Sequence record: MT679221.1
Direction: 5' to 3' (one strand)
Length of the DNA stretch: 64,000 nt
Shown: one piece after another, positions 1 to 64,000 of the stretch
How positions within the stretch are numbered: the first letter of the stretch is position 1
Layout of the letters: every line of letters begins with the position of its first letter
The notes under the pieces: model-generated
The model's database searches: none
Told to the model about the DNA's origin: nothing
What the model saw: only the letters and a program-made list of their open reading frames with translations
Made by a program: the position numbers and the translations under genes

Positions 1-93
1 ATAATACCTTTAGGTATTATATTTAATTATTATAATTATTTATATAAATAAATATATTAATATATTAAGATCTTAAAACGCGTGCGCACGCGT
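1..93. repeat. Chain of abutting palindromes, AT-rich then GC-rich (candidate origin or packaging element)
   Basis: ATAATACCT-tt-AGGTATTAT 1-20; TAATTAT-t-ATAATTA 24-38; TATTTATATAAATA 37-50; AATATATTAATATATT 51-66; TTAAGATCTTAA 65-76; ACGCGTGCGCACGCGT 78-93. The palindromes are read directly; the function is inferred. Confidence 0.85.
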
Positions 94-158
94 GCGTGAT
101 CCTTATTAAGAGATCGTGATCGGACGGAAGTCCGAGATTGGGTACCCTGTGTATTTTT

Positions 159-180
159 TACGTGGTTTCCCTATCGTGTG
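159..180 (+). promoter_or_regulatory. Putative nvRNAP (middle-type) promoter TAC-N15-TGTG
   Basis: Matches the YAC-N15-TRTR motif recurring in this window; resembles the phiKZ middle motif AAanntTAC plus the start-site TATG. Confidence 0.55.
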
Positions 181-388
181 TTCAGACCACCACTCGATGT
201 CAAAAACCCATAGCTTCGGTGGTCACCTCCCTGGTCGGTAGACTCTGACAAGTCGACCCACAACACCAACCCGTCCGGGGACGGATTTTTATTCCAACGA
301 CAAGCTCCACGAAAATCCCCGCAGAGGGACTCACTGCTGTGTGACTCACCGGCTCCTGGACGCCTACGCCTCGAGCCGGTAATTTTTT
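180..388 (+). ncRNA. Candidate small non-coding RNA
   Basis: No ORF. Promoter motif upstream. Hairpin CCGTC-CGGG-GACGG plus T tract at 271-290, and ACCGGCTC/GAGCCGGT plus T tract at 348-388. Confidence 0.35.
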
Positions 389-391
389 GAT

Positions 392-413
392 TACGTGAGT
401 TTGTTGTTATATG
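392..413 (+). promoter_or_regulatory. Putative nvRNAP promoter TAC-N15-TATG
   Basis: Exact motif spacing: TAC 392-394, TATG 410-413. Confidence 0.6.
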
Positions 414-990
414 CGAATAGCGATTGACCGCGCCAATGGTCCAATCACTTTTAAACCCTGCACGCTAGGGCTCCAAGTCCTGGGATTGTTACCCAGGACG
501 CTTTTTCGAAAATACCTACCGTGGTGTCTTCGACAAAGCGCAATCTAACACTGCGTGATTTATTATGTTCTGGAAAACTTTCGCCGTGGAACAGAACCGG
601 TGAGCGTCGGCGGGGATTCCGACAATCACCACCCATTCAGGTACTCGGTAAATAACCGACCTGCCGACGGTGCTACGTCGGGCGTAGTTCGGTTTGCGAG
701 AGTGTCGAGAAAGTCGACTGCGCACCCATGACAAAATCCGAGTTGACCGTGGCAGCGCCAGAGGACTGGGCAGCGGAGAGACGTCGTTGAACTTACCTCC
801 GATAGTTATCGCTGATTCCGCTCTGGCGTCGGGCCAAAACTGATTCGAATTCGGCGTTGCGTCGAAAAGGGGTCTGCGTGTAGAACCGCAGACTTGGGGG
901 ATAACTCCAAAGTGGGGTGATCGGATCTTGACGGCTCGGAACAGACGAGAGGGGTGGGTACTCCCGTTGAGAAACGACGGTACCTGGCTG
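413..990 (+). ncRNA. Candidate ~580-nt structured non-coding RNA
   Basis: Lies between two promoter motifs with no credible + strand ORF. Serial hairpins at 477-499, 567-597, 606-623, 850-866 and 872-893. Confidence 0.45.
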
Positions 991-999
991 ATTAAAATT

Positions 1000-1021
1000 T
1001 ACAGATTCTGCGTGAGGTATG
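1000..1021 (+). promoter_or_regulatory. Putative nvRNAP middle promoter (AAAATTTAC-N15-TATG)
   Basis: Full match to the phiKZ-type AAanntTAC with TATG 15 nt downstream; GGAG RBS of the next gene follows. Confidence 0.7.
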
Positions 1022-1045
1022 ATAAACCAAACGGAGAATTAAACC

Positions 1046-1621
1046 ATGAACTTGTATCGCATCGGGTTCTACCGAAACGAGATGCCTGAATCGGTTTTGG
1101 TTGTCTTAGCCGAAAACGAGGAGCAGGCCAAATCCTTCTGGCCGGTTAGCGCAGAGCGTCCAGCGATTGCGTGCTGCTACGACGGCGCTGTGTCTACCCC
1201 GATGGTTACGCCTGGGGTGGTTCTGAAGCAAGGCCGTTGGGATGATTATTCCCATCCCGGTTTGGAATTTGTTTCCGAATCCGCCAGACACACCTGGAAT
1301 CTTACCACGGGTAAAACCAGAGTGTACTTCGGCCACCAAGCCAAGCAACCGTCGCTCATCAAGCTGTACCTGGTTTACAGCGACGTCGCTACCGAAGACT
1401 ATGTCGACGCCGGAATCATCGTCGGGGCAACAACCCCCGAGGCGGCATTCGCACATTGGGACGGTGATAAACCCGGAATCGTTTCGGTCTGTGAGCTGCC
1501 ACTTGAAGCCGGTTTGGTTACGAACATCAAGTGTGAGCAAGGCCAGGAGCTGACTTGGATGCGCCAGGATTACCTGACGGAAACGACATTCGAGTACACA
1601 CCGAGGAAGGTGACCCAATGA
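1046..1621 (+). CDS. Hypothetical protein with two copies of a short phage domain
   Basis: 191 aa ORF with GGAG RBS. MNLYRIG..VVLAENEEQA and KLYLVY..IIVGATTPEAA resemble each other and the 2343-2585 protein. Confidence 0.8.
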   Translation: MNLYRIGFYRNEMPESVLVVLAENEEQAKSFWPVSAERPAIACCYDGAVSTPMVTPGVVLKQGRWDDYSHPGLEFVSESARHTWNLTTGKTRVYFGHQAKQPSLIKLYLVYSDVATEDYVDAGIIVGATTPEAAFAHWDGDKPGIVSVCELPLEAGLVTNIKCEQGQELTWMRQDYLTETTFEYTPRKVTQ

Positions 1622-2109
1622 CGACGATAGCGTTCGATGGAAAAGTCTTGGCTGCTGACGGCCAGCTGACCCGCGGGTCGAATATCTGCAACCTGAATAC
1701 CCAGAAGTTATTCATCTGCCCTTCTGACGAGGAGTGGTGGATTACTGGTGAACGGATTGTGGCGTTCGGAGTAAGCGGTGACATCACAGGACAGTTGGCC
1801 CTGCTGGAAACGGTCCGCTTGAGACCCGGCTACAAGGGATTAACACAAAGCTCGCAGTTACCTGCGAAGATGGATTTTACTTTCCTGATGCTTCTGGCCT
1901 CAGGGAAAGCGATAGTCGGTGGGAAGCGTGAAGACGACGTGTCGTTGTGGTGGAGTGAAGCCACACCACCTCTGGCAACCGGAAGTGGTTACGAGTATGC
2001 GTTGGGTGCGATGAAGATGGGCGCGAATGCGGTTCGTGCTGTTGAGATTGCGTCCGAATGCGATATCTACACCGGTGGTGAGATTAGCACTTACGAACTA
2101 CGGAGGTGA
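1618..2109 (+). CDS. HslV/proteasome-beta-like Ntn-hydrolase (threonine peptidase fold)
   Basis: Start reassigned to ATG 1618 (GAGGAAGG RBS, ATGA overlap). MTTIA..LAADG, a Lys about 30 residues in, ATGSG and DIYTGG match HslV catalytic motifs. Confidence 0.75.
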   Translation: MTTIAFDGKVLAADGQLTRGSNICNLNTQKLFICPSDEEWWITGERIVAFGVSGDITGQLALLETVRLRPGYKGLTQSSQLPAKMDFTFLMLLASGKAIVGGKREDDVSLWWSEATPPLATGSGYEYALGAMKMGANAVRAVEIASECDIYTGGEISTYELRR

Positions 2110-2112
2110 ATC

Positions 2113-2163
2113 ATGCGGGAGTCAGAAGCACGCAAGCTTGACCCCATCAATCGCCTGCGATAA
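2113..2163 (+). CDS. Possible 16-aa peptide MRESEARKLDPINRLR
   Basis: GGAGGT SD 5 nt before the ATG; too short for the ORF track. Confidence 0.3.
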   Translation: MRESEARKLDPINRLR

Positions 2164-2202
2164 CGGGGTAGCGCATCCGTATAAACACGTTTAAAGAATT
2201 CT

Positions 2203-2278
2203 GGGGGTATGGCGCAATTGGTAGCGCACCGGTCTCCAAAACCGAAGGTTCGAGGTTCGAAACCTCGTGCCCCCGCCA
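2203..2278 (+). tRNA. trnW: tRNA-Trp (CCA)
   Basis: 76-nt cloverleaf: GGGGGTA/TGCCCCC acceptor stem, CTCCAAA anticodon loop, TTCGAAA T loop, encoded CCA end. Confidence 0.95.
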
Positions 2279-2342
2279 CATTTAGCCAACGAATTCAGGT
2301 TCAACACAGAAGACACAGATTTGTCAACTGTTGGAGAACAAC

Positions 2343-2585
2343 ATGAATTTGTACTTGCTAGAACGAACTGACGATATCGGGTATGATGAATTTGATTCCA
2401 TAATCGTGGCGGCTCCTACGGAGCAAGCCGCGTGTGCAATTCCTCCCGACCGTGGTTATTGGATGGACTGCCGCTGGTTACCGAAAGAGCGCTGGGATGA
2501 AGGGCTTACCCTGACCGTTACTCTTATCGGCACTACGCACTATCCTGCTGGGACCGTCGTTCATGAATCGTTCAATGCTGGCTAA
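2343..2585 (+). CDS. Small hypothetical protein
   Basis: ATG 2343 with GGAGA RBS; MNLYLLERTDDIGYDEFDSIIVAAPTEQAA. Confidence 0.8.
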   Translation: MNLYLLERTDDIGYDEFDSIIVAAPTEQAACAIPPDRGYWMDCRWLPKERWDEGLTLTVTLIGTTHYPAGTVVHESFNAG

Positions 2586-2587
2586 AC

Positions 2588-2605
2588 AGTGGGCTTCGGC
2601 CCACT
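2588..2605 (+). terminator. UUCG hairpin after the first operon (no U tract)
   Basis: AGTGGGC-TTCG-GCCCACT. Confidence 0.5.
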
Positions 2606-2631
2606 AACCCTATTCGAGCCATGATACTTAC

Positions 2632-2992
2632 TCAGATTGTGCGGGTTGATGTCCCGCATGAGCCGGTAGCAGCTCAGACCTACGGTAAACCGATAAATCC
2701 GTAGCAGCCAGGTACACAAAGCACCAGGTCGCTTGTACAGGATGCTGGGTATCTGACCGGTCATAACCTCATTCGATACGAGACACGTTTATGCATGAAA
2801 TACTCCAGTACATCAGGATGTTGATTTCCAACGTCCGGTTCTGGGTATTCGGTCATGTTTGGTTTACAGGCGATGGGTTTTCCCGTAAGGGCCCCACTTA
2901 CAGACTGGCGTCTCCACGACAACCGTCCCTAGGGGACAGGCAAGCACCGGCCCATTAAGCCGCCATGCTACGCCTGTAAATCCACAATCTGA
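2632..2992 (+). ncRNA. Candidate multi-domain structured ncRNA (domain A)
   Basis: Closing helix TCAGATTGTG 2632-2641 / CACAATCTGA 2983-2992. Inner helix 2863-2872 / 2971-2980. Hairpins at 2680-2704, 2816-2836, 2882-2891 (GTAA loop) and 2925-2937. No ORF. Confidence 0.6.
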
Positions 2993-3250
2993 TAACCGAA
3001 TGGGATTGAGTTCCCAGTGTTAGGGTGACTGTGTGTCACCGTAGGCGCGGTACCTCATACGGCCGGTACGCCACGAATGTACGTGATAGCGGGTGGTGCT
3101 TGGAGACGCTAAGACCTGACCTTACGGCCAGGCTCAGAAGAAGAAGTCCATCGCCTGCATTCAGAAATGAATTTAGGTTAATTATCGGAAGCGGCGAAAT
3201 CGCTTACGTGATAACTTAGTAGTATGCAACGAACAATACCAGAGTGACTT

Positions 3251-3272
3251 TACGAGGTTACTGTGGTATATG
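3251..3272 (+). promoter_or_regulatory. Putative nvRNAP promoter TAC-N15-TATG inside the non-coding island
   Basis: TAC 3251-3253, TATG 3269-3272. Confidence 0.55.
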
Positions 3273-3620
3273 TCGGTGCGCCGGGCAACGTGTTGCCGCA
3301 GATAGGCCCGAGGGAGCTGAGTGCACTAACACACGCCGGGATGCACCGGCACCTTACAATGGGAGCGCTGTCACCATCAGTGATGACAGGAGTGAAGGAT
3401 TCGTACCTCACTCGACTGGGCGGAAGCCTGGGCGTTCCCCCATCTTCACATCATGGCCGGCTTGCCGGTTCAACGTAGACGTCTCGTAAGAGATTTCCAG
3501 TCAGGCAACTGATAACGCACCTAAGCGTCGACCTTGGACGTATGGTGTCTGGTTAAGTCCCCCGAAACGGAAACCAGTAGGGGTGTGGTACGTTGAGTGT
3601 AACTATCATGATGCCATGAA
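3272..3620 (+). ncRNA. Candidate structured ncRNA (domain B)
   Basis: Nested helices 3449-3455/3607-3613 and 3470-3477/3589-3596. GNRA-capped hairpins at 3419-3428 and 3481-3494. Further stems at 3284-3297, 3335-3350, 3390-3413 and 3549-3577. Confidence 0.55.
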
Positions 3621-3624
3621 CAAT

Positions 3625-3694
3625 GGCTTTGTAGCTCAGGTAGGTAGAGCAGCCTCATCGAGGAAGGTCGCCGGTTCGAGACCGGTCAAAGCAA
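3625..3694 (+). ncRNA. tRNA-like element with collapsed anticodon loop
   Basis: Acceptor GCTTTG/CAAAGC, D arm GCTC-AGGTAGGTA-GAGC, T arm GCCGG-TTCGAGA-CCGGT, variable loop AGGTC. Anticodon arm is CCTC-ATC-GAGG (3-nt loop). No CCA. Confidence 0.75.
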
Positions 3695-3770
3695 GAGCAG
3701 CGAAGTTAGAGGAATTAACACCCGACTCATAATCGGATATTTCGACGGTTCGAATCCGTCCGTTTGCTCG
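3695..3770 (+). tRNA. Atypical tRNA with CAT anticodon (elongator Met or Ile2; possibly pseudo-tRNA)
   Basis: CCGA-CTCATAA-TCGG anticodon arm, GACGG-TTCGAAT-CCGTC T arm, GTTA/TAAC D stem. Acceptor stem is 8 bp with a bulge; A in place of U8; no encoded CCA. Confidence 0.65.
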
Positions 3771-4149
3771 CCCTATTTGTGTTATCCTTATCCCGAAGGC
3801 ATTCGAAATAAGACGCGTATCCACACACGGGTCAAGGGTAACACGAACCACTTCCGCGGTCACCGTGTCCATTGCCGCCTACCTGCATGGGCTGTCCTCC
3901 GACACGGTGACTTCGGGCCAACTTACAGGCCAGGGCCGTTTGGGTTTTTCTTACGCATCCATCCAGAGCCACCTCGCGCCCTAGTCTGTATACCCCTTTT
4001 CTGTTCCTGGTTTGCCAACTAAATCAATTAAGCCTGGTGCGTTGCCCTGGGAACAGAAAAACTTATTCGGTTACACACCGAACCCACCCACGAGGGATAT
4101 GTCGTGGACTACCAATAGAAGCAGCAATAGTAGTAAGAAGGAAAGCAAC

Positions 4150-4971
4150 ATGTTTACAGTTAAACGTGTGATTGACGGTGACCGTATTATTACCGAACAT
4201 GAAAAAGTTCGTATCGGTGACCGTAAGTCTCGTGTATTCCGCGAGGCATTAAAAATGCTCGAGAACGAGCGCTTCGACATCGTTGTCGGTGATGAAAAAT
4301 TAGCCCTTAATCCGGGGTTAAAACGCGTTGCCCCTGATGTACCTGATCCGAACACCATGCATTTGTCTGATTATTGTAGCTGGCAGCAGCGCCTGTCTAC
4401 AAGTCAGCTTTATGCTCACGTATATCTAAGGCAGCTTTTCCCCAACCTTATTATCCCCGATTTGGAAACGGTCGAGGTGTTTAACTGCAACGCACGCGAG
4501 TTTGTTAGCTACGTGCTAGATAATAAGGGCAACGCTATCTTGGTACTGGCGACAAATTTATGTGAACCGGAAGCCATGGATAGTATCTGCGGCGAACTTG
4601 TTGGTTTCGGTACGCCCTTAGAAAAATTAGGTTGGTACAAGCCGTCTCCTGATAGCGACATGGCGATTATTGTCTACACTCAGGAAGAACTGCAACAAGT
4701 CGAATTAGAGCCTGGTCCATCTATCGAGTTCACTGATGTCCAGGAGCAATCGCAGTGGGTTAACGGTGAGTGCGTTGTTACTGTTTTAAAAGGCGCTCGC
4801 CCTGGCGACCGGTCAGTCGATGAACTGATTGGCGCAATGTGCATCGAAGAAGAATCTGGGTACGATCCTGATAACCAGATCAGTGCCGGTGCGTTGTACG
4901 AACTGTTTTATAAAGGCGACGAAGTCTACGTGGTTAACTCTCACGGTAAGACTACCGACGTCCTTCGCTGA
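4150..4971 (+). CDS. Hypothetical protein
   Basis: Start reassigned to ATG 4150 (AGAAGGAAAG RBS; MFTVKRVIDG..); 273 aa. Confidence 0.8.
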   Translation: MFTVKRVIDGDRIITEHEKVRIGDRKSRVFREALKMLENERFDIVVGDEKLALNPGLKRVAPDVPDPNTMHLSDYCSWQQRLSTSQLYAHVYLRQLFPNLIIPDLETVEVFNCNAREFVSYVLDNKGNAILVLATNLCEPEAMDSICGELVGFGTPLEKLGWYKPSPDSDMAIIVYTQEELQQVELEPGPSIEFTDVQEQSQWVNGECVVTVLKGARPGDRSVDELIGAMCIEEESGYDPDNQISAGALYELFYKGDEVYVVNSHGKTTDVLR

Positions 4972-5061
4972 ATTAGCTAACGCCCAGTAGCTATGTTCCT
5001 GACGATTAGCCCTCGTCTGACCTTGTAAGACCTTGTAGATTTACATGCCAACACCAGGGAA

Positions 5062-5103
5062 GTCCTCACTCTTCGGAGTGAGGACAACTCTTTTATTTTT
5101 TTT
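5062..5103 (+). terminator. Intrinsic terminator
   Basis: GTCCTCACTC-TTCG-GAGTGAGGAC followed by a T tract. Confidence 0.85.
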
Positions 5104-5120
5104 GTATTCCAAATATTTGC

Positions 5121-5140
5121 AGATAGATATTACCTAAGTG
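5121..5140 (+). promoter_or_regulatory. Putative early (virion RNAP) promoter
   Basis: AGATAGATATTACCTAAGTG; contains the phiKZ early-motif core TATTAC. Confidence 0.7.
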
Positions 5141-5194
5141 AGATGAGAAAGCCTCATCTGAATTCCCCCAACTCGACTATAAAAGGTAAGCATC

Positions 5195-6142
5195 ATGTAC
5201 AGACCAAGTAATCCTAGCGCTATTGAAGGATTAAACCAGGATGGCTTCAGCCTCGCAGAAGCAACCCGCATTCGACCTTTCTTACCTCGCAGATTCTTCC
5301 CTTTCGGTTCGTTATACAGAACGAACTTTGACGCTTGGGAAGCGATACGTGCTGTAAAAGATGCACTACAGTACAAGAACTTCGAATTCCGATTTGTGTT
5401 CAAATGGGGCAACGGCGAATTGCTCCACTACTTCGGATTCCAACAGAACGAGTTTATTGAGTATACCTCACCTACGTACCACACCAAGTTCCTAAGCATT
5501 GAGTTTGTTCGCCATTTCGGCGATGCACTCTTTACGGAACGGGCTACAGATGAAAACCATGGACGTAGACTGATGTTAACGAACGGTGCATTGCGCATCA
5601 AGATGAATCGTTTACGGGAAGCGTATAACCAGCTCATCAATCCTGAACCGGTAATGTTTCCAACGGTGGCAGATATGAATGTAACACCGCTTCAGCTACC
5701 TGTGGATATAGACAAACCAATTCTGGCAATCAGAGCACTGCAGGCAGGTTATGCAAACTGGTATAAAGGGCACAGTCTCCCGAACACCAGATTGAACATC
5801 GAACCGTATGAGTTGTGTTTATTCTTAACTCTACGCAAGCGGTTTGAGCCGAATAACTTAGACTTGCGTTATTTAGCGACTCCTGATGTTGGAACCTATT
5901 ATCCTGCGAATTGGATGGTTGCGGCAGTCCTACCGGACGGCGAGATGGTCGGTAGCATCGTTTATGGGACTCAACAATTACCTTCTCCGTTAGCACCACC
6001 GAAGGATTCTATATATCCGTACGCTTCCTGGTACGTTGGCAGTAACGGAGCTAGATGGTTGGTACTCCACGTCCCTGAGGAAGTTTATAATTTGTTTCCA
6101 CGTGAGCAATGGCTTAGCGTGTACGATTTTCAGTTTGGTTAG
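5195..6142 (+). CDS. Hypothetical protein
   Basis: 315 aa ORF with AAAGGT RBS, flanked by a promoter motif and a terminator. Confidence 0.85.
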   Translation: MYRPSNPSAIEGLNQDGFSLAEATRIRPFLPRRFFPFGSLYRTNFDAWEAIRAVKDALQYKNFEFRFVFKWGNGELLHYFGFQQNEFIEYTSPTYHTKFLSIEFVRHFGDALFTERATDENHGRRLMLTNGALRIKMNRLREAYNQLINPEPVMFPTVADMNVTPLQLPVDIDKPILAIRALQAGYANWYKGHSLPNTRLNIEPYELCLFLTLRKRFEPNNLDLRYLATPDVGTYYPANWMVAAVLPDGEMVGSIVYGTQQLPSPLAPPKDSIYPYASWYVGSNGARWLVLHVPEEVYNLFPREQWLSVYDFQFG

Positions 6143-6156
6143 TAGTCGATGCTTTT

Positions 6157-6191
6157 GAGGGAACTTCGGTTCCCTCTTTTTTTTCTTTTTT
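6157..6191 (+). terminator. Intrinsic terminator
   Basis: GAGGGAAC-TTCG-GTTCCCTC plus long T tract. Confidence 0.85.
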
Positions 6192-6227
6192 CACGACTGC
6201 CTCAGAATCTTATAGGAGGAAGTTACC

Positions 6228-6644
6228 ATGATTACGCAGTGCTATTACCAGACGCAAGATTTATTTAAAGCATTGGAAGAAAATAAGTTACCCACGACTT
6301 TAAGACCGCAGTGCAGTTATTCAAGAATGCTTGCAAGCGAGGTCTTTCCAGTGCTAATGCAGTTGCCCCAATTCCAGCCGTGGCTCGACTCGCTAGATGT
6401 GGTAGAGGTTGTGGCTATCTACACTGGGCCAGACACACCAACAATAAATACAAGCGAGTGTTTATCCCGTAGCGAATCTGCGGCGTTAAATGAAATGTCG
6501 CAACTAATGCCTTCTCTATTTGATTCGATGTGCGCTGCAGTTATGCAGAAACGACTACCTTATGAGGAAGTATTCGCCATTGTGTTAGACAGCATCCACG
6601 CAATGAATTATAAACACTATAAAACCCTCGGAACCTTACACTGA
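6228..6644 (+). CDS. Hypothetical protein
   Basis: 138 aa; AGGAGG RBS; CAC-N16-TATA motif at 6192-6214. Confidence 0.8.
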   Translation: MITQCYYQTQDLFKALEENKLPTTLRPQCSYSRMLASEVFPVLMQLPQFQPWLDSLDVVEVVAIYTGPDTPTINTSECLSRSESAALNEMSQLMPSLFDSMCAAVMQKRLPYEEVFAIVLDSIHAMNYKHYKTLGTLH

Positions 6645-6711
6645 CTTTTTTACGGCAGGCACCTATCTTGTAGGGAGTCTGTGCTGTAATAGATTCCAAA
6701 GGAGATGCTCG

Positions 6712-7101
6712 ATGAAAAACAAACTGCGTCCGCTGGACGTGATTATGGCGCATCCGGATACCCTCAAGAAAATTAAAGTGGTCAATGAACTTGACCGTGG
6801 TCTCCTGGATACTATTCAATGGGGTTTTACTTTCCACCCCGATGAAGAGAACAACACGCGTCAATTAGATGTTTGCGACGGCGTAGAAATCGATTGGTCT
6901 TCTAACGAAGGCTTCAACGATGTCGTCGATTATGTCAAACAAGCCACCGTTCCACCTGTGTTTCCCGTAGCTGGTTTAGCGGAGCACACAATTTCTCTCC
7001 GCCGACTGGTTAACGCTCAACCGGAGATTGTGCGTGAAGGTGAAGCGTGGACGTCAGGTATTACTCATCATCTTAAGGATGTGCTGGGTGTTGCCGGTTA
7101 A
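6712..7101 (+). CDS. Hypothetical protein
   Basis: 129 aa; AAGGAG RBS; TAC-N15-TGTA motif at 6651-6672. Confidence 0.8.
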   Translation: MKNKLRPLDVIMAHPDTLKKIKVVNELDRGLLDTIQWGFTFHPDEENNTRQLDVCDGVEIDWSSNEGFNDVVDYVKQATVPPVFPVAGLAEHTISLRRLVNAQPEIVREGEAWTSGITHHLKDVLGVAG

Positions 7102-7152
7102 AAAAAGAAGAAGTACCTCTACGCAAGTAGAGGTACGGAATCTTTCTTTTTT
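7100..7152. terminator. Bidirectional terminator between convergent genes
   Basis: A tract, GTACCTCTAC-GCAA-GTAGAGGTAC, T tract. Confidence 0.85.
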
Positions 7153-7153
7153 G

Positions 7154-7966
7154 TTACGACTTGAAGCGTCCACCGTTCATGTAATTCCAACGGTTTCCGA
7201 TGTTGTCGTTGTGGACCAGACAACGTTGCATTTTCGGCAAGGTGTCTTCGAACATTTGACCCGCGTCCGAGTAACCTTCAATAACGTTTCTGAAGGCACC
7301 GAACTCCATACCATTTTCCAGTTTACCGGAGTCCATGTCGAAGATCATGGTGTTGTAGATATATTGCTTAACAGCCATGACTGCCAGCTCACCTACAACC
7401 GGATAGAATGCTGGTTTTATTTCGTTCATCTCCTGGGATAGTTCGTACTTCACCACGAGTTTGGTAGAGTAAACGAACATGCCTGGGTCTTTGATACGGA
7501 TGGTATTCGGGCCGAGTACCTCAACCTCTGGAGAGGCGATACGCGGCATCGCCGACTGACTATCAACCACTTGTTGGGTGGATGCTAATACACCAGAGGT
7601 GGCACCGTCCAGATATGAACCTGCGGGAGGCATGGTGTACGCCTGTCCGGCAACGGGTGTTACAGAAATGTGGGCATCCAGAATAGGACGACCGCCTGTT
7701 TTGATGTCGTCGAGATAATACACGCGACTGAAATAATCTTGCGTGTCGTTATCCCAAGGGACACCTTGCAAATCTACTTCTTGATACTGCCCCATTCTGG
7801 AGATTTCAGGGACCAGAATCTCACGAATAACACGTTGTTGGATTTCGTTATCTACAGAGCTTGCAATTCCCAGTAACTTGAGGTTTTCTGGAACAAAAGC
7901 CGCCTGTAGAATCGGGGCAGGAATATGCTGTCTGATTTTACGCAGACAGTAGTCGATAACATTCAT
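7154..7966 (-). CDS. Conserved phage protein, probable virion structural protein
   Basis: Start reassigned to MNVIDY (AGGAG RBS); 270 aa. Structural role inferred from synteny with SPN3US gp8 as recalled. Confidence 0.7.
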   Translation of the reverse strand: MNVIDYCLRKIRQHIPAPILQAAFVPENLKLLGIASSVDNEIQQRVIREILVPEISRMGQYQEVDLQGVPWDNDTQDYFSRVYYLDDIKTGGRPILDAHISVTPVAGQAYTMPPAGSYLDGATSGVLASTQQVVDSQSAMPRIASPEVEVLGPNTIRIKDPGMFVYSTKLVVKYELSQEMNEIKPAFYPVVGELAVMAVKQYIYNTMIFDMDSGKLENGMEFGAFRNVIEGYSDAGQMFEDTLPKMQRCLVHNDNIGNRWNYMNGGRFKS

Positions 7967-8039
7967 TCTAAGGCTCCTATGAAGCTCGTAGGACAACTCA
8001 TACCATCGGGTAATGCTATCCCATTACCTGACATTAAAA

Positions 8040-8104
8040 TACGTTTTACGACCTTTATGTGCGCACCATACTCGAAGAAATTTTGCATAGATATTATCTT
8101 CGTG
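8040..8104 (+). promoter_or_regulatory. Tandem middle-type (TAC-N15-TGTG, 8040-8061) and early-type (TAGATATTATCTTCGTG, 8088-8104) promoters
   Basis: Both window-wide motifs are present upstream of the 8130 operon. Confidence 0.6.
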
Positions 8105-8129
8105 AATTATCCTTAAGGAGCATTTCTCG

Positions 8130-8450
8130 ATGACGCGCATGTTCTTTAATTTCTCTCCAGGGACAAATGAACAGATTGTGCCTGCGGACATGTTACTGTG
8201 CGCGATACAAGAAGTCATTTATCCCGGCACGCATGAGTTTCCACGCGAGTGGACACGCATTGCCGAAAGTTATTTTGGCACGGAAGCGTGGTTTGTTATT
8301 TCGGCGTTGGGCCGAAACCATAGCTATCCCTTTCATTACAAAAATGGAGTTGTGCAAACGTGGTCAGAATATACCTCGAACCAGCTGCGGTTCATTCTAG
8401 CTTCTGGGGGCCTGTCGATGCTTCCCAGTACGCTACCGCTCTGCGGATGA
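8130..8450 (+). CDS. Hypothetical protein
   Basis: 106 aa; AAGGAG RBS. Confidence 0.75.
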   Translation: MTRMFFNFSPGTNEQIVPADMLLCAIQEVIYPGTHEFPREWTRIAESYFGTEAWFVISALGRNHSYPFHYKNGVVQTWSEYTSNQLRFILASGGLSMLPSTLPLCG

Positions 8451-9010
8451 GCCAAAAAGAACGCGAGATGTTAACTGTACAACTGTTACACACTGCGCTC
8501 GAAGATATCTTTTACTCCGTTCCGGAAATGCCTAATGCACGTATGGAACCTTTGCTGGAACCTTATACTGACGCTTTTAATCTCACGATGATGTTGGTGG
8601 CTGACCAGATCATACTTCCACCGAAAACAGTTCCTGTGGAACGTACACACGTTTCCAGTGGCGGTTTGGGTACTCCGGTTAATAAGACGAAAGAGACCGT
8701 AGCGATTTTACGTTCTACCGAATATCTTATCGGATTGGCATTCGAAGACTGTTACAACAGTTTCCTGGACAGTATCCATGCGCTTGTGGAGAATGCTGTG
8801 AAAGCCGCCAAACACCCGTTTAATCGTTATGCGACGATTAAACTGGAACCACACATAACCCGTCGTGGGCAGGTGCAATCTCTGGAGTTACAAATTGGAG
8901 AAGACATCAGATTCATCCACTACCGCCAATGCTTCCCAAACAAACGATATCGTCCGTCTGGTACTGATCGATCACATTGCCTCGACGGCATACGTCAGGA
9001 TATTGAATGA
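8447..9010 (+). CDS. Hypothetical protein
   Basis: Start reassigned to ATG 8447 (ATGA overlap; MSQKERE..). Confidence 0.75.
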   Translation: MSQKEREMLTVQLLHTALEDIFYSVPEMPNARMEPLLEPYTDAFNLTMMLVADQIILPPKTVPVERTHVSSGGLGTPVNKTKETVAILRSTEYLIGLAFEDCYNSFLDSIHALVENAVKAAKHPFNRYATIKLEPHITRRGQVQSLELQIGEDIRFIHYRQCFPNKRYRPSGTDRSHCLDGIRQDIE

Positions 9011-9332
9011 CCCCAGCGACATCATGTTCAGCATGTATGATGTTAACACGGGGTTGAAGCATATCATTCTCTGTATGCTCGAATACATGATTCCGACATT
9101 TACAGAACACGGTGCGTGGGACACAGAAACAGTCTCACTGATTGTTAGGTGTTATCGTCCCAGAAGTCATTCGCGGGAAATCCACACCATCGCGTCACAC
9201 GTTCATCGTGCTATCTGTGAGGAAATGGGCATTCCTCCGAAAGGGTATCGGTATCATTATAATCAAGCAGACAGAATTCTCCGTTTCATTCCACGTAAGG
9301 TAACAGATGTCTATGATGACGGTTTATACTGA
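9003..9332 (+). CDS. Hypothetical protein (start uncertain: TTG 9003 or ATG 9024)
   Basis: 3' part of ORF 8865-9332; fits the overlapping operon. Confidence 0.6.
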   Translation: MNDPSDIMFSMYDVNTGLKHIILCMLEYMIPTFTEHGAWDTETVSLIVRCYRPRSHSREIHTIASHVHRAICEEMGIPPKGYRYHYNQADRILRFIPRKVTDVYDDGLY

Positions 9333-9714
9333 GTTCGTGCGTTTGACTTGCCGACTCACCGCACTCGTCAAAGAGAATCTCGGCATCGATTACCAGGATG
9401 CTGCGGTAGAGCTTGACGACTATATCGAGCAAATTGTTCGGTTGCATGTTCTACGGAAAAAATATGGCGTTATCGATAGCATGATACGCCAGTTCTTTAT
9501 GGAGTATGTTCACGATAACCCAATCATTGCTCCAACCACGTCGGCAAAATACTGGGCTCTTTGTCGATTTGAGTTGTTGATACGGGACACCGATTGCATC
9601 TGGCAAGCAATCGACGAGGACATGACTTATTTACCACAATCCGACTTCCTCCTTTGGCATGTAGGAGATGGTGTCTGGAAAATGTTAACTACAGGGGTTA
9701 CTTACAATGATTGA
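9307..9714 (+). CDS. Hypothetical protein
   Basis: 135 aa; overlaps both neighbours. Confidence 0.75.
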   Translation: MSMMTVYTEFVRLTCRLTALVKENLGIDYQDAAVELDDYIEQIVRLHVLRKKYGVIDSMIRQFFMEYVHDNPIIAPTTSAKYWALCRFELLIRDTDCIWQAIDEDMTYLPQSDFLLWHVGDGVWKMLTTGVTYND

Positions 9715-10216
9715 GCGATCTCATTTCTATATCCCCGGCTATCAGTTATTGGCCGGGCCGTTAACGGAGTTTTCGCCAAATGATGTGCTCCGCGAAGTGA
9801 ATGACGATTTGAACTCGATAATCAATACCGCCATGAGCTTCGTGGAACGTGGAACCATCGGTAGTGAGTTAAAGTTTATGATGAACAACACCTTTGGGTT
9901 TGTTTCTCGTACGCTGAATGCACACGGCGTTGTGCTGGAAAATGAGCAAGTAATCACCTACGGCACTGCAATTCAAAACATCGGCCGAGCGTATATGACT
10001 GCTGTGTCACAGTCTCCTTATTGGTTTACTCACTACGGTCGTTGGGTCGGTGCGCAATACACAACGCGCAATCCATCGGATGTCGAATTCTTACTGGATT
10101 ATAACGGTGGTGATAAGTTCCCACAGTTTGCCAGCCAAGAAGCGTACGAGCGCATCACCCCACAACTTCTGCCGGTTATCGATTTGCTTATCGGTAATCT
10201 CGGAGGTCGTGTATGA
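9707..10216 (+). CDS. Hypothetical protein
   Basis: 169 aa; AGGGGT RBS. Confidence 0.8.
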   Translation: MIERSHFYIPGYQLLAGPLTEFSPNDVLREVNDDLNSIINTAMSFVERGTIGSELKFMMNNTFGFVSRTLNAHGVVLENEQVITYGTAIQNIGRAYMTAVSQSPYWFTHYGRWVGAQYTTRNPSDVEFLLDYNGGDKFPQFASQEAYERITPQLLPVIDLLIGNLGGRV

Positions 10217-10701
10217 GCGTTCTGTTTGATGTGGCGGATATTGCGAACCAATATAGCGCGACTCGGTTTTACGAGCATGTTCGTGAAGCGGCATTGCGTG
10301 TACTAGAAGCCAGTAACCTGGAGATTGATGAAACACAGATACGTGATTTTTATCAACGTTTTGCGTTTGCGTATATCATCGGTGTGAAAACTCGTGACCC
10401 TTCGACGATGGTTGATTTGTTACAGGAAGACACGCTTGAACCTCTGGGCAATTGGGAGTTGGTGACCGATGGCCTGTCCGTTGACCAGTTCGCTAAGGAA
10501 ACGTCTGTCGATACGACATTTCTGGCCGCACAAGGTTCGCCCGAACAACATCAAGCCGCCTTCGGCGCTGCGGTAAGTTTACTGGCCGAAGAGTTAACAA
10601 ACTTAACTGGTTTTGCTGGACTGATAGAGTCGCTGTATCCGGGGCGATATCAAACGTATGTAGGTGATAGTTTTAACGATGTGGTGTTAATCTGCGAATG
10701 A
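10213..10701 (+). CDS. Hypothetical protein
   Basis: 162 aa; GGAGGT RBS; ATGA overlap. Confidence 0.8.
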   Translation: MSVLFDVADIANQYSATRFYEHVREAALRVLEASNLEIDETQIRDFYQRFAFAYIIGVKTRDPSTMVDLLQEDTLEPLGNWELVTDGLSVDQFAKETSVDTTFLAAQGSPEQHQAAFGAAVSLLAEELTNLTGFAGLIESLYPGRYQTYVGDSFNDVVLICE

Positions 10702-11129
10702 AACTGTACATGACCATAGGCGAAGTCTTCAAATATGAGTCGTTGTTGGCACGGGCCGAGATTGCTGATACTAGCGAGATCGAGCCCGCTGTCGCTTATT
10801 TGTTTCTGGCCAGTTACGCCGAATTAACGGTACGTTCTATTGTTAATGGGCTAGGTAAGGGTAAGAACTTTCTTACTTTTATTCCCCCAGACCCTGCTTT
10901 GATACTGGAACAGTTGCGCGGGATGTGGGGTACTGAAAAGGTGCTGCCTCTAAACTGCTACAGCATGAGCAGTGGAATTAAGGATGATGTTCGGTTCTAT
11001 GAAATCCTTTCCGTGATAGAACGTGTGTGGGGCATGGCTGGCTTGACTCCAGAAGACGGAGCAAAAAAGACAAAGGTTTCACTCCTTATGAATGAAATTG
11101 GCAACGCACTCATCTGTGTTGAATGTTAA
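10698..11129 (+). CDS. Hypothetical protein
   Basis: 143 aa; ATGA overlap. Confidence 0.8.
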   Translation: MKLYMTIGEVFKYESLLARAEIADTSEIEPAVAYLFLASYAELTVRSIVNGLGKGKNFLTFIPPDPALILEQLRGMWGTEKVLPLNCYSMSSGIKDDVRFYEILSVIERVWGMAGLTPEDGAKKTKVSLLMNEIGNALICVEC

Positions 11130-11138
11130 GGAGTACGA

Positions 11139-11738
11139 ATGATCTACAAGGTGATCGCCAACCACTTGATTAATGTGGACTTGGGGGTCGTGGGGTATCT
11201 TCCTGACGGTATGCGGTTTCTGGATCTGGTGATTGACACCGTAGTCCGTTTACCACGTGTCACTGTGGAGATACCTGTAAAGGAATTGGACCGGGACGAG
11301 ATACATGAACTTATACGTGAAACGCTGACTAGCTACACATACGAGTTTCGTTGCATGTTACCTCGCACCGATCTTACGTTCTTGCACGACTTCTTTACGT
11401 TACTGACTGACGAGTACCGTCGGTGGAAGTTTAATGTTGCAATGGAAGCCAGCACCGAATCGCATTTTAACGGTCTGACACCATTGTTAGATTTAGCGTT
11501 GATGTACAAAGAGCAAGACAGTTCACACTGGGTTACGCTCAAGCATTACACGTTGGATCTAATGGCGACCGCCGTAACGGAAGCAGTTATGGCGCATTAT
11601 GTTGAGCCGGTGAAGATGTTCTTAGAGGCGCATAATGGCGCTATCCGTACGTTGGTTCTCAAGGTGGACTTCCCGAAGACGCCGTTAACCAATGCTTTGG
11701 ATATGAGGCTGCTTGTTGATGTTCCTGAGGAGGAATAA
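11139..11738 (+). CDS. Hypothetical protein
   Basis: 199 aa; AAGGAG RBS. Confidence 0.8.
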   Translation: MIYKVIANHLINVDLGVVGYLPDGMRFLDLVIDTVVRLPRVTVEIPVKELDRDEIHELIRETLTSYTYEFRCMLPRTDLTFLHDFFTLLTDEYRRWKFNVAMEASTESHFNGLTPLLDLALMYKEQDSSHWVTLKHYTLDLMATAVTEAVMAHYVEPVKMFLEAHNGAIRTLVLKVDFPKTPLTNALDMRLLVDVPEEE

Positions 11739-12148
11739 TGTTCGATCTACGCACACTGGTCGCTGGGCAAAAAGTTAACATTGTTTACGACACCCCTTTG
11801 AAAGGGCAAGAGACGCGTGTAATTATTCTGGCAACCGGCGTTGGCTATGAAATGGCCAAAAGCTATATGGATGTGATGGCGGAGCAGAAGAATATCTACT
11901 CTTCCATTGTTTCTCAGCCAGAAGATAACGTGAACAAATACACGTATCTGATTTTCAAAGGTGTTGACGGCAAACCAAAAGTCGCTGCCGATGCCTGGAT
12001 TCGTGATGTTCAGATTATCGAAAACACGAAGGTGCGCTTCACCGTCACCCTGGATAACAAACAGGAGATTGACGACCTTAAACGTGCCCTGGCTGCCAAT
12101 GGTTTCAATGACGTCGATTTTGAAATCGTTGAGAGTATTGCCGGTTAA
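11738..12148 (+). CDS. Conserved hypothetical protein
   Basis: 136 aa; GAGGAGG RBS; TAATG overlap. Confidence 0.85.
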   Translation: MFDLRTLVAGQKVNIVYDTPLKGQETRVIILATGVGYEMAKSYMDVMAEQKNIYSSIVSQPEDNVNKYTYLIFKGVDGKPKVAADAWIRDVQIIENTKVRFTVTLDNKQEIDDLKRALAANGFNDVDFEIVESIAG

Positions 12149-12153
12149 AGTAA

Positions 12154-12191
12154 GCCCACTCTTCGGAGTGGGTTATTTTTTTTTCTTTTTT
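12154..12191 (+). terminator. Intrinsic terminator
   Basis: GCCCACTC-TTCG-GAGTGGGT plus long T tract; CAC-N15-TATA promoter motif follows at 12192-12213. Confidence 0.85.
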
Positions 12192-12240
12192 CACGTATCC
12201 CGCAAGTCTTATAGCTGAGTAAAAAACCAAGGGGCCAGAC

Positions 12241-14520
12241 GTGGACTACAATTCACCATTTCGTCTTAGTCAAGACGAGTATCATCGCGACATTGACGTT
12301 ATCGATGCGTACTACGAACAACTGGCGCTCTACATTCATACCGTCACCAACGGGAAATATTCTTTGGAGTTCTGTCGACAGCAGGTCGAAGAAATGTTCC
12401 AACCTGGTGGTGAGTTAGTACACGAATTTCCCGTGTGTAAGATGTGGGTGCGCAATCAAAAGACCGGCGATCGCGAAGAAAAATACACCACGGTAGATAA
12501 ACTGTTCCGTACAGTGATTGATAAGCAGATTATCTCTGCGCCGTCGCTGACCTTTTATCTGCCTGAGCACGTCAAGCGCTCTAAGCTTGCTGAATTTACC
12601 GCAGAGAACGTGCGTAAGCGTGCGGTTGTTAAGAAAGAGATGTACGCAGCAGGTGCTGCGGGTAATGAAGTTCTGCGTATTAACAAAAAGAACGAACAGA
12701 ACGCTGTTAAGACGTTGAACAACGGGATGTCGGGTGCATTCTCATCACCGTACACGGTAATCTTTAACCAGTCTTCGCACTCTGTATTGACGTCAACCTG
12801 CCGTACGGCTACATCGTTCGGTAACGCGGGCAACGAACGTCTACTGGGCGGTAATCGTCACTACGACACGCCGTCCCGTGTTATCGACCACTTACTGTCT
12901 ATTGGTACACTGACTAACTTTGCGGAGTTCAAGAAGTGTATGGAACTCTATAACCTCCACTACCCAACAGTGGACGAGGTTATGGAAGTGGTTATGTACT
13001 CTGCAGAGTTTTACTTCCGTAACGACGAAGGGCTGGAGTTCATTCGTCACTACGTCGGTAATTGTAGCCCGCTGGTACGTGCAGCGTTTGTCTACATGGG
13101 TGACTTCTACCACCTGGCGAAATACAACGATGAATTCATGCGCGGATTTATCGGTGCGCTGATTGCCGAGGAGATGGAAGACGAGATCACCGATTGGGAT
13201 GCTGCTGAGCGCTCTATCGACGGTGACATGCAGATCATTATCTCGCAGTTCCGTACTGATATCGTGCCGTTAGGTAAGTCGTTCTCTGACGTTAAACTCA
13301 AAGACGAAAACACGAACAAAGCGGAACCGTGGGATAAGCAGGAAAAATACAAAGAGCTGATTCGCTCAGCTGTGTATCTGCAGAAAACCATCGGTAAGTA
13401 CGCGTGCTTGATTCGTAATATCCTGACTACCAAAAACCTGCCAATTAACATTGCCAGGATGCCCGACGTAGTTCGTCGTGTTGGTGTGGTGTCGGATACC
13501 GACTCCACGATGATGACCGCACAGTGGTGGGCACAGTGGTATACCGGTCAACATTACGGTCGTGAAGCTACGCGCGTATCGGATGCGATGATTTATATTG
13601 CAACCCAGCACTTACGTCATCTGATGGCGAGCATGTCGGCGAACATCGGTGTGGCGAAAGAGCGTCTGTTTTTGTACGCAATGAAGAACGAATTTAAGTT
13701 CGACTCCTTTGCGTTAACCACGAAAGCAAAACACTATTTCTCCATCATCACTGGCCAGGAAGGACAATTGAAGTCCGACCCTGAGTTAGAAGTTAAAGGT
13801 GTGTCTTTACGTACGTCGAACATACCGCCTGTGGTCATGAAAGAGTTCAAACGTACGATTAAAGAACTCTGTGAGATTGTAGCGCGCGGCGATAAGATTA
13901 AGATTCTGCCTCTGCTGGAAAAGGTTGCTGCAATTGAGCACGTTGTGGTGGACTCTATTCGTGCTGGTAAAGCAGGCTACCTGAAAACAACCAACGTCAA
14001 AGACCGTAGTGCGTACTCTGAAGATGATGAAAAGAGCTACCACTACCACCGCATGTACAACGCCATCTTTGGACCGAAGTACGGCTACCTGGACGAACCG
14101 CCTTATGACGCCGTGAAACTTCCGGTAAACCTGGAGAACAAAACAGCCGTTAAAGAGTGGCTGGAAAACATTAAAGACCCGATGATTAAGACCACTGCAA
14201 CACGGTGGTTCGAAGAGAACAACTATCGCACCTATCGTACTCTGATACTGCCAGAGTTCTTGGTGGAAAACTTCGGTATTCCTCCGGAGCTGATTGATGC
14301 TGCAGACACACGTCGAAGCGCATTCTCCACAGTAGAACCTTACTATCACATCCTGGAATGTCTGGGTGTGTTCATGATGGACAAGAACAGAACTCGTCTG
14401 CTTTCAGATTACTACGGCGAATCTGTAGACTCGGTCAAGGAAGAATTAGGTAGCGGTGAGTACGTTAAGAAATCTGAACGTGATGGAGAGGAAGAGGATG
14501 GGGAAGAAGCGGAGGAGTAA
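12241..14520 (+). CDS. Family B DNA polymerase, C-terminal polymerase subunit (split enzyme)
   Basis: Motif B-like KNEQNAVKTLNNGMSG, motif C SDTDS, KxYF, LEVKG. No exonuclease motifs. GTG start. Confidence 0.9.
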   Translation: MDYNSPFRLSQDEYHRDIDVIDAYYEQLALYIHTVTNGKYSLEFCRQQVEEMFQPGGELVHEFPVCKMWVRNQKTGDREEKYTTVDKLFRTVIDKQIISAPSLTFYLPEHVKRSKLAEFTAENVRKRAVVKKEMYAAGAAGNEVLRINKKNEQNAVKTLNNGMSGAFSSPYTVIFNQSSHSVLTSTCRTATSFGNAGNERLLGGNRHYDTPSRVIDHLLSIGTLTNFAEFKKCMELYNLHYPTVDEVMEVVMYSAEFYFRNDEGLEFIRHYVGNCSPLVRAAFVYMGDFYHLAKYNDEFMRGFIGALIAEEMEDEITDWDAAERSIDGDMQIIISQFRTDIVPLGKSFSDVKLKDENTNKAEPWDKQEKYKELIRSAVYLQKTIGKYACLIRNILTTKNLPINIARMPDVVRRVGVVSDTDSTMMTAQWWAQWYTGQHYGREATRVSDAMIYIATQHLRHLMASMSANIGVAKERLFLYAMKNEFKFDSFALTTKAKHYFSIITGQEGQLKSDPELEVKGVSLRTSNIPPVVMKEFKRTIKELCEIVARGDKIKILPLLEKVAAIEHVVVDSIRAGKAGYLKTTNVKDRSAYSEDDEKSYHYHRMYNAIFGPKYGYLDEPPYDAVKLPVNLENKTAVKEWLENIKDPMIKTTATRWFEENNYRTYRTLILPEFLVENFGIPPELIDAADTRRSAFSTVEPYYHILECLGVFMMDKNRTRLLSDYYGESVDSVKEELGSGEYVKKSERDGEEEDGEEAEE

Positions 14521-14576
14521 GAATAAGTCACGATCGTGTGTACCACAAACAATAACCGTTACGGGGGTGGAAGGGT

Positions 14577-14774
14577 ATGTATCGAAATAGTGGGAAGTCC
14601 ACAGAGATGATAACCGCAATCCGTCGCGACCTCGAAGAACGGGGTTGCGTGGATATTGAGTTACATCAGGCAGGCGAAACGGTGCATATCACGGCATTGG
14701 ATGCCAAACGGAAACGTAGTATCACTGTGTGGGGTAAACCATACGCAAGTGATTTTACGGAGACGATAAAATAA
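14577..14774 (+). CDS. Small hypothetical protein (start uncertain)
   Basis: 65 aa ORF between the polymerase and a bidirectional terminator. Confidence 0.55.
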   Translation: MYRNSGKSTEMITAIRRDLEERGCVDIELHQAGETVHITALDAKRKRSITVWGKPYASDFTETIK

Positions 14775-14783
14775 TAGACAGAC

Positions 14784-14828
14784 AAAAAAATAAAAAAAAA
14801 GAACTACACACCGAAGTGTGTAGTTTTT
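14784..14828. terminator. Bidirectional terminator (UUCG loop on the minus strand)
   Basis: A tract, AACTACACAC-CGAA-GTGTGTAGTT, T tract. Confidence 0.85.
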
Positions 14829-14877
14829 GTATATAGTATGAATACTCGAAAGAGTGTTCGCGAGGAGAGAGTAAGTC

Positions 14878-15945
14878 TTATTTTTCTTCTAGCTCTGTCA
14901 TCAACGGGATAATCAAATCGCGTTGGATAAAGTTATAGAAGGATTTGGTCAAACGTGTGAGGACTTTAGAGTCCACATAACGCGCCAAATCAACCAACAT
15001 CGTACGTTTGTGTTTCTCCATATTCCCCTGGTTGTATTGAAGACAAAACAGTGCCCAGTACCAGTTCACCATGTTCTGGTGCCAGGTGTTCTGCAGTGTT
15101 TGACCTGGTTCTCGAAAGACAATCAGTTCCAGTGCTGTGTGGCCTTCTTCACCAGGATGTTGGAAGAACAATGGGATGTTGTTTAAGACTTGTCCCGGTA
15201 ACGGGTTGGCAGCCAGTAGTTTACTACGGATGCCTTTTGCGTGCTTCACAGCTAAAGCTTGAAGCGGCGGAACAGGAATGACACGTAACGTTTCATCCGG
15301 TTCAATCTCTTTCCCGAAGGCTATCGCACGATGTATATTTACAAAGGCGATATCCATGTAGCTCGGCAACATGCGAGAGATCACATGTCGTTGGAGATAC
15401 ACAGGTGTGGCAATAGGTTCGGTGCCGCGACTGTAGTGCTGCTGACCTTTGACATATTGCCAAAGCAAAGCAACCAGGTTGATTTCGATCACCGTAACAC
15501 CTCGGGGCCGTCCGTCACCGAACTTCCAATTGAGGTTGGTATACTCATGGTAGAGGTAACGTGCGGGGGTGTAGTCGCGGAACGAAAGGTCTGGATTTAC
15601 TGGGCGGGCTACGAGAGAGATTACCTCATCTTGGCCCTGGATAAACTTGCTATTAAAGATTTGACCGTACTCACCAACAGACGTCAAGCGTAAGGCGTTA
15701 CCGATCTGAACAAGTTTGCGACGGCAAGCCCATTCGATGTCTTCGTACTCTGGTTCACCGGCATAGCCGATGGCAGACAACACCTCTTGCAACAAATGGC
15801 CATTACCAGCACTGCGATTAAGCTGTTCGTAGTAGTTGCGTATACGCTGGCTGTTGTTTTTTACGTGAGCCGCTAATGTTATAGCGGAGGGGTCCGTGCT
15901 GTGACCCTTTATGGCCACTTGGTTTAACTCGGCTTGGCTGAACAT
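14878..15945 (-). CDS. Conserved chimallivirus protein, probably late/virion
   Basis: Start reassigned to MFSQAEL (AAGGAG RBS); late-type TATG at 15966-15969 on the minus strand; sits between the DNA polymerase and chimallin. Confidence 0.7.
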   Translation of the reverse strand: MFSQAELNQVAIKGHSTDPSAITLAAHVKNNSQRIRNYYEQLNRSAGNGHLLQEVLSAIGYAGEPEYEDIEWACRRKLVQIGNALRLTSVGEYGQIFNSKFIQGQDEVISLVARPVNPDLSFRDYTPARYLYHEYTNLNWKFGDGRPRGVTVIEINLVALLWQYVKGQQHYSRGTEPIATPVYLQRHVISRMLPSYMDIAFVNIHRAIAFGKEIEPDETLRVIPVPPLQALAVKHAKGIRSKLLAANPLPGQVLNNIPLFFQHPGEEGHTALELIVFREPGQTLQNTWHQNMVNWYWALFCLQYNQGNMEKHKRTMLVDLARYVDSKVLTRLTKSFYNFIQRDLIIPLMTELEEK

Positions 15946-15997
15946 GGCAGACTCCTTAGATTCCACATAGGAAGTCAGTCACAGTCAAAAATATCTC

Positions 15998-16110
15998 AGA
16001 TTGATATTATCTATGTGACAGTTCCTGAGAAATGTCTGGACTATGTGCCTTGTAAGTAAGCGACGGCGTACTTGCATTCCATGAAATTACAGGCAGATAT
16101 TATCTCTGCG
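15998..16110 (+). promoter_or_regulatory. Two tandem early-type promoters upstream of chimallin
   Basis: AGATTGATATTATCTATGTG 15998-16017 and AGGCAGATATTATCTCTGCG 16091-16110. Confidence 0.65.
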
Positions 16111-16151
16111 AACCGAACTATGATTGCAATCACTATTAAGGAATATTTAAA

Positions 16152-18005
16152 ATGGTAAAAATCGTTGACTCTAACAACAACGCTCAGCAGAACAACACTC
16201 AGACTCAAGACACCGCACCACTGGGCGGTCTGGGCAACGAGACTGTAAAAGTGCAAACTGCTGTGCCGGGTACTTCTACTGTCAGCCAATTCGATAACGC
16301 ATTTGGCATCCGCAACATCAGCACCTATGCAATGCACTTCGTCAACCTCCTGGACGAGCTGAAGAAAAGCAACGAATACCTCAACGCTTTCCGCTGGGGC
16401 ACCATCGCCGGCGTGGGTAACGAAATGGGTTCCGCGGCGTATGTCGCAGGCCAATGGCAGGGCCACTGGCTGTATGGTATCATCTTCTTTGAACGCGGTC
16501 AGTCTCTGCGTCTGAAAGAAACTACCAACAACGGCCAGGAAGACTACTACACCATCACTGAACTGTTCAACAAAGACGTGCTGGCAGTAGTACAGAAAAA
16601 CATCATGGAAGCGCATGGTCTGACCAATGCGAACTTCATGATCATCAACTCCGTACCAGACCTGGGTAAAGTTCTGGATGCTGAGTGGGCACGTACTCTG
16701 ATGGGTCAGATGATGATGGGCATCTTCGGTCGTATCGCAGGCTACCTGGGTACGCTGAACCTGCGTAAGCATGACCGTTATCAGGCTGCAGTAATGCCGC
16801 TGGAAGATGGTGCGGTTGTGGATGCTAATGGCCACGCACAACGTGCTGATTTCGCAATCACCGTTGAGCACAGCCCAAGCAACGTATCCGACGCCACACC
16901 GACTCTGCTGGACACCAATCAGGTACAGGTGTATCCGCGTGTATCCGGTACTGGTTTCGTCAATATGCGTTTCACCGGTCAGAAGCCTGTCGTTAACGGC
17001 GTCTACGACCTGAAACAGCTGCAGGCTGAAATCGTAGTAAGTCTGGTCGATTCTCAAACTGAAGGTGCAATGGCACCGTATGAACGTCAACTGCTGCTGC
17101 TGGCTGCATTTGCAGAAATCGCGGCAATCGGTGGCTGGCGTGACCTGTTTGTGAAACGTCTGAACAAACAAGATCGCAAGTTCTCCCGTGTGGCAGAATA
17201 CCTGTCCTGGGGTGCTGACGCTCGTCCTGATGTATCCAAAATCGACGGTAGCCGTGAAGCTATCGAAGGTTGCCTGGATATGTTCGCACCGCGTGAAGCA
17301 GCACTGGTAGTTAGCCATCGTGCCGGTAACGGTCTGGGTGGTCTGTCTACTATGCTGTCTGAAATTGCGGTCGGTTACGACAACTCTCTGAAACAGCTGC
17401 TCGCTATTCTGAATTCCATGTCCCCGCGTGATCAGAACGGCGAAGTTGTTGCAGCGACCAGCTTCACTGCAGTATTTGCTTCTGCACTGAAAGCACAGCT
17501 GGGCGATGCCTTCAATGGTACCATCCATTGCAGCCACATCGTGAAAGCAGCCGTACCGACTGTTTCCGGTGTTTACACCGGCACTGCACAGAAACGTAGC
17601 TTCCAGGATATGGACCTGATTTCCGTTGTTACCAAACTGGGTGATAACGCGAACGACGTCTATAGCTACCTGAACGCACAGTCCTACAGCCACCGTGAAC
17701 TGAACGAGCGTCAACAGCGTATCTACATGCTGAAACTGGCCGCTTCTCTGTTCGCATCCAAAGCACCGCAAGCTACCGGTGAATCTCTGGATATGGCTAT
17801 CAACCCGATCTTCGGTAAATGCCTGCTGGACTTCGTCCGTAACAACTGCACCTGGTCTATGACTGGTGTAAATGCCTACAACACGATGGCGACCTCTCTG
17901 TTCTTCAACAACGGTGGGGAAGACTTCACGCTGTCTGGCAACGGCCTGTCTGCAAGCGGTTCCGATTTCGGTCTGGGCGTGTCTCTGAGCAACTTCAAAC
18001 TGTAA
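16152..18005 (+). CDS. chmA: Chimallin, major phage nucleus shell protein (phiKZ gp54-like)
   Basis: 617 aa, strongly biased high-expression codons, low-complexity termini, double early promoter. Occupies the conserved position immediately upstream of nvRNAP beta'. Assignment rests on synteny and size, not on an alignment. Confidence 0.75.
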   Translation: MVKIVDSNNNAQQNNTQTQDTAPLGGLGNETVKVQTAVPGTSTVSQFDNAFGIRNISTYAMHFVNLLDELKKSNEYLNAFRWGTIAGVGNEMGSAAYVAGQWQGHWLYGIIFFERGQSLRLKETTNNGQEDYYTITELFNKDVLAVVQKNIMEAHGLTNANFMIINSVPDLGKVLDAEWARTLMGQMMMGIFGRIAGYLGTLNLRKHDRYQAAVMPLEDGAVVDANGHAQRADFAITVEHSPSNVSDATPTLLDTNQVQVYPRVSGTGFVNMRFTGQKPVVNGVYDLKQLQAEIVVSLVDSQTEGAMAPYERQLLLLAAFAEIAAIGGWRDLFVKRLNKQDRKFSRVAEYLSWGADARPDVSKIDGSREAIEGCLDMFAPREAALVVSHRAGNGLGGLSTMLSEIAVGYDNSLKQLLAILNSMSPRDQNGEVVAATSFTAVFASALKAQLGDAFNGTIHCSHIVKAAVPTVSGVYTGTAQKRSFQDMDLISVVTKLGDNANDVYSYLNAQSYSHRELNERQQRIYMLKLAASLFASKAPQATGESLDMAINPIFGKCLLDFVRNNCTWSMTGVNAYNTMATSLFFNNGGEDFTLSGNGLSASGSDFGLGVSLSNFKL

Positions 18006-18034
18006 TCGAATCGGTTACTGAGTAGTTAGGAAAC

Positions 18035-18072
18035 GGACGGGGGCTAACGCCTCCGTCCTTCCCTCTTTTTTT
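18035..18072 (+). terminator. Intrinsic terminator
   Basis: GGACGGGGGC-TAAC-GCCTCCGTCC followed by a T tract. Confidence 0.8.
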
Positions 18073-18087
18073 GTTGAGGTTGACAGA

Positions 18088-19455
18088 GTGAGAAAGGTAC
18101 CAAAATTCTACGGAATATCCGGCCGGTTGGTTAGTCAGGATAACTATTTGTCCGATTTGCAAATAGAAGCTGCTGCCAAAGGTATTAAACCGCCCACTAT
18201 TATTAACGATGTCGCTGTTAACGGGGATGCGATCGAGGTTGCTGAACTTATCGATCGCATGGTACAGAACAGAATCGTTGACGAAGAACTGAACTCTGCA
18301 CCGATTTGTAGTTTGGATTGTCCGGCACCGATCGCGCATCGTTACAATCTTGGTTGTAAGTGTCCGACGTGTGGTTATGTTGTAACTGAACATCGAATTG
18401 AATCCGATGTCTGGTTACGTGCGCCTGATGAAATGGGTAACTTCGTCAACCCACGATTCTGGGCAATGTTCAATGCTTTCTTTAATAGCAAGTTGAAGAA
18501 GTTTGAACGTAACAAGGTCACTATCGAACGCGGTAATGACTTGATGATGTGGATGATTGACCCGTATTACCGTATAGAAGAACCAGACGGTAAACGCGCA
18601 CATGCTGTGAAACGTGTATTGGAAGAACATGGTTTCGTTCGTGGCTTGCGCAATCTGGTTGATAACCACGTTAGTATCTTTAACATCCTTACCACGCCAG
18701 AAGCCTGGAAGGAAATCTTCGCACCCAATCGGCATAACGCCGCTGAAGGTGAACGCTTACGTTTACAATGGAAGGAGCTATTCGAAACGCAACGCCATGC
18801 ATTCTTCCCAAGACACTTACCGCTAATCTCCTCTAAACTTATCGTTACTGAGGAAGGTCGTCGTGGTGTCATGGTAGACCCAGTGTTCACGGGTGCTATT
18901 GATGCGGTGAAAAATATCGCGTTGCTTTATACGCGACGTAAAGCGATCGAACCACGTTTTCTGATTAGTCGTGCTTTGAAAGCGAACCGTCAGTTAACGT
19001 ACTTCCACATGGACTTCCGTCGTGAGTCTATGGAAGGTAAACCGGGTGACTATCGTGCGAAATTGGGTTCCACCCATATTCCGTTCGGTGGCCGTGCAAC
19101 CATCTCACCTATCTCAGAACCACACGATGCCTGGAAGTTAAAAGCACCATGGCGTTGGATGGTTGGGTTGATGTCGACCCACATCGAGAACAAACTGCTA
19201 CGCCGGGGTTATTCGTCACGGCAGTGTGAGCGTATCGTCGCAAAAGCGGCAATGCAGTATGACCCGCTTGTAGACGAAATCTTTAAAGAACTGATTCGTG
19301 AATCCCCAGGCGGTCTTGGGATCATGGTCATACCGCTGCGTAACCCGACGCTGGTACAGTTGTCTATTCAGACGCTGTTCATCGACGAAGTTGTTACCGA
19401 TGTTAACCAGTGTTCGCTGCGTATCTCCGACCGTGTGATAAAGATGGCTAACGGT
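18088..19455 (+). CDS. rpoC: nvRNAP beta' N-terminal subunit (phiKZ gp55-like), exon 1
   Basis: Zn-site CSLDC..CKCPTC; GGRATISP; PLRNPTL (cf. LNRQPTL); ends ..KMANG at the predicted 5' splice site. Confidence 0.88.
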
Positions 19456-20859
19456 AAAAGTGTTATTCTGCTATTCCTTATTCTTAGTCGGTGACTGGTA
19501 ATAGGGAATAAATTGTGATTATTGAAAAGTTGAGTAGGAAACTACGCGATGATTTAGAGCCCTCGTATGTTTTTAAGGGGTATTACAGACACCCAGTCTA
19601 TCGTGATCTCTTTGTTGATGCATTGGGTGACTGTAAAGTAAAAGGTATGGTCATGCCGCTACCGGTCTTCATTCTCAAAAGTGGATACCTGGGAGTGCGC
19701 GGTTGTAAAGGCGAAACCCATTTACATCGAATTGTTGCGACTGTGTTCCTGGATAAATGTGGTGACGAGGTTAACCATCGTGATGGTGTTAAGAGTAATC
19801 CATCTGTGGTAAACCTTGAGTGGTGTTATCGAAAGGAAAATGTTAATCATGCTTTCGATACTGGTCTAAGAACTGACAACATTATTGTCGATGTCAGAAA
19901 TCTCGAGACCGGCGATATAGTTCAGTTCCGTAGCATGACTAAGGCGGCTGAGTATATCGGCGTTAATCGGCACTTGGTTTCAAGCTCGATCGCGCGTGGG
20001 CTTAATCGTCAATACACGCTAAATGATGTGTTTGAAGTCAAGGTACCGGAAGACGACTGGATTCTCACCAAGAATTCTATTGGTAAGAACTCAGGACCAG
20101 GTAATAAAGGACTGGTCATCAGAAAAGTTGGTAAGGAACCATATTTCCTGTTCTCGTCTGTACCGGCAGCAGCCGAATACGTGGGTATAAAACCACACCT
20201 CATCTATTCCCATCTCAACGGCGGTTCCGTCGATTTGACTAAGTTTGGATATGAGGCGTGGTACATGGTGGATATCGATGTTGCCATAACTGACATGATC
20301 GATCTCCGCAAACCCAGACCACAATCACAAATGCCAAAACGTGTACCGTCGATGGTGCGTGTGACTGATACGACCACTAACATCAAAACCATTTGGAATT
20401 CTTTACAAGAGTTTTCAAACGCGATTGGTGTGAAAAGAAACACTGTGGCCAAAGCAGTCTCACAAACCGGAAAGTACAAACAATTTGAAGTTCAATATTT
20501 AACAGCAGAATAGCCTTGCCCCATCAGACGGGAAACCTCTGATGTGTATCTCCCTGAATTGCTGGGAACCCCTAAAGCTCATTTGCCCATGTGGAGACGA
20601 AAGTCGGAAACAAGTAATGAGATGACCTATGCTAAACAATACTGCTAAGGGTTTTAACAATGGGTAATCAGCAGCGAAGCCTCGTAAGAGGAACGTTCAA
20701 CGACCGGAGCTGAAATGCTCGTAGGTGCTTAGAATAGCACCGAAGTGGGGAGGAGCCTAAAAGCGAAAGCTCATGGCTAAGGTATGGTCTGTGCCCTAAT
20801 GAAAGTTAGGGAGGGTGTTACTACACACCTGCTCCAAAAGGATTGGAGTGGACAAACAG
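19456..20859 (+). mobile_element. Group I self-splicing intron (1404 nt) with HNH homing endonuclease
   Basis: P AATTGCTGGGAA 20557-68, Q AATCAGCAGC 20666-75, R GTTCAACGACCGGA 20695-708, S AAGGTATGGTCT 20779-90. P2 20522-44; P9 20794-811. 5' exon ends in U and intron ends in G. Splicing restores NGDFDGD in frame. Confidence 0.92.
19515..20513 (+). CDS. Intron-encoded HNH homing endonuclease with three NUMOD1-like DNA-binding repeats
   Basis: HRIVATVF..VNHRDGVKSNPSVVNLEWCYRKEN HNH motif. Repeats FRSMTKAAEYIGV, FSSVPAAAEYVGI and WNSLQEFSNAIGV. GTG start. Confidence 0.9.
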   Translation: MIIEKLSRKLRDDLEPSYVFKGYYRHPVYRDLFVDALGDCKVKGMVMPLPVFILKSGYLGVRGCKGETHLHRIVATVFLDKCGDEVNHRDGVKSNPSVVNLEWCYRKENVNHAFDTGLRTDNIIVDVRNLETGDIVQFRSMTKAAEYIGVNRHLVSSSIARGLNRQYTLNDVFEVKVPEDDWILTKNSIGKNSGPGNKGLVIRKVGKEPYFLFSSVPAAAEYVGIKPHLIYSHLNGGSVDLTKFGYEAWYMVDIDVAITDMIDLRKPRPQSQMPKRVPSMVRVTDTTTNIKTIWNSLQEFSNAIGVKRNTVAKAVSQTGKYKQFEVQYLTAE

Positions 20860-21087
20860 GATTTTGATGGTGACCAGTTCCAGGTACGTTTGCCAGTCGA
20901 TGAAACTGAGATGAAGTTGGCGCTCCAATTCCGTCCAGATAACGGCTTTATGTCTTCTACTGATGTGGACCGCGTAGAACACGGCATGGTTTTACATAAC
21001 GAGCTAATCAGTATGCAGAACCAGTTCCTTATTGAGACAGATGAGGACGATGAAGAAGGCATTCCGTTGGAAGCGGTGATGGGCTAA
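20860..21087 (+). CDS. rpoC: nvRNAP beta' N-terminal subunit, exon 2 (catalytic DFDGD); spliced product 531 aa
   Basis: Begins GAT TTT GAT GGT GAC (DFDGD), in frame with exon 1 after intron removal. Confidence 0.88.
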   Translation, partial: DFDGDQFQVRLPVDETEMKLALQFRPDNGFMSSTDVDRVEHGMVLHNELISMQNQFLIETDEDDEEGIPLEAVMG

Positions 21088-21100
21088 TAGGAGTATTGTA

Positions 21101-21682
21101 ATGTGGCTACAAGGTAGCACGGTGTGGACGAAACAGACCGAAGGTAGCGGGGCACTCAGCGTATTCAAAGAATCGTTTTCGCTGTCTAGCCTGGCACCCG
21201 ATCTCGTTGACCGTGTAAAAGAACATTGTCAGGACTTAATCTCACTGGAGCGTTTCCGTGAAACATTCAGTACCGCACGTAAGTTACGTTATAGCGATGC
21301 GGTGGAGATGGTAAGACAGATCGAAGAGTTGGGTGAATTCCAGTTCGCCAATGCTGCTTTACAGCCATTCCTCGTTGCCATGCCGGAATATCGTAAGTTG
21401 TATAATGACGGTATGGCGACTGGTTATGAGAACGGCTTTTCGCGGTTGGATGTGTTCAAAGGCAATGCGTATATGCGTACCGATGACCACTTCCGCGAAG
21501 CAACATCGGGCATTTCGACGAAGTACGATGAAGATAAGATTTGGCAATGGGCTACCAATGAAGATCGTGCAGTACGACTGAGTCGAATCGATAAAGTGGA
21601 TATTCAACTTAACTGGGCACGCATGTCAGCTTTCGACTGGGAAGATGGTGATCCCTGTTCGGAACTTGGCGCGACGTGTTAA
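21101..21682 (+). CDS. Hypothetical protein
   Basis: 193 aa; AGGAG RBS. Confidence 0.85.
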   Translation: MWLQGSTVWTKQTEGSGALSVFKESFSLSSLAPDLVDRVKEHCQDLISLERFRETFSTARKLRYSDAVEMVRQIEELGEFQFANAALQPFLVAMPEYRKLYNDGMATGYENGFSRLDVFKGNAYMRTDDHFREATSGISTKYDEDKIWQWATNEDRAVRLSRIDKVDIQLNWARMSAFDWEDGDPCSELGATC

Positions 21683-21683
21683 A

Positions 21684-21715
21684 AAAGATGGGGCTTCGGC
21701 CCCTCTTTTTTTCTT
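21684..21715 (+). terminator. Intrinsic terminator
   Basis: GGGGC-TTCG-GCCCC plus T tract. Confidence 0.8.
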
Positions 21716-21764
21716 CACTGGGGGCTGTATGCAGCATCCTACCTTGAATTTGACAGGAGCTAAC

Positions 21765-22151
21765 ATGATTGCGGTAGGAACCTTATCCACACGTGGCTGG
21801 GCACGTACACCCCAGGAAAAGGCGCGTGAGTTGATGAACCATTACACCGAGTCTGGCTATAGCCAATCGGTGGTTTATCGTGGGAACATTAAATCACTTG
21901 CGTATACGCAAGCTGTGTTTGCACAAGATCCCGACGGGATGGTTGCCCAGATTAAAATGGATTTGGAGAACCTCTACGGGAACGTATTTCCTGCTGGCGT
22001 TGAAGTTGAAACCAGCTGGGAGTTTTTAAAAGATTCAGATGTGCGTTACCGCATCTTCATTAGTGTCCGTGTGCAAGAAGTTGTAGACGGTGAATGGTAC
22101 GATGTTGAGCGGTACGTGGATACCGAGTCGAGTGCGATTGAGGATATGTAA
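21765..22151 (+). CDS. Conserved protein, possible T4 gp25-like baseplate/sheath initiator
   Basis: Start reassigned to MIAVGTL (CAGGAG RBS); late-type TATG at 21728; 128 aa with gp25-like size and helix-then-beta pattern (weak resemblance). Confidence 0.55.
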   Translation: MIAVGTLSTRGWARTPQEKARELMNHYTESGYSQSVVYRGNIKSLAYTQAVFAQDPDGMVAQIKMDLENLYGNVFPAGVEVETSWEFLKDSDVRYRIFISVRVQEVVDGEWYDVERYVDTESSAIEDM

Positions 22152-22825
22152 TGAGCCAGGAACCTACATTTAACGGCGTACCGTTAAGTCAGATGAATGA
22201 GCAGATGCGCTTTGAGTATAACAAACTCAAAGAGATTGAAAACGATTTGGCGGAAAGCCAGAACGTCTGTAGCGTCTTCACCGAAGCACAGTTCCGACGT
22301 CAGGGCTTACCACTGCTGTCCGGGATGCTTGATGGTACTTTTAACGAAGAGACCTGGACGGCTTACGTAGGAAGTCCATTTGTACCCCTACAGATTGTGG
22401 ACGATGCTGATAACAGCAAACTGCTATTTACCATCCCCGCTCTGCTGAACACCGGCCGCTCGTTAATCACCGTTGACGGCGAACCTTCCCTCTCTGATGA
22501 GACTGAGTACATCCGTCGTCAGGTTGATGTGATTGCAACCGTCGGTGAAACCCAGATGTACAAGATGATCGATTACACCCTAACCGGGATCGAAAATATG
22601 TCTCTGGCTGAAAATTCAGTTCGTGCGAAGTACATTATTGACTTGCTGAACTGGATTTTCCGACGCTACGGTGTGGGTGGTCAATTGCCATATCCGGAAG
22701 GGTTGGTTGAATACGTCGATAAAATTACCGGCGGTAAAAACACGGCGACAGCTGCAGAGACTTCGGCGCAAGCCCCAGCTCAAACGCAGCCAATCGTAGG
22801 GATCGGTGATGGAGAAGATTACTAA
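22151..22825 (+). CDS. Hypothetical protein
   Basis: 224 aa; GAGGA RBS; TAATG overlap. Confidence 0.85.
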   Translation: MSQEPTFNGVPLSQMNEQMRFEYNKLKEIENDLAESQNVCSVFTEAQFRRQGLPLLSGMLDGTFNEETWTAYVGSPFVPLQIVDDADNSKLLFTIPALLNTGRSLITVDGEPSLSDETEYIRRQVDVIATVGETQMYKMIDYTLTGIENMSLAENSVRAKYIIDLLNWIFRRYGVGGQLPYPEGLVEYVDKITGGKNTATAAETSAQAPAQTQPIVGIGDGEDY

Positions 22826-23957
22826 ACCTCCTAAGAAACCAGAAGGTGTTAAGCGCCTTTTGAACACTAACGATATCCATTTGTTGCATAAACGTGTGCC
22901 CACATGGCACATCGTGGATGTGATACGTGAGGTACTCATTAGCTGCGAAAATACGCTTGATGCCTTTTATATAGCAGGGGATTTATTTGATGATTCCCGA
23001 CATCTTCGCCAGGAAGATTCTCAAGAAGCTGTGGGCTTCTTGACGTGGTTGCTCCAGTGGTCTAAGGCCACTAATACCGCAGTTCGCATCGTTGAGGGAA
23101 CACCGTCCCATGACCATGGCCAGTCCAAAATAGTTGAGTCGCTGAACATCAGTATAGGCGCAGACTGTTTGTATTTGGCAGGGATCGGGATATTTTACGA
23201 TCCGGCTCTCGATGCGATGGTAGGTTGGGTGCAGGACGAATATAAAGCTGCTGGCGTCGATGAAATTAATGCTGCTGCCACTGAGGCAGAAATGGCAGAA
23301 CTGATGGCGACACGAGGCTTGGAGAAGTTAGACTTTATCTTCATGCACGGCTGCTTCCAGTTTCAACTCCCTGTCGAGTCCCCTCGTTCTTTCCACGAGG
23401 AGTTCTGGTTGCCGAGAGTCAAGCACCTGATATTTATCGGGCATGACCATCGACCCAAGGAATTAGACAAGATAAGAGTTGTAGGTAGTCCTGAGCGACT
23501 ATCTCAAGGTGAAGAGGAGGACAAAGGCGTAGCTCTTGTCGATTTCACCGATACGGTTGCCAGGGATTATTTCCTGGTTAACCCACGCGCGTGCCCGCAG
23601 AAAAAGATTCGGGCACAGGAAGACTTTGATGCGCAGTTAGCAGCTTGTCTTTCTGCATTAGAATACATCGACAATCATCCTTCGTCCGCTATTGGACGAT
23701 TTGAAGTCGAGTATTACGCAGGTTCACCGATGGCCGAATATGTTAGTCGGTGGAAAAAAGAATACACGTTCCACATATCTGGAGAACGTGTGCGCTCCTC
23801 TGAAGAAGAGGAGTTGTTAGTGAAGAGTTTTTCGAACGAAGCCCCAGTGTACGAAAAACCCACTCCTGAGAACTTCGAACGGTTGGTTCTCGAAGAGCTA
23901 ACATCAGTGAAGTACGACCCTGATGTTGTTACTGCAATCATTAGGAAAATAGAATGA
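22809..23957 (+). CDS. sbcD: SbcD/Mre11-family metallophosphoesterase nuclease
   Basis: Motifs NDIHL, AGDLFD, EGTPSHD, FMHG, GHDH, VGS. Confidence 0.9.
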   Translation: MEKITKPPKKPEGVKRLLNTNDIHLLHKRVPTWHIVDVIREVLISCENTLDAFYIAGDLFDDSRHLRQEDSQEAVGFLTWLLQWSKATNTAVRIVEGTPSHDHGQSKIVESLNISIGADCLYLAGIGIFYDPALDAMVGWVQDEYKAAGVDEINAAATEAEMAELMATRGLEKLDFIFMHGCFQFQLPVESPRSFHEEFWLPRVKHLIFIGHDHRPKELDKIRVVGSPERLSQGEEEDKGVALVDFTDTVARDYFLVNPRACPQKKIRAQEDFDAQLAACLSALEYIDNHPSSAIGRFEVEYYAGSPMAEYVSRWKKEYTFHISGERVRSSEEEELLVKSFSNEAPVYEKPTPENFERLVLEELTSVKYDPDVVTAIIRKIE

Positions 23958-24790
23958 ATCCAATCAGTGTTGATCGCACTTTCGGGTTCTATTCAGTGTC
24001 AATCGCCAGTTCGCTGGCGTTTGAAGGTCTGCTGCATACCGGCGAATACGCCGACTGGAAAGGCGAATTGCCTATCCATTCCTATCAGGAAATATACCTG
24101 AATCTCCGGACATTGTTCCGTAACGCCTTTTATGCGTTTGAAGAGAATAGAGAACGGTTAACACCCGACGTGATGCTAACATCGATTGAAGAAGATATTA
24201 ATAATCTTACGGCTACCGCGAGAGCGGTAGCCCCTTCGGTGTTATGCGTTCCGTACCTTTGTAGCTATCGTAGCGCTAACAAAGTGTTTCCCGAAGCCTC
24301 GTTCAAAAACATTGCAGGCGGTCAGGATAAGATGACGCCAAACCAGCTGCACTATAATGCACTGGAACACGACACCTTAAAAATGTACGGTGAGAAACAC
24401 GAAAATGACTTCCGTCAATTCGATGTTTTCCCAGAGGGTAGCCGCGACACACTGTTACTGACCCACATGCCAGCTGATCTCCTGGCACGTAAAGATTTCC
24501 CTAAACTGGGTTTGTTGGAATCACATACCGGTAAAGTGAAAACGCAACTGGAGTGGTACACCAAACTTAACGGGAAACCCCAACATATTCCGTTTAACAA
24601 AGCGTTCCTGACGTTATTTGGCGACGGGATAATGTTTTCACCCCTCGATCGCAAAACGCGTGGGGTGGTGTTAAAAACCGCAGAGAAGTACAGCTGGAAA
24701 CAGGATACCACAATGGACCGTATTTATAACTGTCTAAAACTGGTGAATGAGCCATTTGTAATTGAACTGCTCCGCAGGCTTATGAAGTAA
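23954..24790 (+). CDS. Conserved chimallivirus protein, possible RNase H/5'-3' nuclease-like
   Basis: 278 aa; syntenic position after SbcD; acidic conserved-looking motifs. Fold not verified. Confidence 0.5.
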   Translation: MNPISVDRTFGFYSVSIASSLAFEGLLHTGEYADWKGELPIHSYQEIYLNLRTLFRNAFYAFEENRERLTPDVMLTSIEEDINNLTATARAVAPSVLCVPYLCSYRSANKVFPEASFKNIAGGQDKMTPNQLHYNALEHDTLKMYGEKHENDFRQFDVFPEGSRDTLLLTHMPADLLARKDFPKLGLLESHTGKVKTQLEWYTKLNGKPQHIPFNKAFLTLFGDGIMFSPLDRKTRGVVLKTAEKYSWKQDTTMDRIYNCLKLVNEPFVIELLRRLMK

Positions 24791-24793
24791 GTT

Positions 24794-24821
24794 AAAATTT
24801 ACGTTAGTGGGACATCATGTG
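24794..24821 (+). promoter_or_regulatory. Putative nvRNAP middle promoter AAAATTTAC-N15-TGTG
   Basis: Recurrent motif; TAC 24800-02, TGTG 24818-21. Confidence 0.65.
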
Positions 24822-24855
24822 TGAACCACTAGACTGCTTTTCCGAAAAGGATGAA

Positions 24856-25512
24856 ATGATGATTAACCAAGAAATTTTCAAAGACAAATGGCTTTACCCG
24901 CAGACCGAACCGGATCAGCAAAACCGTACGCGTAAACTCAACATTGAACCGAATGATTTCAACGGTGATGTTGAAACTATGAAGTTTAGCTACTCTTTTG
25001 GTAAGGGCGAAGGTCTCTATTTCTCTGCACCGATTACGGTTTGCCGTACCATTATCGAAGCTCTGCAGGATTGTCTGCGTAAGAGCGAAAAGAGTATGCT
25101 GAAGTTTACTAACGAAAACGGCAACAAACCGCCCGTTAGTCTGATTGTTGGCCGTGAAGACAACCTGGTACCGTTCATCGCTATTGCCGGTGAAATCCAG
25201 GGCGTTGGTGCCCGCCAGAAGAAGTTCTACTTCTCCTACCCGAAAGGTTTCCGTATTTTCCGCGACGGCCAGCAGGTTTCTGATTTAGAACTTGCTGAGC
25301 GCTGTGCACGTGCGTTTATCACTAACTTCGAGAAGTTCTTACAGAACCTGGAAGAGAAATATAAGCCGCGTGAATTCCAGCAAGGTGGTGGTAGCTTCGG
25401 TCGCGGTGGATACGGCGGTGGCCAGGGTGGTGGTCAGCGTAGCGGCGGCGGTTATCAACAGCAACAATCTGCACCTCCAGCAACCACTGATTCTTACGAC
25501 GAATTCCTCTAA
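24856..25512 (+). CDS. Probable ChmC nucleus-associated RNA-binding protein (phiKZ gp67-like)
   Basis: Start reassigned to MMINQE (AAGGA RBS); C-terminal G/Q/R-rich disordered tail; synteny directly upstream of the gp68- and gp69-like genes. Confidence 0.6.
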   Translation: MMINQEIFKDKWLYPQTEPDQQNRTRKLNIEPNDFNGDVETMKFSYSFGKGEGLYFSAPITVCRTIIEALQDCLRKSEKSMLKFTNENGNKPPVSLIVGREDNLVPFIAIAGEIQGVGARQKKFYFSYPKGFRIFRDGQQVSDLELAERCARAFITNFEKFLQNLEEKYKPREFQQGGGSFGRGGYGGGQGGGQRSGGGYQQQQSAPPATTDSYDEFL

Positions 25513-25531
25513 GAAACAAAATAAAAAATAC

Positions 25532-25551
25532 GCCCAAGGGAAACCTTGGGC
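25532..25551. terminator. GAAA-capped hairpin with upstream A tract
   Basis: GCCCAAGG-GAAA-CCTTGGGC; the U tract reads on the minus strand. Confidence 0.55.
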
Positions 25552-25598
25552 TATTAACGCTTATGCGTGGTCCTGCAACACACACTGTAAGAAGATTG

Positions 25599-25618
25599 AG
25601 ATAGATATTATCTCAGTG
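25599..25618 (+). promoter_or_regulatory. Putative early promoter
   Basis: AGATAGATATTATCTCAGTG. Confidence 0.7.
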
Positions 25619-25647
25619 CAATCGACTATTCGCGGAGTTCAACTATA

Positions 25648-27282
25648 ATGAAAATTACGAAGATTAAAGACCGGATGACAATCGAGCATCATGGTCAAGA
25701 GGTCTCATTTATTGGCTTACGTTATCGGAAGGATAACAACGCACCCGACTACATCACTGTTAAAGGTAAACAGATTGCACGCGACAACATTCTCTTCATG
25801 GAATTACAACGCGTGTGGGATTATTTAACGCCAGACGAACAAGATGAACTGTTCATGGCGTATCTGATGCTGGACGAGCTGGCAAACGAATCGACGGAAA
25901 CGCAGCGTAAGCACATGCCGAAGATTGTGCAGACGATTGCGAAGTTCCACAAGGCCGAAGTGTATCGTAAGCTGTATCCCATCGATAAGCTGTGGATTCC
26001 GCAGAACATGGAAGATACGCACGATGAAATGAACAGTAATTATCCGGAAGCGATGACGTACATTCGTCCGGACTATTACGAGTTGTTGATACTGGTCCTG
26101 ATGATTAAACCGTATATTCCGGTGTTCCTCACCATGGGGACGTTCCCGATAGGTAAGAACTTGCCAATCGAAACACATCGGAAAATGGTGTACAATCTGA
26201 CATACTGTCTGGAGATGCTTCAAGACACAGAAGTCATGTCTTTACCTGCTATTCCGAAACTGCGTGGGTTCCTACAGACAGTGATGGAAAAGGTAGAAAA
26301 AGAACTGGCAAACAAAGGTACGAACAGCACCAGTTTGTCGGTACTGGCTACGGTGCGGGGCTATGGCACGGATATGATGGAAGATTATATCCTGGCGTAT
26401 GCTATTATTAAATTGTTGGCTGTCCGTGAAGTCGGTGGTGAATTACCGGTTGAAATCATGGTTAACAACAACATCGTCACCGGCATGTATTTCCTGGTTA
26501 AACAAGAGATTGAAACAGGTTTTGCAAACAAAATCTCTAACCAGCCGGTGCTGTTAAAAGCGCATCCGGAAAGTGTGGTATTCAATGGCGAAAAGGGTAA
26601 GATAAACGCCATGGATTTGGTGCAGGCACGTTCTCCTGCCCAGATGAAAGAATACGTCCGTACCGAGTACGTATTTAAAGAATACCGCTCTTTCTTGAAA
26701 ACAATGCGTCTGGATAATGCCGCTCCAGCAGATGTTAAGTTATTGATTGATTCGCAACTGGCAACACACGACGGTCCTGTCTATACGCTGCACGAATGGT
26801 TAGTCGCGTTAGCACTTCATCGTAGCGTGCATTATAAGACGTATACCGAATGTGGACCAGAAGCGTTTCGCTACGGTATGGCATTGGCACAGGCAACTTA
26901 TCTCAATTATGGAATGTATGACGTTGCGCAACTGTTAAGTTGCAATATGGTGCGTTCTGAGATGTCTGCCGGTTATGCAGCCGACCCAATTCGATCTGAA
27001 CTCAAAGCAGATTTAGATAGATATTATCTTCAGGAGTATCGCAACCCGCGTAATCTCGAACCGCAATCTACACCACGGGAATCACTGACCTTGTTACACA
27101 AGGATCACATCAACCCATATCTGTTCCATCTCAGGGCTACACCAGAAGCAGCTGCGCTGCTGAAGTGTGAGACGGATCAGCCAAACTATATACCTCACTT
27201 GTCACTGCACAATAGCCTGGCGGAGTTTATGGTGTTGAATGCACGTCGCAAGTTAGAAGAAGTTGAATGGTTTAATTCTTAA
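25648..27282 (+). CDS. nvRNAP promoter-specificity (sigma-like) subunit, phiKZ gp68-like
   Basis: 544 aa helical protein with an early promoter; synteny in the gp65-gp75 block. No alignment run. Confidence 0.65.
   Translation: MKITKIKDRMTIEHHGQEVSFIGLRYRKDNNAPDYITVKGKQIARDNILFMELQRVWDYLTPDEQDELFMAYLMLDELANESTETQRKHMPKIVQTIAKFHKAEVYRKLYPIDKLWIPQNMEDTHDEMNSNYPEAMTYIRPDYYELLILVLMIKPYIPVFLTMGTFPIGKNLPIETHRKMVYNLTYCLEMLQDTEVMSLPAIPKLRGFLQTVMEKVEKELANKGTNSTSLSVLATVRGYGTDMMEDYILAYAIIKLLAVREVGGELPVEIMVNNNIVTGMYFLVKQEIETGFANKISNQPVLLKAHPESVVFNGEKGKINAMDLVQARSPAQMKEYVRTEYVFKEYRSFLKTMRLDNAAPADVKLLIDSQLATHDGPVYTLHEWLVALALHRSVHYKTYTECGPEAFRYGMALAQATYLNYGMYDVAQLLSCNMVRSEMSAGYAADPIRSELKADLDRYYLQEYRNPRNLEPQSTPRESLTLLHKDHINPYLFHLRATPEAAALLKCETDQPNYIPHLSLHNSLAEFMVLNARRKLEEVEWFNS
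27015..27030 (+). promoter_or_regulatory. Early promoter motif embedded in coding sequence
   Basis: Exact AGATAGATATTATCT within the DLDRYYL codons, ~265 nt before the 27295 start. Confidence 0.5.
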
Positions 27283-27294
27283 GGAGTATTTAAA

Positions 27295-28995
27295 ATGCAG
27301 CTTGTAAATCTACTGATGTATCCGGTCTACGATGTTCCAGAGCAAGTTCGTCGCCGCATCGGCTTTAACGCATCGACGGGTGCACTGGATGACTTAGCAG
27401 CAGCGGTTGAACTGGGCGGGGAAAAAGCTGTGGGAACACAGCAGTATCAAGAAGCATTATCTGCCATCGTGGGCTTCGATGGCACCCAGAACGGTTTTGA
27501 GCGTCCATTCATCAACGTGTCCGATGATGACAATCGTCCTGTACAGTTCCAATGGGAATCACGTGATACCGGTATCTTTAACTTCGTGGCGGTGTTTATT
27601 GCTAAACCTCTGAATGCAACACGCACTCAGGAAACGCAATACATCGTCTCCGGTTATACCAGTCAGGCAGAAACCAGCCTGGGTAGCCTGTTGCCGGACG
27701 ATATGGTGTTGTACATTAACGACATCTACGGCTTACAGGCAACGTATACACACGATGCCCTGGGCGGCAAAACATTGAACCCAGACTCTTTCCGTCTACT
27801 GGATAACTACGTTTTATCGAAAGCGCTGTCTGTTGAAGGTCAAACAGAAAGTACGGTAGATATCATTTCGATCGCGAAAGCAGCGGATATGGTAAAACGT
27901 ATTGAAATGAATAGCGGTGAGAAGTTCGTTCCAACGAGCGACTCTGTGCTATCCGCAACCAGTAGCTCTGCACCACAGTTGATGGTATCCCAACTCCAGC
28001 GTCCAGAAAACTACGTATCTGCAATCAGTAATGCGTATCTGGCAAGCTCTGGGGTAGATACCGAACTCGGTAGCGTGGAAAGCTTCTTTGCAGGTAATAA
28101 CTCCATCGGCGTTGAATCTGAATTGAAGCAGCGTGGTGTTATCCGTAACTACAGCAACCACGAACTGATTGCTGCGATGCGTCAAGCACTCCAGAACGGG
28201 ATGTCTGATGTATCTGGCGGTTGGAAAGCAACCAGTAAGGCGACGTTCCGTTTGGCTGATTTGCGTAATGCGATTGTCAACCCAATGCGGTTGGATGAAT
28301 GTATCCGTGAATCGCTGGCGCTGGCAAGTCGCCGTGGGTTGGGTGCAGGGCTGGTTAACCAAACCGACCACTGGATTGGACGTAACGGCTTTTCTACTCA
28401 GGGTAGTCTAGTTGCGTATGATCTGGCTATGTCTATCGGGCCGATTATGTCACGTAACCTGATTGGTGAAGTGAGCTTTGTCTTTGATAACCGCAACACG
28501 GATATCATGATAGAGCCTACGCTGGAAGTTATTCCTAACTCAGTCAGCAGCATCACACACCATCAGTTACCTGCTGCATTAGGTCGTCGTTTCTTGCAGA
28601 ACATGAAAGAAGCGATGGTTCAGGTTACTAAACATAACCATATTCGCTGTCACATGCTGGTCACCGCATTGTTGGGGACCGTTACTCGTATTGAAATCCG
28701 TGTCGACGACGAACCGCTGGAATATTACACCTACGCGTCGTTTATGCAATTCCGTCTCCATACCGGCAACACCACCGATCTCAAATACGTTGGTGAGCTG
28801 GCACAGAACACCGCAACGCTGTTGAAAGCCGTGGAAGAAGGTTATACAGAATTCGAGAAAGGCCAAGGCCGGGGTCGAATGCTATCTAACATTCCAACTA
28901 ACACAGGTGGCTTAGATCCTCTTGGAGGTCTTGACCTGGGTGGTGGCTTAGGCGGTATAGGCGGAAACGGACTCGGCAACGGTCTCATTGATTAA
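27295..28995 (+). CDS. Probable PicA/Imp1 phage-nucleus protein import factor (phiKZ gp69-like)
   Basis: 566 aa; AAGGAG RBS; synteny immediately after the gp68-like gene; Gly/Leu-rich C-terminal tail. Confidence 0.6.
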   Translation: MQLVNLLMYPVYDVPEQVRRRIGFNASTGALDDLAAAVELGGEKAVGTQQYQEALSAIVGFDGTQNGFERPFINVSDDDNRPVQFQWESRDTGIFNFVAVFIAKPLNATRTQETQYIVSGYTSQAETSLGSLLPDDMVLYINDIYGLQATYTHDALGGKTLNPDSFRLLDNYVLSKALSVEGQTESTVDIISIAKAADMVKRIEMNSGEKFVPTSDSVLSATSSSAPQLMVSQLQRPENYVSAISNAYLASSGVDTELGSVESFFAGNNSIGVESELKQRGVIRNYSNHELIAAMRQALQNGMSDVSGGWKATSKATFRLADLRNAIVNPMRLDECIRESLALASRRGLGAGLVNQTDHWIGRNGFSTQGSLVAYDLAMSIGPIMSRNLIGEVSFVFDNRNTDIMIEPTLEVIPNSVSSITHHQLPAALGRRFLQNMKEAMVQVTKHNHIRCHMLVTALLGTVTRIEIRVDDEPLEYYTYASFMQFRLHTGNTTDLKYVGELAQNTATLLKAVEEGYTEFEKGQGRGRMLSNIPTNTGGLDPLGGLDLGGGLGGIGGNGLGNGLID

Positions 28996-29007
28996 GGATT
29001 ATTAACC

Positions 29008-30375
29008 ATGAAATTGATTGAATTCTACCGTTCGTTTCTGACCTCTCTCGGATACGGATTCGAAGGTGACATGTTGACTATCGATGATGGTCATCCGGCA
29101 ATGTTCACCTACAACAAAGTGAAGCGCCGCTTGGTGCTTCCAACTGCAGCGATGATTAAGCGTGGGTTGGAAGACGATGAAGGTAGTGAATGTCATGCGT
29201 TCCACCCACTGTGTGAATCGGTACTGGCTGGCGAATCTGGAACGATTCGCTTCCTGAAGAAAGCCATCAACGCGAACCTCTTCCTGAAAAGCTTCGAGCT
29301 AATCGATGCGATTTTGGAAACAGCAGCCGAAGGAAAGAATATCCGTCTGGCGGCGTACAAGAAGTTTTTAAGCGATGTGGTTTGTGCTGACCTGAAAGAT
29401 CCGACGATGGATAAGAAACTGGTTCAGAGCTGGCAAGCGGTGAAGAACTATGTTTACGGGTTGCTGGAAGAAGATAAAAAGACAAAGATCACCAGTATCT
29501 TCATCTCCAGCGATATGACCATTGAAGGTATCAAATATATCCGCGTGGCGAACTACAAACACATGTTTGAAGAAGAGTCACTGGATGGTACGGCAACATT
29601 CTTCGGTGCCAAGCTCCAGCGTAAGCAGGATAAGGTCATTATCTTTAACCTGCTAACTGCAGTGTTTGGTTGGTATCCTTCGGTTACGGGTTCTAACGAT
29701 CCGCGTCCGTACTTCGGTTCTTTGGCACGCGGTTGGGCACAATACGTGACCAACTACAATCAAGTGGTTCGAGGTCTGCGTGACCACACTCCACTGCGTC
29801 CGTTAGAAGAAGAATGGATTGGCCAACTGGATAACATGAGCGTTTATGATAACGTTATCCAAACTCTGCCGTATAATACCGGCCCACGTAACGATCAGGC
29901 AACAGACACCACCGCAACAGATTTCCGTATCGGGCGTACACCTGCCGGCACAAAGCCGGTCGTTGCTTTAGCTTCTCAACAAGCTCCGCAGGAAAATCTT
30001 GATCTCAACGATCCGGTAAACTATTTCCGTGCGAAGAAAGCGCAACAGGCGTCTTCGGCTAATAGCTTCAATGCGTTAGCACCGAAGATTCAGGAAGCGC
30101 TGCGTGAGAACAACGGCCATTTACCGAAAGGGACAATTAAAGAACTGTCTCTCGGTGAAGCGCTGCGTGGTAATGCGGTGACGAAAGAAAGTGGTCTGGG
30201 TTCTGGTTTGCTGGGAAGTAGTAACAATCTCTTGGGGGGTAGCACGCAGTTGGGCGGCGGTAGCACCAACCTCTTAGGAGGGAGCAGTGACGTGTTAGGT
30301 GGTCTGGGTGGTTTAGGTGGCGGAAGTAGCAGCAGTTTAGGCAACCTACCATTCTCATCAGCTAATTTACGTTAA
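29008..30375 (+). CDS. Conserved chimallivirus protein (phiKZ gp70-like)
   Basis: 455 aa; AAGGA RBS; long Gly/Ser/Leu tail. Confidence 0.7.
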   Translation: MKLIEFYRSFLTSLGYGFEGDMLTIDDGHPAMFTYNKVKRRLVLPTAAMIKRGLEDDEGSECHAFHPLCESVLAGESGTIRFLKKAINANLFLKSFELIDAILETAAEGKNIRLAAYKKFLSDVVCADLKDPTMDKKLVQSWQAVKNYVYGLLEEDKKTKITSIFISSDMTIEGIKYIRVANYKHMFEEESLDGTATFFGAKLQRKQDKVIIFNLLTAVFGWYPSVTGSNDPRPYFGSLARGWAQYVTNYNQVVRGLRDHTPLRPLEEEWIGQLDNMSVYDNVIQTLPYNTGPRNDQATDTTATDFRIGRTPAGTKPVVALASQQAPQENLDLNDPVNYFRAKKAQQASSANSFNALAPKIQEALRENNGHLPKGTIKELSLGEALRGNAVTKESGLGSGLLGSSNNLLGGSTQLGGGSTNLLGGSSDVLGGLGGLGGGSSSSLGNLPFSSANLR

Positions 30376-30383
30376 GCGTTAGA

Positions 30384-30412
30384 AGAAGGGACTGGGCGTC
30401 CCTTCTTTTTTT
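30384..30412. terminator. Bidirectional terminator
   Basis: AGAAGGGAC-TGGGC-GTCCCTTCT plus T tract, between convergent genes. Confidence 0.8.
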
Positions 30413-30735
30413 CAAGATTCTACGATAGTCGATAAGATGTTACTTACCACACCGACACTAGGAACCAATAAGGTTCTTATCTCTGGCGTGAAATCAAACG
30501 GAGTAGAAATTCCGTTCATTAACATCATCGGATAAATAATACTATTATCGTACTGTTTGAGACGACAGTACGCGTAGAAACTGTGTACCTCTGGGTAGGC
30601 ATATTTTGGGTCAACAACTTCTTCTGTAGTATCTGGGTGTTTGCGAAGGAAGTCTGTATAGTCATGCAACACCTTATACTTGGTCGAATCAGGCGAAGGT
30701 ATTATTTCGGATAAGGTAGCAAATTTATCTAGCAT
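30412..30735 (-). CDS. Small protein, possible LysM/gpX/T4 gp53-like baseplate component
   Basis: 107 aa; AAGGAG RBS; C-terminal IIYPMMLMNGISTPFDF..LLVP resembles the W-x-I-x-x-x-N-x-I..L-x-IP signature. Confidence 0.55.
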   Translation of the reverse strand: MLDKFATLSEIIPSPDSTKYKVLHDYTDFLRKHPDTTEEVVDPKYAYPEVHSFYAYCRLKQYDNSIIYPMMLMNGISTPFDFTPEIRTLLVPSVGVVSNILSTIVES

Positions 30736-30756
30736 CGTCTCTCCTTAAAATAAAAC

Positions 30757-30776
30757 AGATAGATATTATCTTACCG
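30757..30776 (+). promoter_or_regulatory. Putative early promoter
   Basis: AGATAGATATTATCTTACCG. Confidence 0.7.
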
Positions 30777-30801
30777 AGGTAACCAAAAGGAGCATTTACG
30801 A

Positions 30802-33039
30802 ATGAAAACACCAGTCGAACTCATGTCAAGCGTTGCTGACCGTGAGGTGAATATCACTGGCGTATCTGGGGCACGTGCCTCAATGGTGGGTGGACATATG
30901 AAGTCGGCGGTACCACTGGACAATCCAGACCCGACTATCCATTTTACCGGCGCTGATGTGAACTACCACGATTATTGTTTTAACGATATCGTGGAAGATA
31001 GTGGTACTGTGTGCAGTTACACAACCAAAGAAGGTGTTACTCGTGCAGCTGTTTTTGCACGCTATGGTCGTGAAGGGGATCACGATCCTCTCCAGCACGT
31101 TATCTTCTTCACGCGCGCAGATTTAACCAACCAGCGCAAAGTGATGATTGATGTAATCGATATTAAGTATTACACCAACCACGATAACATTTTCTCGTCT
31201 AAGAAAGAGGCTACTGGGAAACTTCAGGCGTTGCTGCGCGGACAGACGCAGCACCTGGAAAAAGATGAAATGCTTACCGTACTGCCGGCACAGAAAGACG
31301 GTGAGTTTGTCGATGGGGTCAACCTGCACACTGTGACAATGTCGCACCCGGACATTATCGAGGACTCGTACACCATCTCCGAAACTGCAGCGAAGGCGAT
31401 GCACGCTTATGGTTTGCGTGCAATCGACTTTACCTTGCGCGACGACGAGTACCTGCTTGATACGTATGGGACAACGGGTATTGATGGCGTTCGTCGTCCA
31501 CAGTACCTGCCCAATAAAGGACAGGCAATTCGCGATGATGGGTTGGTTATAGCCGCGCGTCGTTTCGATAAGCTGTGGGCGGCTATTGACTCACACGTGG
31601 GCGAAACACAACATATCTCTCCGCACTTCGACCGTTGTGAGTATGTTGACGCTGACCCTGAGCATTACAAAGCGCGTCAGGCCGGCGACTTTGAAAAGAT
31701 GGAACGTACCGGTTCTCGTGTCGTTGATATTCAGGTATGGCGGGACGAAACCAAATGCGATCGTGGTGTTAACAATATCGCATGTACCGAAGAGAACAAA
31801 CGCGAGTTAGATCACTACGCGAACGCTTTGAAACGTTTTTACAATGATATCGTGCGGTTCTATTTTGCGATGTCCAAAGACAAGAACATTGTCTGGTCAC
31901 CGAAAGCGTTTGAGATTCTTGACAAGGCGTTCTGTTCTGAGACGTATGAAGTCTATAACGACTTCCGTGAAGAGATTGGTCGTGAATACGATGAAGCCAT
32001 GCGCAAAGGCGAGTATAACCGTTCTGCTGATAAGAACGTGTTAAACAAACTGGCGCAGCCGGTTCAGCGTGGTCTCTGGGACCCAATTGGTAGTTACACG
32101 ATACGCATCGTGGTACGTTATCCAATCCCAGTTACCGTCTCATCGAAAATCACCGACCGTTCAGGTACAAAAGGTATCGTGGGCGCAGTGCGGCCTGATG
32201 AAGAAATGCCGATTAACGAGTTCGGAGAACGTGTGCATGTCATTCGTTCCATGAACGCCGTAATTCGTCGTTCGACTTATGCTGCGCTGTTCCACATGTA
32301 TTGGTCTGCTGCATCCGAGCAGTTGAAGATGCGGTTGAAACCATTACTTGCCGCCAACCAGGTTGACGAAGCCTGGGAAATCCTGATGGACTATATCGAT
32401 CGCTATAACCCACGCTGGACATTCTATCTCAATGCCAGTCACCCGGATACTGGGTCACGTCTGGAACTCTTTAAAGAGATTTACGACTTCACGATTCGTA
32501 TCTGGCTTCCCCACGAATTGAATGCTACCCAGGTAGAAATCTGCCGTGCTCTAGGCGAGTATGCACCACGCAAGTCTAAGCTACTGATTACTAACTATCA
32601 GGGTGAGAAAGAGTGGACGAAGAACCAGTTCTACGTCGGCATGGTAGAGACTCTGCGCCTGGATAAAACCGGTCGTGAGTTCTCCAGTATCTCGTCGATG
32701 TACACGAACTATTTGGGTTGTATTGATGCATCCAACCAAGGACGTGGTTCATATCCGATTAACCTGAAAGGGTTGAAGTGGGGTGGTCCTTCCGAGCAGC
32801 GTCTTACCGACGGCTTTGGTCCGGGCAACTTCCCCGAAACTCATGACCGCGCTAATAACCCTGCGGTACACCGTGCGATCGTAACGGGGCTGTATAACTC
32901 GCCAACACCAACCAATCCAGGGGTGCTGGTCGATCGTAAGAAACTGCCAATGGGAGATTCGCAGATTGACAGGATGATACGTAACATCCATCGCTGTGAA
33001 GGTTTTGAATTAGTGCGTCCAATTCGGGAGGATAAATAA
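30802..33039 (+). CDS. rpoB: nvRNAP beta subunit, C-terminal part (phiKZ gp71-73-like), intron-free
   Basis: RASMVGGHMKSAVPL (cf. RALMGSNMQRQAVPL); SKITDRSGTKGIV (cf. GDKxxGRHGNKG); 745 aa continuous. Confidence 0.88.
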   Translation: MKTPVELMSSVADREVNITGVSGARASMVGGHMKSAVPLDNPDPTIHFTGADVNYHDYCFNDIVEDSGTVCSYTTKEGVTRAAVFARYGREGDHDPLQHVIFFTRADLTNQRKVMIDVIDIKYYTNHDNIFSSKKEATGKLQALLRGQTQHLEKDEMLTVLPAQKDGEFVDGVNLHTVTMSHPDIIEDSYTISETAAKAMHAYGLRAIDFTLRDDEYLLDTYGTTGIDGVRRPQYLPNKGQAIRDDGLVIAARRFDKLWAAIDSHVGETQHISPHFDRCEYVDADPEHYKARQAGDFEKMERTGSRVVDIQVWRDETKCDRGVNNIACTEENKRELDHYANALKRFYNDIVRFYFAMSKDKNIVWSPKAFEILDKAFCSETYEVYNDFREEIGREYDEAMRKGEYNRSADKNVLNKLAQPVQRGLWDPIGSYTIRIVVRYPIPVTVSSKITDRSGTKGIVGAVRPDEEMPINEFGERVHVIRSMNAVIRRSTYAALFHMYWSAASEQLKMRLKPLLAANQVDEAWEILMDYIDRYNPRWTFYLNASHPDTGSRLELFKEIYDFTIRIWLPHELNATQVEICRALGEYAPRKSKLLITNYQGEKEWTKNQFYVGMVETLRLDKTGREFSSISSMYTNYLGCIDASNQGRGSYPINLKGLKWGGPSEQRLTDGFGPGNFPETHDRANNPAVHRAIVTGLYNSPTPTNPGVLVDRKKLPMGDSQIDRMIRNIHRCEGFELVRPIREDK

Positions 33040-35144
33040 TGGCGGGTCGTTCTGTACACGTACGTGATTTGCGTATGCTTAACTCTGATCAGGTGTGGAA
33101 ACTACGCGGGCGTTATTACGTGACTTTCGACGATGGTAAGTCGTTGGAAATGTCTAGTCGCCACATCAAACTCAGCTGGCCGTATTGGGGTGTGTCGCGT
33201 CTGTATCCGCAGGTGCCCACTCCATCGACCATGGCGTATCGTCCAGGTCAGGTAGCAACAGATGACCTGCATCTGGACTTTATGTCGGAAGCAGCGGTAC
33301 TGGCCCGTAAAGCAGGTGTCGACCTTGCTGAAACGCGTTATATCCTGAGTCAACATGTCTACGCCGATGCGTTCAACATGACAGTGAAGAACTTGCTGTC
33401 CTATTGTACGACAATCGACTTTGATACGATGATGGAGATCTACGACCATCCGAACTTCGAACTCATCCGTCAGTGGGAAGTGCAATATCCTACTGGCTAC
33501 GATGAAGATGGTCGGGATATGGTTGAAGAAGCGTACAAGCTTATCGAGAAAATCTTCAAAGACCCTGCGCTACGGTATAACCCGGTCGTGATGTCGGTAC
33601 TGGACGGTACTGTGAAGATGAACCAGGTACTGCAAGCCTTCGTGCGTGGTAAAACGTCAGAAATTGACTCACGTGTATACACCAATCAGGTGTGGGAAGG
33701 CTTCTTTACCGGAATGCATTCGGTTATTTCGCGTTTGAAAGAATCCGGTGCAACTTCACGTTCCCACCTGTACAACACTGACAAGATTGCCGAAGCAGAA
33801 TACGCCTCACGTAAACTGCAGCTGGCAGCAAACGTACTGATGTATTTCACGTACGACGACTGCGGTACAACTCACGCACACCGCTACACGTTTAAGGATA
33901 CGCAGCTGGATGAGCGTGCCTATAAAGCGATGGTGGGGATGCGTTATCGTTTAGAAGGCGATAATGGTCCGTGGTTGAGATTTGAGAAAGGCGGATACGC
34001 AGACCTGGTTGGCAAACCGCTGGTCTTCCGTAGTGCCATGACCTGTAAAGAGATGGCGAATCAGTCCATCTGTGCGACCTGTATGGGGGATTTGATTTAT
34101 AACCTCTCTGAAGGTACGTCACCGGGTCACCTGGCATCCACGTCCATCTCGGAAAAGGGTACACAGGGAATTCTCTCCACCAAGCACCTTGACTTCTTGC
34201 GTTATCTGCTCAACCTGGTACTTACCCCACGTATGCGTGAGTATATGACCGAATACAAACATAACTCTCTGAAAGGGTTGTGCTTGCTGCCAAAACCACA
34301 GCGTGGGAATTGGTCAGAATACGAGTTGGTTGTTACCGACAAAGTTTATTCGGAGCTGAGCCAGATTGCGTATCATGAAGATCTCGATGCGATTGATGAA
34401 ACGGCATTACCAGAAATCACCGACTTAACTTTCCAACGTCGTTTAGAAGATGGGCAGATAATCGCTGCGGATTCTATCGATGTGCGAATGGGTGTTTGTG
34501 GGAACTTCTCTAAACCGTTCCTGCACTACTTCTTGAAACAACGAGCGAACATTCGTATCGAGAAGAAGACGGTAGAAATCCCCTTAAAAGGATGGAACCC
34601 GAAACACCCGGTCCTGGTCTACACCAACCGTTCTGAATCGATGGCAGAGTTCGTAGCCGGCTTAGAAACCAAGCTCCGTTCGATTGCTGCCGATAAGAAC
34701 GAAGACATTGTGGAAATCATCAACACAGCATCGACTGTGAAGTTGAACAAGAAACAAGGTCGTGTGAAACCGGTGACGTTGGTTGAAATGGGTGGTGCTA
34801 CAGAGAAACAGTGTACTTATGCGTTGATGGACACGTTTAAGTATATCCAGCGTAAGCTGAGTGGTATACCGATGACGCACATTGCGATTATGTTGGCGAT
34901 ATCTCGTGTAGAGTCGCCAACCAATCCGTTCCCGGCGGTAGGATTTGACAGTGAGGATTCTACTAATGCCACCGGGAAACGGTTTGTCGATCACAACACG
35001 CTCATTAGTTTGCGCTCGGCAATTCCGATGTTGTTGTTTGAAGGACAGCAGGGGAATATCGATCGCGTTGGTTTTTATACCGAGTACAAAATCCCGGCAT
35101 CGTTGTACGATGACCTAGGAGCCGCTGTGGTAATTGAGTTGTAA
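33039..35144 (+). CDS. rpoC: nvRNAP beta' C-terminal subunit (phiKZ gp74-like)
   Basis: DDCGT; RSAMTC..ICATCMG Zn site; SISEKGTQGILSTKH (cf. SIGEPGTQLTMRTFH trigger loop). Confidence 0.88.
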   Translation: MAGRSVHVRDLRMLNSDQVWKLRGRYYVTFDDGKSLEMSSRHIKLSWPYWGVSRLYPQVPTPSTMAYRPGQVATDDLHLDFMSEAAVLARKAGVDLAETRYILSQHVYADAFNMTVKNLLSYCTTIDFDTMMEIYDHPNFELIRQWEVQYPTGYDEDGRDMVEEAYKLIEKIFKDPALRYNPVVMSVLDGTVKMNQVLQAFVRGKTSEIDSRVYTNQVWEGFFTGMHSVISRLKESGATSRSHLYNTDKIAEAEYASRKLQLAANVLMYFTYDDCGTTHAHRYTFKDTQLDERAYKAMVGMRYRLEGDNGPWLRFEKGGYADLVGKPLVFRSAMTCKEMANQSICATCMGDLIYNLSEGTSPGHLASTSISEKGTQGILSTKHLDFLRYLLNLVLTPRMREYMTEYKHNSLKGLCLLPKPQRGNWSEYELVVTDKVYSELSQIAYHEDLDAIDETALPEITDLTFQRRLEDGQIIAADSIDVRMGVCGNFSKPFLHYFLKQRANIRIEKKTVEIPLKGWNPKHPVLVYTNRSESMAEFVAGLETKLRSIAADKNEDIVEIINTASTVKLNKKQGRVKPVTLVEMGGATEKQCTYALMDTFKYIQRKLSGIPMTHIAIMLAISRVESPTNPFPAVGFDSEDSTNATGKRFVDHNTLISLRSAIPMLLFEGQQGNIDRVGFYTEYKIPASLYDDLGAAVVIEL

Positions 35145-35147
35145 ACC

Positions 35148-35173
35148 GAGGGGCCTTGCGCCCCTCTTTTTTT
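35148..35173 (+). terminator. Intrinsic terminator
   Basis: GAGGGGC-CTTGC-GCCCCTC plus T7. Confidence 0.8.
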
Positions 35174-35190
35174 GTGCGAAGAGGGGCAGC

Positions 35191-36897
35191 ATGGTAGAAA
35201 TTCAAATGACTTACACGAGTATGGGGGTACGGGTTGAAGTCCCTATCCGCCAGGCTGAAAGGGCCATACTCGCGTGGGCCGAAGAGAATATGCACGCCCC
35301 AAAGATGGGCAAGCAACATGGACGAATAACTACGGAACGCGGTGACGCGTACTACGCCCACATTCCGTCTTTAAGGACGTTCATTTTCCATAAAGTGTTC
35401 GCTGAGAAGATTAAACATATCCTCCAACGAGCAGCAATTGAATATGCTTTTCAGTACAAGCTGACAGAGCACCATCCTGAGCGAGGAACACCTTACTACT
35501 GTACATTTGATAACTACGGCTTCTCGATGGTAGAAAGCGATCCGGAATCACGCTTCTATTATCAGAACGAAGTTGTGGATGCGGCGTCCGATCCAAACCG
35601 ACCACAGACAATCTTTGCCATCCAGACAGGTCGCGGTAAAACGAAATCGTGTATGAAGTCGATGGTTAAACGGGGAACCCGCACCGCGTTGATTCACCGT
35701 CCGTCGTACGTTCCCAAATGGCTGTTTGACGTCTGTGATGATGAAACAGGACTTCGTATACTTCGTGACGAGGTATTGGTTTGTACTGGCGTACAGGCCA
35801 TCTACGATGCTCTGGAGATGGGTAAGTCGGGAGAGCTAGATAGACGTGGCATTAAGGTAATAATCCTCCCCACGGTCTCTCTACAGCGTTTCCTGAAGGA
35901 ATACATTAACACTGCTGCGACTAACCCCGTGGACCTGGATACGTTTTACGATGTTCTGGGTGTGGGTCTGGTGGCGATGGATGAGGTGCACGAACATTTT
36001 CACCTCGTTTACATGGCAGGTATAATGTTGAACCCGCCAGCATCGATAGAAATGTCTGCAACTCTTAAACCGGGTAGCAGTAAAGCCTTTATCGCGGAGC
36101 GGTATTTAGAACGATTCCCAATGGAGTACCGAATCAGTATCCCGATCATCCCGGTGGTTGACGTGAAGGCGTTGTACTATCGACTGGATGATAAGAAGTT
36201 TGCGTGGTGGGCGTCGAAGATGACCCCGTATAACCACAAACTCTTCGAAGGGAAGCTGATTAAAGAGAACTTGCATTTAGAATACGCGAACATGATCTGG
36301 GATGTGGTTGAGAAATCGTTCCTTAAACGGTATCAGCCTGGTCAGAAGTGTTTGTTGCTATTTGCCACGGTTGCAATGTGTGAGTTCTTTACCGAGTATG
36401 TGAAAGATAAGTTATCGCGTGACCCTGTATTCCATCCATTGATGGTGGCGAAATATAATGCAGGCGATTCGTATGACGACTTTATCCAAGCAGACTTCTC
36501 TATCTCCACACCGGGGAAAGCGGGGACTGCGGTCGATAAACCTGGGTTGGTACACATGTACATTTCAACCCCGGTAGAAGACCAGCAACTGAACGAACAG
36601 ATGGCCGGTCGTCCACGTAAGATTCTCCACAACGAGTGGGGTGAAATAGACCCAACGGTGTGGTTATTCCATGCGTATAACGTACCGAAGCATTGCAATT
36701 ACTTGAATGCCCGCCAGAAATCACTCAAGGATGTCGTATTGTCGTTCCGTATCGCGACATCCCCCTACGTTGTAAGGAAATCACATGCTCACTCCGCCGC
36801 GTCCAGCAGAGCCGCTGCCACCCTACATCGGAATGACTTTAGCAAGTTTTCTCGAAAACATTCTAAAGGCGTATCCCGGCGTAGAAGACGTCGCTAA
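35191..36897 (+). CDS. SF2 DExH helicase (phiKZ gp75-like)
   Basis: QTGRGKT Walker A, DEVH, SAT motif III, QMAGR motif VI; start reassigned to ATG 35191. Confidence 0.9.
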   Translation: MVEIQMTYTSMGVRVEVPIRQAERAILAWAEENMHAPKMGKQHGRITTERGDAYYAHIPSLRTFIFHKVFAEKIKHILQRAAIEYAFQYKLTEHHPERGTPYYCTFDNYGFSMVESDPESRFYYQNEVVDAASDPNRPQTIFAIQTGRGKTKSCMKSMVKRGTRTALIHRPSYVPKWLFDVCDDETGLRILRDEVLVCTGVQAIYDALEMGKSGELDRRGIKVIILPTVSLQRFLKEYINTAATNPVDLDTFYDVLGVGLVAMDEVHEHFHLVYMAGIMLNPPASIEMSATLKPGSSKAFIAERYLERFPMEYRISIPIIPVVDVKALYYRLDDKKFAWWASKMTPYNHKLFEGKLIKENLHLEYANMIWDVVEKSFLKRYQPGQKCLLLFATVAMCEFFTEYVKDKLSRDPVFHPLMVAKYNAGDSYDDFIQADFSISTPGKAGTAVDKPGLVHMYISTPVEDQQLNEQMAGRPRKILHNEWGEIDPTVWLFHAYNVPKHCNYLNARQKSLKDVVLSFRIATSPYVVRKSHAHSAASSRAAATLHRNDFSKFSRKHSKGVSRRRRRR

Positions 36898-37168
36898 GAA
36901 ACTCTGCACCGACGCCACTATCAACCAGGCGTTTCACTACTACATGGTCACTGAACATTACAGCGGCCTGTTCCTTAACCAACGCGGGTTGACGTATTAC
37001 GTCACCCGCACGTCAAGTATCCGTAACACTTCGTCGTACGAGCTTTATACGTACGTGTTGTGGAATGAGAACCCGGCCGGCAGCGTCGATCAGAATCCAA
37101 AGATGGCTTATCGTCTTTACTCTGAAAAATGGCACGATTGGGTGACTGTTCCACACGATGCAAGTTAA
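36833..37168 (+). CDS. Hypothetical protein overlapping the helicase 3' end (start 36785 or 36833)
   Basis: Open frame fills the gap to the next promoter; protein-like composition after 36833. Confidence 0.65.
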   Translation: MTLASFLENILKAYPGVEDVAKKLCTDATINQAFHYYMVTEHYSGLFLNQRGLTYYVTRTSSIRNTSSYELYTYVLWNENPAGSVDQNPKMAYRLYSEKWHDWVTVPHDAS

Positions 37169-37169
37169 T

Positions 37170-37200
37170 CACGTTTTGGGTGTATATTGTGTATACACCC
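37170..37200 (+). promoter_or_regulatory. Middle-type promoter CAC-N15-TGTG overlapped by a 9-bp inverted repeat
   Basis: CAC 37170-72, TGTG 37188-91; GGGTGTATA 37178-86 / TATACACCC 37192-200. Confidence 0.6.
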
Positions 37201-37228
37201 AACCCCTAATTGCAAAAGGATTATTACG

Positions 37229-37849
37229 ATGAGTCGTCGCAAAAAGAAACCCGCTTATAACCCACGTAAAGACGCACGCGATTTCGTCAAGGCGATGATG
37301 CAGTCTGTGTTGAAAAAACAAGCTGTGTTTATCGAAAGTACCGAATTCCTGTCAGGCAAAATTGATCGGGAGCGTGAAGTAACTGAAGCCATTGCGCACG
37401 AAGAGCTGAAAGCTTTCACGTTGAAAGCGCTGGATGAAGCACAAGCGGCATTCCTCGGCATGTGCCAACAAGGCAAAGAGCTGTTCGGTAAACTGATTGT
37501 TGAGGCGGATGCTAAGGCTGTGCCGGTGTTTGACATGCTGAACGATAACAGCAAAACGTGGAAAGAAATCAAAGACCAGTTCCACGTCGACCACACCGAA
37601 CTGTCCCTGATTGACCAGCGGGCGAATATGCTCGCGATGGATATCCAGGGCACCAGTATCGAAATCTTCTCCACGTATAACGCGAAAGTGAAGTTCGTGA
37701 AGCAGGCGCTGAATAACGGTCATACCGTGGAACAAGCCGAAGTTCTGTTGGCCGAAGCTTTGGCTAATAATTCGAAAGAACTCCCTAAAAACGCCATCGT
37801 CGATCACAACGACGTTGTAGTAGAAACCGAGGAAGCGGCTAATGTCTGA
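37229..37849 (+). CDS. Hypothetical coiled-coil-like protein
   Basis: Start reassigned to MSRRKKK (AAAGGA RBS); 206 aa. Confidence 0.8.
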   Translation: MSRRKKKPAYNPRKDARDFVKAMMQSVLKKQAVFIESTEFLSGKIDREREVTEAIAHEELKAFTLKALDEAQAAFLGMCQQGKELFGKLIVEADAKAVPVFDMLNDNSKTWKEIKDQFHVDHTELSLIDQRANMLAMDIQGTSIEIFSTYNAKVKFVKQALNNGHTVEQAEVLLAEALANNSKELPKNAIVDHNDVVVETEEAANV

Positions 37850-39812
37850 GATCCAAGATCAGCGTCCGGGTAATGCCCGTCGCCCTAATCCCGACCAGCC
37901 AGCCCCTGTGGCGGCTGCTACCCAACAAGAGATGATTCTTCCGACCGTGCCTGATGACGCGACCTCGGATGCAATCATCATGGCTATTAAACAAGCCAAT
38001 CCCGATTTTTCTTTTGCCCGTGCAGAAGAAGTTTATCACCAACACTATCATCGTCCGGAGCCTAAGCTTGAGCGTCCGACGTTTGTAGAAGAGGCGTTGC
38101 CTGAACCTGCTGCGCCTGTACCACCGACACCTCAGACTTTTGCTGAACAGGTGCAGGAGCACCTACATCGTGCCCCGGAACCGGTAGTAGAGAAAGCGCC
38201 TGCGGTAGAACCTGCTCCGCAGCCAAAAGCTCCGGAAGCGGTTGCACCGGCACAGCCGGCTGTAAAAGAAATGGAAGATGCAGCACCGAAGGTTCCGGAA
38301 CAACAACAGATGCGTGAGATTGACTTCGGTAATACCCATTTAGCTGAAACCGCCGAAATGGGTGAAGATGAAGCCGATCGTATTCTGACCCAGTCGAAGA
38401 TGTTGATTGGTCTGAAACAAGACCCTAACATCATTGCAGACTCCCTGCAAAAGTTCCTCGGTAATATTAAACGTTCACCGAAAGACGGCCGGCTGCTATT
38501 CGAAAGCCCTGAACAGCAACAGGTTTACGACGACATCTATCGTGCTTTGAACATGACCCCGCCACGTCTACAGGACGGCGTACCGGCATTCGCGGGTGCA
38601 CTGGACCGTGGTGATACCGCTTGGGAACAGCGCGTGATGTTGCCGGACGGTAAGGCATCTGGTGCTATTGCACCGCGTGACAATATGCACACTGGCGCGC
38701 TGGCTGCTTTGCGTCGTGTACGTAAGTCGGGTATTCCGAACATGGTTTGGTTGCCGGCCACAGGTATCTACGTGGGCTTCCGCGCACCGCATGAACGTGA
38801 CCTTTGTGACTTCGACATGCGCCTCACACTGGAAACTGCGACCATCGGTATGCAGACCTACGGTTTGATGCTGTCGTCGTCTTCTGGTGTGTACATGCGT
38901 CACATGGTTGAATTCGCACTTCAGTTTGTTACTGAAGCAACCATCGACTGCGCGGGTAACGATCTGCGTACGGTGCTGTTGGATACCATTGATCTGGCTG
39001 ACTACTGGCTGGTTATTCTGGGTCCGTTGCAGGCGAAGTGGCCGTCTGGTATTCCATGGACGCTGATGTGTGGCGAAGACGGTTGCAACCAGCAGGAAGA
39101 TGTGAAGCTGAACATCGCGCGTTGTATCCGTTTTGGTTCCGGACTGTTTAGCGACCTGCAGAAACAACTGTGGGCACGTCAACGCGGTACTGAGCGTCCA
39201 GTGATTTCTATCGCAGAACAGCGCGAATATATCGCGGCGCATCAGGTTGACCCATCTTCGGTATTTGAATACCACGACGTGCGTGTTGAATTTGGCCGTT
39301 CTACCCTAGGTAGCTTCTTTGACTCCACCGAGAAGTGGATTGAAGACGTTAACGCGTCAACTACGGCAGCGCTGTCTGAATTTGCTACCGAGCGTGAACG
39401 TGAATCCCATATGCGTTTAACTGCGGAAGCCCGTCGCTTAACGCGCTACGCTCACATGGTGAAATCTATCACTGTTAATGAGCAACGTGAAGTAAACGGT
39501 GAAATGCAGGTTATCCCACAAACTGAAACCGATACAGCGAAAATCGTTGAGATGCTGGAAGAGCTGTCTTCCGACCGTATCTACGTTGGTCAGTTTGAAA
39601 ACGCGATTGCTGAATACAACGAACGTACACGTTTAGCGGTATTCGGTTACATGGGTAAACGCTGCCCGGCGTGTGGTAAAACACACGGCGAGAAAGACGG
39701 TCTGTATCGCGGTATTGTTACCATCAGTCCGGACAGGGTTTTTTTCGTGCTCTCTCGAGTGGTGTCCGAGATTCAGAAATTCTTGCTGGATCAATACGCC
39801 GATATTGGCTAG
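37842..39812 (+). CDS. Conserved protein, possible T4 gp26-like hub/tail assembly chaperone
   Basis: 656 aa; P/A/E-rich N-terminal region; Cys pairs CGEDGC and CPACG; ends just after a U7 slippery run. Confidence 0.6.
   Translation: MSEIQDQRPGNARRPNPDQPAPVAAATQQEMILPTVPDDATSDAIIMAIKQANPDFSFARAEEVYHQHYHRPEPKLERPTFVEEALPEPAAPVPPTPQTFAEQVQEHLHRAPEPVVEKAPAVEPAPQPKAPEAVAPAQPAVKEMEDAAPKVPEQQQMREIDFGNTHLAETAEMGEDEADRILTQSKMLIGLKQDPNIIADSLQKFLGNIKRSPKDGRLLFESPEQQQVYDDIYRALNMTPPRLQDGVPAFAGALDRGDTAWEQRVMLPDGKASGAIAPRDNMHTGALAALRRVRKSGIPNMVWLPATGIYVGFRAPHERDLCDFDMRLTLETATIGMQTYGLMLSSSSGVYMRHMVEFALQFVTEATIDCAGNDLRTVLLDTIDLADYWLVILGPLQAKWPSGIPWTLMCGEDGCNQQEDVKLNIARCIRFGSGLFSDLQKQLWARQRGTERPVISIAEQREYIAAHQVDPSSVFEYHDVRVEFGRSTLGSFFDSTEKWIEDVNASTTAALSEFATERERESHMRLTAEARRLTRYAHMVKSITVNEQREVNGEMQVIPQTETDTAKIVEMLEELSSDRIYVGQFENAIAEYNERTRLAVFGYMGKRCPACGKTHGEKDGLYRGIVTISPDRVFFVLSRVVSEIQKFLLDQYADIG
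39740..39771 (+). promoter_or_regulatory. Candidate programmed -1 ribosomal frameshift signal
   Basis: In-phase T_TTT_TTC heptamer 39740-46; 6-nt spacer; stem TCTCG/CGAGA 39753-71; the -1 frame is open into ORF 39857-40228. Confidence 0.6.
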
Positions 39813-39856
39813 ACCAGGAAGACGTTCCGTCCGAGCAAATCATTACAACGCTCAAG

Positions 39857-40228
39857 ATGGATACCACCTCTCTCTTCAAGCAGCGTAGCACACGTCCTAT
39901 TACGTATCAGGAAGCCCATAACGAGCTTCTGGAAGCGTATGACCGTACACTGGCTCTTAATACCGGCGACCATCAGGTAGGATTGTCGGATTTTGAAAAC
40001 CCGGTATACGGTAGTCTTTACGATATCTGGTACGCCACTTACTTACGTGAAGAGGTCGGTGAAAACTACCGGATGTCGATAGACGAGTTCCTCGACCGCC
40101 CCCGCTGGCAGATACTGCTGATGCTCGACAATATCCGTCGTCGCAAAGCGATTATCGCCAAAGCCGGCGAGCAGGTGGCAGGTGAACGTGCGTTAAAGGA
40201 GCTGGAGAAAGATCTGACGGGACATTAA
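39857..40228 (+). CDS. Small protein, possible T4 gp51/gpT-like chaperone C-terminal module
   Basis: 123 aa; no SD before the ATG; MSIDEFLDRPRWQILLML resembles the S-x-x-E-x-x-x-x-P-x-W pattern. Confidence 0.6.
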   Translation: MDTTSLFKQRSTRPITYQEAHNELLEAYDRTLALNTGDHQVGLSDFENPVYGSLYDIWYATYLREEVGENYRMSIDEFLDRPRWQILLMLDNIRRRKAIIAKAGEQVAGERALKELEKDLTGH

Positions 40229-40236
40229 TAGAAATT

Positions 40237-40264
40237 CGGGGCTTCGGCCCCGTTTTCTTTTTTT
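40237..40264 (+). terminator. Intrinsic terminator
   Basis: CGGGGC-TTCG-GCCCCG plus T tract. Confidence 0.85.
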
Positions 40265-40307
40265 ATTCGCCTTGGTATGAATGCCCTTTTCACTATGGAA
40301 CAGAGCC

Positions 40308-41165
40308 ATGATTGATATTTATACCGACTATGCGGCTGTATTGACAGTCAACCGTCACGAAGGTCGTGCAGCACCGATGCTAGATTTAGTGACGCTCGGT
40401 ATGGATTACGGTTACGATGTGGCGTTATCCGATGTTTATAGCAACCCGTTGTCTGACCCTGCGGACGAAACTGTCCGTTTGGAATCCATTATCGTGAAGG
40501 TAGCGGTTGGATTAGGCAACCGCCTCGGTATCGGACTTAATCCACAAATCGTCTTCCAGAAACCGAAAGAAACCGTACGTATCCTTCACGGTGTGTTGGA
40601 AGCCTTCGAAGAGTTTGAAGACAGTGATGCCCTTTACGGGATTGTCTCCTCTGGTGAGACACCAGAATATATCCTGGAGAACATGTGTCGTTATGTTTAC
40701 GGTGACGAAAACCTGCACTTCGAAGACCTGATTACTGTTGTAAGCCCACGCGTGCTTACCGTGATGGAAAACTTCTTAGCAGCAGAGTCGTTGGAAAGCC
40801 AGAAACGAAACAGCGATGATGTGCGCCAAGAGCGTATCGTCACTTACTTGCGGTTGTTCCCTGAGAACCCGTCAGCATTTGTCTTTATGAATCTGCCTGC
40901 TGAGCCAGACTTAACGGTGGTGCAGCAGTCGTTAGAGTTTCGCGTAGAAGACATTAGCGAAATTGATTTGCTGACAATGTATGCAGTGGGCTTATCGATT
41001 ATTCCTCATGCGGAGTTTGACGGGGCTTACGGTGACTTAGAAAAGAACCTTGCCCTGTTGAACGTCGACAACGTCCCGCCTGGAGAAATCTTGCGGAAAG
41101 GATTAGAGGCGTTGAAAGTCATATACGCTAGTGGGGACGCGGAGGTAGATGATGAACAAGATTGA
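40308..41165 (+). CDS. Probable virion protein
   Basis: Likely start MIDIYTD; late-type TATG at 40276 and 40294; co-transcribed with the vRNAP subunit. Confidence 0.65.
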   Translation: MIDIYTDYAAVLTVNRHEGRAAPMLDLVTLGMDYGYDVALSDVYSNPLSDPADETVRLESIIVKVAVGLGNRLGIGLNPQIVFQKPKETVRILHGVLEAFEEFEDSDALYGIVSSGETPEYILENMCRYVYGDENLHFEDLITVVSPRVLTVMENFLAAESLESQKRNSDDVRQERIVTYLRLFPENPSAFVFMNLPAEPDLTVVQQSLEFRVEDISEIDLLTMYAVGLSIIPHAEFDGAYGDLEKNLALLNVDNVPPGEILRKGLEALKVIYASGDAEVDDEQD

Positions 41166-42447
41166 TTATCTGGTCGCTGCGTGTAAAGCAGAAGCTTGGC
41201 GTAGACTGGTGTGGCGTATTGCGGTTTTCAACGTGGCTATCTTTAATGAAAAAGGTGAGCCACCTGAGCAATACGACCTGAACTACATTGACGGCTTGCC
41301 CCACTACTGGGAAAACGAAGAAATTAAATGGGTGCCGATTGAAGGGTGCAAAAAAGATGAAGAGCTGTTCGTCCCGGAAGAACAGTTTGAATTGCGTCCT
41401 GAGATGTACCCAGGTCTAGCTGGTCCCATTCCGACTACCGTGGGTCGCTATGTCTTTAACTGGATTGCTATCTATTACGCTTTCGGTACCCGTCTCCCGT
41501 ATCTGGCAGAGTCTCGTGACCCGCTAGCCTACCGTAAAGAGATGTATGAGCGTTGTGTGGAATATGATGACACCGATCCAGACAACGAAGACGCGATTCG
41601 ACCGTACATGATAGGACGCTTTGTAGGGGGTCTACACGAGCTTGCTCCGTTGTGTCGTGGGATTGCCCCAACAGGAACTATTAGAAGCCTTACAACGCAT
41701 CCTGACGCGTATAAGGTACGTGATGCGTTGCTGTTGAAGCACAAAGACGAACTGGATAACCCTGCGGTTATCGTTATGATTGAAAAAGCTCTCGACGAAC
41801 TTGATAAAGAGTGGTTGAGTGGCGACCAGTCCGTTGAGTTCTACAGCTCGCCTAAAGCGCGTATGCGTCGCCGTAAGCTGATGCTGATGTATGGTATTCA
41901 GACCGCTTTTAAAGAAGGTGCAGATTTTACCTTAATCCCAACGAGTCTGATGGAAGTTGATCAGACCGGGATGAAGTACCTGGTAGAGAAGTTCAATGAC
42001 ACTCGTGAAGGTTCCTTCATGCGTGGTGCAGAAACCGCTAAGGGTGGTGAGCAGGTACGTATCATCCAGATGATCTTCCAGAACCACAAAATCGTGCCTG
42101 GAGATTGCGGGACAAAACTGACACATGCACTTGTAATTAACCAGTATAATTACAAGCGTTATGTTGGCATGAACGCGATGATTAACGGTAAAGTTACCCA
42201 ACTCACCGAAGAGTATTTGAAAACGCAATTCGGTAAAGTTGTTCGACTCCGCCGACCCATCTTATGTCAGCAAGGTCACGTAGACTGTTGTGCGGCGTGC
42301 GCCTCTGCACACAAAGCAGAAGAGCCACGGGCAATCGCTGCGGATATCTCTTCCGGCTTCTCGAACGTTATGACCACCGCAATGGGTGCGATGCACGGTC
42401 GTGAAACCGTGGTTAAAGAGTACATCCCTAAATTCCACATCACCTAA
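41149..42447 (+). CDS. rpoC: Virion RNAP beta' subunit (phiKZ gp80-like)
   Basis: PGDCGT; LRRPILC..CCAACA Zn site; ISSGFSNVMTTAMGAMH trigger-loop-like segment. Confidence 0.85.
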   Translation: MMNKIDYLVAACKAEAWRRLVWRIAVFNVAIFNEKGEPPEQYDLNYIDGLPHYWENEEIKWVPIEGCKKDEELFVPEEQFELRPEMYPGLAGPIPTTVGRYVFNWIAIYYAFGTRLPYLAESRDPLAYRKEMYERCVEYDDTDPDNEDAIRPYMIGRFVGGLHELAPLCRGIAPTGTIRSLTTHPDAYKVRDALLLKHKDELDNPAVIVMIEKALDELDKEWLSGDQSVEFYSSPKARMRRRKLMLMYGIQTAFKEGADFTLIPTSLMEVDQTGMKYLVEKFNDTREGSFMRGAETAKGGEQVRIIQMIFQNHKIVPGDCGTKLTHALVINQYNYKRYVGMNAMINGKVTQLTEEYLKTQFGKVVRLRRPILCQQGHVDCCAACASAHKAEEPRAIAADISSGFSNVMTTAMGAMHGRETVVKEYIPKFHIT

Positions 42448-42460
42448 GGATTGTTTCCTC

Positions 42461-42961
42461 ATGACTAAGAAAGACACTACTACCCTTGACCCGCGTACAG
42501 AAGGCGTGGTCCGTGATAGCGCTTCTTACAGCAACGACGACCAATATCGTGTTAAACTGATCACCACGATGCTCGATGAAGCAGGTAACAATGCCGGCCC
42601 ACGTAAAGCATCTGGTACCCAGGCTGAGAAAGATGCGTATAATAAGCTGCATCACTCTTTCCGTGAGCTGTTTAAACTGCGTGGTCAGGCATTCCTAGAC
42701 GGTTTCTACGCCTTTGTAGAAGCGGCTAATAAGCACCGTAACGGTATTTTCTACGCACCGGCTGCTAATAACCGTATCAGTGAGAACTTCCCGAATCGTG
42801 ACGAGCGTGAAGTCTTCGTTATCTTTATTAACATGCTGATTCGTTACGCACGTTGCGCCGACAAAGGCCGTTTCCGCGATACCAACGATGTTGACCGTCT
42901 GGCTCGTCGCTTGAACGACCCAGACCTGCGTTCGCTGGTTATGCACGCCTTTGGCGGTTAA
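42461..42961 (+). CDS. Hypothetical protein
   Basis: Start reassigned to MTKKDT (TAAGGA RBS); 166 aa. Confidence 0.8.
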   Translation: MTKKDTTTLDPRTEGVVRDSASYSNDDQYRVKLITTMLDEAGNNAGPRKASGTQAEKDAYNKLHHSFRELFKLRGQAFLDGFYAFVEAANKHRNGIFYAPAANNRISENFPNRDEREVFVIFINMLIRYARCADKGRFRDTNDVDRLARRLNDPDLRSLVMHAFGG

Positions 42962-43007
42962 ATAAAAGTACCTCTCTACCCTAGGGTAGAGAGGCCTTTC
43001 TTTTTTT
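42961..43007. terminator. Bidirectional terminator
   Basis: CCTCTCTACC-CTAG-GGTAGAGAGG with A and T tracts. Confidence 0.85.
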
Positions 43008-43010
43008 GTT

Positions 43011-44795
43011 TTAGAACCCGCAGATGTATTCCATAGGCTCTGTCACTACTTCCCCTTGCTTACGTAAGAACGTAGACAGGACAGTGTCTTTGTCCGGTAA
43101 GCAGAAGAAGTCTGTCGCTATTTCCATGGCATTAACTCGCCCAGCAGTTAAGTTGACGCCCGTGCGACGTCGAATCTCTTCACTAACCCCATTGATGGAC
43201 AGTAGTTCGATGAGTGTGGTCTCACGAGACTGGTTCATCATGTTTGTGGCCGACGGGTAGGCCTGGGTTAAGTCCGCATCCGCAGTTTGACCACGGAACG
43301 CAGAGTAATATTCGTCAATCTCCTCCAGAATGTTATTCAGACCGTTCTCAGCATTCATACATGCTGTCAGGGTAACAATCCAACCGTCTGTACCGATAAC
43401 CTCTTCATCGTAATCGTTACGCATTGCAGACCCTACGGAACCGATGACGTATCCTTTGTCATACAGATAATAGGTAAAGGCCACGCAGATACGTTTTGGT
43501 AGCGACGGGAAGATATCGTACATCGAGAAACCTGCCAGAATGGATATTGCCGAAGACAAGTCGTTCGTCTTCTTATCCAACAACACGATTAACAAGTTAT
43601 CCATCATGTTGTATACGGCATATTCGGCAGGGTAGTCCCGTTGTGCTTTTATGTGCCATTGCAGGTTATCTTCATACGGCAGTCCAGGAATGTCGAGTTT
43701 GTGTAAACCGAGTTCGGTGTACAGTATGGCAGATAACTTGTACGAAGGACGTTGCCCTTCGTGGACACGCAACGAACGGAATAACACCATGGCATCCACA
43801 CAGTAGAAAGACGCAGTACAGTAGAGTACGTGCCACTGTTGTGACGGTGCTTTGGTGAGTGACTTGGATTCCGTCTTTTTGTTCGCCTGGTCTTCTTTAA
43901 ACCACAGACGACGGTATTTCTCCGGCACATCCGGATGGTTAAAGACGCCCAGTGGATCGATGCCTTCTTTCTGCAAGGTTTCTAACATGCGTGAAATATC
44001 GAACTGGTGGTTCCATGCGACCAGCAAATCAGGAAGACGCGGATGAATTTCTTCGAACATCCTGACGATGCACTGCCCTGCCGTAGCGCAGGTATAGGTG
44101 AAGATTTTATAACCGCTGATAATGTCTTTGGTCTTTGTCACCTTTTCGCCAGTCTTTTTGTCTTTCTCATCGAATTCGATTTTGCTTAAGAGTTCCTGCG
44201 CTTTTTTGAGAATGACTTCTTCCGCGTTTTTACCGATGCGGTCCATGTAGTTCTTAGCACCAAAGAAATGGATTTCGTCATCTAAGATAAATGACACGAT
44301 CCACGGTTCCTTCGTGCCGTCCATTTCGTTGGTCTCTACGTCGTATACACAAAGACGGTTAGGACTGATGTTGTTTGGCCAGCGTTTTAAGTATTTCTGT
44401 TTAATCCAGCTGGTAATCGGTAAGTCGGCCCAATAAACGTACGGGCTAGTACAAACACGCCGCAGGTTCTTTTTCGGGTCAGGGAAACGTGCACCTAAAC
44501 CCATCTGCAACGTCTTTGCCATTTGTGCATCGGTGGTCCAGAGTTCTTGACATTTTCCTTTTTCTTCGAACTCTTTTTTCTCCTGGTGGTTACGATATTC
44601 TTCACGGGTAACGTACACCGGACGCTTTAAATTCTCACGCATTACCAAGCGCGGGATAAGCCTGCCATCCTTAGTATGGATGACCTCTTTGATGAGGACA
44701 AAGTCATTTTCTTTTTCTTCGTCCGTCGCATAAGCGACGTGCTTGCACTCTTTAGCGATGACATCCTCGGGTGCGTAATAGGTATTGATTTCCAT
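43011..44795 (-). CDS. Family B DNA polymerase, N-terminal subunit (3'-5' exonuclease + motif A)
   Basis: ExoI YDVET, ExoII WNHQFDI, ExoIII YNMMD, motif A DADLTQAYPS. Confidence 0.9.
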   Translation of the reverse strand: MEINTYYAPEDVIAKECKHVAYATDEEKENDFVLIKEVIHTKDGRLIPRLVMRENLKRPVYVTREEYRNHQEKKEFEEKGKCQELWTTDAQMAKTLQMGLGARFPDPKKNLRRVCTSPYVYWADLPITSWIKQKYLKRWPNNISPNRLCVYDVETNEMDGTKEPWIVSFILDDEIHFFGAKNYMDRIGKNAEEVILKKAQELLSKIEFDEKDKKTGEKVTKTKDIISGYKIFTYTCATAGQCIVRMFEEIHPRLPDLLVAWNHQFDISRMLETLQKEGIDPLGVFNHPDVPEKYRRLWFKEDQANKKTESKSLTKAPSQQWHVLYCTASFYCVDAMVLFRSLRVHEGQRPSYKLSAILYTELGLHKLDIPGLPYEDNLQWHIKAQRDYPAEYAVYNMMDNLLIVLLDKKTNDLSSAISILAGFSMYDIFPSLPKRICVAFTYYLYDKGYVIGSVGSAMRNDYDEEVIGTDGWIVTLTACMNAENGLNNILEEIDEYYSAFRGQTADADLTQAYPSATNMMNQSRETTLIELLSINGVSEEIRRRTGVNLTAGRVNAMEIATDFFCLPDKDTVLSTFLRKQGEVVTEPMEYICGF

Positions 44796-44865
44796 GGTCT
44801 ACTCTCAAATATGGTGTCTGCTATACTGATTTGTGGGTAACGTATTTTCTAAAAGGAACGTCTAA

Positions 44866-46218
44866 ATGGGACACTGGCAAAAGCACATAACCTCGTTGGC
44901 CGACGCGAAAGCCGTGGCCTCGGAGTCCATCGGATTCCAAGATAAAAAGAAACTCGCCTCTTTGGCGGAAGTGGTACGTAAGTTCCGTGATGCGGGCGAC
45001 TTCTCGCCAGCGGGTTATCAGAGTTCTGGTATTGCTGCCTGGGTCTTTGACAACAACGGTATTACAGTCCTGCCTCGTAACGGGTCCGACCTAGGTGTGG
45101 CGGACGTTGTGTTTGCGGGTGTGGAGCCACCGAAGCTCGACGCGAACAACCCAATCATCGCCGACCTGCAACGCAAGATGGTGCAGGGCAACACCGACCT
45201 GGATGTCTACAGTAAGTTCTTAAAAGAGAACGAGCTGAACGGCGAGTTCGACGATAAAAATGCGAAGCTTTCAGGCGAACTCAGCAAGGTGCCGTCCCCA
45301 CTTTGGCTGACCCCGAAACTACTGACCGGTATCGAGTTAACGGATTTAGAAGTCGCGGCGATTATTCTACATGAAGTCGGCCACGTCTATTACTATTTCC
45401 GTACCTTGATGCGTACGGTGGTAACGAACCTGATTGCGGATGCTGCAGCGAACCGCATGATGCAAACAGAAGACCCGACAGTGCGTTTAAAAGTCGTAAA
45501 AGACGTTGAACGTATGCTGAACACCAAAGTGAATCAGCCGGAAACTATCTGCAAAGAGATGTCTAAAGAGAACATCTACATGCATCTGGTGACAGACATT
45601 CTGCTTGAGCGTCCGTTTGTTACCGGTTCGGAAGGGTTCGCTAACCGTACCTGGGAACGTGCTGCAGATGACTTCGCAGCTCGCTTTGGTGCAGCCCCGT
45701 ACCTGGCGTCAGCCTTGTACAAAATCGAAACGTCCCAATTCTATCTCTGCCGGAACGCGTCGTACATGAACTACGGTGTGCATCTGATGCTGGAGATGCT
45801 TAACGTTTCGCTGCTGATTGTGGCTTCGACTAATCCAGTTGGTCTGTTCTTCACGACTATCTCAGTCGCGTTCGGCCTGATTGTGAACGACCCACGCAAC
45901 ACCATCTACGATCCGCCGCAGGAACGTTTTGAGACGATGCGTCGTAACTTAGTGGAGGAGCTGAACACCTTAAAAGGCAGCACCACGAAAGAAGCGAACG
46001 AACATCGTAAACGTATTCTGCAGGGCATTGCGTCTATCGACGAACTACTGAAAACCGTGAAAGACAAAGACAACGTCTTTAGCTTCATCATGAAAACGCT
46101 GACCCCTGGCGGTCGCCGTGAGCGTGCTGGGGTGGATTATCAGCGTACGATGGAGCGCTATCTTTCTAATGACCTGCGTGTGGCTTCTGCGAAGCTTAGT
46201 CAGGCGACTTCTTCCTAA
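44866..46218 (+). CDS. Head/ejection protein with zincin HEXXH motif (SPN3US gp45-like)
   Basis: IILHEVGH, downstream ERAADDF, hydrophobic hairpin, N-terminal AVASES AxE site; late-type TATG at 44810. Confidence 0.7.
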   Translation: MGHWQKHITSLADAKAVASESIGFQDKKKLASLAEVVRKFRDAGDFSPAGYQSSGIAAWVFDNNGITVLPRNGSDLGVADVVFAGVEPPKLDANNPIIADLQRKMVQGNTDLDVYSKFLKENELNGEFDDKNAKLSGELSKVPSPLWLTPKLLTGIELTDLEVAAIILHEVGHVYYYFRTLMRTVVTNLIADAAANRMMQTEDPTVRLKVVKDVERMLNTKVNQPETICKEMSKENIYMHLVTDILLERPFVTGSEGFANRTWERAADDFAARFGAAPYLASALYKIETSQFYLCRNASYMNYGVHLMLEMLNVSLLIVASTNPVGLFFTTISVAFGLIVNDPRNTIYDPPQERFETMRRNLVEELNTLKGSTTKEANEHRKRILQGIASIDELLKTVKDKDNVFSFIMKTLTPGGRRERAGVDYQRTMERYLSNDLRVASAKLSQATSS

Positions 46219-46233
46219 GTAAGGGTACTTAAC

Positions 46234-46677
46234 ATGACGCATAAAGTTTCTTTAAATAACCTGGTACTGGATTTCAAACGTACCAACGAAGGGAAAGGCG
46301 TACACGCCCAGCGTGCTTTGACCGGCCTGGTTGCTTTCTCACTGGCGTATAACGCGGTACTGGCTGATAATGGCCAATATGGCGCTGCAGAGGCCGCTGG
46401 GACGTTTTTACGTCCGGTAATGCGTAATATCGTCTCTGACGTTAACGAGCTGTACTGTGTTGATTTAGGCGTGATTGAGGACATGACCGTGGGTCTGTAC
46501 TGCAATCGTTACTGCAACGTGTATGGCGGCGCTAAAGCCCTGGAAAGTTTCTCTGTTCGTGAAATCTTCAACCAGGCGCTCGGTGAAGATATCTGGGAAA
46601 CCGTCGGTCTGTGGATTAGCCGCTTTATGGAAGTGGTTGGTTTCTACATGGCAGAACTGAAAGGGCAAATTTCATGA
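46234..46677 (+). CDS. Probable head protein
   Basis: 147 aa; AAGGG RBS; in the late head operon; ALES site. Confidence 0.65.
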   Translation: MTHKVSLNNLVLDFKRTNEGKGVHAQRALTGLVAFSLAYNAVLADNGQYGAAEAAGTFLRPVMRNIVSDVNELYCVDLGVIEDMTVGLYCNRYCNVYGGAKALESFSVREIFNQALGEDIWETVGLWISRFMEVVGFYMAELKGQIS

Positions 46678-48407
46678 GCATGGAAATGACAGGTAACGCC
46701 ACCCACCCCAAATGGCGTTTGGGGGAGATCGGTGAAGTCCTGCGTTCACGTATGGCCGAGCGTATTGATTCTGTCAACCAGCTCAATCTGTACATGCAAC
46801 GCAACGAAGCTGACTTAATCTACGGCTCTCGACTGATTCTGCAAATTGACGCGATTCTTGACGAAGTGCGTCGCGCAGGTCTGTCGAAAGATGTCGCTGT
46901 CGCTGTTGAATCTTCTCGCCCAGGTACAATTCCCGAAGCCGTTCGCAAAATCCTGACCTCGAACTATACCCGCACGCACCAGAAAGAGACTATTGTTGCG
47001 CTCGAATCCTGGGCAAATGCAGGTAAAGTGGGATTGGTTGTGCTGATCATGACCGCGATTATCAAAATCATCGGTTGGATTATCAGCAACGGTAACGGGT
47101 TTGCTGGTAATGGCGAATTCGACGGCGAAGGTTACGCTGAGAAAGTCGGCGAAAAAGCAGAGAGTTTCTCCCAGACCGAAAATACTATCATCGGTCAGCT
47201 GAAAATCAGCGCAGTGAAAGATGCATACATCGAAGCCTCTAAGGGTCTGAAAGGTCGTGACCTGGAAAACCTGAACTTGGCTATCGCGATGGCCGACGAA
47301 GTGTTTACGAACATGAACGCGGAAGAGTATCTGAACGACTTGAGCAGCGCGCTGGGTCGTTCGCCGTTCACTGAGTTGTTCAAAGGCTACACTAAGAAAC
47401 GTCAGTCAAGCCAGCAGGTTATTCACGATCTGTTAGATACCCTGTTACAACACAACGTGACGTACGGTATCTACCCGATTGAAGTGGGTAAGAAAGCCTG
47501 GCAGGCGTTACCGAAGTCTGCTCGCGAAGCCGGTGTGCGTATTCCGAACCTGTTGAACTTCCATCAGATGTCGAATGTTGCCAGCGAACTTATCGGTTAC
47601 TTTGGCTCGCTCCAGAGTGCCTTTAAAGCGATGATCGACCCAAGCGTCGCCGAAGGTTTTAAGAATCAGCAAGGTTCAACCACCACGCACAACGGTAAGC
47701 AAGTTAACAAAGCAGCACACGACACCGCGCTTATTTTCGGTCAGGCGTTAGCGCAGCTGAACACCACGATGAACTTCATCATCAGCGACGTTTCCCGCAA
47801 AGGATTCGAATACGCTACTGCACCATTGGTCGTTATCCCAGAAAACAAAGTTCGTGGTTTAGTGGGTCATGACGATGGTGTGGACTTCGTGCCTGGTAAG
47901 GTATTGGTTAACGCACAAGCATCGGCGTTCCTGGGACGTGAGTGCTTAGAGCAAATGCGTCAGGCCGGCACGTTATCGGTTGGTGACGAACGTGAGTTGC
48001 TGGCTGTAGTGGTAACGTTAGGTAAACAAGGCTTTACCAACGACACCGCTGCGACTAACCTGAACCGTTACAGTGCACTGGACAAAGCAGTGAACAACAC
48101 GATTAAAGTGTTGGAACAGTTCCAGAAAGCAACCAAGGATAACGTTGAATACGTTAACCTGATTAGCGAAGTCATCATGAATGAGCTTAATCAGCCTTCT
48201 GGCCTGCGTACCGACGGTCGTGAACTCTCGATGGTGTTATTCTCCCCAGACGGGGATGAAGACCTCTTCGTCGGCTTGCGTCGTAACCTGTCGTTGGTGC
48301 GCCGTTGTTGCGGTGCTGCCGCTACACTGCAGACGATACTGAACCTGGCCAAACGTAACCCGTTGGTGAAAGGCAATAATCGCAAAAACATGCTTGACGG
48401 CGAATAA
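46674..48407 (+). CDS. Probable head/ejection protein (SPN3US gp47-like)
   Basis: 577 aa; AVES and ALES sites followed by hydrophobic VGLVVLIMTAIIKIIGWII. Confidence 0.7.
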   Translation: MSMEMTGNATHPKWRLGEIGEVLRSRMAERIDSVNQLNLYMQRNEADLIYGSRLILQIDAILDEVRRAGLSKDVAVAVESSRPGTIPEAVRKILTSNYTRTHQKETIVALESWANAGKVGLVVLIMTAIIKIIGWIISNGNGFAGNGEFDGEGYAEKVGEKAESFSQTENTIIGQLKISAVKDAYIEASKGLKGRDLENLNLAIAMADEVFTNMNAEEYLNDLSSALGRSPFTELFKGYTKKRQSSQQVIHDLLDTLLQHNVTYGIYPIEVGKKAWQALPKSAREAGVRIPNLLNFHQMSNVASELIGYFGSLQSAFKAMIDPSVAEGFKNQQGSTTTHNGKQVNKAAHDTALIFGQALAQLNTTMNFIISDVSRKGFEYATAPLVVIPENKVRGLVGHDDGVDFVPGKVLVNAQASAFLGRECLEQMRQAGTLSVGDERELLAVVVTLGKQGFTNDTAATNLNRYSALDKAVNNTIKVLEQFQKATKDNVEYVNLISEVIMNELNQPSGLRTDGRELSMVLFSPDGDEDLFVGLRRNLSLVRRCCGAAATLQTILNLAKRNPLVKGNNRKNMLDGE

Positions 48408-48458
48408 AATAAAAGGCTACCCTCTCCTTCGGGAGAGGGTAGTGCTTTTTATTCTTTT
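48406..48458. terminator. Bidirectional terminator
   Basis: CTACCCTCTCC-TTCG-GGAGAGGGTAG with A and T tracts. Confidence 0.88.
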
Positions 48459-51409
48459 TCGGTATCGTGACGGTTGTACGACAGTACGATGTCATCTTTC
48501 AAACCGATGTCGCCATTGGCTTCGATATCGAGCTTCTTACCAATCGTGGCACGAGCCGCTTCGGTAATGACAGTGAACAGTCGCAGGTCTTTATCTGGCC
48601 CCATGTCGTCGAGTTCAACACCGATAATGGCATCGTTAAGCGTATTGCGTAACGCATTACCGATCTCGGTTGCTGAAACGGTCAGATGTGTTGACAGATA
48701 GTCGTTAATGACTTGCGAAGTCCGTTTCCGGATTTGTGCCAGAAGCTCGCTGTTTGCACGGTTCGCTGCAGTGAGGTAATACTTGACAGTGAACTGGTTT
48801 TCAGCAGGCAACGGTGACACAACCCCGTCTTCGGTACGTACATCGATATAACCCATCGTGGTGATAGGAACAAAGAAGCCTTCAGTTTGCTCCAACAGCA
48901 GCGGTTTCAGATTAGGCAGTACCACCGTAACGTAGTTGATGATATTGTCAATCACATTATCAAGGTACGCTTTAACCGCTTTCGAGGTTGCGAACTTATA
49001 ACGGGCATCGAAGACAGCCATTTCACTACGGAACTTAATACTGCGCGGCTTCGCAATAATAGGCTGACCGTTCCCGTCGAAGATTTGTTCCCCAACGTGG
49101 TGTGCGATTTCTTGCTCACCGGTGGCCGGGTCTATTTTCGGATCGCCTTTGCGATGCAGATACGTGATTTGCAACGGTGGAACAGCATCAGGGTCGTACG
49201 TGTACTCAGGCGTTACGCCATCGTCTTTGGTTTTAATAACATCCTTTTCCCAATACGCCAGAACGTCCTCCTGGTAGTATTCGTAGTTGATGCTGTCCGT
49301 TACTGCACGTGCTTTTCGCCAGTAATAGGACATGGCTTTACCCAGCTCGATTTTGAAAATCTCATGAGTAATCCCAATACCATCACGCGCAGGTGGTACA
49401 ATCATTGTATCCATTTCAGCACGTTCGTAATTACCGGGGTAGTAACCCGTACAGCCGTAGAACACGTTATACTCGGTTAACAACGGTGCAGGTGTGTCCA
49501 CATCCACTTCGGTGGTGATTCGGGTGTTGTTGATAATCAGCTCATCGTTACGGTCAACGTCGAGATTGGTTTTCAACAAGAATTCCCATACACGCTCCGA
49601 ACCTTGACGACCCACTAAGGTGCCGTTGATGTACGCCAGCTTACCGTCTGCGTTGCGTGGCGAGAAGGAAATCTGCGCAAAGACTTGGTCATCACTTAAC
49701 GCCTGGTATGGCGGTTCTGATTTAGTCACAGTGCGCAGGATATAACCTTCGGCCGTTTTCTCAATCTGATAATCTGCAGTGACAACACTCAGCTCCGTTG
49801 TCACGTTGGTGCTAACGAAACGTTTTGAGTTCAACTGCGGCTTATCGAGTTGGTAAATACGAACATCGCAAGATTTGTTGTTAATGTCCACCACGTAATG
49901 GAACGGCGTGAACAGGTAACGGTTAGTGTTACCCGCGTTAACCAAATCTTCTTTACGCATGGTCTTCGCAAGGATGGTCATCTCCGCATCGATTTGCAGA
50001 CTGGTATCCGTAAAGCGATACAGTGTATCCGGCTCAATCGTCAAACGGTTGCCGTTAATACGGACCGTCGGCAGTTTCACCAGTTCATCCCAGCTAAAGT
50101 ACAGCGGGGCGGTGATGGTCCCGATAGGGGAACTCACTTTAGATAACGTGGACTCCGGCATCGGCGCGGTCAGGAAGTAAGTACGTCCGGTTACGTAGTC
50201 GTTTGGCTTAGACAAGGTCAGGCCGTAATCCGATACTGTGGCTTCTAACTGCTTTTCCGTTACAGGCAGTTTGCGAATCCCCACTGCATTGTTTACCACA
50301 CGGTCACGCAACTCATCAAACGAAAGTTGTGTACGCCCCCCGGTGGCGTAACTGCCTTCTTCCGCAACCAGCATTTTGATGGAGAATGATTTTAACGGGT
50401 TGATGTATCCCGCGTCGTATTCACCGTTCAAGTCGCGCAATGAGAAGGTGTATTCGTCCGCCGGAAATGCAGAAACGTCGAGGTCGAGTGGCCCGATGGT
50501 CGTATATACGTCCATGCGGATTTCACCACTTACCAGGTTCTTCGCCATGTAGATAGACGGTATCGTACAGCGAATGGATTGGTTAACGACTTGAATCAGC
50601 GCCGTAGGTGTGTTTGGATCGTAAACGTCACGACTGTGCGTGTGGTGGATTTCTGTCCAGGTGTTTGAATTGGACGGTTTATTCCACACCCGTGCGTAGA
50701 AGAACTTGTTGGTGAACGTGCGCGTCATCACAAACGTGTTCTGCCCCAACAACGTATCGTTCTCGTCCTTTACACTGTACTGCATCACCGGAATACGGAT
50801 AGCCAGTATCTGCGACGGTGTGCTAGGAACACTTGTCAGTTCCCAGTCCAACGCGTTAGTGGTTACGGGCGATATCGGTGACTGGGTTTCGGTAATCCAC
50901 AAGACCTGGAAGGCTGGATTATCAACGGTACCATACGGCAGCACTCGAATTTCGATGGGATACTGTATGGCAAAGTTGTAACCTGAAACAGTAAAGACGG
51001 TATCCCGTGGAATCACGACTTTACGAATACCTGCCACGTTTAACGGCATCGCCTTCGCTAATAGAGAGTCGACATCTAGAAGCAGCAGTAAGGTCGCTTG
51101 TGATGGCTGGGCAAAAACATCGACATAATCCACGTCAGACATGTGGCGGAACAGATCATCGTGAGTTTGTGCCATAGAGGGGAACATTTTCGGAATGGTG
51201 TCCCGATCGCCCTGGATAATCGTGTGGCCCATCGTAATTCCGACTTCGGTCATGTAGACCACCGGGTCGGTCGGGTCACGTAGCAGGATTTGCCCGTCGG
51301 CGTCCTGCACGTCTTGGAGCTGGTTCAGCATTAATGACTGCATTGCTGATGGGTTATGTGCCATCAGTAGCAAGTCTTTCGATAATGCGTCGTACGTTTT
51401 CGTAGTCAT
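48449..51409 (-). CDS. Baseplate wedge protein (T4 gp6/baseplate J-like)
   Basis: 986 aa; GGRTQLSFDELRDRVVNNA..VTEKQLE resembles the GG-x-D-x-E..R..VT-x-x-D baseplate J motif. Confidence 0.65.
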   Translation of the reverse strand: MTTKTYDALSKDLLLMAHNPSAMQSLMLNQLQDVQDADGQILLRDPTDPVVYMTEVGITMGHTIIQGDRDTIPKMFPSMAQTHDDLFRHMSDVDYVDVFAQPSQATLLLLLDVDSLLAKAMPLNVAGIRKVVIPRDTVFTVSGYNFAIQYPIEIRVLPYGTVDNPAFQVLWITETQSPISPVTTNALDWELTSVPSTPSQILAIRIPVMQYSVKDENDTLLGQNTFVMTRTFTNKFFYARVWNKPSNSNTWTEIHHTHSRDVYDPNTPTALIQVVNQSIRCTIPSIYMAKNLVSGEIRMDVYTTIGPLDLDVSAFPADEYTFSLRDLNGEYDAGYINPLKSFSIKMLVAEEGSYATGGRTQLSFDELRDRVVNNAVGIRKLPVTEKQLEATVSDYGLTLSKPNDYVTGRTYFLTAPMPESTLSKVSSPIGTITAPLYFSWDELVKLPTVRINGNRLTIEPDTLYRFTDTSLQIDAEMTILAKTMRKEDLVNAGNTNRYLFTPFHYVVDINNKSCDVRIYQLDKPQLNSKRFVSTNVTTELSVVTADYQIEKTAEGYILRTVTKSEPPYQALSDDQVFAQISFSPRNADGKLAYINGTLVGRQGSERVWEFLLKTNLDVDRNDELIINNTRITTEVDVDTPAPLLTEYNVFYGCTGYYPGNYERAEMDTMIVPPARDGIGITHEIFKIELGKAMSYYWRKARAVTDSINYEYYQEDVLAYWEKDVIKTKDDGVTPEYTYDPDAVPPLQITYLHRKGDPKIDPATGEQEIAHHVGEQIFDGNGQPIIAKPRSIKFRSEMAVFDARYKFATSKAVKAYLDNVIDNIINYVTVVLPNLKPLLLEQTEGFFVPITTMGYIDVRTEDGVVSPLPAENQFTVKYYLTAANRANSELLAQIRKRTSQVINDYLSTHLTVSATEIGNALRNTLNDAIIGVELDDMGPDKDLRLFTVITEAARATIGKKLDIEANGDIGLKDDIVLSYNRHDTEKE

Positions 51410-52671
51410 TACAGTAAGCCCGCTCGTTTAAGGATGAATTGGTAATCTGCCTGATAAACATACCAGGTCAGTTTACGACGCAGGGAGTCGATGTGCGGAT
51501 AGCCGTAGTAGTTGAACAGCGGTAGTAGCTGTGGTGCAATCGGCACAAGCTGGTCTTCAGCAATCGGGATAAAGTTGCCCGCTGCAACGCTCCCTGGTTG
51601 CGGCATCATATCCGGGTTAAACATAGACACCGTCAAGTTGAACATCTCCATGTACAATGGGTCATCGAAGCGCGCCCCGATGCATTGCCAGTTGAGGTTA
51701 ATTGTGGTGTCGTCATTTAATTGAGGCTTGGTGTTATCGACATTCGCCATTTGACCGGCGTTATCGTTCATCGGCCAACAAACACACGCTGTCCAGAAAC
51801 GAGTGATGTTTCCGAGCGCGTCGTATTTGAACCCGTACATCCTCGACTGGTAGTCAATGCGACGTTGGATGGAATTACGCATCTTCGGTTTGAACTTACC
51901 CATCTTAATGCCGGACATATATTCCAGCCACACGCCCATCATTCGCATGATAGGGTTGCCGTATGGGTTGTTCAGCGACATTGACATGCTGTACTGGTTA
52001 TTGATTTCATGTGTGGAGTCAACCATACCCCACTGTTCGCGCATTAAACCTTCTTCAGACATCCAGTTATCGACAGACTGGTCAGGCATCCCCGAGAGGC
52101 TCAGCATCTGCGTACTCAGCAATGGTATGAATGCCTGAAGATTGTCAAACATAATGTCCTTCATGAATGGCGTGCCCAAACGGTTCTTTCTTCGCCCATC
52201 TTCCATCGGTGAATCAGAGAACCCCAATTCAAAATCTGGGTCTAACGCTGCCAGAATGGAATAGTCGAGTGACGATTTCGGCTGAGAAGCCATGTTCGAC
52301 ATCTTGCGCGAGTTGGCAATGTTGTCAAAGCACAAGTTGAAGTCAGGGCGGGTAATGAAGGTTAGGCCACCGTACTCACGGTTAACAGGCGTCGGGTTCG
52401 ACGCCATCATATGGTTGAACCCCATGTAGGGGTTGGTCACACGCTGCGCAGCCAGACCCAAACCTAACGTAAGACGGATACGGTCATTCCAACCCGATAA
52501 CTCATCATTAACGTTGTACGCCGTGGTGGGTTTCGCATCGGACAGTCGACGGTCAAAGTAGTCGGCGACCGATGGTACTGCATCGATATTATTCGGGTTT
52601 TGATACGAATTGTCGTAGTCGGTATTCGGGTCATACCCCGGATCGTTCTTATCGGTCTCGTTACTCATCAT
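51409..52671 (-). CDS. Virion protein, possible tail-tube-fold baseplate component
   Basis: 420 aa; coupled to the wedge gene; beta-rich pattern with NPIMRMMGVW helix (weak resemblance to gp19/gp54). Confidence 0.55.
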   Translation of the reverse strand: MMSNETDKNDPGYDPNTDYDNSYQNPNNIDAVPSVADYFDRRLSDAKPTTAYNVNDELSGWNDRIRLTLGLGLAAQRVTNPYMGFNHMMASNPTPVNREYGGLTFITRPDFNLCFDNIANSRKMSNMASQPKSSLDYSILAALDPDFELGFSDSPMEDGRRKNRLGTPFMKDIMFDNLQAFIPLLSTQMLSLSGMPDQSVDNWMSEEGLMREQWGMVDSTHEINNQYSMSMSLNNPYGNPIMRMMGVWLEYMSGIKMGKFKPKMRNSIQRRIDYQSRMYGFKYDALGNITRFWTACVCWPMNDNAGQMANVDNTKPQLNDDTTINLNWQCIGARFDDPLYMEMFNLTVSMFNPDMMPQPGSVAAGNFIPIAEDQLVPIAPQLLPLFNYYGYPHIDSLRRKLTWYVYQADYQFILKRAGLL

Positions 52672-52672
52672 T

Positions 52673-52684
52673 AACTCCGGAGTT
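52673..52684. promoter_or_regulatory. Palindromic dual ribosome-binding site between divergent genes
   Basis: AACTCCGGAGTT gives GGAG on both strands within a 22-nt gap. Confidence 0.6.
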
Positions 52685-52693
52685 TAGTTAAAA

Positions 52694-53812
52694 ATGGCAG
52701 AAAAAACATTTGAGACATCGCTCGTCTCCTTTCTTTCTAAGTTTCCCATGCTGCTTCGCCAGCGGGCGGAATCGACGGAAGAATTCAACTCTGTGCTGTA
52801 CAACGAGCACACCACGCTGGTTGAACAAAGTCTGTTGGGCTTAGATTACCTGCCAGGTATTCTGGAGAAAATCCAAATCCTGCTCGCGGGCAACCAACTT
52901 ACCGCCATCTCAATTCTGGTAGGTGTTCCTGAGGTTGATATCCTTGGTACGCTTGACCAGGTTAGCACCCGTCGTAATGCCCTCGACGCGGCTGCACGTT
53001 CGGGTTCTCGCTTAGCGTCTTTCGCAATCGGCGAGTCCTCCCGTCACGCGCTGCCGTCATACGATAAAATCGGGCTTGCGGTCGGTGAATCCCGTCGCCA
53101 GAAATCCGATAACAAAGTAGCGACTGAATCGTCCGCAGGTTCTGTGCTGCCGAACAACACGCTGAAGCTCCTGCACGATCAAGAAGGTCTGTCCAACGGT
53201 AAAGTGTTCTCTGTTACCTTCGAACGTGACGGTAATAAAGTCGAGCTGCCGATGCGTCTGCGTCTTGATGTGAAGTCTCTGCCGACCGACGAAATGAAAA
53301 CGCTCATCGCGTTCAGCGATCAAACCAAAACCTTCTGGGAACGTGTGCTGCGTGCGAAAGTCGGTTCTCTCAGCTACGCGAAAGATATCGCGCTGTGTAA
53401 TGACCTCATTGAAGAATACCGTAAGAACCGCTTCCGTGATAAGTCCGGTTATTACCGTAAGATGATGGAAAAGAAAAACGCCAACTGGCTGTCTGGCCTG
53501 CTGACGCTGAGTCCATCCATCAACAACGCGTCTTCGGTTATGGTGGTTTCTCAAGAAACTATCGACGATCTGACTGCTCAGCTGGGCGGTGACTTCGATG
53601 ATTACAATATCCGCCAGCGTGTGTTCAAAGACACCCTGACTGTTTACTACGTGGTTGTCGACCAGACCTGGAACCGTGTAACCATTTATACGCGTGGTCA
53701 GACCGGGTCTCAAGAACTCGACAAATCAGACTTTAGCAAGGCGAAGTCCGGTAGCGGCGATGTAAACAAAATCATCGATGCCTATCGCGTCGGCGCGAAT
53801 CCGGTACTGTAA
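52694..53812 (+). CDS. Head protein (SPN3US gp50-like)
   Basis: 372 aa; RAES, VATES AxE sites and repeated A(I/V)GES. Confidence 0.7.
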   Translation: MAEKTFETSLVSFLSKFPMLLRQRAESTEEFNSVLYNEHTTLVEQSLLGLDYLPGILEKIQILLAGNQLTAISILVGVPEVDILGTLDQVSTRRNALDAAARSGSRLASFAIGESSRHALPSYDKIGLAVGESRRQKSDNKVATESSAGSVLPNNTLKLLHDQEGLSNGKVFSVTFERDGNKVELPMRLRLDVKSLPTDEMKTLIAFSDQTKTFWERVLRAKVGSLSYAKDIALCNDLIEEYRKNRFRDKSGYYRKMMEKKNANWLSGLLTLSPSINNASSVMVVSQETIDDLTAQLGGDFDDYNIRQRVFKDTLTVYYVVVDQTWNRVTIYTRGQTGSQELDKSDFSKAKSGSGDVNKIIDAYRVGANPVL

Positions 53813-53822
53813 GGGGAAAAGA

Positions 53823-54755
53823 ATGCCGATTCCGAATATGTTGGCGATGTTGCTGCCGAGCTTCGAAGCCACGAACTTAAAAAACCAACTGTCATCTAAC
53901 TGCGACTCGATTGCTGCGTTAGAGCCACAGTTCCAGAACCTCCAGGAACTGGTGGGAAGTGTCCAGGGTAAGCCATTTAAAGCGAAGCCTGTTGCAGACC
54001 TTTCTACTGAAATCGTTAAGTACCTGCATAGCTCCGGTTTGGAAGTTAAAGGGTTACGTAACGCAAGTATGCTGGAGTACGTCATCGCGTCTATGCAGAA
54101 CGTACAGGCGCTGCGACCTTTCCTGGAGCAGTGTATCGACCGCGACATCGGGAAAACGTTGGTGACATCATCTCTAACGTTCAACAAACAAACCGTGTTG
54201 CAGTTGCTGGATATGATCGAATTCTTCGTCGGTTACGCTAGCACCCTGATTAACTACATCACGGCCGAAGAAATTGCCGCTGTACAAGACTCGAACATTG
54301 CAGTGAAGGGAATCGGTCCGAAAGACCTTCAGTATCTGCAAACTCGTAAGACGTCTTTCTGTATTGCGGTGCGCGTCCTGGCAACCCCCATTACCAAACT
54401 GAAAGCAGACTACGCTGAGATACCCGAAGCGGTGTTTGACGAAGAGACATATAGCCAACTGGTTCAGCAGTTCGGTTCGAACACCACTGACCCGCTGGGT
54501 ATGTCCTCCGTCCCGTTCCCGCTGTCGATCGTCTACCGCGTGCGTCTGAATATTGCAGAATGGCAAATGGATCGTTATGACGAATGCGTGGAAGCCGCGA
54601 AAGCGACTGAGCTGCGTATTCTGTTGTACAAGAAACAACAGGCTGCCGGTGAAGGGGACGTGCACATTGAGAAACTCATCGAAGCGCACGAAAAGCGCTT
54701 GATGGAACTCAAGTACAAACGTGAACGTCTGGAGAAAAAATACGGTCTGGTTTAA
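53823..54755 (+). CDS. Probable head protein
   Basis: Start reassigned to MPIPNML (AAGGGG RBS); 310 aa. Confidence 0.7.
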   Translation: MPIPNMLAMLLPSFEATNLKNQLSSNCDSIAALEPQFQNLQELVGSVQGKPFKAKPVADLSTEIVKYLHSSGLEVKGLRNASMLEYVIASMQNVQALRPFLEQCIDRDIGKTLVTSSLTFNKQTVLQLLDMIEFFVGYASTLINYITAEEIAAVQDSNIAVKGIGPKDLQYLQTRKTSFCIAVRVLATPITKLKADYAEIPEAVFDEETYSQLVQQFGSNTTDPLGMSSVPFPLSIVYRVRLNIAEWQMDRYDECVEAAKATELRILLYKKQQAAGEGDVHIEKLIEAHEKRLMELKYKRERLEKKYGLV

Positions 54756-54778
54756 GGCCGTATTATCAGGAGAGTCTC

Positions 54779-55336
54779 ATGTTTGACAATGACCAGAATT
54801 TTAACCTCGCCGAGAAGTTGATTAAAAACTACATGGCGAAACTGACCCAAAACCCCGTGCTGGTTCATGACGACGAACTGATACATGAAACCCTGGAAGC
54901 TGCAGCCGTCGTGCTGCCGTATTTCCGCATGATGGGCGCTGACTCTGTCCAACAAGTATTATATGACGAATATCCGCAGGTCGGTTTTACGTTTAATACG
55001 TTCTATAACGAAACTGCATCGTTCATACTTGACGGTAAACGCCGTACAGTGTCAACAGGACAGTGGTCCGTTCTTCTGGTATCGTACATGAACGATATCC
55101 ACTCTACTAAGCAAGTAGAGCGAACCGGTTCTCTGGGCTCACGACTTCTTGCTGCGGCTTACGGTCGTAGTGGGCAAGTTCGCCGTATGGGAACTGCGCA
55201 TCAGACGTACACGCCTGACCGGCGTCTATTATCTTATGCAGACCACGAACTGCTGGCACGTTGGTTGACACGTCCGAACGGGTTATCCGATATGATCTCG
55301 TCGTTAGCAGTGTTTTTAAAAATCGCACGTCCCTAA
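54779..55336 (+). CDS. Probable head protein
   Basis: 185 aa; AGGAG RBS. Confidence 0.65.
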   Translation: MFDNDQNFNLAEKLIKNYMAKLTQNPVLVHDDELIHETLEAAAVVLPYFRMMGADSVQQVLYDEYPQVGFTFNTFYNETASFILDGKRRTVSTGQWSVLLVSYMNDIHSTKQVERTGSLGSRLLAAAYGRSGQVRRMGTAHQTYTPDRRLLSYADHELLARWLTRPNGLSDMISSLAVFLKIARP

Positions 55337-55392
55337 GGGGGCCCCTTATCTAGGGGCGTGTAATTGGGTTATAACCAAAGGAACCGAAACAA

Positions 55393-56670
55393 ATGGCAAA
55401 CTTTGTAAAAAGTAAACTCGCCCGCGAGTCCGTTGAAGCTACCGGCGACGTAATCGACGGTCTGAGCAACGTTGAACCGGCAGAAGAGAACATCGACGTT
55501 CAGCTGGCAGAAGTTGCGTCTATCGACGGTCAGCTGGAACAGCTCGATGGTGACCAGGAAACTCTGGCTGCTGATACCGAGCGTACCGAAGCTGCTATCG
55601 ACGCTGCTGACGAAAAAATCGAAAACGGTGAAGAGATGCCTGAAGAAGCCATCGCTCACACCGAAGTGGCGCAGGAATCTATCCGTAAGCGTTGGGCTAT
55701 CGATCGTACCAAACTGGCGCGCGAATCTTATCGCCGTGGCCGTGGCATGACCAAAGCAGCTCAGGAAGGCTGGAAAGAAACCCTGAAAGATCTGTTCGAA
55801 CGCTTCGTTGAACTGTGTAAAGCAGTTATCGCGAAAGCGAAAGAGCTGAAACTGAAGTACATCAACGTTGGTAAGTCCGCGCAGAAACGTGCGAAAGCTT
55901 ACCAGGAGATGCTGCGTAAGCTCGGCAAACAGAAGAAAGAAAACATTTCTGGTGGCTTTATTAGCAAACTGTCTATCGAAGGTGAATTCGATGTGGCCAA
56001 CTCTATCGCTATCGCGAAAGAGCTGACCGGCGGTAAAGCGAAAGATGCTATCAACAAGCTGTCCTCTCAGGCGGCTGACTCTGCTGTAGCGATCACCAAA
56101 ACTTCAGACGGTACCGCAACCGCTGCTAAAGGCGCTGTTGACGTTGCCCTGTTTGGTACCGCTGCGAAGAAACTGCGCGCACTGCCGCAATTCGAAGACG
56201 GCGAAGGTGGTCAGAAAGTTCTGGCACTGCCAGGCAACGCCTATGTACAGACCGGTAGCAAAACTCTGGCAGGCGGTCAGGAATTCACCGCAGTGGCCTT
56301 CCTGTCGACGGGTGACGTTTCTGAAACGAAAGAAATCGCTACTCCGGCTATTTCTGCACTGGCATCTGCTGCGTCTGCCCTGGACGTTATCGGTAAAGGC
56401 TTCGAGAAAGTCCTGCAAGACTTCCGCAGCTACGATGCTGACGTTGAGAAACTGGAAGAGGCTGCTGCCAAAGCTGCTGCCGCTCTGAAAAAATCCAACG
56501 ACGAAGGCGAGTGGGAAGCGCTGCGTAATGCACGCACTGCAGCTGACCAGGCTGTGCGTAACTACCAGACTCTGAACCGTGCTGTGGCTCACGTTGGTAA
56601 CACTGTTATCAGCGGCCTGAACGGCTACATCGGCGCTGGTATTGGCGCGTACGAAAAGTCTAAAGCTTAA
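55393..56670 (+). CDS. Abundant internal head protein, paralog 1 (SPN3US gp53/phiKZ gp93 family)
   Basis: Acidic propeptide with ARES, AQES, ARES and AQEG sites; Lys/Ala-rich mature part; high-expression codons. Confidence 0.8.
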   Translation: MANFVKSKLARESVEATGDVIDGLSNVEPAEENIDVQLAEVASIDGQLEQLDGDQETLAADTERTEAAIDAADEKIENGEEMPEEAIAHTEVAQESIRKRWAIDRTKLARESYRRGRGMTKAAQEGWKETLKDLFERFVELCKAVIAKAKELKLKYINVGKSAQKRAKAYQEMLRKLGKQKKENISGGFISKLSIEGEFDVANSIAIAKELTGGKAKDAINKLSSQAADSAVAITKTSDGTATAAKGAVDVALFGTAAKKLRALPQFEDGEGGQKVLALPGNAYVQTGSKTLAGGQEFTAVAFLSTGDVSETKEIATPAISALASAASALDVIGKGFEKVLQDFRSYDADVEKLEEAAAKAAAALKKSNDEGEWEALRNARTAADQAVRNYQTLNRAVAHVGNTVISGLNGYIGAGIGAYEKSKA

Positions 56671-56747
56671 TCCGCTTTACGTACTGAACGTCAGTTGACA
56701 AATCATTAATGGCGGTACACGGCGTACCGCCTAGAGGATAGAAAAAG

Positions 56748-58007
56748 ATGGCTAACTTTGTAAAAAGTAAACTCGCTCGTGAATCTGTCGAAGGCGCAGG
56801 CACTGTCGTTCCAGATGGCATCGAGCTGCCGGCTGAGTCCGTGGAAGGTACTCTGGCTGACATCGAGCATGACACCAAACCGATCGACCAGCTGGACGCA
56901 GAAGCAGACGTGCTGGCAGAAGACGGTGACGAAACTGATGCACAGCTGGATGCAGTTGATGCTGCTGAAGCCGCCGCTGACGGCGAAGGCGAAGATGGCG
57001 AAGAGCCAATGGAAGTGGAAGAAGATATGCCTGACGAAGCTGCTGAGCAGCTGGACGTTGCGCAGGAATCTATCCGTAAACGTTGGGCATTCGATCACCG
57101 CGTAAGCGTTGCGCAGGAATCTTACGGCGCACGTAAACGCCGTCAGGTTGCTCGTGAATCACTGTGGGACGACATCAAAGCGTTCCTGCAGCGTATCTTC
57201 GACTGGCTGAAAGAACAAGGCCGTAAAATCAAAGATCGCTGGCTCAAGTTCAGCAACCAGGGTAAATCCATTCAGGCGCGCGCTAAGAAATATGACGCGG
57301 CTCTGCGTGGTCTGGGCAAGCAGAAGAAAGACACCGTTAGCGGTGGGTTCATTAAGAACCTGACCACCGGTGGTAAGTTCGTCGGTAACGACATCAACGT
57401 CCTGAAAGGTGTTCTGTCTACTATCGGCAGCATCTACGGCGAGCAGGATGCAGTGGTCAAAGCTGCAACCAGCATGGTCAGCGCAGTTGAAGGCGGCAAA
57501 CTGAACAGCGGCTTCGCAGCAGCGGTTAACAAAGCCACTGCAGGCAAAGCGGGCGAAGTTCAACTGCTGGGTAACCAGATCGGTAAAGCTGACGTGAAAG
57601 TGAACGGGGATGACCTGGAAGCTTCCTTCACCGTTATCGATGCTGAAGGCAGCGTAGAAAAATCTGTTTCTACTCCGTCTGCTCAGACGCTGTCTTCTCT
57701 GGTTGCGTTCTTCAACCAGCTGGGTAAAGCAGTCGAAGAGAACGTGAAAGCGTACCACAAAAATAACCAGGCTCAAGAATCGTACGAGCGGGCTATTGAG
57801 GCGCTGCTGAAACGTATCGACGGCGTGAAGATCGACGACAACGCTGAACTGACTTCCAACGTCCGTGTTGCACGTCGTGCAATCACCGTTGCGAACCAGT
57901 ACATCTCCTGGACCGAACGTTGCGTTGCAACTGGCCAGAAAAACCTGATCGCCGGCGTTAACGGCTACATCAGCGCTGGTATCGGTGCGTACGAAAAGTC
58001 TAAGTAA
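56748..58007 (+). CDS. Abundant internal head protein, paralog 2 (SPN3US gp54-like)
   Basis: Shares MANFVKSKLARESVE, AQESIRKRWA and NGYIxAGIGAYEKSK with the upstream gene. Confidence 0.8.
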   Translation: MANFVKSKLARESVEGAGTVVPDGIELPAESVEGTLADIEHDTKPIDQLDAEADVLAEDGDETDAQLDAVDAAEAAADGEGEDGEEPMEVEEDMPDEAAEQLDVAQESIRKRWAFDHRVSVAQESYGARKRRQVARESLWDDIKAFLQRIFDWLKEQGRKIKDRWLKFSNQGKSIQARAKKYDAALRGLGKQKKDTVSGGFIKNLTTGGKFVGNDINVLKGVLSTIGSIYGEQDAVVKAATSMVSAVEGGKLNSGFAAAVNKATAGKAGEVQLLGNQIGKADVKVNGDDLEASFTVIDAEGSVEKSVSTPSAQTLSSLVAFFNQLGKAVEENVKAYHKNNQAQESYERAIEALLKRIDGVKIDDNAELTSNVRVARRAITVANQYISWTERCVATGQKNLIAGVNGYISAGIGAYEKSK

Positions 58008-58018
58008 TTAGACTGGCG

Positions 58019-58058
58019 AATCCCCCACTTCGGTGGGGGATTTACCCTTTCTTTTTTT
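58019..58058 (+). terminator. Intrinsic terminator
   Basis: AATCCCCCAC-TTCG-GTGGGGGATT plus T tract. Confidence 0.88.
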
Positions 58059-58080
58059 GTCTCAGATTAGAAAAGATTTC

Positions 58081-58100
58081 AGATATATATTACCTAGGTG
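58081..58100 (+). promoter_or_regulatory. Putative early promoter
   Basis: AGATATATATTACCTAGGTG (TATTAC core). Confidence 0.7.
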
Positions 58101-58143
58101 AGATTGCATTGGTAATCTTTTAACCGACCATCACTTAAGGAAT

Positions 58144-58905
58144 ATGAAAATGAAAACTATCAATCTGCTCACTCTGGCTAATGGCTCTATCGAACGTAGC
58201 GAAGACGACGGTGCTATCCTGCAAGCAACCAACGGCTTTAAAATTATACTGTCCCCAATTCAATTCACCGGCTTACAAGTCTGGCTGCGCGAAATCAACA
58301 AACGCAAACTGCCGCGCCGTATGGCGGTTGGCGACCTGCTCTTTACACTGGATAACGTTGACGGTGTTAAACCGGAACTGTACGAAGTTCAGTACAAAGC
58401 CGCAGTCGACACACTGCGCCTGAAGAAAGGGGAAGAAATCAAATTCATTCCGGTGACCTATAATGGTAACAATTACCTGCAGATGGAAGACACCCCGTTC
58501 GCTGTGCACGTCACTGACACTGCTGTTGAATTGGTCATTGCCTTTGGTCTGGTTGCGACTCCGGCGGTACTGGAAATCAGCGAAGACCCACTGCAAGATT
58601 TCGGTACGCTGTTCGATACCATGCTGGGTGGCATGAAGCTCGGGAATATCACCAAGGTCATCCGCCGTATTCCGATTCTGAATGCGCAGCCGAAAGTGAT
58701 GACCCTGGCAGAAAGCATGACGGAACACCCGGAGCTGACTGCTGAAGAAATTCAGGCGCAAGAAGAAGCAATTGAAGAAGAACGTCAGAACGCCCAGCGT
58801 GAAGCCATGAAGCCGTTCCGTGGTTTCCTGGATGCTATCTTCGACTGTGCGAACTCGCTGATGAAACCAGTTGAAGTGAAAACCGCTGAAGAACCAGCAG
58901 CGTAA
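58144..58905 (+). CDS. Hypothetical early protein
   Basis: 253 aa; AAGGA RBS. Confidence 0.85.
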   Translation: MKMKTINLLTLANGSIERSEDDGAILQATNGFKIILSPIQFTGLQVWLREINKRKLPRRMAVGDLLFTLDNVDGVKPELYEVQYKAAVDTLRLKKGEEIKFIPVTYNGNNYLQMEDTPFAVHVTDTAVELVIAFGLVATPAVLEISEDPLQDFGTLFDTMLGGMKLGNITKVIRRIPILNAQPKVMTLAESMTEHPELTAEEIQAQEEAIEEERQNAQREAMKPFRGFLDAIFDCANSLMKPVEVKTAEEPAA

Positions 58906-58931
58906 ATATTACGTTAGCCTGAAACCGTATG
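58904..58931 (+). promoter_or_regulatory. Putative nvRNAP middle promoter AAATATTAC-N15-TATG
   Basis: Full motif match. Confidence 0.7.
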
Positions 58932-58963
58932 TAATCGACCATTAATCTTAAGGAGTATTTATA

Positions 58964-59509
58964 ATGAAACGTGTCAATCTTAAAGATATTATTAGCGTAA
59001 GTAACGATAAATCATCGCCCCTTTGGGACGAGGTTACTACGCTGCAATTTAGTACCAGTGTCATGACAATCCCGCGTCCAGTTATGATTGGTCTGGGCGT
59101 ATTCATTTTAGAATGTGATCGTCGTGCAGCAGGCACGCACATTCTAACGTACGGTGGGTACGAGTTTGTCGTCGAAGGCGAACTTAACAAACATTGCTCG
59201 GAGAGCATCATCGGTCTTTGGAAATACTTAATCGATGCGGGATTGTCCGACATGTCTAAAGTCTGTAGTCACGATTACGGTAAGTTGGAGCATTTTGTTC
59301 GTCGTAACGGTGAGCGTGTTCCGGTGACGATTGATGGTTACCAGACCAAAATGGTCACCGCGCCTTACAGCGCTGAGGGGATACGTGCAACGCTTTACAT
59401 TCGCCAGACGCTCGTACGCGATGACCTGTTAGACGAAGCAGAGCAAACTCTACATGGTCGTGTTGTGAACCTCGCACCGTCTTACGACGCGCAGCGTATG
59501 GTTCAATGA
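58964..59509 (+). CDS. Hypothetical protein
   Basis: 181 aa; AAGGAG RBS. Confidence 0.85.
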   Translation: MKRVNLKDIISVSNDKSSPLWDEVTTLQFSTSVMTIPRPVMIGLGVFILECDRRAAGTHILTYGGYEFVVEGELNKHCSESIIGLWKYLIDAGLSDMSKVCSHDYGKLEHFVRRNGERVPVTIDGYQTKMVTAPYSAEGIRATLYIRQTLVRDDLLDEAEQTLHGRVVNLAPSYDAQRMVQ

Positions 59510-59515
59510 TTTAAT

Positions 59516-59545
59516 AAGGTGGCCTAACATGCCACCTTCTTTTTT
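59516..59545 (+). terminator. Intrinsic terminator
   Basis: AAGGTGGC-CTAACAT-GCCACCTT plus T tract. Confidence 0.8.
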
Positions 59546-59556
59546 GGGATTTTTTG

Positions 59557-59928
59557 ATGACCGATAAATTTAAATTTGAGATGACGCCAGAAACCGCAAA
59601 CGTAGAACCGCAGATTCGCCTCCGTGTACGAGATGACGAATACTGTCTAGCGATAGTTGAAGAAGACCTGGCAGAGGCCTTGTTGCTGCTCGGCGACAGG
59701 GAATGGCTTGGTACGCTAACTATTAGGCTTAAGAGGCCGTTGGTTGGTGGTGGGATGTTTGCAGGTTGCTGTACGAACAGTCTGTTGGTCGATGTGGATG
59801 CCAGAACGGTATCACTGTCGGTGATTCTGGACTATCCGGTGACGTTCTCGTATAGCCGTCTTGAATTTAGTCGCCATTTACGCCATGCAATGAAAGAATT
59901 ATCTAAAGCCCGTAGGAGCAAACCGTGA
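59557..59928 (+). CDS. Hypothetical protein
   Basis: 123 aa; GTGA overlap with DHFR. Confidence 0.75.
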   Translation: MTDKFKFEMTPETANVEPQIRLRVRDDEYCLAIVEEDLAEALLLLGDREWLGTLTIRLKRPLVGGGMFAGCCTNSLLVDVDARTVSLSVILDYPVTFSYSRLEFSRHLRHAMKELSKARRSKP

Positions 59929-60476
59929 AACTCTCTATTATCGTCGCGATGGACCGCAACAATGCCATCGGTAAAAACAATGAACTGCCGTGGCGTCTGC
60001 CTGCCGACCTGGCTAACTTTAAGGCAATTACCACAGGGAAGAACGTTATCATGGGCAGTAAGACCTGGGAATCGTTAGGTTGTCGTCCTTTGCCTAACCG
60101 CGGTAACTTAATTGTTACTCGTAACCCAGAAGGGTACATCAATGGCCGGGAAGAACACACCGACATGCGTTTGGTGACGTTTCACACGAGTATTGATTTA
60201 GCCATCAAAGCTCTGGAACGTATCGAGAAAGATACCGGAAAAGAGCAAGAGGTGATGATTATTGGCGGCGCATCAGTTTATCAACAAACCCTCGCTCGTG
60301 CGGATCGTATTTATCTATCGCGTATTGACATTGCTGTTGAAGGTGCAGATGCATTCTTCCCAGAAATCGACAGAGATGTTTTTCAAGTCGACTACACCAT
60401 GACCCATTTACCCGACGGCCAGAAACACACGCACCGTTGGACGTATCAAATTTTAAATCGTATCGCTGGAGTTTAA
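59925..60476 (+). CDS. folA: Dihydrofolate reductase
   Basis: IVAMDRNNAIGKNNELPWRLPADLANFK, VIMGSKTWES, RPLPNR, IIGGASVY, DAFFP. Confidence 0.95.
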   Translation: MKLSIIVAMDRNNAIGKNNELPWRLPADLANFKAITTGKNVIMGSKTWESLGCRPLPNRGNLIVTRNPEGYINGREEHTDMRLVTFHTSIDLAIKALERIEKDTGKEQEVMIIGGASVYQQTLARADRIYLSRIDIAVEGADAFFPEIDRDVFQVDYTMTHLPDGQKHTHRWTYQILNRIAGV

Positions 60477-60477
60477 A

Positions 60478-60807
60478 GTGGAAAAGAAATCTGTTAAAGG
60501 TTACGTGATGGAAGTAACCCCAAAAGCGGCTGAACTGGCGAAAGAGTATACCGATTGTATTCTACCACTGACGTCAATTGTGGTTTGCGAGGGTTCCTTC
60601 TATCTCATTTTCGGCAGCAACGAGCTGGTTTATGCATACATCGATGACCCTGATCAAGTTACAGCCCTCTCTATCGCGATGGGTAAAAGGTTATCAGACA
60701 AGATGATTGAATTCGTTGTCGGGCAAACGATGGACATTATCCGCAATCCGGTTGGGCACAGCGGAATAAAATGTAAGAAGTGGCAGCTGGCTTGGCTGGC
60801 CCACTAA
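60478..60807 (+). CDS. Hypothetical protein
   Basis: 109 aa; GTG start; GGAG RBS. Confidence 0.7.
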   Translation: MEKKSVKGYVMEVTPKAAELAKEYTDCILPLTSIVVCEGSFYLIFGSNELVYAYIDDPDQVTALSIAMGKRLSDKMIEFVVGQTMDIIRNPVGHSGIKCKKWQLAWLAH

Positions 60808-60813
60808 AACACG

Positions 60814-60843
60814 AAGGGAGTTTCGGCTCCCTTTCTTTTTTTT
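60814..60843 (+). terminator. Intrinsic terminator
   Basis: AAGGGAGT-TTCG-GCTCCCTT plus T tract. Confidence 0.85.
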
Positions 60844-60884
60844 GCGTTTTAGGCCAGTGATATGACTACAACGAGGGACAGCTA

Positions 60885-62387
60885 ATGCAACAGTATTTTG
60901 AAATTCCATCGTTGGACAAGACCATGCGCAAAGCTGTGGTCGACGGCGTCGTAGAACGTGTGCTAAACGAATCTGGTATTGAACGTGCCAGTGTTGTTTT
61001 CACGGATAGCTTCAACACCGCCCATCAGCCAGGCTCTACGCTCGGCGATGAGACACCGGTGGACTATTCAGCACCGAACCGTGTCTACGTCGAAGTGGAA
61101 GAAGAACGTGATGAACGTGCACGCATTAACCGTCAAGTTGGGTTAGCGGCAGAGATTCCATTCTTCCATAACCCCGAAGACCAAGTGCGCGCTGCTCCTG
61201 TCCGCGTAATGTATAACGTGACCATCACGCTCCGGCGTGTCGGCCCATCACGCGACGAATTGTTACGTTGGGCGAACCGCCTGGATTCACTTATCGACAT
61301 GGGTCGCTATTCGACCATGACAGAATCCGAAGCGTATTACTTGATTCCAAAACCTGCGCTTAAGCTATTGAACGAATGCTATATCGCTGCAGGGACCCGT
61401 GTGCCGAAATACGATGACTTTAAAGCCTATCTAAAGGCACATTTCACACCCGACGTTTTCACCACAGGCAATGTCGCCGGTGGCCAGAATGTCTTAGCGG
61501 TGCGTTATGCACCAACCCGTATCGAGACGGTTTACGATGTTATCTCTCCTACCTGGGATAACGACGAAAACCATTACGAGACCAGCTTCGTTATACGCTT
61601 CTCGTATCAGCGACCCGAAGAGGTGGTGATTACCTACCCGTACATCATCAACCAGACACCGTTGCCTGATGAATGGTGGCCTGAGATAGACCCACCGTTT
61701 GTGAGTAATGAAGAGGGTGTGCAACGTCACCAACAGCAAAAGAACCTCGACGGCACTTGGTGGATTAATGAATCTCGCCAGTTCTTACGCCTACCGTATC
61801 TGCTGTCACCGACAGAACAGTTCGAACGTACACACTCGCCTCTAAAAGCAAAGCTTCTGCATGTGTTCGGCACCGATGTAGCCTTCGGTGAAGAAAACAT
61901 GATCGACCCTGAGGTTTGTAGTATCGATGATTTACCGTATGTCTGGAATGCCGACGTGGTTCCTTATATCGAGCACTGTCGCACGATAGACCCGACAGGT
62001 CAGACGGGCATTATCCGTATGGAATTGTTCGAGAATGGTCAAATCATTGAACCACGTTTCTACCATTGGGAAAACGGCGTCTTCTCGCTACGTAACCGTA
62101 AAGTTCATGTCGAGAAAGCGTACTACTTAACAGAGTCGGCAATACACGACTGGCGTAATATGGACTTATGGCCACTGCATCTTTATCCAAAAGCGGCAAA
62201 AGTGCTTATTGAGTGGTTATTCCCAGATTGGGATTGCCCGGATTGGTGGTGGGATAAACCTGTGTTACCACCAAGTGTGATTGATGAAATCACGAAGTTC
62301 TATCGCCGTGTCCTGTTGACGCAATTTAATACCACGATTATAGCCATCAGAGGAGCCGATAATGCTCAAGGCGAACAAGAGGGGTGA
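60885..62387 (+). CDS. Virion structural protein (possible tail terminator/neck)
   Basis: 500 aa; late-type TATG at 60861; PVRVMYNVTITLRR weakly resembles T4 gp15. Confidence 0.6.
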   Translation: MQQYFEIPSLDKTMRKAVVDGVVERVLNESGIERASVVFTDSFNTAHQPGSTLGDETPVDYSAPNRVYVEVEEERDERARINRQVGLAAEIPFFHNPEDQVRAAPVRVMYNVTITLRRVGPSRDELLRWANRLDSLIDMGRYSTMTESEAYYLIPKPALKLLNECYIAAGTRVPKYDDFKAYLKAHFTPDVFTTGNVAGGQNVLAVRYAPTRIETVYDVISPTWDNDENHYETSFVIRFSYQRPEEVVITYPYIINQTPLPDEWWPEIDPPFVSNEEGVQRHQQQKNLDGTWWINESRQFLRLPYLLSPTEQFERTHSPLKAKLLHVFGTDVAFGEENMIDPEVCSIDDLPYVWNADVVPYIEHCRTIDPTGQTGIIRMELFENGQIIEPRFYHWENGVFSLRNRKVHVEKAYYLTESAIHDWRNMDLWPLHLYPKAAKVLIEWLFPDWDCPDWWWDKPVLPPSVIDEITKFYRRVLLTQFNTTIIAIRGADNAQGEQEG

Positions 62388-63717
62388 TACTAAATTCGTT
62401 CCTGTTGAACCTGAAATTCCGATTATCAATAAACCGCAGGACGGGGTGAAAGAAGCCAGCAACTTGGTAACGATTCCAACCCGCACCACGGTAACGGACT
62501 TCGACAGGATTCCGAAACAGTATCTCCTGCAATACAACGAAGGTTCTGAATGGCCGGTTGATTTTTATCACGCGTTGTCGGGTCGCAACGATCCGAAGAC
62601 GATGTTCGATACTCAGAATGACAGCCCTACGCAACAGCTGCTTAAGATTGTTAATCTGTCATTACGTGTTAACGCACCGCTCGACCGTACGCAGGACGAA
62701 CAACGTAAGACTTTCGAACTGACCGGGACGTCGACCCTGGTAGCATCGATTACACCGAACGAGGGTGACTTCTTTGTTGCGCCGATAGGCGACCATCGAC
62801 ACGGTCTGTTTAACATCACTGCCGTTACTCGAATGTCGAACAACAAAATTGCAACGTACCAGATACGTTACACGATGTTGTACGAGATTACACCGCAGAT
62901 TGCAGAGACGATTCGTCTGTGCACTGTGAGAACGCTCCATTACGTCCGTGAGCGCGCGTGGACCGGTGGTGATACCTTACTGACCCCCAACGAGTATCGT
63001 ACGTTCCTGGAACTGGGAGACCGCATTAAGGACATTGAGACGACGTTTGTTCGCCGTTTCTACGATACCAGTTTAGAAACCCTTGCTTATCCACGCGACT
63101 GGAAACTCGACGGGTTAAAGGCAGGTGGCTACTACGACGTCTTCTTGGCGATGTTTGTGAAGGCTATCGGCCTTCGAACTGTTGGTAAAGATATCCGTAT
63201 TTACCCACACCCGCCGAAACCTGTGCAGGATATCGAAACGCTGTTCACGGTGCTGTTAAATCAACAGCCAGGACTACTACCGTACGTCGAGAAAGAATGC
63301 AGCGCAGTTAACCCGCGCACTTTCAGAACGATGCAGACCCGCAACACCATCGCGTGGTCACAGTTCAGTTCAACGCGCTTCTTTACATCACAGATTCGTC
63401 AGTTGGCAACGTACGATGGGGAGTGGCCAGAGTTCGAAGCATTCGAACCGGTTATGTTCCCTGAGTATCAGGGCAACGCAGGCGAGGATATGGTGGCTTT
63501 TCTGCCGTTGACGTATAAACCCTACCTGTTAAGCGAAACGTTCTATAGCGGCTCGTACAGCTCGGTTCTGGAGCATTGTTTGTACCTGTATCTGAACAAA
63601 CAACCAGTACCTAGTGAAGTGGCTGCGCGTTTAGCAGAATTGGTGCTGGCTTTACCGAAGGACAGTCAGTTCTATTACGTCCCGATGGTCTACGTGATTT
63701 TGAAATACGCGAGGTAG
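62362..63717 (+). CDS. Virion structural protein (possible neck/head-closure)
   Basis: 451 aa; PNEGDFFV..GLFNITAV weakly resembles T4 gp14. Confidence 0.6.
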   Translation: MLKANKRGDTKFVPVEPEIPIINKPQDGVKEASNLVTIPTRTTVTDFDRIPKQYLLQYNEGSEWPVDFYHALSGRNDPKTMFDTQNDSPTQQLLKIVNLSLRVNAPLDRTQDEQRKTFELTGTSTLVASITPNEGDFFVAPIGDHRHGLFNITAVTRMSNNKIATYQIRYTMLYEITPQIAETIRLCTVRTLHYVRERAWTGGDTLLTPNEYRTFLELGDRIKDIETTFVRRFYDTSLETLAYPRDWKLDGLKAGGYYDVFLAMFVKAIGLRTVGKDIRIYPHPPKPVQDIETLFTVLLNQQPGLLPYVEKECSAVNPRTFRTMQTRNTIAWSQFSSTRFFTSQIRQLATYDGEWPEFEAFEPVMFPEYQGNAGEDMVAFLPLTYKPYLLSETFYSGSYSSVLEHCLYLYLNKQPVPSEVAARLAELVLALPKDSQFYYVPMVYVILKYAR

Positions 63718-63719
63718 TA

Positions 63720-64000
63720 ATGTCGGAGAAGAAGCGCAGTGCAGCATTTATGCTGTTTAAAGCGTGGGTGTTCTTCCGGGTACCGGAATACGCAACCATC
63801 ACAACCTACGCCAGTCAGGAACACGGATTGTTCTTGCCAGAAGACCCGAAGAAACGACAAGCGTTGTTACTGAACATGAAGCCTATCTATCTGCACCCCT
63901 CAGAAGCCGCTGAGTATTTAGCGACCGGTGGTGCGTTAGATGTACACGACCCGCATGACGGGATTAAAGTGTACGGGTGGATTATGGAACACCTTGCGGA
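63720..64000 (+). CDS. Hypothetical protein, truncated by the window end
   Basis: GAGGT RBS; MSEKKRSAAFMLFKAWVFF.. open to position 64000; absent from the ORF track. Confidence 0.8.
   Translation, partial: MSEKKRSAAFMLFKAWVFFRVPEYATITTYASQEHGLFLPEDPKKRQALLLNMKPIYLHPSEAAEYLATGGALDVHDPHDGIKVYGWIMEHLA

What the first reader, a model, noticed from the sequence alone, without database searches (positions are those of the whole stretch)
1..134. Six abutting palindromes: candidate origin, pac site or cruciform element
Seen: positions 1-93 are tiled almost completely by palindromes. The first 78 nt are nearly pure A/T and switch abruptly to the GC-rich ACGCGTGCGCACGCGT. A CGGAC-GGAA-GTCCG hairpin follows at 121-134. 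Inference: an easily melted or extruded element followed by RNA-only transcription units fits a replication origin or a terminase/nuclear-shell binding site. I know of no defined origin for this family.
Basis: partly seen in the sequence, partly recalled or inferred. Interest (0 to 1): 0.65.

Follow-up and report, generated by a model that had tools for sequence, protein, structure and literature searches.

The report
AT-rich GATC-ringed jumbo-phage control element
The palindrome block is real: it is the right-hand part of a unique, easily melted DNA element ringed by methylation (GATC) sites, kept by a whole clade of nucleus-forming giant phages, and it is the best candidate for where they start copying, or less likely packaging, their DNA.

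Summary
The window is the start of the Proteus phage 7 record (Seoulvirus, SPN3US species; nucleus-forming jumbo phage).

**Observation.** All reported palindromes exist. Their tiling of 1-77 far exceeds dinucleotide shuffles (73 nt covered vs 25±14).

**Record cut.** The record start cuts the element. 37 nt of its left part are missing from this record, and its left flank lies at the record's other end. Relatives and independent contigs carry it intact and internally, so it is not an assembly artefact.

**Full element (~200 nt).** GC clamp, AGGATCTTTTAAAAGA, a 70-115-nt core of 82-94% A+T with one or two small G/C-bearing dyads, a second GC clamp, then a GATC-rich box.

**Distribution.**
- It lies in a 1.75-kb CDS-free gap, about 4 kb after the large terminase gene and 60 nt before a conserved promoter-like box.
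- In four genera it is both the most AT-rich spot and the densest GATC cluster of genomes otherwise depleted of GATC.
- These genomes encode a Dam-type methylase. Looser versions occur in Vibrio phage pVa-21 and Derbicus.

**Reading.** Methylation-controlled replication origin 0.45; P1-like pac site 0.25. GC skew is uninformative.

This scan found the same element before on other DNA (s1-159102, s1-160659).

The parts
1..77 (.). Right two-thirds of the AT core (92% A+T here; the full core in relatives is 113 nt, and its first 37 nt are missing from this record)
   Evidence: unique AT maximum and duplex-stability minimum of the genome; palindrome tiling above shuffles.
1..20 (.). G/C-bearing dyad ATAATACC-TTTA-GGTATTAT inside the AT core. 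It sits at a conserved distance (+28 to +38 nt) from the left GATC in 7 of 9 elements.
   Evidence: ATACC/GGTAT (Seoulvirus), ATATC/GATAT twice, 40 nt apart (Erskinevirus), TATCCC/GGGATA (Machinavirus, SPAsTU). Both arms change together.
65..76 (.). Right boundary palindrome TTAAGATCTTAA holding a GATC. It mirrors the left boundary GGATCTTTTAAAAGAT, which is absent from this record.
   Evidence: the two boundaries pair in the single-strand fold.
78..98 (.). Right GC clamp, 21 nt of strictly alternating purine/pyrimidine (ACGCGTGCGCACGCGTGCGTG), including the 16-nt palindrome at 78-93
   Evidence: a CG/CA-alternating clamp flanks the core on both sides in all genera, although its sequence drifts.
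96..123 (.). Right conserved box GTGATCCTTATTAAGAGATCGTGATCGG with three GATC sites
   Evidence: conserved in 8 of 9 elements over five lineages; part of the densest GATC cluster of the genome.
121..134 (.). Small hairpin CGGAC-GGAA-GTCCG. It is genus-specific and probably incidental.
   Evidence: weakened in phage 1252, absent in other genera.
154..182 (+). Conserved promoter-like box TTTTTTACGTGG...TATCGTGTG
   Evidence: conserved in all 7 aligned genomes; TTTTTTAC: 14 copies, 12 on the + strand, mostly intergenic; RNA contigs begin about 30 nt downstream.
193..1045 (+). CDS-free stretch present in RNA-library contigs, downstream of the element
Evidence: contigs of RNA runs X15 and X16 both begin at 193 and run through 1045; no convincing ORF.

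Best explanation
The block is the right part of a roughly 200-nt cis-element that most likely serves as the replication origin of SPN3US-like nucleus-forming phages.

Proposed mechanism:
- A 70-115-nt core of 82-94% A+T is the place where the duplex opens (a DNA-unwinding element).
- GC-rich purine/pyrimidine clamps on both sides confine the melting to the core.
- One or two short G/C-bearing dyads in the core, together with the conserved flanking boxes, are landing sites for a phage protein that is still unidentified.
- The ring of GATC sites, methylated by the phage's own Dam-type enzyme (or by the host's in Derbicus-like phages), times or licenses firing, as at E. coli oriC or P1 oriR.
- A conserved promoter-like box 60 nt to the right starts the neighbouring non-coding RNA and tRNA transcription unit. 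An upstream box (TTTTTAAAACA-N3-ACTTA) could supply a priming transcript, as at T7 and T4 origins.

Shown: uniqueness, conservation, architecture, the GATC ring, Dam co-occurrence, and the RNA contig start.

Inferred: unwinding, protein binding, methylation control and any role in initiation.
For: (1) Uniqueness. It is the only 60-nt window of 85% A+T or more, and the least stable duplex, in 242 kb.

(2) Conservation. The architecture is kept in Seoulvirus, Erskinevirus, Machinavirus, Wellingtonvirus and an uncultured UViG. The core sequence is free to vary while composition, clamps, boxes and dyads are kept. It is a conserved island (about 80% identity) in otherwise unalignable non-coding DNA.

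(3) Coincidence of AT maximum and GATC cluster.
- In Proteus phage 7, Asesino, Huxley and Kwan the same spot is both the AT maximum and the densest GATC cluster: 6-7 sites in 300 nt, Bonferroni P 0.003-0.014.
- Genome-wide, GATC is at 0.36-0.53 of expectation.
- The same coincidence recurs at a syntenic 1.5-kb gap in Vibrio phage pVa-21, and at a different site in Derbicus: 9 GATC in 300 nt, P 9e-9, directly after the T4-like DNA polymerase gene.

(4) Phage Dam. A Dam-family methylase is encoded (TIGR00571 6e-76; E. coli Dam 2g1p 4e-57).

(5) Setting. It lies in the largest CDS-free region, 1.2 kb after a gene whose model has a DNA-ligase fold.

(6) Covariation. The dyads change on both arms between genera.

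(7) Literature. No origin is described for the family in a 2026 review.
Against: - There is no direct evidence of initiation here.
- GC3-skew modelling puts the best origin of Proteus phage 7 at 0-6 kb, but the gain (6.6%) is within permutations. It is not reproduced in Huxley, Kwan or Derbicus.
- There are no DnaA boxes and no iterons, no SeqA or MutH homologue, and no initiator gene recognised next to it.
- The resemblance of the right box to the oriC 13-mer GATCTCTTATTAGGATC is not significant (P 0.06-0.09).
- The element lies only about 4 kb after the large terminase gene.
- A Dam-dependent bipartite GATC site is also the design of P1 pac.
- Goslar, RAY and the phiKZ-like SL2 have no such element, so it is not a family-wide solution.
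Confidence: 0.45

Rival explanations
1. Packaging initiation (pac) site. The terminase, with an unidentified recognition subunit, binds the two GATC-rich flanks when they are fully methylated by the phage Dam. It makes the first cut of a headful series in or near the AT core, as at the P1 pac site.
For: - P1 pac, checked in NC_005856.1, has 4 + 3 TGATCR hexamers flanking a 90-nt centre that holds the annotated cleavage sites.
- P1 needs Dam methylation at pac and carries its own methylase (PMC12707154).
- Here 3-4 GATC sites lie on each side of the core, and the phage has a Dam gene.
- The element lies about 4 kb (SPN3US) to 6 kb (pVa-21) downstream of the large terminase gene.
- At least five independent records begin or end inside the core: Proteus phage 7, SPFM2, SPFM16, SPFM17 and the SEGD1/JN03/EC001/Lh1B group.
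Against: - The P1 centre is 53% A+T and lies inside pacA. Here the centre is 82-94% A+T, is non-coding and is clamped by GC, which is typical of unwinding elements.
- Record breaks are equally expected from poor coverage of 97% A+T DNA. Other records and contigs carry the block internally at arbitrary positions.
- The literature takes these phages for T4-like headful packagers without a site (PMC5694885; PMC6256631).
- In Derbicus the AT/GATC locus sits by the DNA polymerase gene, about 21.7 kb around the circular map from the end of the large terminase gene.
Confidence: 0.25
2. Transcriptional or architectural element. It would be an upstream activating or insulating region, or a binding platform for a nucleoid-type protein. 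It would separate the late structural/terminase operon from the RNA/tRNA unit and boost the promoter at 154-182.
For: - A strong terminator follows the last upstream gene.
- A conserved promoter-like box lies 60 nt after the core.
- RNA contigs start at 193.
- The dyad at 1-20 loosely resembles the promoter-like motif AGATATTAYCT found upstream of genes.
Against: - None of the other 13 TTTTTTAC sites or roughly 17 AGATAGATATTATCT sites has such a block.
- A unique 115-nt core with GC clamps and a GATC ring is far more than a promoter needs.
- Uniqueness per genome points to a once-per-genome function.
Confidence: 0.15
3. Recombination hotspot or cruciform with no dedicated function, or a fast-evolving low-complexity spacer kept only by mutation bias.
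For: - The core sequence varies freely, with length 70-113 nt.
- The single-strand fold is somewhat better than shuffles (z = -2.5).
Against: - Flanking boxes, clamps, dyad position and GATC sites are conserved across genera whose neighbouring proteins are only 48-60% identical.
- GATC is avoided elsewhere in these genomes but concentrated here.
- Arms of at most 9 A/T-rich pairs are poor cruciform formers.
Confidence: 0.08
4. Assembly-end artefact: the block is junk added or scrambled at a contig end.
For: It sits at position 1 of the record. 37 nt are missing relative to all relatives.
Against: - The same sequence is internal in phage 1252, SPLA, SPFM4/11/13 and other records.
- It is also internal in contigs of independent runs X1 and X2.
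- Only the truncation is an artefact.
Confidence: 0.02

Closest known systems
E. coli oriC (and P1 oriR): AT-rich unwinding element with GATC-initiated 13-mers, Dam/SeqA control
   Same: - An AT-rich melting region whose boundaries begin with GATC (GATCTTTT...).
- The densest GATC cluster of the replicon.
- A Dam-type methylase is available.
- The right box resembles the oriC 13-mer GATCTCTTATTAGGATC (oriC taken from NC_000913.3).
   Different: - No DnaA boxes and no SeqA.
- The core is two to three times longer and far more AT-rich.
- GC clamps are present.
- The 13-mer resemblance is not significant (P 0.06-0.09).
- The DNA replicates inside a protein shell that should exclude host DnaA (established knowledge of chimalliviruses, not tested here).
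Bacteriophage P1 pac site
   Same: - Two clusters of GATC-containing hexamers flank a central region.
- The phage encodes its own Dam.
- Methylation is needed for function in P1.
- It lies near terminase genes.
   Different: - P1 pac lies inside pacA; its centre is 53% A+T and has an IHF site.
- Here the element is non-coding, 82-94% A+T, GC-clamped, and 4 kb from the large terminase gene.
- No small terminase subunit is known.
T7 primary origin and T4 oriF/oriG (phage promoter followed by an AT-rich unwinding element, transcript-primed)
   Same: - Promoter-like conserved boxes sit next to an AT-rich unwinding region.
- The phage has its own RNA polymerases.
- No primase-type initiator is evident beside it.
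   Different: - This comparison rests on my knowledge of T7 and T4, not on a test.
- No RNA contig was seen entering the core.
- The upstream box is unique in the genome, so it is not a standard promoter.
Iteron-type origins (lambda ori, plasmid oriV)
   Same: - An AT-rich region lies next to repeated protein-binding sites.
- Erskinevirus has the dyad ATATCTTTAGATAT twice, 40 nt apart.
   Different: - No array of three or more direct repeats.
- The dyads lie inside, not beside, the AT region.
- No initiator gene overlaps it.

Membership tests
DnaA-dependent oriC-type origin | Cluster of DnaA boxes (TTATNCACA) beside the unwinding element | tested here: not met
   no exact box, and at most one box with one mismatch, in 700 nt around the element in 9 genomes (shuffle mean 0.6-0.9).
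DnaA-dependent oriC-type origin | AT-rich unwinding element with a GATC cluster | tested here: met
   the AT maximum and the GATC maximum of the genome coincide in four genera.
DnaA-dependent oriC-type origin | Replication-associated compositional skew switching at the site | tested here: inconclusive
   the best-fit origin is 0-6 kb in Proteus phage 7 and Asesino, but the gains are within permutations. It lies elsewhere in Huxley, Kwan and Derbicus.
Iteron-type origin | Three or more direct repeats (iterons) next to an AT-rich region, with an initiator gene nearby | tested here: not met
   no 8-mer occurs three or more times; neighbouring proteins have no initiator family. The 377-aa neighbour has a ligase fold.
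P1-type methylation-dependent pac site | Bipartite clusters of GATC hexamers flanking the cut region, with a Dam supplied by phage or host | tested here: met
   2-4 GATC sites on each side of the core, and a phage Dam gene. The P1 reference was verified.
P1-type methylation-dependent pac site | Virion DNA ends generated at the site | not testable with these tools
   Only Logan contigs were available. They cannot show molecule ends, and read laying skipped positions 1-65 as repeats.
P1-type methylation-dependent pac site | Location within or beside the gene of the recognition (small) terminase subunit | tested here: inconclusive
   the element is about 4 kb after the large terminase gene. No small subunit is recognisable.
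Promoter-plus-unwinding-element origin (T7/T4 type) | Phage promoter reading into the AT-rich element and an RNA that enters it | tested here: inconclusive
   there is a conserved upstream box, but it is unique in the genome. RNA contigs start at 193, to the right of the core; the left side lies outside the window.
Cruciform-forming inverted repeat | Long perfect inverted repeat able to extrude | tested here: not met
   the longest arms are 9 nt. The single-strand fold is -14.9 kcal/mol, z = -2.5.

The most novel reading that the evidence does not exclude
SPN3US-like nucleus-forming phages run a private epigenetic switch. Their genomes are purged of GATC except for one ring around a unique unwinding element. 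The phage's own Dam, working inside the phage nucleus, sets the methylation state of that ring. This would couple the start of replication to the start of packaging from the same site: one element serving first as origin and then, when fully methylated, as pac. It would work without DnaA, SeqA or a classical small terminase.
Probability: 0.12. Interest if true: 0.85.

Novelty: new variant of a known kind. Interest (0 to 1): 0.6.

Why it matters
No replication origin or packaging start is defined for any nucleus-forming jumbo phage. These phages are studied intensively as models of viral compartmentalisation and as therapy candidates.

A single, sharply delimited element about 200 nt long gives a concrete target. 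It is conserved over several genera and tied to a phage Dam methylase and to genome-wide GATC avoidance. It can be deleted, moved, or followed by marker-frequency and read-start analysis in SPN3US, which has a genetic system.

It also explains a practical nuisance: many published genomes of this group are broken, truncated or scrambled exactly here.

Tried and rejected
**Compositional skew**
- The detrended cumulative GC skew has its minimum at 240,932, 1.5 kb from the element.
- + strand genes show GC3 skew of 0.024 before 115 kb and -0.023 after it (P 0.016, cut chosen post hoc).
- A two-replichore regression puts the origin at 0-6 kb, but the gain is not above permutations.
- The result does not replicate in Huxley, Kwan or Derbicus. 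I rejected skew as evidence either way.

**Similarity to oriC**
- The 13-mer similarity is real to the eye but P is 0.06-0.09 against local shuffles.

**Host-type factors and repeats**
- DnaA boxes and iterons: none.
- SeqA and MutH homologues: none.

**RNA families and neighbouring proteins**
- Rfam search of 1-6000 found only tRNAs.
- Pfam and PHROGs scans of five neighbouring proteins gave no function.

**Sequencing runs**
- Only Logan contigs were on offer, so starts, ends and depth could not be read.
- Read laying skipped 1-65 as repeats.

**Other chimalliviruses**
- Goslar, RAY and the phiKZ-like SL2 have no Dam, no GATC depletion and no outstanding AT/GATC locus. The element is clade-specific, not family-wide.

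**Record starts as evidence**
- The clustering of SPFM record starts 0.3-4.3 kb from the element looked like evidence for physical ends.
- It turned out to be a record artefact: 60-nt lines in reversed order.

**Searches that gave nothing usable**
- The pattern TCCTMCAGGATCTTTT in viral contigs gave mostly chance hits.
- Sternberg & Coulby 1990 is not held in the library.

Full report
**Identity of the window.** Bases 1-3000 match Proteus phage 7 (MT679221.1, 242,444 bp; Seoulvirus, species SPN3US) at 100% from record position 1. They match about 40 SPN3US-like Salmonella, Escherichia and Erwinia jumbo phages at 65-98%. The whole record, fetched in pieces, equals the window over its first 64 kb. 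These are nucleus-forming chimalliviruses (PMC13282480).

**The observation.**
- In 1-77, 73 nt are covered by perfect inverted repeats with arms of 6 or more. Dinucleotide shuffles give 25 ± 14, and none of 1000 reached 73.
- Single palindromes are not unusually long.
- The block is the only 60-nt window of at least 85% A+T in 242 kb. It is also the least stable 50-nt duplex (z = 7.2).

**The record start cuts the element.**
- The last CDS of the record ends at 241,754 and the first starts at 1046. The block therefore lies in a 1.75-kb CDS-free gap that spans the record ends.
- In phage 1252 the same region is internal. There, 37 nt (AGGATCTTTTAAAAGA...; L001 2964-3000) stand between the last bases of the Proteus phage 7 record and window position 1.
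- That motif is absent from the entire Proteus phage 7 record.
- At least four other independent records break inside the core (SPFM2, SPFM16, SPFM17 and the SEGD1/JN03/EC001/Lh1B group). Many others carry it at arbitrary internal positions.
- A 239.6-kb contig of run X1 and a 20.5-kb contig of a manure metagenome (X2) also hold it internally.
- The block is therefore genuine. Only its truncation is an artefact.

**Anatomy (from phage 1252, L001 about 2925-3125, and eight other genomes).** From left to right:
- an upstream box, TTTTTAAAACA-N3-ACTTA, unique in the genome;
- two or three GATC sites;
- an 18-nt alternating purine/pyrimidine GC clamp;
- the box TCCTMCAGGATCTTTTAAAAGA;
- a core of 70-113 nt at 82-94% A+T, free in sequence but holding a G/C-bearing dyad 28-38 nt from the left GATC, and often a second dyad about 40 nt further on;
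- a second GC clamp (window 78-98);
- the box GTGATCCTTATTAAGAGATCGTGATCGG (window 96-123);
- a promoter-like box, TTTTTTAC... (window 154-182).

The dyads change on both arms between genera: ACC/GGT, ATC/GAT and CCC/GGG. This fits either a hairpin or a dimeric binding protein that co-evolves with its site. Outside this island, the surrounding non-coding DNA does not align between genera.

**GATC and Dam.**
- GATC is under-represented in these genomes: observed/expected is 0.53 in Proteus phage 7, 0.38 in Asesino, 0.44 in Huxley and 0.36 in Kwan.
- In each of them, the densest 300-nt GATC window is the element itself, with 6-7 sites (Bonferroni P 0.003-0.014). This is also the AT maximum.
- All four encode a Dam-family methylase. 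In Proteus phage 7 it lies at 98,637-99,368 (TIGR00571 6e-76; E. coli Dam 2g1p 4e-57).
- Vibrio phage pVa-21, the nearest outgroup by large terminase, has Dam and GATC at 0.38. It has a looser AT/GATC locus in a syntenic 1.5-kb gap, 6 kb after the large terminase gene.
- Derbicus and CR5 lack Dam and lack the element at the syntenic site.
- Derbicus nevertheless has its AT maximum and 9 GATC in 300 nt (genome ratio 0.22; P 9e-9) at 13.74-14.02 kb, just after the T4-like DNA polymerase gene.
- Goslar, RAY and the phiKZ-like SL2 have neither Dam, GATC depletion nor such a locus.

**Surroundings.**
- The large terminase gene ends about 4 kb upstream.
- The 377-aa gene 1.2 kb upstream has no Pfam match. 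Its AlphaFold model (pLDDT 88) matches ATP-dependent DNA ligases.
- In two RNA libraries, contigs start at 193 and cover the CDS-free 193-1045 and beyond. They skip 1046-1617, a gene that those relatives lack.
- Contigs cannot prove a transcript start. However, DNA carry-over would be expected to reach the GC clamp near position 100.

**Origin versus pac.**
- For an origin: a unique, clamped, extremely AT-rich core; the GATC ring, as at oriC; and the Derbicus locus beside the polymerase gene.
- For pac: the P1 precedent, which I verified in the P1 record. It has 4 + 3 TGATCR hexamers around a 90-nt centre with annotated cleavage sites, and it needs Dam. Nearness to the terminase gene and the record breaks also count for pac.
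- Against pac: the P1 centre is 53% A+T and coding. Assembly breaks are expected in 97% A+T DNA anyway. The field assumes T4-like site-free headful packaging.
- Skew analyses do not help.
- There are no DnaA boxes, iterons, SeqA or MutH. If this is an origin, it is not of a host type.
- My estimates: origin 0.45, pac 0.25, transcriptional or architectural element 0.15, hotspot or no function 0.08, artefact 0.02.

**Earlier notes.** This scan noted the same kind of element twice before on other DNA (s1-159102, s1-160659), with the same leading reading. I treated these as leads only.
- the truncation of the element in this record;
- the genome-wide GATC and AT statistics in nine genomes;
- the Dam co-distribution;
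- the relocated Derbicus locus and the pVa-21 locus;
- the negative skew result;
- the verified P1 comparison.

Noticed in passing
L028 1-900 (LR535903.1, Salmonella phage SPFM5); by BLAST pattern also SPFM1, 7, 10, 12, 14, 15, 20: The first kilobases of these public records consist of 60-nt blocks in reversed order (a file reversed line by line). BLAST therefore breaks into 5-40 pieces. It is a database artefact located around this element.
   Followed up: partly
L023 1480-2298 (Proteus phage 7 98,616-99,434, outside the window): A Dam-family DNA adenine methylase (TIGR00571 6e-76; E. coli Dam 2g1p 4e-57). It is present in Seoulvirus, Erskinevirus, Machinavirus, Wellingtonvirus and pVa-21. 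It is absent from Derbicus, CR5, Goslar, RAY and SL2.
   Followed up: yes
whole genomes: GATC is at 0.22-0.53 of expectation in the SPN3US-like clade, but at 1.24-1.75 in Goslar, RAY and SL2.
   Followed up: partly
L002 657-1790 (Proteus phage 7 240,101-241,234); homologue L140 3899-5026: The 'putative DNA ligase' has no Pfam hit. Its predicted structure (pLDDT 88) nevertheless matches ATP-dependent DNA ligases (Chlorella virus, ASFV, T7; E about 2e-6). I did not check the catalytic motifs.
   Followed up: partly
Derbicus MK514282.1 13,740-14,020 (L082 about 4740-5020): The AT maximum of the genome and 9 GATC in 300 nt lie in a 310-nt gap between convergent genes, right after the T4-like DNA polymerase gene. 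This looks like a relocated counterpart of the element.
   Followed up: partly
L024 4990-5130 and L025 4930-5070 (Derbicus, CR5; site syntenic with the element): A moderately AT-rich stretch with iteron-like repeats (ATGGATAA / AATGAAT / TAATTAG) behind a TTTTTTACA box. Its function was not examined.
   Followed up: no
window 1046-1621: This 191-aa ORF has no Pfam or PHROG match. It is present in Proteus phage 7, 1252 and the SPFM phages, but absent from SPN3US, SPLA3 and SaP7, and from the relatives in RNA runs X15 and X16 (a clean 572-nt skip).
   Followed up: no
window 5125, 8089, 16095, 25603, 27019, 30761 and about 11 more sites in the genome: The promoter-like motif (C)AGATAGATATTATCT lies on the + strand just upstream of genes. 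A second motif, TTTTTTAC, often follows terminator hairpins.
   Followed up: partly
L139 6160-7680 (Vibrio phage pVa-21 178,661-180,183): A 1.5-kb CDS-free gap with two AT-rich patches, a GC clamp and 8 GATC, syntenic with the Seoulvirus element.
   Followed up: partly

Follow-up and report, generated by a model that had tools for sequence, protein, structure and literature searches.

Positions ~180 or 413 to 991 of the window, the 64,000-nt stretch of record MT679221.1 analyzed here, most plausibly hold a new large structured non-coding RNA gene of the SPN3US-like nucleus-forming jumbo phages, analogous to GOLLD and ROOL; we place the probability of this reading at roughly 60%. The window is the start of the 242-kb genome of Proteus phage 7 (P7), an SPN3US-like, phiKZ-related jumbo phage. 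The RNA is previously uncatalogued, comprises ~580 to 810 bases, and is kept next to tRNA genes, with tRNA-Trp at 2203–2278 and tRNA-like genes at 3624–3770 in the window and whole tRNA arrays in relatives. Both hslV and tRNA-Trp lie downstream of the RNA unit, and a DNA ligase gene adjoins the gap that holds it. Comparative sequence data clearly indicate that the region is under selection as RNA. The initial annotation had proposed a dedicated promoter driving an untranslated structured RNA; this proposal gains from the conservation of promoter and layout across genera, from covariation that includes G-U pairs, and from RNA-seq coverage, while its strict delimitation from 392–413 does not survive and no terminator bounds the transcript.

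Coding potential and conserved RNA structure

The absence of a plus-strand ORF between the two promoters, on which the initial annotation relied, is borne out: plus-strand frames reach only 44–58 aa, the minus strand between 413 and 1000 contains ORFs of 61 and 72 aa only, and none of these stays open in relatives. The 45-aa ORF at 411–548 stops after 10–12 codons in Erskinevirus. All six frames give weak tblastn matches in relatives (35–60% identity) with none preferred, no stop-free frame is common to all lineages, and ORFs in the region have no match in PHROGs. A protein-coding gene or small ORF was therefore rejected, given the lack of a preferred frame, a family, or a universally stop-free frame.

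The main unit runs from 413 to 991 on the plus strand (579 nt from the promoter P_b, or 812 nt if transcribed from the upstream promoter P_a). Where at least eight hairpins had been predicted, the minimum-energy fold of 414–999 contains 11 hairpin loops, with an energy of −221.8 versus −196.6 ± 7.2 kcal/mol for shuffles (z −3.5). The same layout—promoter, RNA, next promoter or gene—recurs in Seoul-, Erskine-, and Machinavirus, with a promoter-to-domain-end length of 548–600 nt, and of 414 nt in Huxley-like phages; the architecture of the RNA family is common to four genera (Seoul-, Erskine-, Machina-, and Wellingtonvirus).

Toward the 5′ end, a conserved junction module occupies 477–643 of the plus strand. 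Its first part (477–540) consists of a hairpin at 477–499 followed by the helix GCUUUUUCGA / UCGACAAAGC (500–540) around a small hairpin; it is present in 13 sequences from 4 lineages, with both sides changed in 7 of 14 predicted pairs and the closing pair occurring as CG, GC, or UA. The stem sequence of hairpin 477–499 is lineage-specific, yet forms a perfect hairpin each time. This hairpin and the UUUUU that accompanies it, a combination that could act as an intrinsic terminator, are present and conserved; as the U-run is paired, with ACAAAGC in a covarying helix, the hairpin is more probably part of the fold. The second part (545–643) comprises the invariant CUAACAC (545–551), UUUAUUAUGUUC (559–570), the hairpin GGUGA...UCACC (599–630), whose stem covaries between Seoulvirus and Erskinevirus, and ACCCAUUCAGGUA (631–643). 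A variable linker (644–746) follows, differing in sequence and length even within Seoulvirus. Separately, a second conserved non-coding RNA block lies at 2938–3165. Pairing of CUAACAC with GUGUUAG at 3017, within that block, involves 9 complementary bases in P7; as the partner occurs in Seoulvirus only, this complementarity was set aside as coincidence.

The 3′ domain (747–991, plus strand; 245 nt) is universally conserved. It is bounded by a closing helix, CCGY/RCGG, and contains a long helix (750–762/822–835) whose inner branches include a hairpin with the loop AACUUAC, then hairpins at 850–866 and 871–894, further hairpins, and lastly two 3′ hairpins. A covariance model of the domain, R1, finds a single copy in each genome and scores 145–239 bits at all of the related phage loci. 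Within the domain, 98.1% of cells are paired as against 88.2% in shuffles, a value reached by 0 of 500; 18 pairs are altered on both sides, and slid controls retain a pairing of only 33–47%. Alignment by covariance model is biased toward the structure of the model itself; however, MAFFT alignments give the same covariation. Covariation among homologues, suggested at the outset as a check, was thus found in both the 3′ domain and the 5′ module. Many pairs of the 3′ domain are G-U, which on the other strand would be A-C mismatches; their frequency implies that the selected RNA is that of the plus strand.

Within the domain lies a near-invariant 28-nt core, AUCUUGNCGGCUCGGRA(N)AGACGAGAGGGG (925–954, plus strand), defined from invariant columns in 22 sequences and containing the invariant hairpin CUCG-GAAAGA-CGAG (935–949). 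The core pattern was recovered at 12 viral loci and 11 metagenome loci (2 of these being chance matches), and in 0 of 185,579 representative bacterial and archaeal genomes; in the sequence collections searched, the core occurs only in SPN3US-like phages. Covariation was never seen in hairpin 935–949, so that its conservation could also reflect a constraint at the DNA level. The adjoining terminal hairpin (955–986, plus strand) has 14 bp, an internal loop, and a GNRA tetraloop, which is GAGA here and GUGA, GCGA, or GGGA elsewhere; 9 of the 14 pairs are altered on both sides, one of them appearing as AU, CG, GC, and GU. Two apparent resemblances were discarded. ACCUCC (797–802) was considered as an anti-Shine-Dalgarno mimic, but only the loop AACUUAC is conserved and its flanks covary as a stem; the likeness of the core element ACGAGAGG to the 23S sarcin-ricin loop, an 8-mer only and in a different predicted context, is presumably at chance level.

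Promoters and transcription of the locus

Both TAC-N15-TATG motifs of the initial annotation, at 392–413 and 1000–1021, are present on the plus strand, and the second precedes an ATG at 1046, in keeping with its proposed service to the next gene. This gene (1046–1621, plus strand) encodes 191 aa of unassigned function and lies downstream of the RNA unit. The bare 7-base motif is not enriched (7 matches versus 6.3 expected in the window, 4 of them within its first 3.3 kb) and was dropped as a statistic; a looser pattern, WWTTTAC-N18-G, is likewise without enrichment. In its place we used an extended motif, wwTTAC-N15-TRTG, that is, an AT-rich stretch, TTAC, 15 bases, and T[AG]TG. The 242-kb genome contains 19 matches to this motif, as against 1.3 ± 1.2 in block shuffles; 18 of the 19 lie on the plus strand, and for most copies the gene tables place an annotated gene start ~20–100 nt downstream. 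The spacer has a partial consensus of its own, RNGTTTYCCCAGT, in several copies.

Three such promoters surround the RNA unit, all on the plus strand. The upstream middle-type promoter P_a (154–180; TTTTTTAC, 15 bases, TGTG) has a predicted start at G180, and Seoulvirus and Erskinevirus share its TTTTTTAC and GTGTG without change; the promoter that heads the RNA unit in Machinavirus carries a P_a-type spacer, TTYCCCAGT. P_b (391–413; TTAC, 15 bases, TATG) has a predicted start at G413, with TTAC and TATATGCGAA invariant in Seoul- and Erskinevirus and 88% identity to phiEaH2 over window 390–420. At 987–1021, a conserved 3′ tail, GCUGA, is followed by P_c (AAAATTTAC, 15 bases, TATG; predicted start G1021). 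SPAsTU and SNU29 carry additional genes at a point precisely between window 991 and 993, and comparison with these phages indicates that the promoter piece 993–1045 travels with the downstream gene.

In all three elements (154–180, 391–413, and 994–1021) TTAC occupies −22 to −19, counted from the G of T[AG]TG. The middle promoter of phiKZ is AAanTTACc at about −24, in some cases with TATG at the start site (PMC4666361), and in 201phi2-1 a tRNA is driven by middle promoters. Each of the three elements carries the phiKZ-type middle motif. They share with phiKZ middle promoters the AT-rich stretch and TTAC 15 bases before T[AG]TG, as well as an intergenic, correctly oriented position upstream of DNA-metabolism genes and the RNA/tRNA region; they differ in belonging to another phage genus, and their starts and timing are predictions. 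At the level of sequence, the two originally noted motifs are shown to be members of a promoter class that is found across the genome and is equivalent to the phiKZ middle promoters, and the phage's own RNA polymerase machinery is consequently the expected transcriber.

Between P_a and P_b lie two terminator-like elements on the plus strand. T1 (271–290) is a hairpin followed by a U-run, as judged from sequence; Erskinevirus has a hairpin and T-run of different sequence at this position. T2 (349–388) has the same form, its T-run doubling as the AT-rich upstream element of P_b; its stem sequence varies, but SPAsTU, SNU29, and Erskinevirus all retain a hairpin with a T-run. An element between them, ACUGCUGUGUG (333–343, plus strand), is invariant between Seoul- and Erskinevirus, and the 5′ region of Machinavirus contains a similar element, UUGCUGUGU. 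The probable role of T1 and T2 is to attenuate transcription from P_a or to free short RNAs initiated there.

RNA-seq contigs cover the RNA unit in four runs (X15, X35, X28, and X26). Those of X15 and X35 extend from 193 and 190, respectively, through 1045 into hslV, with no contig at 66–190 or 3107–3215; the X28 contig begins at 149 and that of X26 at 284. X28 is cDNA, since it carries letters of the template-switch oligo. The contigs starting at 190 and 193 begin 10–13 nt past G180, one with abutting adapter letters, and a template-switch oligo directly adjoins T4098, which is part of a TATG preceding the gene at 4150; contigs give inexact ends. As their offsets from predicted starts are inconsistent (+10/+13, −11, −19), contig ends were not used as start-site evidence. 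All four runs contain a joint from 1045 to 1618, and another joins 3355 to 3620. Splicing was rejected as the source of the 1045-to-1618 joint; the segment is lacking at the DNA level in SPN3US-type genomes, indicating a strain deletion.

The picture of a promoter-delimited unit of ~580 nt accordingly needs revision: P_b and P_c are present where proposed, but a conserved P_a lies upstream at 154–180, contigs begin at 190–193, and no terminator is evident in the sequence after the 3′ domain (~991). A longer form of ~810 nt from P_a is probably made. Because the contigs are undirected, have flat depth, and run on into hslV, a discrete stable species of 580 or 810 nt remains putative.

Alternative readings of the locus

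One alternative is a cis-acting role, in which the region would be a long 5′ UTR or attenuator controlling the transcription, stability, or translation of the 191-aa gene, hslV, and tRNA-Trp; such a leader might act as a sensor of some signal or as the binding site of a regulator, with the hairpin-plus-U elements as regulated terminators. RNA contigs are unbroken from ~190 across the domain into hslV and no terminator follows 991. Three hairpin-plus-U elements occur in series, and in 201phi2-1 and phiKZ, 5′ UTRs that terminate early are a known source of sRNAs. In SNU9 and Huxley-like phages, which share a downstream gene family, the domain is followed immediately by the conserved tail ACCAAAUUC and then, within ~25 nt, by a Shine-Dalgarno sequence (AGGAG) and a start codon, an arrangement that a leader would be expected to have. 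However, the downstream gene is not the same between lineages: the RNA unit is followed by the 191-aa gene, by hslV (which comes directly after it in SPN3US and the RNA-run strains, from which the 191-aa gene is absent), by a 125-aa gene, by an unrelated 129-aa gene, or by an HNH gene and then gp292. Most lineages have a separate middle promoter between the domain and this gene, 414–810 nt with a 245-nt multi-helix domain is far beyond known leaders, and the search up to E 10 yielded no match to a riboswitch or leader family. We consider a leader function unlikely.

The sequence upstream of the promoters raises the further possibility of a replication origin part or packaging site, with an AT-rich palindromic block as unwinding element and tandem promoters that activate it by transcription or supply a structured RNA primer, on the pattern of ColE1 RNA II and the T4/T7 origin transcripts. 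The block, a candidate origin or packaging element, occupies 1–80 and is followed by an alternating purine/pyrimidine GC palindrome (78–98), with GATC at 69, 98, 112, and 118. It is one of only two 40-nt blocks in the genome with at least 90% A+T, the other being a T-run in the same gap; an interpretation as a repeated early-promoter type was rejected given this uniqueness. Conservation across genera (70–73% for window 1–98 in Erskine- and Wellingtonvirus), the flanking alternating purine-pyrimidine GC tracts and GATC cluster in a phage that encodes a Dam methylase, two promoters within 400 nt that fire away from the block, the adjoining DNA ligase gene, and the start of numbering at window 62–63 in several independent records all favor an origin. 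The invariance of the 28-nt core even where an RNA stem would permit change would also suit a combined RNA and DNA constraint.

The resemblance to ColE1 RNA II and the T4/T7 transcripts extends to a ~550-nt structured RNA with a dedicated promoter beside a candidate origin-like AT-rich element. In contrast to those systems, however, the AT-rich block precedes both promoters and is not located at the transcript 3′ end, conservation here is at the level of RNA pairing, and an RNA–DNA hybrid or processing site is only hypothetical. Neither an RNA 3′ end at the unwinding element nor a switch in strand composition at the locus, both expected of a ColE1-like origin, was found. The conserved RNA domain is 750–990 nt distant from the block, covariation with G-U pairs over >300 nt shows selection on folded RNA, and Machinavirus keeps the RNA although blastn did not detect AT-block similarity there. 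Cumulative GC skew has no turning point of its own at the locus; since it tracks gene orientation, we regard it as uninformative as an origin test. An origin as the function of the region thus appears quite improbable, though an origin next door would be compatible with a separate RNA gene.

The fold tolerates a 580-nt insertion bearing an HNH endonuclease gene in the peripheral region of the 3′ domain, present in Kwan and Wellington only (HNH ORF at L012:3903–4412, between the 5′ part of the domain at 3664–3827 and the 3′ part at 4405–4510). This ORF, with the fold kept on both sides, could be the homing partner of a degenerate or unrecognized self-splicing intron or other ribozyme, to which the GNRA tetraloops, closing helix, invariant single-stranded core, and 245-nt size would also be suited; this reading is very improbable, as no Rfam intron or ribozyme family matches even at E 10, the flanks contain no interrupted gene or tRNA that could serve as exons, RNA contigs show no splice joints (both joints seen being strain deletions, as at the DNA level in SPN3US), and conserved DNA outside introns is also a target of free-standing homing endonucleases.

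Relation to known RNAs and implications for jumbo phages

No Rfam family matches window 150–1030 up to E 10 (cmscan, all 4227 families of Rfam 15). In searches of the window and its relatives at E 1 and E 10, none of the Rfam matches falls on the element; across window 1–6000 and six related loci, those found elsewhere comprise tRNAs, three hits that are weak and due to chance, and an equally weak one to int-alpA in the Kwan insert. To our knowledge, elaborate conserved folds are very rare among bacterial and phage RNAs that exceed 400 nt, examples being GOLLD, ROOL, OLE, HEARO, and raiA. Each of these opened a new line of RNA biology, and the formation of cages by GOLLD and ROOL was found recently.

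Like GOLLD and ROOL, the RNA described here is phage-encoded, several hundred nucleotides long, located beside a tRNA island, and folded into an ornate multi-helix structure with covariation support and unassigned function. It has no match to the covariance models of GOLLD, ROOL, and OLE, however, even at E 10. Its hosts are enterobacterial nucleus-forming jumbo phages, whereas GOLLD and ROOL occur in Lactobacillales, rumen, or lake phages, and its transcription is predicted from phage-RNA-polymerase promoters. The 5′ UTR-derived and intergenic jumbo-phage sRNAs described in phiKZ and 201phi2-1 consist of a phage promoter soon followed by a hairpin terminator, in one case upstream of a tRNA. 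These resemble the P_a-to-T1 unit (180–290) and a possible short product at 413–505; however, they are shorter than 250 nt, map to different loci, and have no sequence relationship to the unit here, which continues into the 245-nt conserved domain.

If the region is such an RNA gene, its product would be made in the middle phase, together with the neighboring tRNA island, and would fold into a compact particle. The invariant core and the loops AACUUAC, UGUAGAAC, and GAAAGA may then serve as contact surfaces, either in self-assembly or for a conserved phage or host partner, be it protein or RNA. By analogy with proposals for GOLLD and ROOL, the RNA would act in trans as a stable RNA or RNP and not as a message. 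More tentatively, and with some doubt, it could be the first representative of a new large-ornate-RNA class found only in enterobacterial nucleus-forming jumbo phages. It would then operate as an RNA machine in its own right, for example a particle that assembles itself, or a scaffold or ribozyme-like RNA handling phage tRNAs, ribosomes, or RNA traffic, with the block at 2938–3165 part of the same "RNA island."

These comparisons define, for the first time on comparative grounds, a class of middle-type promoters in SPN3US-like phages. SPN3US is a genetically tractable model jumbo phage, so that deletion, compensatory mutation, pull-down, and cryo-EM are directly feasible. The first 4 kb of SPN3US-like genomes, for which most annotations show either no genes or "hypothetical proteins," emerge as an RNA-gene island, and annotations in dozens of deposited genomes should be corrected accordingly.

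The gap and its conservation

Positions 1-3000 match the start of Proteus phage 7 (MT679221.1; genus Seoulvirus, species SPN3US) at 100% identity and are 92-98% identical to about 30 Salmonella and Escherichia SPN3US-like jumbo phages, which are phiKZ-related and encode their own multisubunit RNA polymerases. The RNA unit (413-991, + strand) falls within a ~1.75-kb gap that holds no genes and spans the record end, from the end of the upstream genes (DNA ligase and a 169-aa protein) at record position 241754 to a first gene, of 191 aa, at window 1046. An HslV-family peptidase gene, tRNA-Trp, a small gene and a second ORF-poor zone with tRNA-like genes follow in that order. The 191-aa gene (1046-1621), for which no family was found in Pfam or PHROGs, is carried by Proteus phage 7, SPLA5c and phages of the SPFM group. 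SPN3US, SEGD1, SaP7 and the strains behind all four RNA runs lack precisely this gene, and in them hslV uses the same leader and ribosome-binding site. Eight DNA runs (X1-X8, eight organism codes), each with contigs of ~5-7 Mb, the size of a bacterial genome, contain 84-87% of the words of positions 1-3000, which suggests that the phage accompanies isolates that were sequenced, either in a carrier state or as contamination. Proteus phage 7 also lacks ~35 bases (AGGATCTTTTAAA... to ...TTAAATAT) present in SPN3US and SPFM4, exactly where the linear record was opened (L004:4000/window 1); this loss probably arose as an artefact when the genome was assembled or linearised.

Synteny of the gap holds across Seoulvirus (SPAsTU, pEa_SNUABM_29), Erskinevirus (Asesino, phiEaH2), Machinavirus (ChrisDB, Caitlin, pEa_SNUABM_9, Huxley) and Wellingtonvirus (Kwan, Wellington, pEa_SNUABM_11). 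Non-coding identity across the whole gap is 67-72% within Seoulvirus; in the other genera identity occurs in blocks, the most widely kept of which is 846-954, at ~80%. A near-invariant core of 28-30 nt (925-954), used as an exact search pattern, recovered 12 loci in the viral collection and 11 metagenome loci, two of them chance matches and the others from such phages by size or similarity; it was absent from all 185,579 representative bacterial and archaeal genomes. The element has no Rfam match, even at E 10, and no earlier description was found in the searchable literature, though a bulk viral RNA motif catalogue could include it.

The initial annotation had described a structured, ORF-free transcript of ~580 nt bounded by two promoters, and its ORF-free claim holds: only short ORFs occur between the promoters, none of them conserved and none matching PHROGs or Pfam. 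Six-frame peptides matched relatives equally weakly whatever the frame, no stop-free frame common to all lineages was found, and a 45-aa ORF beginning in the promoter TATG meets a stop after 10-12 codons in Erskinevirus.

A modular, covarying fold

The length proposed for the transcript agrees with the 579 nt from G413 to 991 in Proteus phage 7; promoter to 3'-domain end measures 548-600 nt in Seoulvirus, Erskinevirus and most Machinavirus phages, with 414 nt for the Huxley-like phages. The earlier count of at least eight hairpins also holds: a fold of 414-999, whose stability exceeds that of shuffled sequences (z -3.5), has 11 hairpin loops.

The 5' module (477-643, + strand), shared among lineages, opens with a hairpin, for which each lineage has its own stem sequence. 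The U-run behind this hairpin looks like a terminator, yet it is paired within a helix of GCUUUUUCGA with UCGACAAAGC, which encloses a small covarying hairpin and shows both-sided change in 7 of 14 pairs. The invariant strings CUAACAC, UUUAGUAUGUUC and UUCAGGU lie 3' of this helix. A linker (644-746), variable even in close relatives, leads to the 3' domain (747-991), which is bounded by a closing helix, CCGY/RCGG. Within the domain, a long helix (750-762 with 822-835) carries inner branches, including a hairpin whose AACUUAC loop is kept wherever the hairpin exists. Hairpins at 850-866 and 871-894, the second with the loop UGUAGAAC, are followed by more, among them the invariant CUCG-GAAAGA-CGAG hairpin, 5' of a 14-bp terminal hairpin that ends the domain under a GNRA tetraloop cap. 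Pairing in the middle of the domain is provisional, and the invariant strand AUCUUGGCGG could pair with three alternative partners in candidate pseudoknots.

A covariance model of the 3' domain, built from 17 sequences, scored 145-239 bits at every related locus and found one copy in the window and no others across the 242-kb genome. Standard pairs fill 98.1% of the cells of the alignment, as compared with 88.2% with shuffled partners (0 of 500 shuffles were as high), and both sides have changed in 18 of 41 pairs; sliding the partners by 1-3 columns lowered pairing to 33-47%. The alignment used for these counts was fitted to the model, but plain MAFFT alignments give the same compensatory changes. 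Covariation among homologues, proposed in the initial annotation as a check, is thus found in both modules. Folding energy by itself does not discriminate between strands; however, G-U pairs occur in most sequences at many positions of the 3' domain, where the other strand would have A-C mismatches, and this identifies the + strand RNA as the selected molecule.

Promoters, transcripts and unit ends

The motif TAC-N15-TATG is present at 392-413 and 1000-1021, as originally reported, and in this bare form shows no enrichment (7 copies, 6.3 expected). A fuller motif from homologous loci (an AT-rich stretch, TTAC, 15 bases and T[AG]TG) occupies three conserved spots of the locus, in several genera, and occurs genome-wide in 19 copies, as against 1.3 +/- 1.2 in composition-preserving shuffles. 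The + strand carries all but one (18/19), and in most cases the gene tables place an annotated start ~20-100 nt downstream; the genes behind them include those for thymidylate kinase, an SbcCD-like nuclease and a transcriptional regulator. The motif corresponds to the middle promoter of phiKZ, AAanTTACc centred near -24 with TATG at the start site added in some promoters (PMC4666361). Given this enrichment, positional conservation and match, it is credible that the two promoters belong to a genuine promoter class. In the related phage 201phi2-1, a tRNA is also among middle-promoter targets. A third promoter of the class lies at 154-180 (+ strand; TTTTTTAC, 15 bases, TGTG); its key bases are invariant between Seoulvirus and Erskinevirus, and its spacer resembles that of the sole promoter heading the unit in Machinavirus.

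RNA contigs, compared over positions 1-4500, show that the unit region, present in four public RNA libraries, is in RNA; they carry neither strand nor exact ends, and would also fit longer transcripts in place of a separate 580-nt species. Contigs of two transcriptome runs start at 193 and 190, with adapter letters abutting one end, and continue unbroken past 1045 into hslV in a strain that, like SPN3US, has no 191-aa gene. Both runs leave 66-190 and 3107-3215 uncovered, which argues against DNA carry-over. In the other two runs coverage of the region begins at 284 and 149, and one of these runs is cDNA, since it carries template-switch oligo letters. The proposal of a transcript with its own promoter stands as to expression, but not as to a boundary set by 392-413 alone. 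The starts at 190 and 193 fit the promoter at 154-180, downstream of which (+ strand) lie an invariant string, ACUGCUGUGUG, and two hairpin-plus-U elements (271-290 and 349-388) kept across genera in structure and not in sequence. The fit and the two elements make nested transcripts the likely picture: the start near 180 would give short RNAs and an ~810-nt form, and the start at 413 a 579-nt form.

SPAsTU and pEa_SNUABM_29 carry additional genes, inserted precisely between 991 and 993, and the piece 993-1045 (promoter, leader and ribosome-binding site) travels with the downstream gene; the RNA element therefore ends at ~991. The next middle promoter begins a few bases past this end in most lineages; the 3' domain of pEa_SNUABM_9 and Huxley-like phages is followed instead by a conserved tail, then AGGAG and a start codon. 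No terminator was found 3' of 991. This absence, together with read-through into downstream genes, favors the main alternative to an RNA working in its own right, a cis-acting leader; against it, the downstream genes change between lineages, promoters intervene before the downstream gene, and the size of the RNA fits a leader poorly.

Neighboring elements and a proposed role for the RNA

An AT-rich palindromic block (1-98 plus L004:3950-4000, the far end of the linear record) lies upstream of the promoters. It is unique in the genome, conserved in Erskinevirus and Wellingtonvirus, and flanked by GC tracts of alternating purine and pyrimidine and by GATC sites; the phage encodes a Dam methylase, and several deposited genomes begin numbering at 62-63. 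It is a candidate for an origin or a packaging site, and its features suggest a possible origin-linked role for the RNA as well. However, the promoters fire away from the block, GC skew is uninformative, and an adjacent origin would leave the RNA-level covariation unexplained.

A second conserved non-coding block (2938-3165), inside the ORF-poor zone 2586-4149, is common to Seoulvirus, Erskinevirus and Machinavirus, in each just upstream of tRNA arrays. It has long invariant strings (e.g., GGUGCUUGGAGRCGCUAAGACC, GGCUCAGAAGAAGAAGUCCAUC) and no match in Rfam, and RNA contigs are deepest over it, with an adapter-marked RNA end at 3107; it is probably another uncatalogued structured RNA. Behind it, RNA contigs restart at 3215 and 3253, near two further middle-type motifs (3205-3226 and 3249-3272) found in the same place in ChrisDB and Huxley; with these promoters and restarts, the first 4 kb resemble a series of RNA genes, each served by a separate middle promoter. 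Positions 3355-3620 include 264 bases absent in the strain of runs X26 and X28, and SPN3US-type genomes cover only 84% of 2586-4149, so the decayed tRNA array is polymorphic. A TATG lies at 4098-4101, 50 nt before the gene at 4150; its T4098 directly adjoins template-switch oligo letters and probably marks the 5' end of an RNA, at a TATG-type (late-like) promoter lacking the TTAC element at -22.

Kwan and Wellington have a gene for a 169-aa HNH endonuclease within the 3' domain, in a peripheral hairpin region; the flanking parts of the fold are retained 577 nt apart (5' part 33 bits, 3' part 102 bits), and their close relative pEa_SNUABM_11 has an uninterrupted domain. Homing endonucleases settling in conserved RNA genes or introns give such insertions, and this one fits a modular fold. 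Just upstream of the inserted gene in Kwan (L012:3818-3883) is a weak match to Rfam int-alpA (31 bits, gathering score 35.8, E 0.009). The insertion is the sole basis for a ribozyme or intron reading, and an intron is unlikely, with no intron model match, no interrupted gene and no splice joints in the RNA contigs.

It is close to certain that the element is a functional structured RNA. Given the lack of an Rfam match and a likeness in kind to GOLLD and ROOL, we interpret it as a large structured phage RNA of a new family, working as RNA. GOLLD and ROOL are likewise phage-encoded, several hundred nucleotides long, adjoin tRNA islands and have an ornate covarying fold; GOLLD, as the present RNA does, combines a universal 3' region with a variable 5' region. 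By analogy, the RNA would probably act in trans in a GOLLD/ROOL-like role, by way of the invariant core and loops.

Follow-up and report, generated by a model that had tools for sequence, protein, structure and literature searches.

What function can a tRNA-shaped gene serve when its anticodon arm is only a stub? The question is raised by positions 3625-3694 (+ strand) of Proteus phage 7 (MT679221.1), a phage of the species Seoulvirus SPN3US, genus Seoulvirus within the Chimalliviridae, the family of nucleus-forming jumbo phages. We analysed a stretch of 64,000 nucleotides from this record (the window), of which positions 3300-4100 gave a 100% BLAST match to the record at identical coordinates. 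The tRNA-Trp gene (2203-2278) and a gene at 4150-4971 bound a region of about 2 kb in which hardly any coding genes are annotated, and the element lies within it. A sequence-only reading of this DNA had described an RNA in which the elbow and acceptor are kept while decoding is impossible, and had offered four functions for it: a decoy for anticodon nucleases, a Y-RNA/YrlA-like mimic, a processing signal or a decaying pseudogene. Pfam and PHROGs searches of the ORFs neighbouring the element were uninformative. Elsewhere in the window, the gene immediately upstream of tRNA-Trp (1618-2109) matches a PHROG annotated as an HslV-family peptidase, and positions 20483-20811 match the Rfam group I intron model with 51.9 bits, the gathering score being 50.

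The structure that had been read from the letters, with a D arm, a T arm, a 6-bp acceptor, a stub, a G1·A72 mismatch and no CCA, was borne out by the sequence, by the Rfam tRNA model and by the minimum free energy fold. The 5′ strand of the acceptor, GGCTTTG (3625-3631), begins with an invariant G1 that stands unpaired opposite A72, and is followed by TA and by a D arm (GCTC, AGGTAGGTA, GAGC; 3634-3650) that appears in both the Rfam alignment and the fold. After the bases A and G comes the anticodon-arm stub (3653-3663), in which CCTC (3653-3656) and GAGG (3660-3663) enclose the triloop ATC (3657-3659). The variable region AAGGTC (3664-3669), as placed by alignment to the Rfam model, leads into the T arm (GCCGG, TTCGAGA, CCGGT; 3670-3686). 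Within the T arm, GGTTCGAGACC (3673-3683) agrees with the GGTTCRANYCC motif of the plant mitochondrial t-elements, and the motif positions are invariant. The 3′ strand of the acceptor (3687-3694) consists of CAAAGC, the mismatched A72 and the discriminator A73. No CCA follows A73, the next base being G3695, the start of the next tRNA-like gene. CCA is encoded in the tRNA-Trp of the window and in the six canonical tRNAs of phage SPAsTU that were read (six of seven, tRNA-Trp being the one left out).

The Rfam tRNA model (RF00005) matched the element end to end over model positions 1-71; the score of 34.3 bits exceeds the gathering score of 29, and the E-value over the 64-kb window is 0.0021. The alignment placed 3 nt where a 7-nt anticodon loop is expected and flagged the 1:72 pair as non-standard. 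Thus two features of the family are missing, namely a 5-bp stem bearing a 7-nt loop with U33 and an anticodon that can be read, and a paired 1:72 in a 7-bp acceptor, of which the remaining six pairs are intact. The minimum free energy fold is the same cloverleaf with the 4-bp/3-nt stub, and its folding-energy z-score of −1.8 is weak evidence when taken alone. The element resembles canonical tRNA, the phages' own tRNA-Ile(GAU) most closely, in the order of the cloverleaf, the D arm, the T arm with T54-T55-C56-A58 and the variable region, but differs in having a stub instead of a 5-bp/7-nt anticodon arm, in G1·A72 and in the lack of an encoded CCA. Positions 3625-3694 are a conserved gene for an RNA with the top half and elbow of a tRNA and a stub for an anticodon arm, and because the arm is only a stub this RNA is unable to decode.

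Comparison with the homologues described below revealed how freely this arm varies. Its length lies between 11 and about 50 nt, its loop has 3-7 nt, and none of the homologues has a canonical 7-nt anticodon loop containing U33. The sequence-only reading had suggested checking whether the triloop is conserved, and it is not: ATC is private to Proteus phage 7, close relatives having TTC (most) or TTT, and RNA-seq contigs of a close relative carry T at 3657. The SPAsTU arm is extended to about 50 nt and capped by a GAAA tetraloop, those of pSal-SNUABM-04 and of an uncultivated genome (L011) are 17 nt long and closed to 4-5-nt loops, and those in the other genera are hairpins of 16-18 nt with loops of 3-7 nt. 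In Machina and pEa_SNUABM_6 a poorly paired arm is accompanied by an extra 24-nt hairpin. A second version, type B, is a compact cloverleaf of 65-67 nt found in Caitlin, phiEaH2/Stratton, pEa_29, pEa_4, pEa_9 and ChrisDB, in which a CCCGG-UCGGU-CYGGG hairpin substitutes for the D arm and a UCGUC...GACGA hairpin carries loops of 3-7 nt. The nearest approach to a normal anticodon loop is UUAAUUA in Machina. We also considered the long SPAsTU arm as an intron and rejected this explanation; it is too short for a group I intron, forms a continuous extension of the stub helix and, when removed, yields no anticodon loop. Taken across the homologues, the comparison shows the anticodon arm to be an unconstrained stub.

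These observations bear on the GenBank record, which annotates 3624-3694 as tRNA-Asp, most likely because the ATC triloop was read as an anticodon. That the gene is a working tRNA-Asp(AUC) is hardly credible. A 3-nt loop on a 4-bp stem leaves no U33, no position 37 and no 7-nt loop, the supposed anticodon is a different triplet in near-identical relatives, and ARAGORN made no tRNA call at 3625-3694 when run on the window. The labels given to orthologues by gene finders and records disagree as well, and include Asp, OTHER, Pro(cgg), Ile(aat) and ???(ga); ARAGORN labels the pSal-SNUABM-04 orthologue Pro because its arm can formally open to CCCGGCG. The G1·A72 mismatch would also be expected to disfavour use of the RNA in elongation.

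We identified 20 distinct homologues in three genera, all of which occupy the same place, immediately 5′ of a non-canonical tRNA(CAU). Among phage records, about 40-53 from Seoulvirus, Machinavirus and Erskinevirus contain the pair, as do three metagenome contigs and one uncultivated viral genome (L011); such recurrence at one and the same position is far beyond chance. When IMG/VR and metagenomes were scanned with two DNA patterns and a neighbouring protein, nothing beyond SPN3US-like, Machina-like and Erskine-like genomes was returned, and within these collections the family looks confined to this group. BLAST of the 70-nt element found no match in E. coli genomes, and among phages outside the family it found only a generic D-arm and T-arm likeness to Met, Thr, Gly, Lys and Arg tRNAs. 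With a covariance model built from the element family, the best outsiders were the phages' own tRNA-Ile(GAT) genes at 37-42 bits, other tRNAs scoring at most 35. Descent from a tRNA-Ile-like gene is thus weakly suggested, and since the BLAST likeness was generic, the isotype of origin depends only on the modest preference of this model. Our literature search found no description of the element.

The surroundings of the pair differ greatly among the phages that carry it. In SPAsTU, pSal-SNUABM-04 and Machina it is surrounded by 5-10 canonical tRNAs. The SPN3US clade has lost the tRNAs for Tyr, Glu, Asp, Ile and Gln, and mostly that for Asn, which SPAsTU and the Machinavirus phages retain; the clade kept the pair although nearly all canonical tRNAs are gone. 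SPN3US itself has lost 264 bp between two ACAATGG repeats, and this deletion stops exactly at the leader of the element. The repeats correspond to window positions 3356 and 3620, and the deletion removed from SPN3US a second conserved, cloverleaf-like RNA that lies at 3356-3441 in the window (GGGAGCG...CGTTCCC) and has the same ACAAT leader. This RNA has a four-way junction, a third arm capped by GGAA and no T loop; its identity to the SPAsTU copy is 95%, one arm is compensated relative to SPAsTU and pEa_SNUABM_29, and no Rfam family matches it.

Further tRNA-like sequences were noted in other phages. Stratton and Asesino contain a 120-nt RNA annotated as 'tRNA-Ile(aat)' (L021:514-633 and L022:550-670), whose acceptor is perfect (AGTCGCC/GGTGACT) and which has D and T arms as well as a central arm of about 66 nt; it lies just upstream of the type B element in Stratton and directly precedes tRNA(CAU) in Asesino. 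In Machinavirus, the DNA upstream of the element (L004:2420-2500, L007:2370-2447 and L017:650-727) closes with a T-arm-like GTGGTTCAACTCCAC and then GGRAAYCACCA, which resembles the 3′ end of a tRNA with CCA encoded and was called by no gene finder. Its counterpart in the window, at about 3580-3617, looks decayed.

As a measure of the constraint on the upper half of the element, 19 distinct homologues were aligned and the six acceptor pairs (2-7 with 66-71) and five T-stem pairs were scored. All 209 of the 209 cells over these 11 pairs were paired, and compensatory changes on both sides occurred at nine pairs, comprising all six acceptor pairs and the three outer pairs of the T stem. The covariation score was 0.693 compared with 0.29 in shuffles, and none of 500 shuffles reached it; because the roughly 20 sampled sequences are phylogenetically related, this control overstates significance, and the more reliable measures are the number of pairs with double changes and a control with slid partners, in which pairing fell to 25-49%. 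The 20th variant, L011, contributes an A7-T66 pair. We found that G1, A72, A73 and the G after A73 are invariant in 19 of 19 homologues, as are G52, G53, T54, T55, C56, A58, C61 and C62 of the T arm. One G of the D loop (3643) is also unchanged in all 19, which is consistent with a preserved elbow between the D and T loops. When the window is compared with SPAsTU, the element outside its arm has an identity of about 97% and the neighbouring gene one of about 82%, while most of the spacer defies alignment. In the SPN3US clade, the sites of the element that vary lie in loops or amount to a G-C to G·U change. This pattern shows what selection maintains, namely the acceptor helix (6 bp plus the invariant G1·A72 and A73), the T arm and the contacts between the D and T loops. 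The central claim of the sequence-only reading, that elbow and acceptor were kept in an RNA that cannot decode, thus holds in three phage genera with strong covariation, and we consider it very probable that 3625-3694 is a selected, non-decoding tRNA-like RNA.

The same data bear on two explanations in which the element has no function as an RNA. One is that it is a defunct tRNA gene left to drift while the tRNA array around it shrinks, an idea suggested by the many canonical tRNAs that the SPN3US clade has shed, by the DNA just upstream (about 3442-3617), which resembles decayed array sequence, and by an Rfam score of 34 bits that is low beside the 45-76 bits of canonical neighbours. A relic of this kind would not be expected to keep fully paired stems and compensated pairs in three genera, an identity above that of the flanking gene, an invariant junction and a nearly invariant leader, or to confine its substitutions inside the clade as it does. 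This explanation is largely refuted by the covariation, and we regard it as improbable; neither relatives with a normal 7-nt loop nor random decay of this copy, which together would have spoken against the sequence-only reading, was found. The other explanation attributes the conservation to a protein gene on the minus strand (ORF 3636-3872), to which SPN3US-like records give the label 'hypothetical protein' (e.g., SPN3US_0003) and which is open for 78 aa in the window and in SPN3US. The ORF overlaps two Rfam tRNA matches, its longest stop-free stretch is only 58 aa in MET_P1 (about 97% identical), the stop-free stretch lies in a different reading frame in SPAsTU and other genera, and the substitutions are compensatory for RNA stems. 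It is very unlikely that such a gene accounts for the signal, and the 78-aa ORF is probably an annotation artefact.

We then examined the sequences that flank the element. The 5′ leader ACAAT (3620-3624, + strand) is nearly invariant in the 19 aligned homologues; alignment columns A4, A6 and A7 are invariant, C5 is conserved in at least 90%, and the base at −1 is T in 14 of 19. The leader of L011, the 20th homologue, is ATTAA. Leaders of the ACAAT type are shared with other non-canonical elements, whereas the canonical tRNAs of the array have U-rich leaders. Over the entire window, the sequence ACAATGG shows no enrichment, with 10 occurrences where 8.8 are expected. At the other end, the junction C71-A72-A73|G(−1) is invariant and contains no spacer, such that A73 (3694) abuts G3695 in all homologues.

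The partner across this junction, a non-canonical tRNA(CAU) at 3695-3769 (+ strand), matches the Rfam tRNA model with 30.6 bits and has its anticodon CAT at 3728-3730. Its acceptor helix of 8 bp starts from G−1:C73, a pair present in every homologue; the helix has no unpaired position in 7 of the 11 sequences checked and contains a 1×2 internal loop in the Seoulvirus copies. Position 8 is A or C rather than U, and CCA is not encoded. The anticodon arm, which is similar to the one in E. coli tRNA-Ile2, hardly varies, and covariation is seen in the acceptor and T stems. In pEa_4, pEa_6, pEa_9 and ChrisDB this tRNA has a long variable arm of about 28 nt; L004:2584-2660 and L025:833-933 are examples of its homologues. 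The tRNA may carry Met, Ile via lysidine, or another amino acid. AUA use in the long ORFs of the window is unremarkable (5 per 1000 codons), and there is thus no strong argument from codon demand for this tRNA.

Evidence for transcription came from RNA-seq data, in the form of assembled contigs, for a closely related phage. In two transcriptomic runs a contig spanning 3253-5053 included the two tRNA-like genes together with the gene downstream of them; its depths were 1562 and 435, compared with 18,000-60,000 for the gene at 5195-6142. The libraries are dominated by RNA, given the large contrasts in depth, and it is likely that the element is transcribed within a longer RNA. DNA carry-over or read-through could also have produced the contig, because the contigs are strandless and the low depth is similar to that of neighbouring spacer contigs; libraries of this type under-represent small RNAs. 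A scan for sigma-70 promoters and terminators gave nothing useful on the + strand near the element. SPN3US-like phages are transcribed by RNA polymerases of their own.

RNase P and the CCA-adding enzyme recognise the acceptor/T-arm helix and the elbow, and a U at −1 is also among the parts read. The selected half of the element, together with its fusion to a second tRNA-shaped unit, therefore suggested a role in processing. A review of RNase P that covers the substrate recognition of the enzyme describes the dimeric tRNA precursors of phage T4, which have spacers of less than 5 nt and no encoded CCA and are matured by host RNase P with a yield that depends on the structure of each half (PMC11143913). 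Positions 3625-3694 and 3695-3769 share with such precursors (e.g., tRNAPro-tRNASer) the head-to-tail order of two tRNA-shaped units less than 5 nt apart and the absence of an encoded CCA. The difference is that both halves decode in T4, whereas here the upstream unit is unable to decode and the downstream unit is itself non-canonical. The t-elements of plant mitochondria offer a second parallel; these are non-canonical cloverleaves with the GGTTCRANYCC T arm that act as cleavage signals for RNase P and RNase Z, and some of them gain a non-templated C or CCA (PMC1920247). They show that a cloverleaf may degenerate and yet, if its T arm is intact, be retained solely as a signal for these enzymes, although t-elements flank organelle mRNAs and the present element is fused to a tRNA in a phage tRNA array.

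In the model that we propose, the element and tRNA(CAU) would be transcribed as part of the transcript of the tRNA island and matured like a T4 dimeric precursor. Host RNase P would cut 5′ of G3625, after the conserved ACAAU leader, and a second RNase P cut at the 5′ end of tRNA(CAU) would simultaneously create the 3′ end of the element; since there is no spacer, this cut would leave the element ending precisely at A73 as a substrate for CCA addition. Because selection falls on the top half of one member of a fused, CCA-less pair, the feature most likely selected would be a module that folds correctly, is competent for RNase P and so ensures that the adjoining tRNA(CAU) is matured, and the predicted RNA of about 70 nt thereby released may additionally act in trans. 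Among the four functions offered by the sequence-only reading, a processing signal would best fit the invariant junction. We somewhat favour the overall view that Seoulvirus, Machinavirus and Erskinevirus have kept a functional, non-decoding RNA derived from a tRNA as the 5′ half of a T4-style dimer, where it would aid maturation of tRNA(CAU). Taken as a specific assignment, action in cis as a maturation module is the most likely function, although we make this assignment only tentatively. RNase P in principle needs no folded upstream unit to cut a tRNA, and in Asesino a different tRNA-like RNA, with a long arm, stands 9 nt ahead of tRNA(CAU). Such a module does not specifically require the invariance of the G1·A72 mismatch and of the elbow, which may point to another partner. 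Moreover, the partner tRNA(CAU) of this clade has an imperfect acceptor stem and its own function is uncertain, and the strandless, low-depth contigs showed no ends of a mature small RNA.

An alternative is that the RNA acts in trans, its elbow and acceptor titrating or recruiting a tRNA-binding protein while the lower half is disposable. The candidate targets are a host defence or toxin that reads the acceptor and elbow, an enzyme of tRNA processing or modification (such as RNase P or the CCA enzyme) and a phage factor. This possibility, which we consider rather unlikely, draws on the invariance of the elbow and of the G1·A72/A73 end beyond the apparent needs of simple excision, on retention of the element where most canonical tRNAs were lost, and on a very plastic bottom half that has three architectures under one top half. 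The variable stub might then serve to keep the RNA off the decoding pathway, but a lack of constraint would explain its variability equally well. No partner was found among the neighbouring genes, in which Pfam and PHROGs reveal no informative domains, and accumulation of a stable small RNA is a prediction only. The specific proposal of a decoy for PrrC-type or PARIS-type nucleases gained no support; a triloop stub that varies even between close relatives offers no anticodon loop to cut and cannot imitate the loop that these enzymes cleave, making such a decoy unlikely. A module of the YrlA or Y-RNA type that tethers the Rsr (Ro60) protein would likewise combine tRNA-like D and T arms with an inability to decode, as the effector domain of YrlA does, and would mimic the elbow. 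In YrlA, though, the strand order is permuted and the acceptor closed, whereas the element has the normal order of a tRNA and free acceptor ends. The Rfam YrlA model (RF02553) had no match in window positions 1-8000 at E ≤ 10, its weak matches in relatives reached at most 27.6 bits against a gathering score of 69 and were located on other tRNAs, and we found neither a Ro-binding helix in the element nor a TROVE/Rsr Pfam domain in seven neighbouring ORFs. That the element belongs to this class is accordingly very improbable, and this part of the sequence-only reading did not stand.

Two other tRNA-like RNAs were compared with the element. The mascRNA and MEN-beta RNAs are excised by RNase P and extended by the CCA enzyme. 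A 5′ GG and a weakened acceptor end have been reported as triggers of CCACCA tagging (PMC4307339), and the element starts with GG and has a mismatch at 1:72. This is a resemblance only; the system is eukaryotic, and no Rfam mascRNA match falls on the element. The tRNA-like domain of tmRNA also keeps the acceptor and T arm without an anticodon. We rejected tmRNA as an identification; ARAGORN made no tmRNA call, 3:70 is C-G rather than G3·U70, and the element has no mRNA-like part or pseudoknots.

Phage tRNA genes have usually been discussed only as decoders or as substitutes for cleaved host tRNAs. Here, three genera of jumbo phages have kept a tRNA that does not decode, and have done so more faithfully than most of their real tRNAs. 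The only half that was preserved is the half read by tRNA-processing enzymes. The annotation can be corrected accordingly, as orthologues of this one element have been recorded variously as tRNA-Asp, Pro, Ile(aat) with an "intron" or OTHER, and also as a hypothetical protein encoded by the other strand. The element provides a natural test case for what a lone acceptor, T-arm and elbow module does in infected cells, either in co-maturation of a fused tRNA or in mimicry in trans. If the trans reading were true, the SPN3US-like, nucleus-forming jumbo phages would carry a dedicated tRNA-mimic RNA, beyond a processing module that acts in cis.
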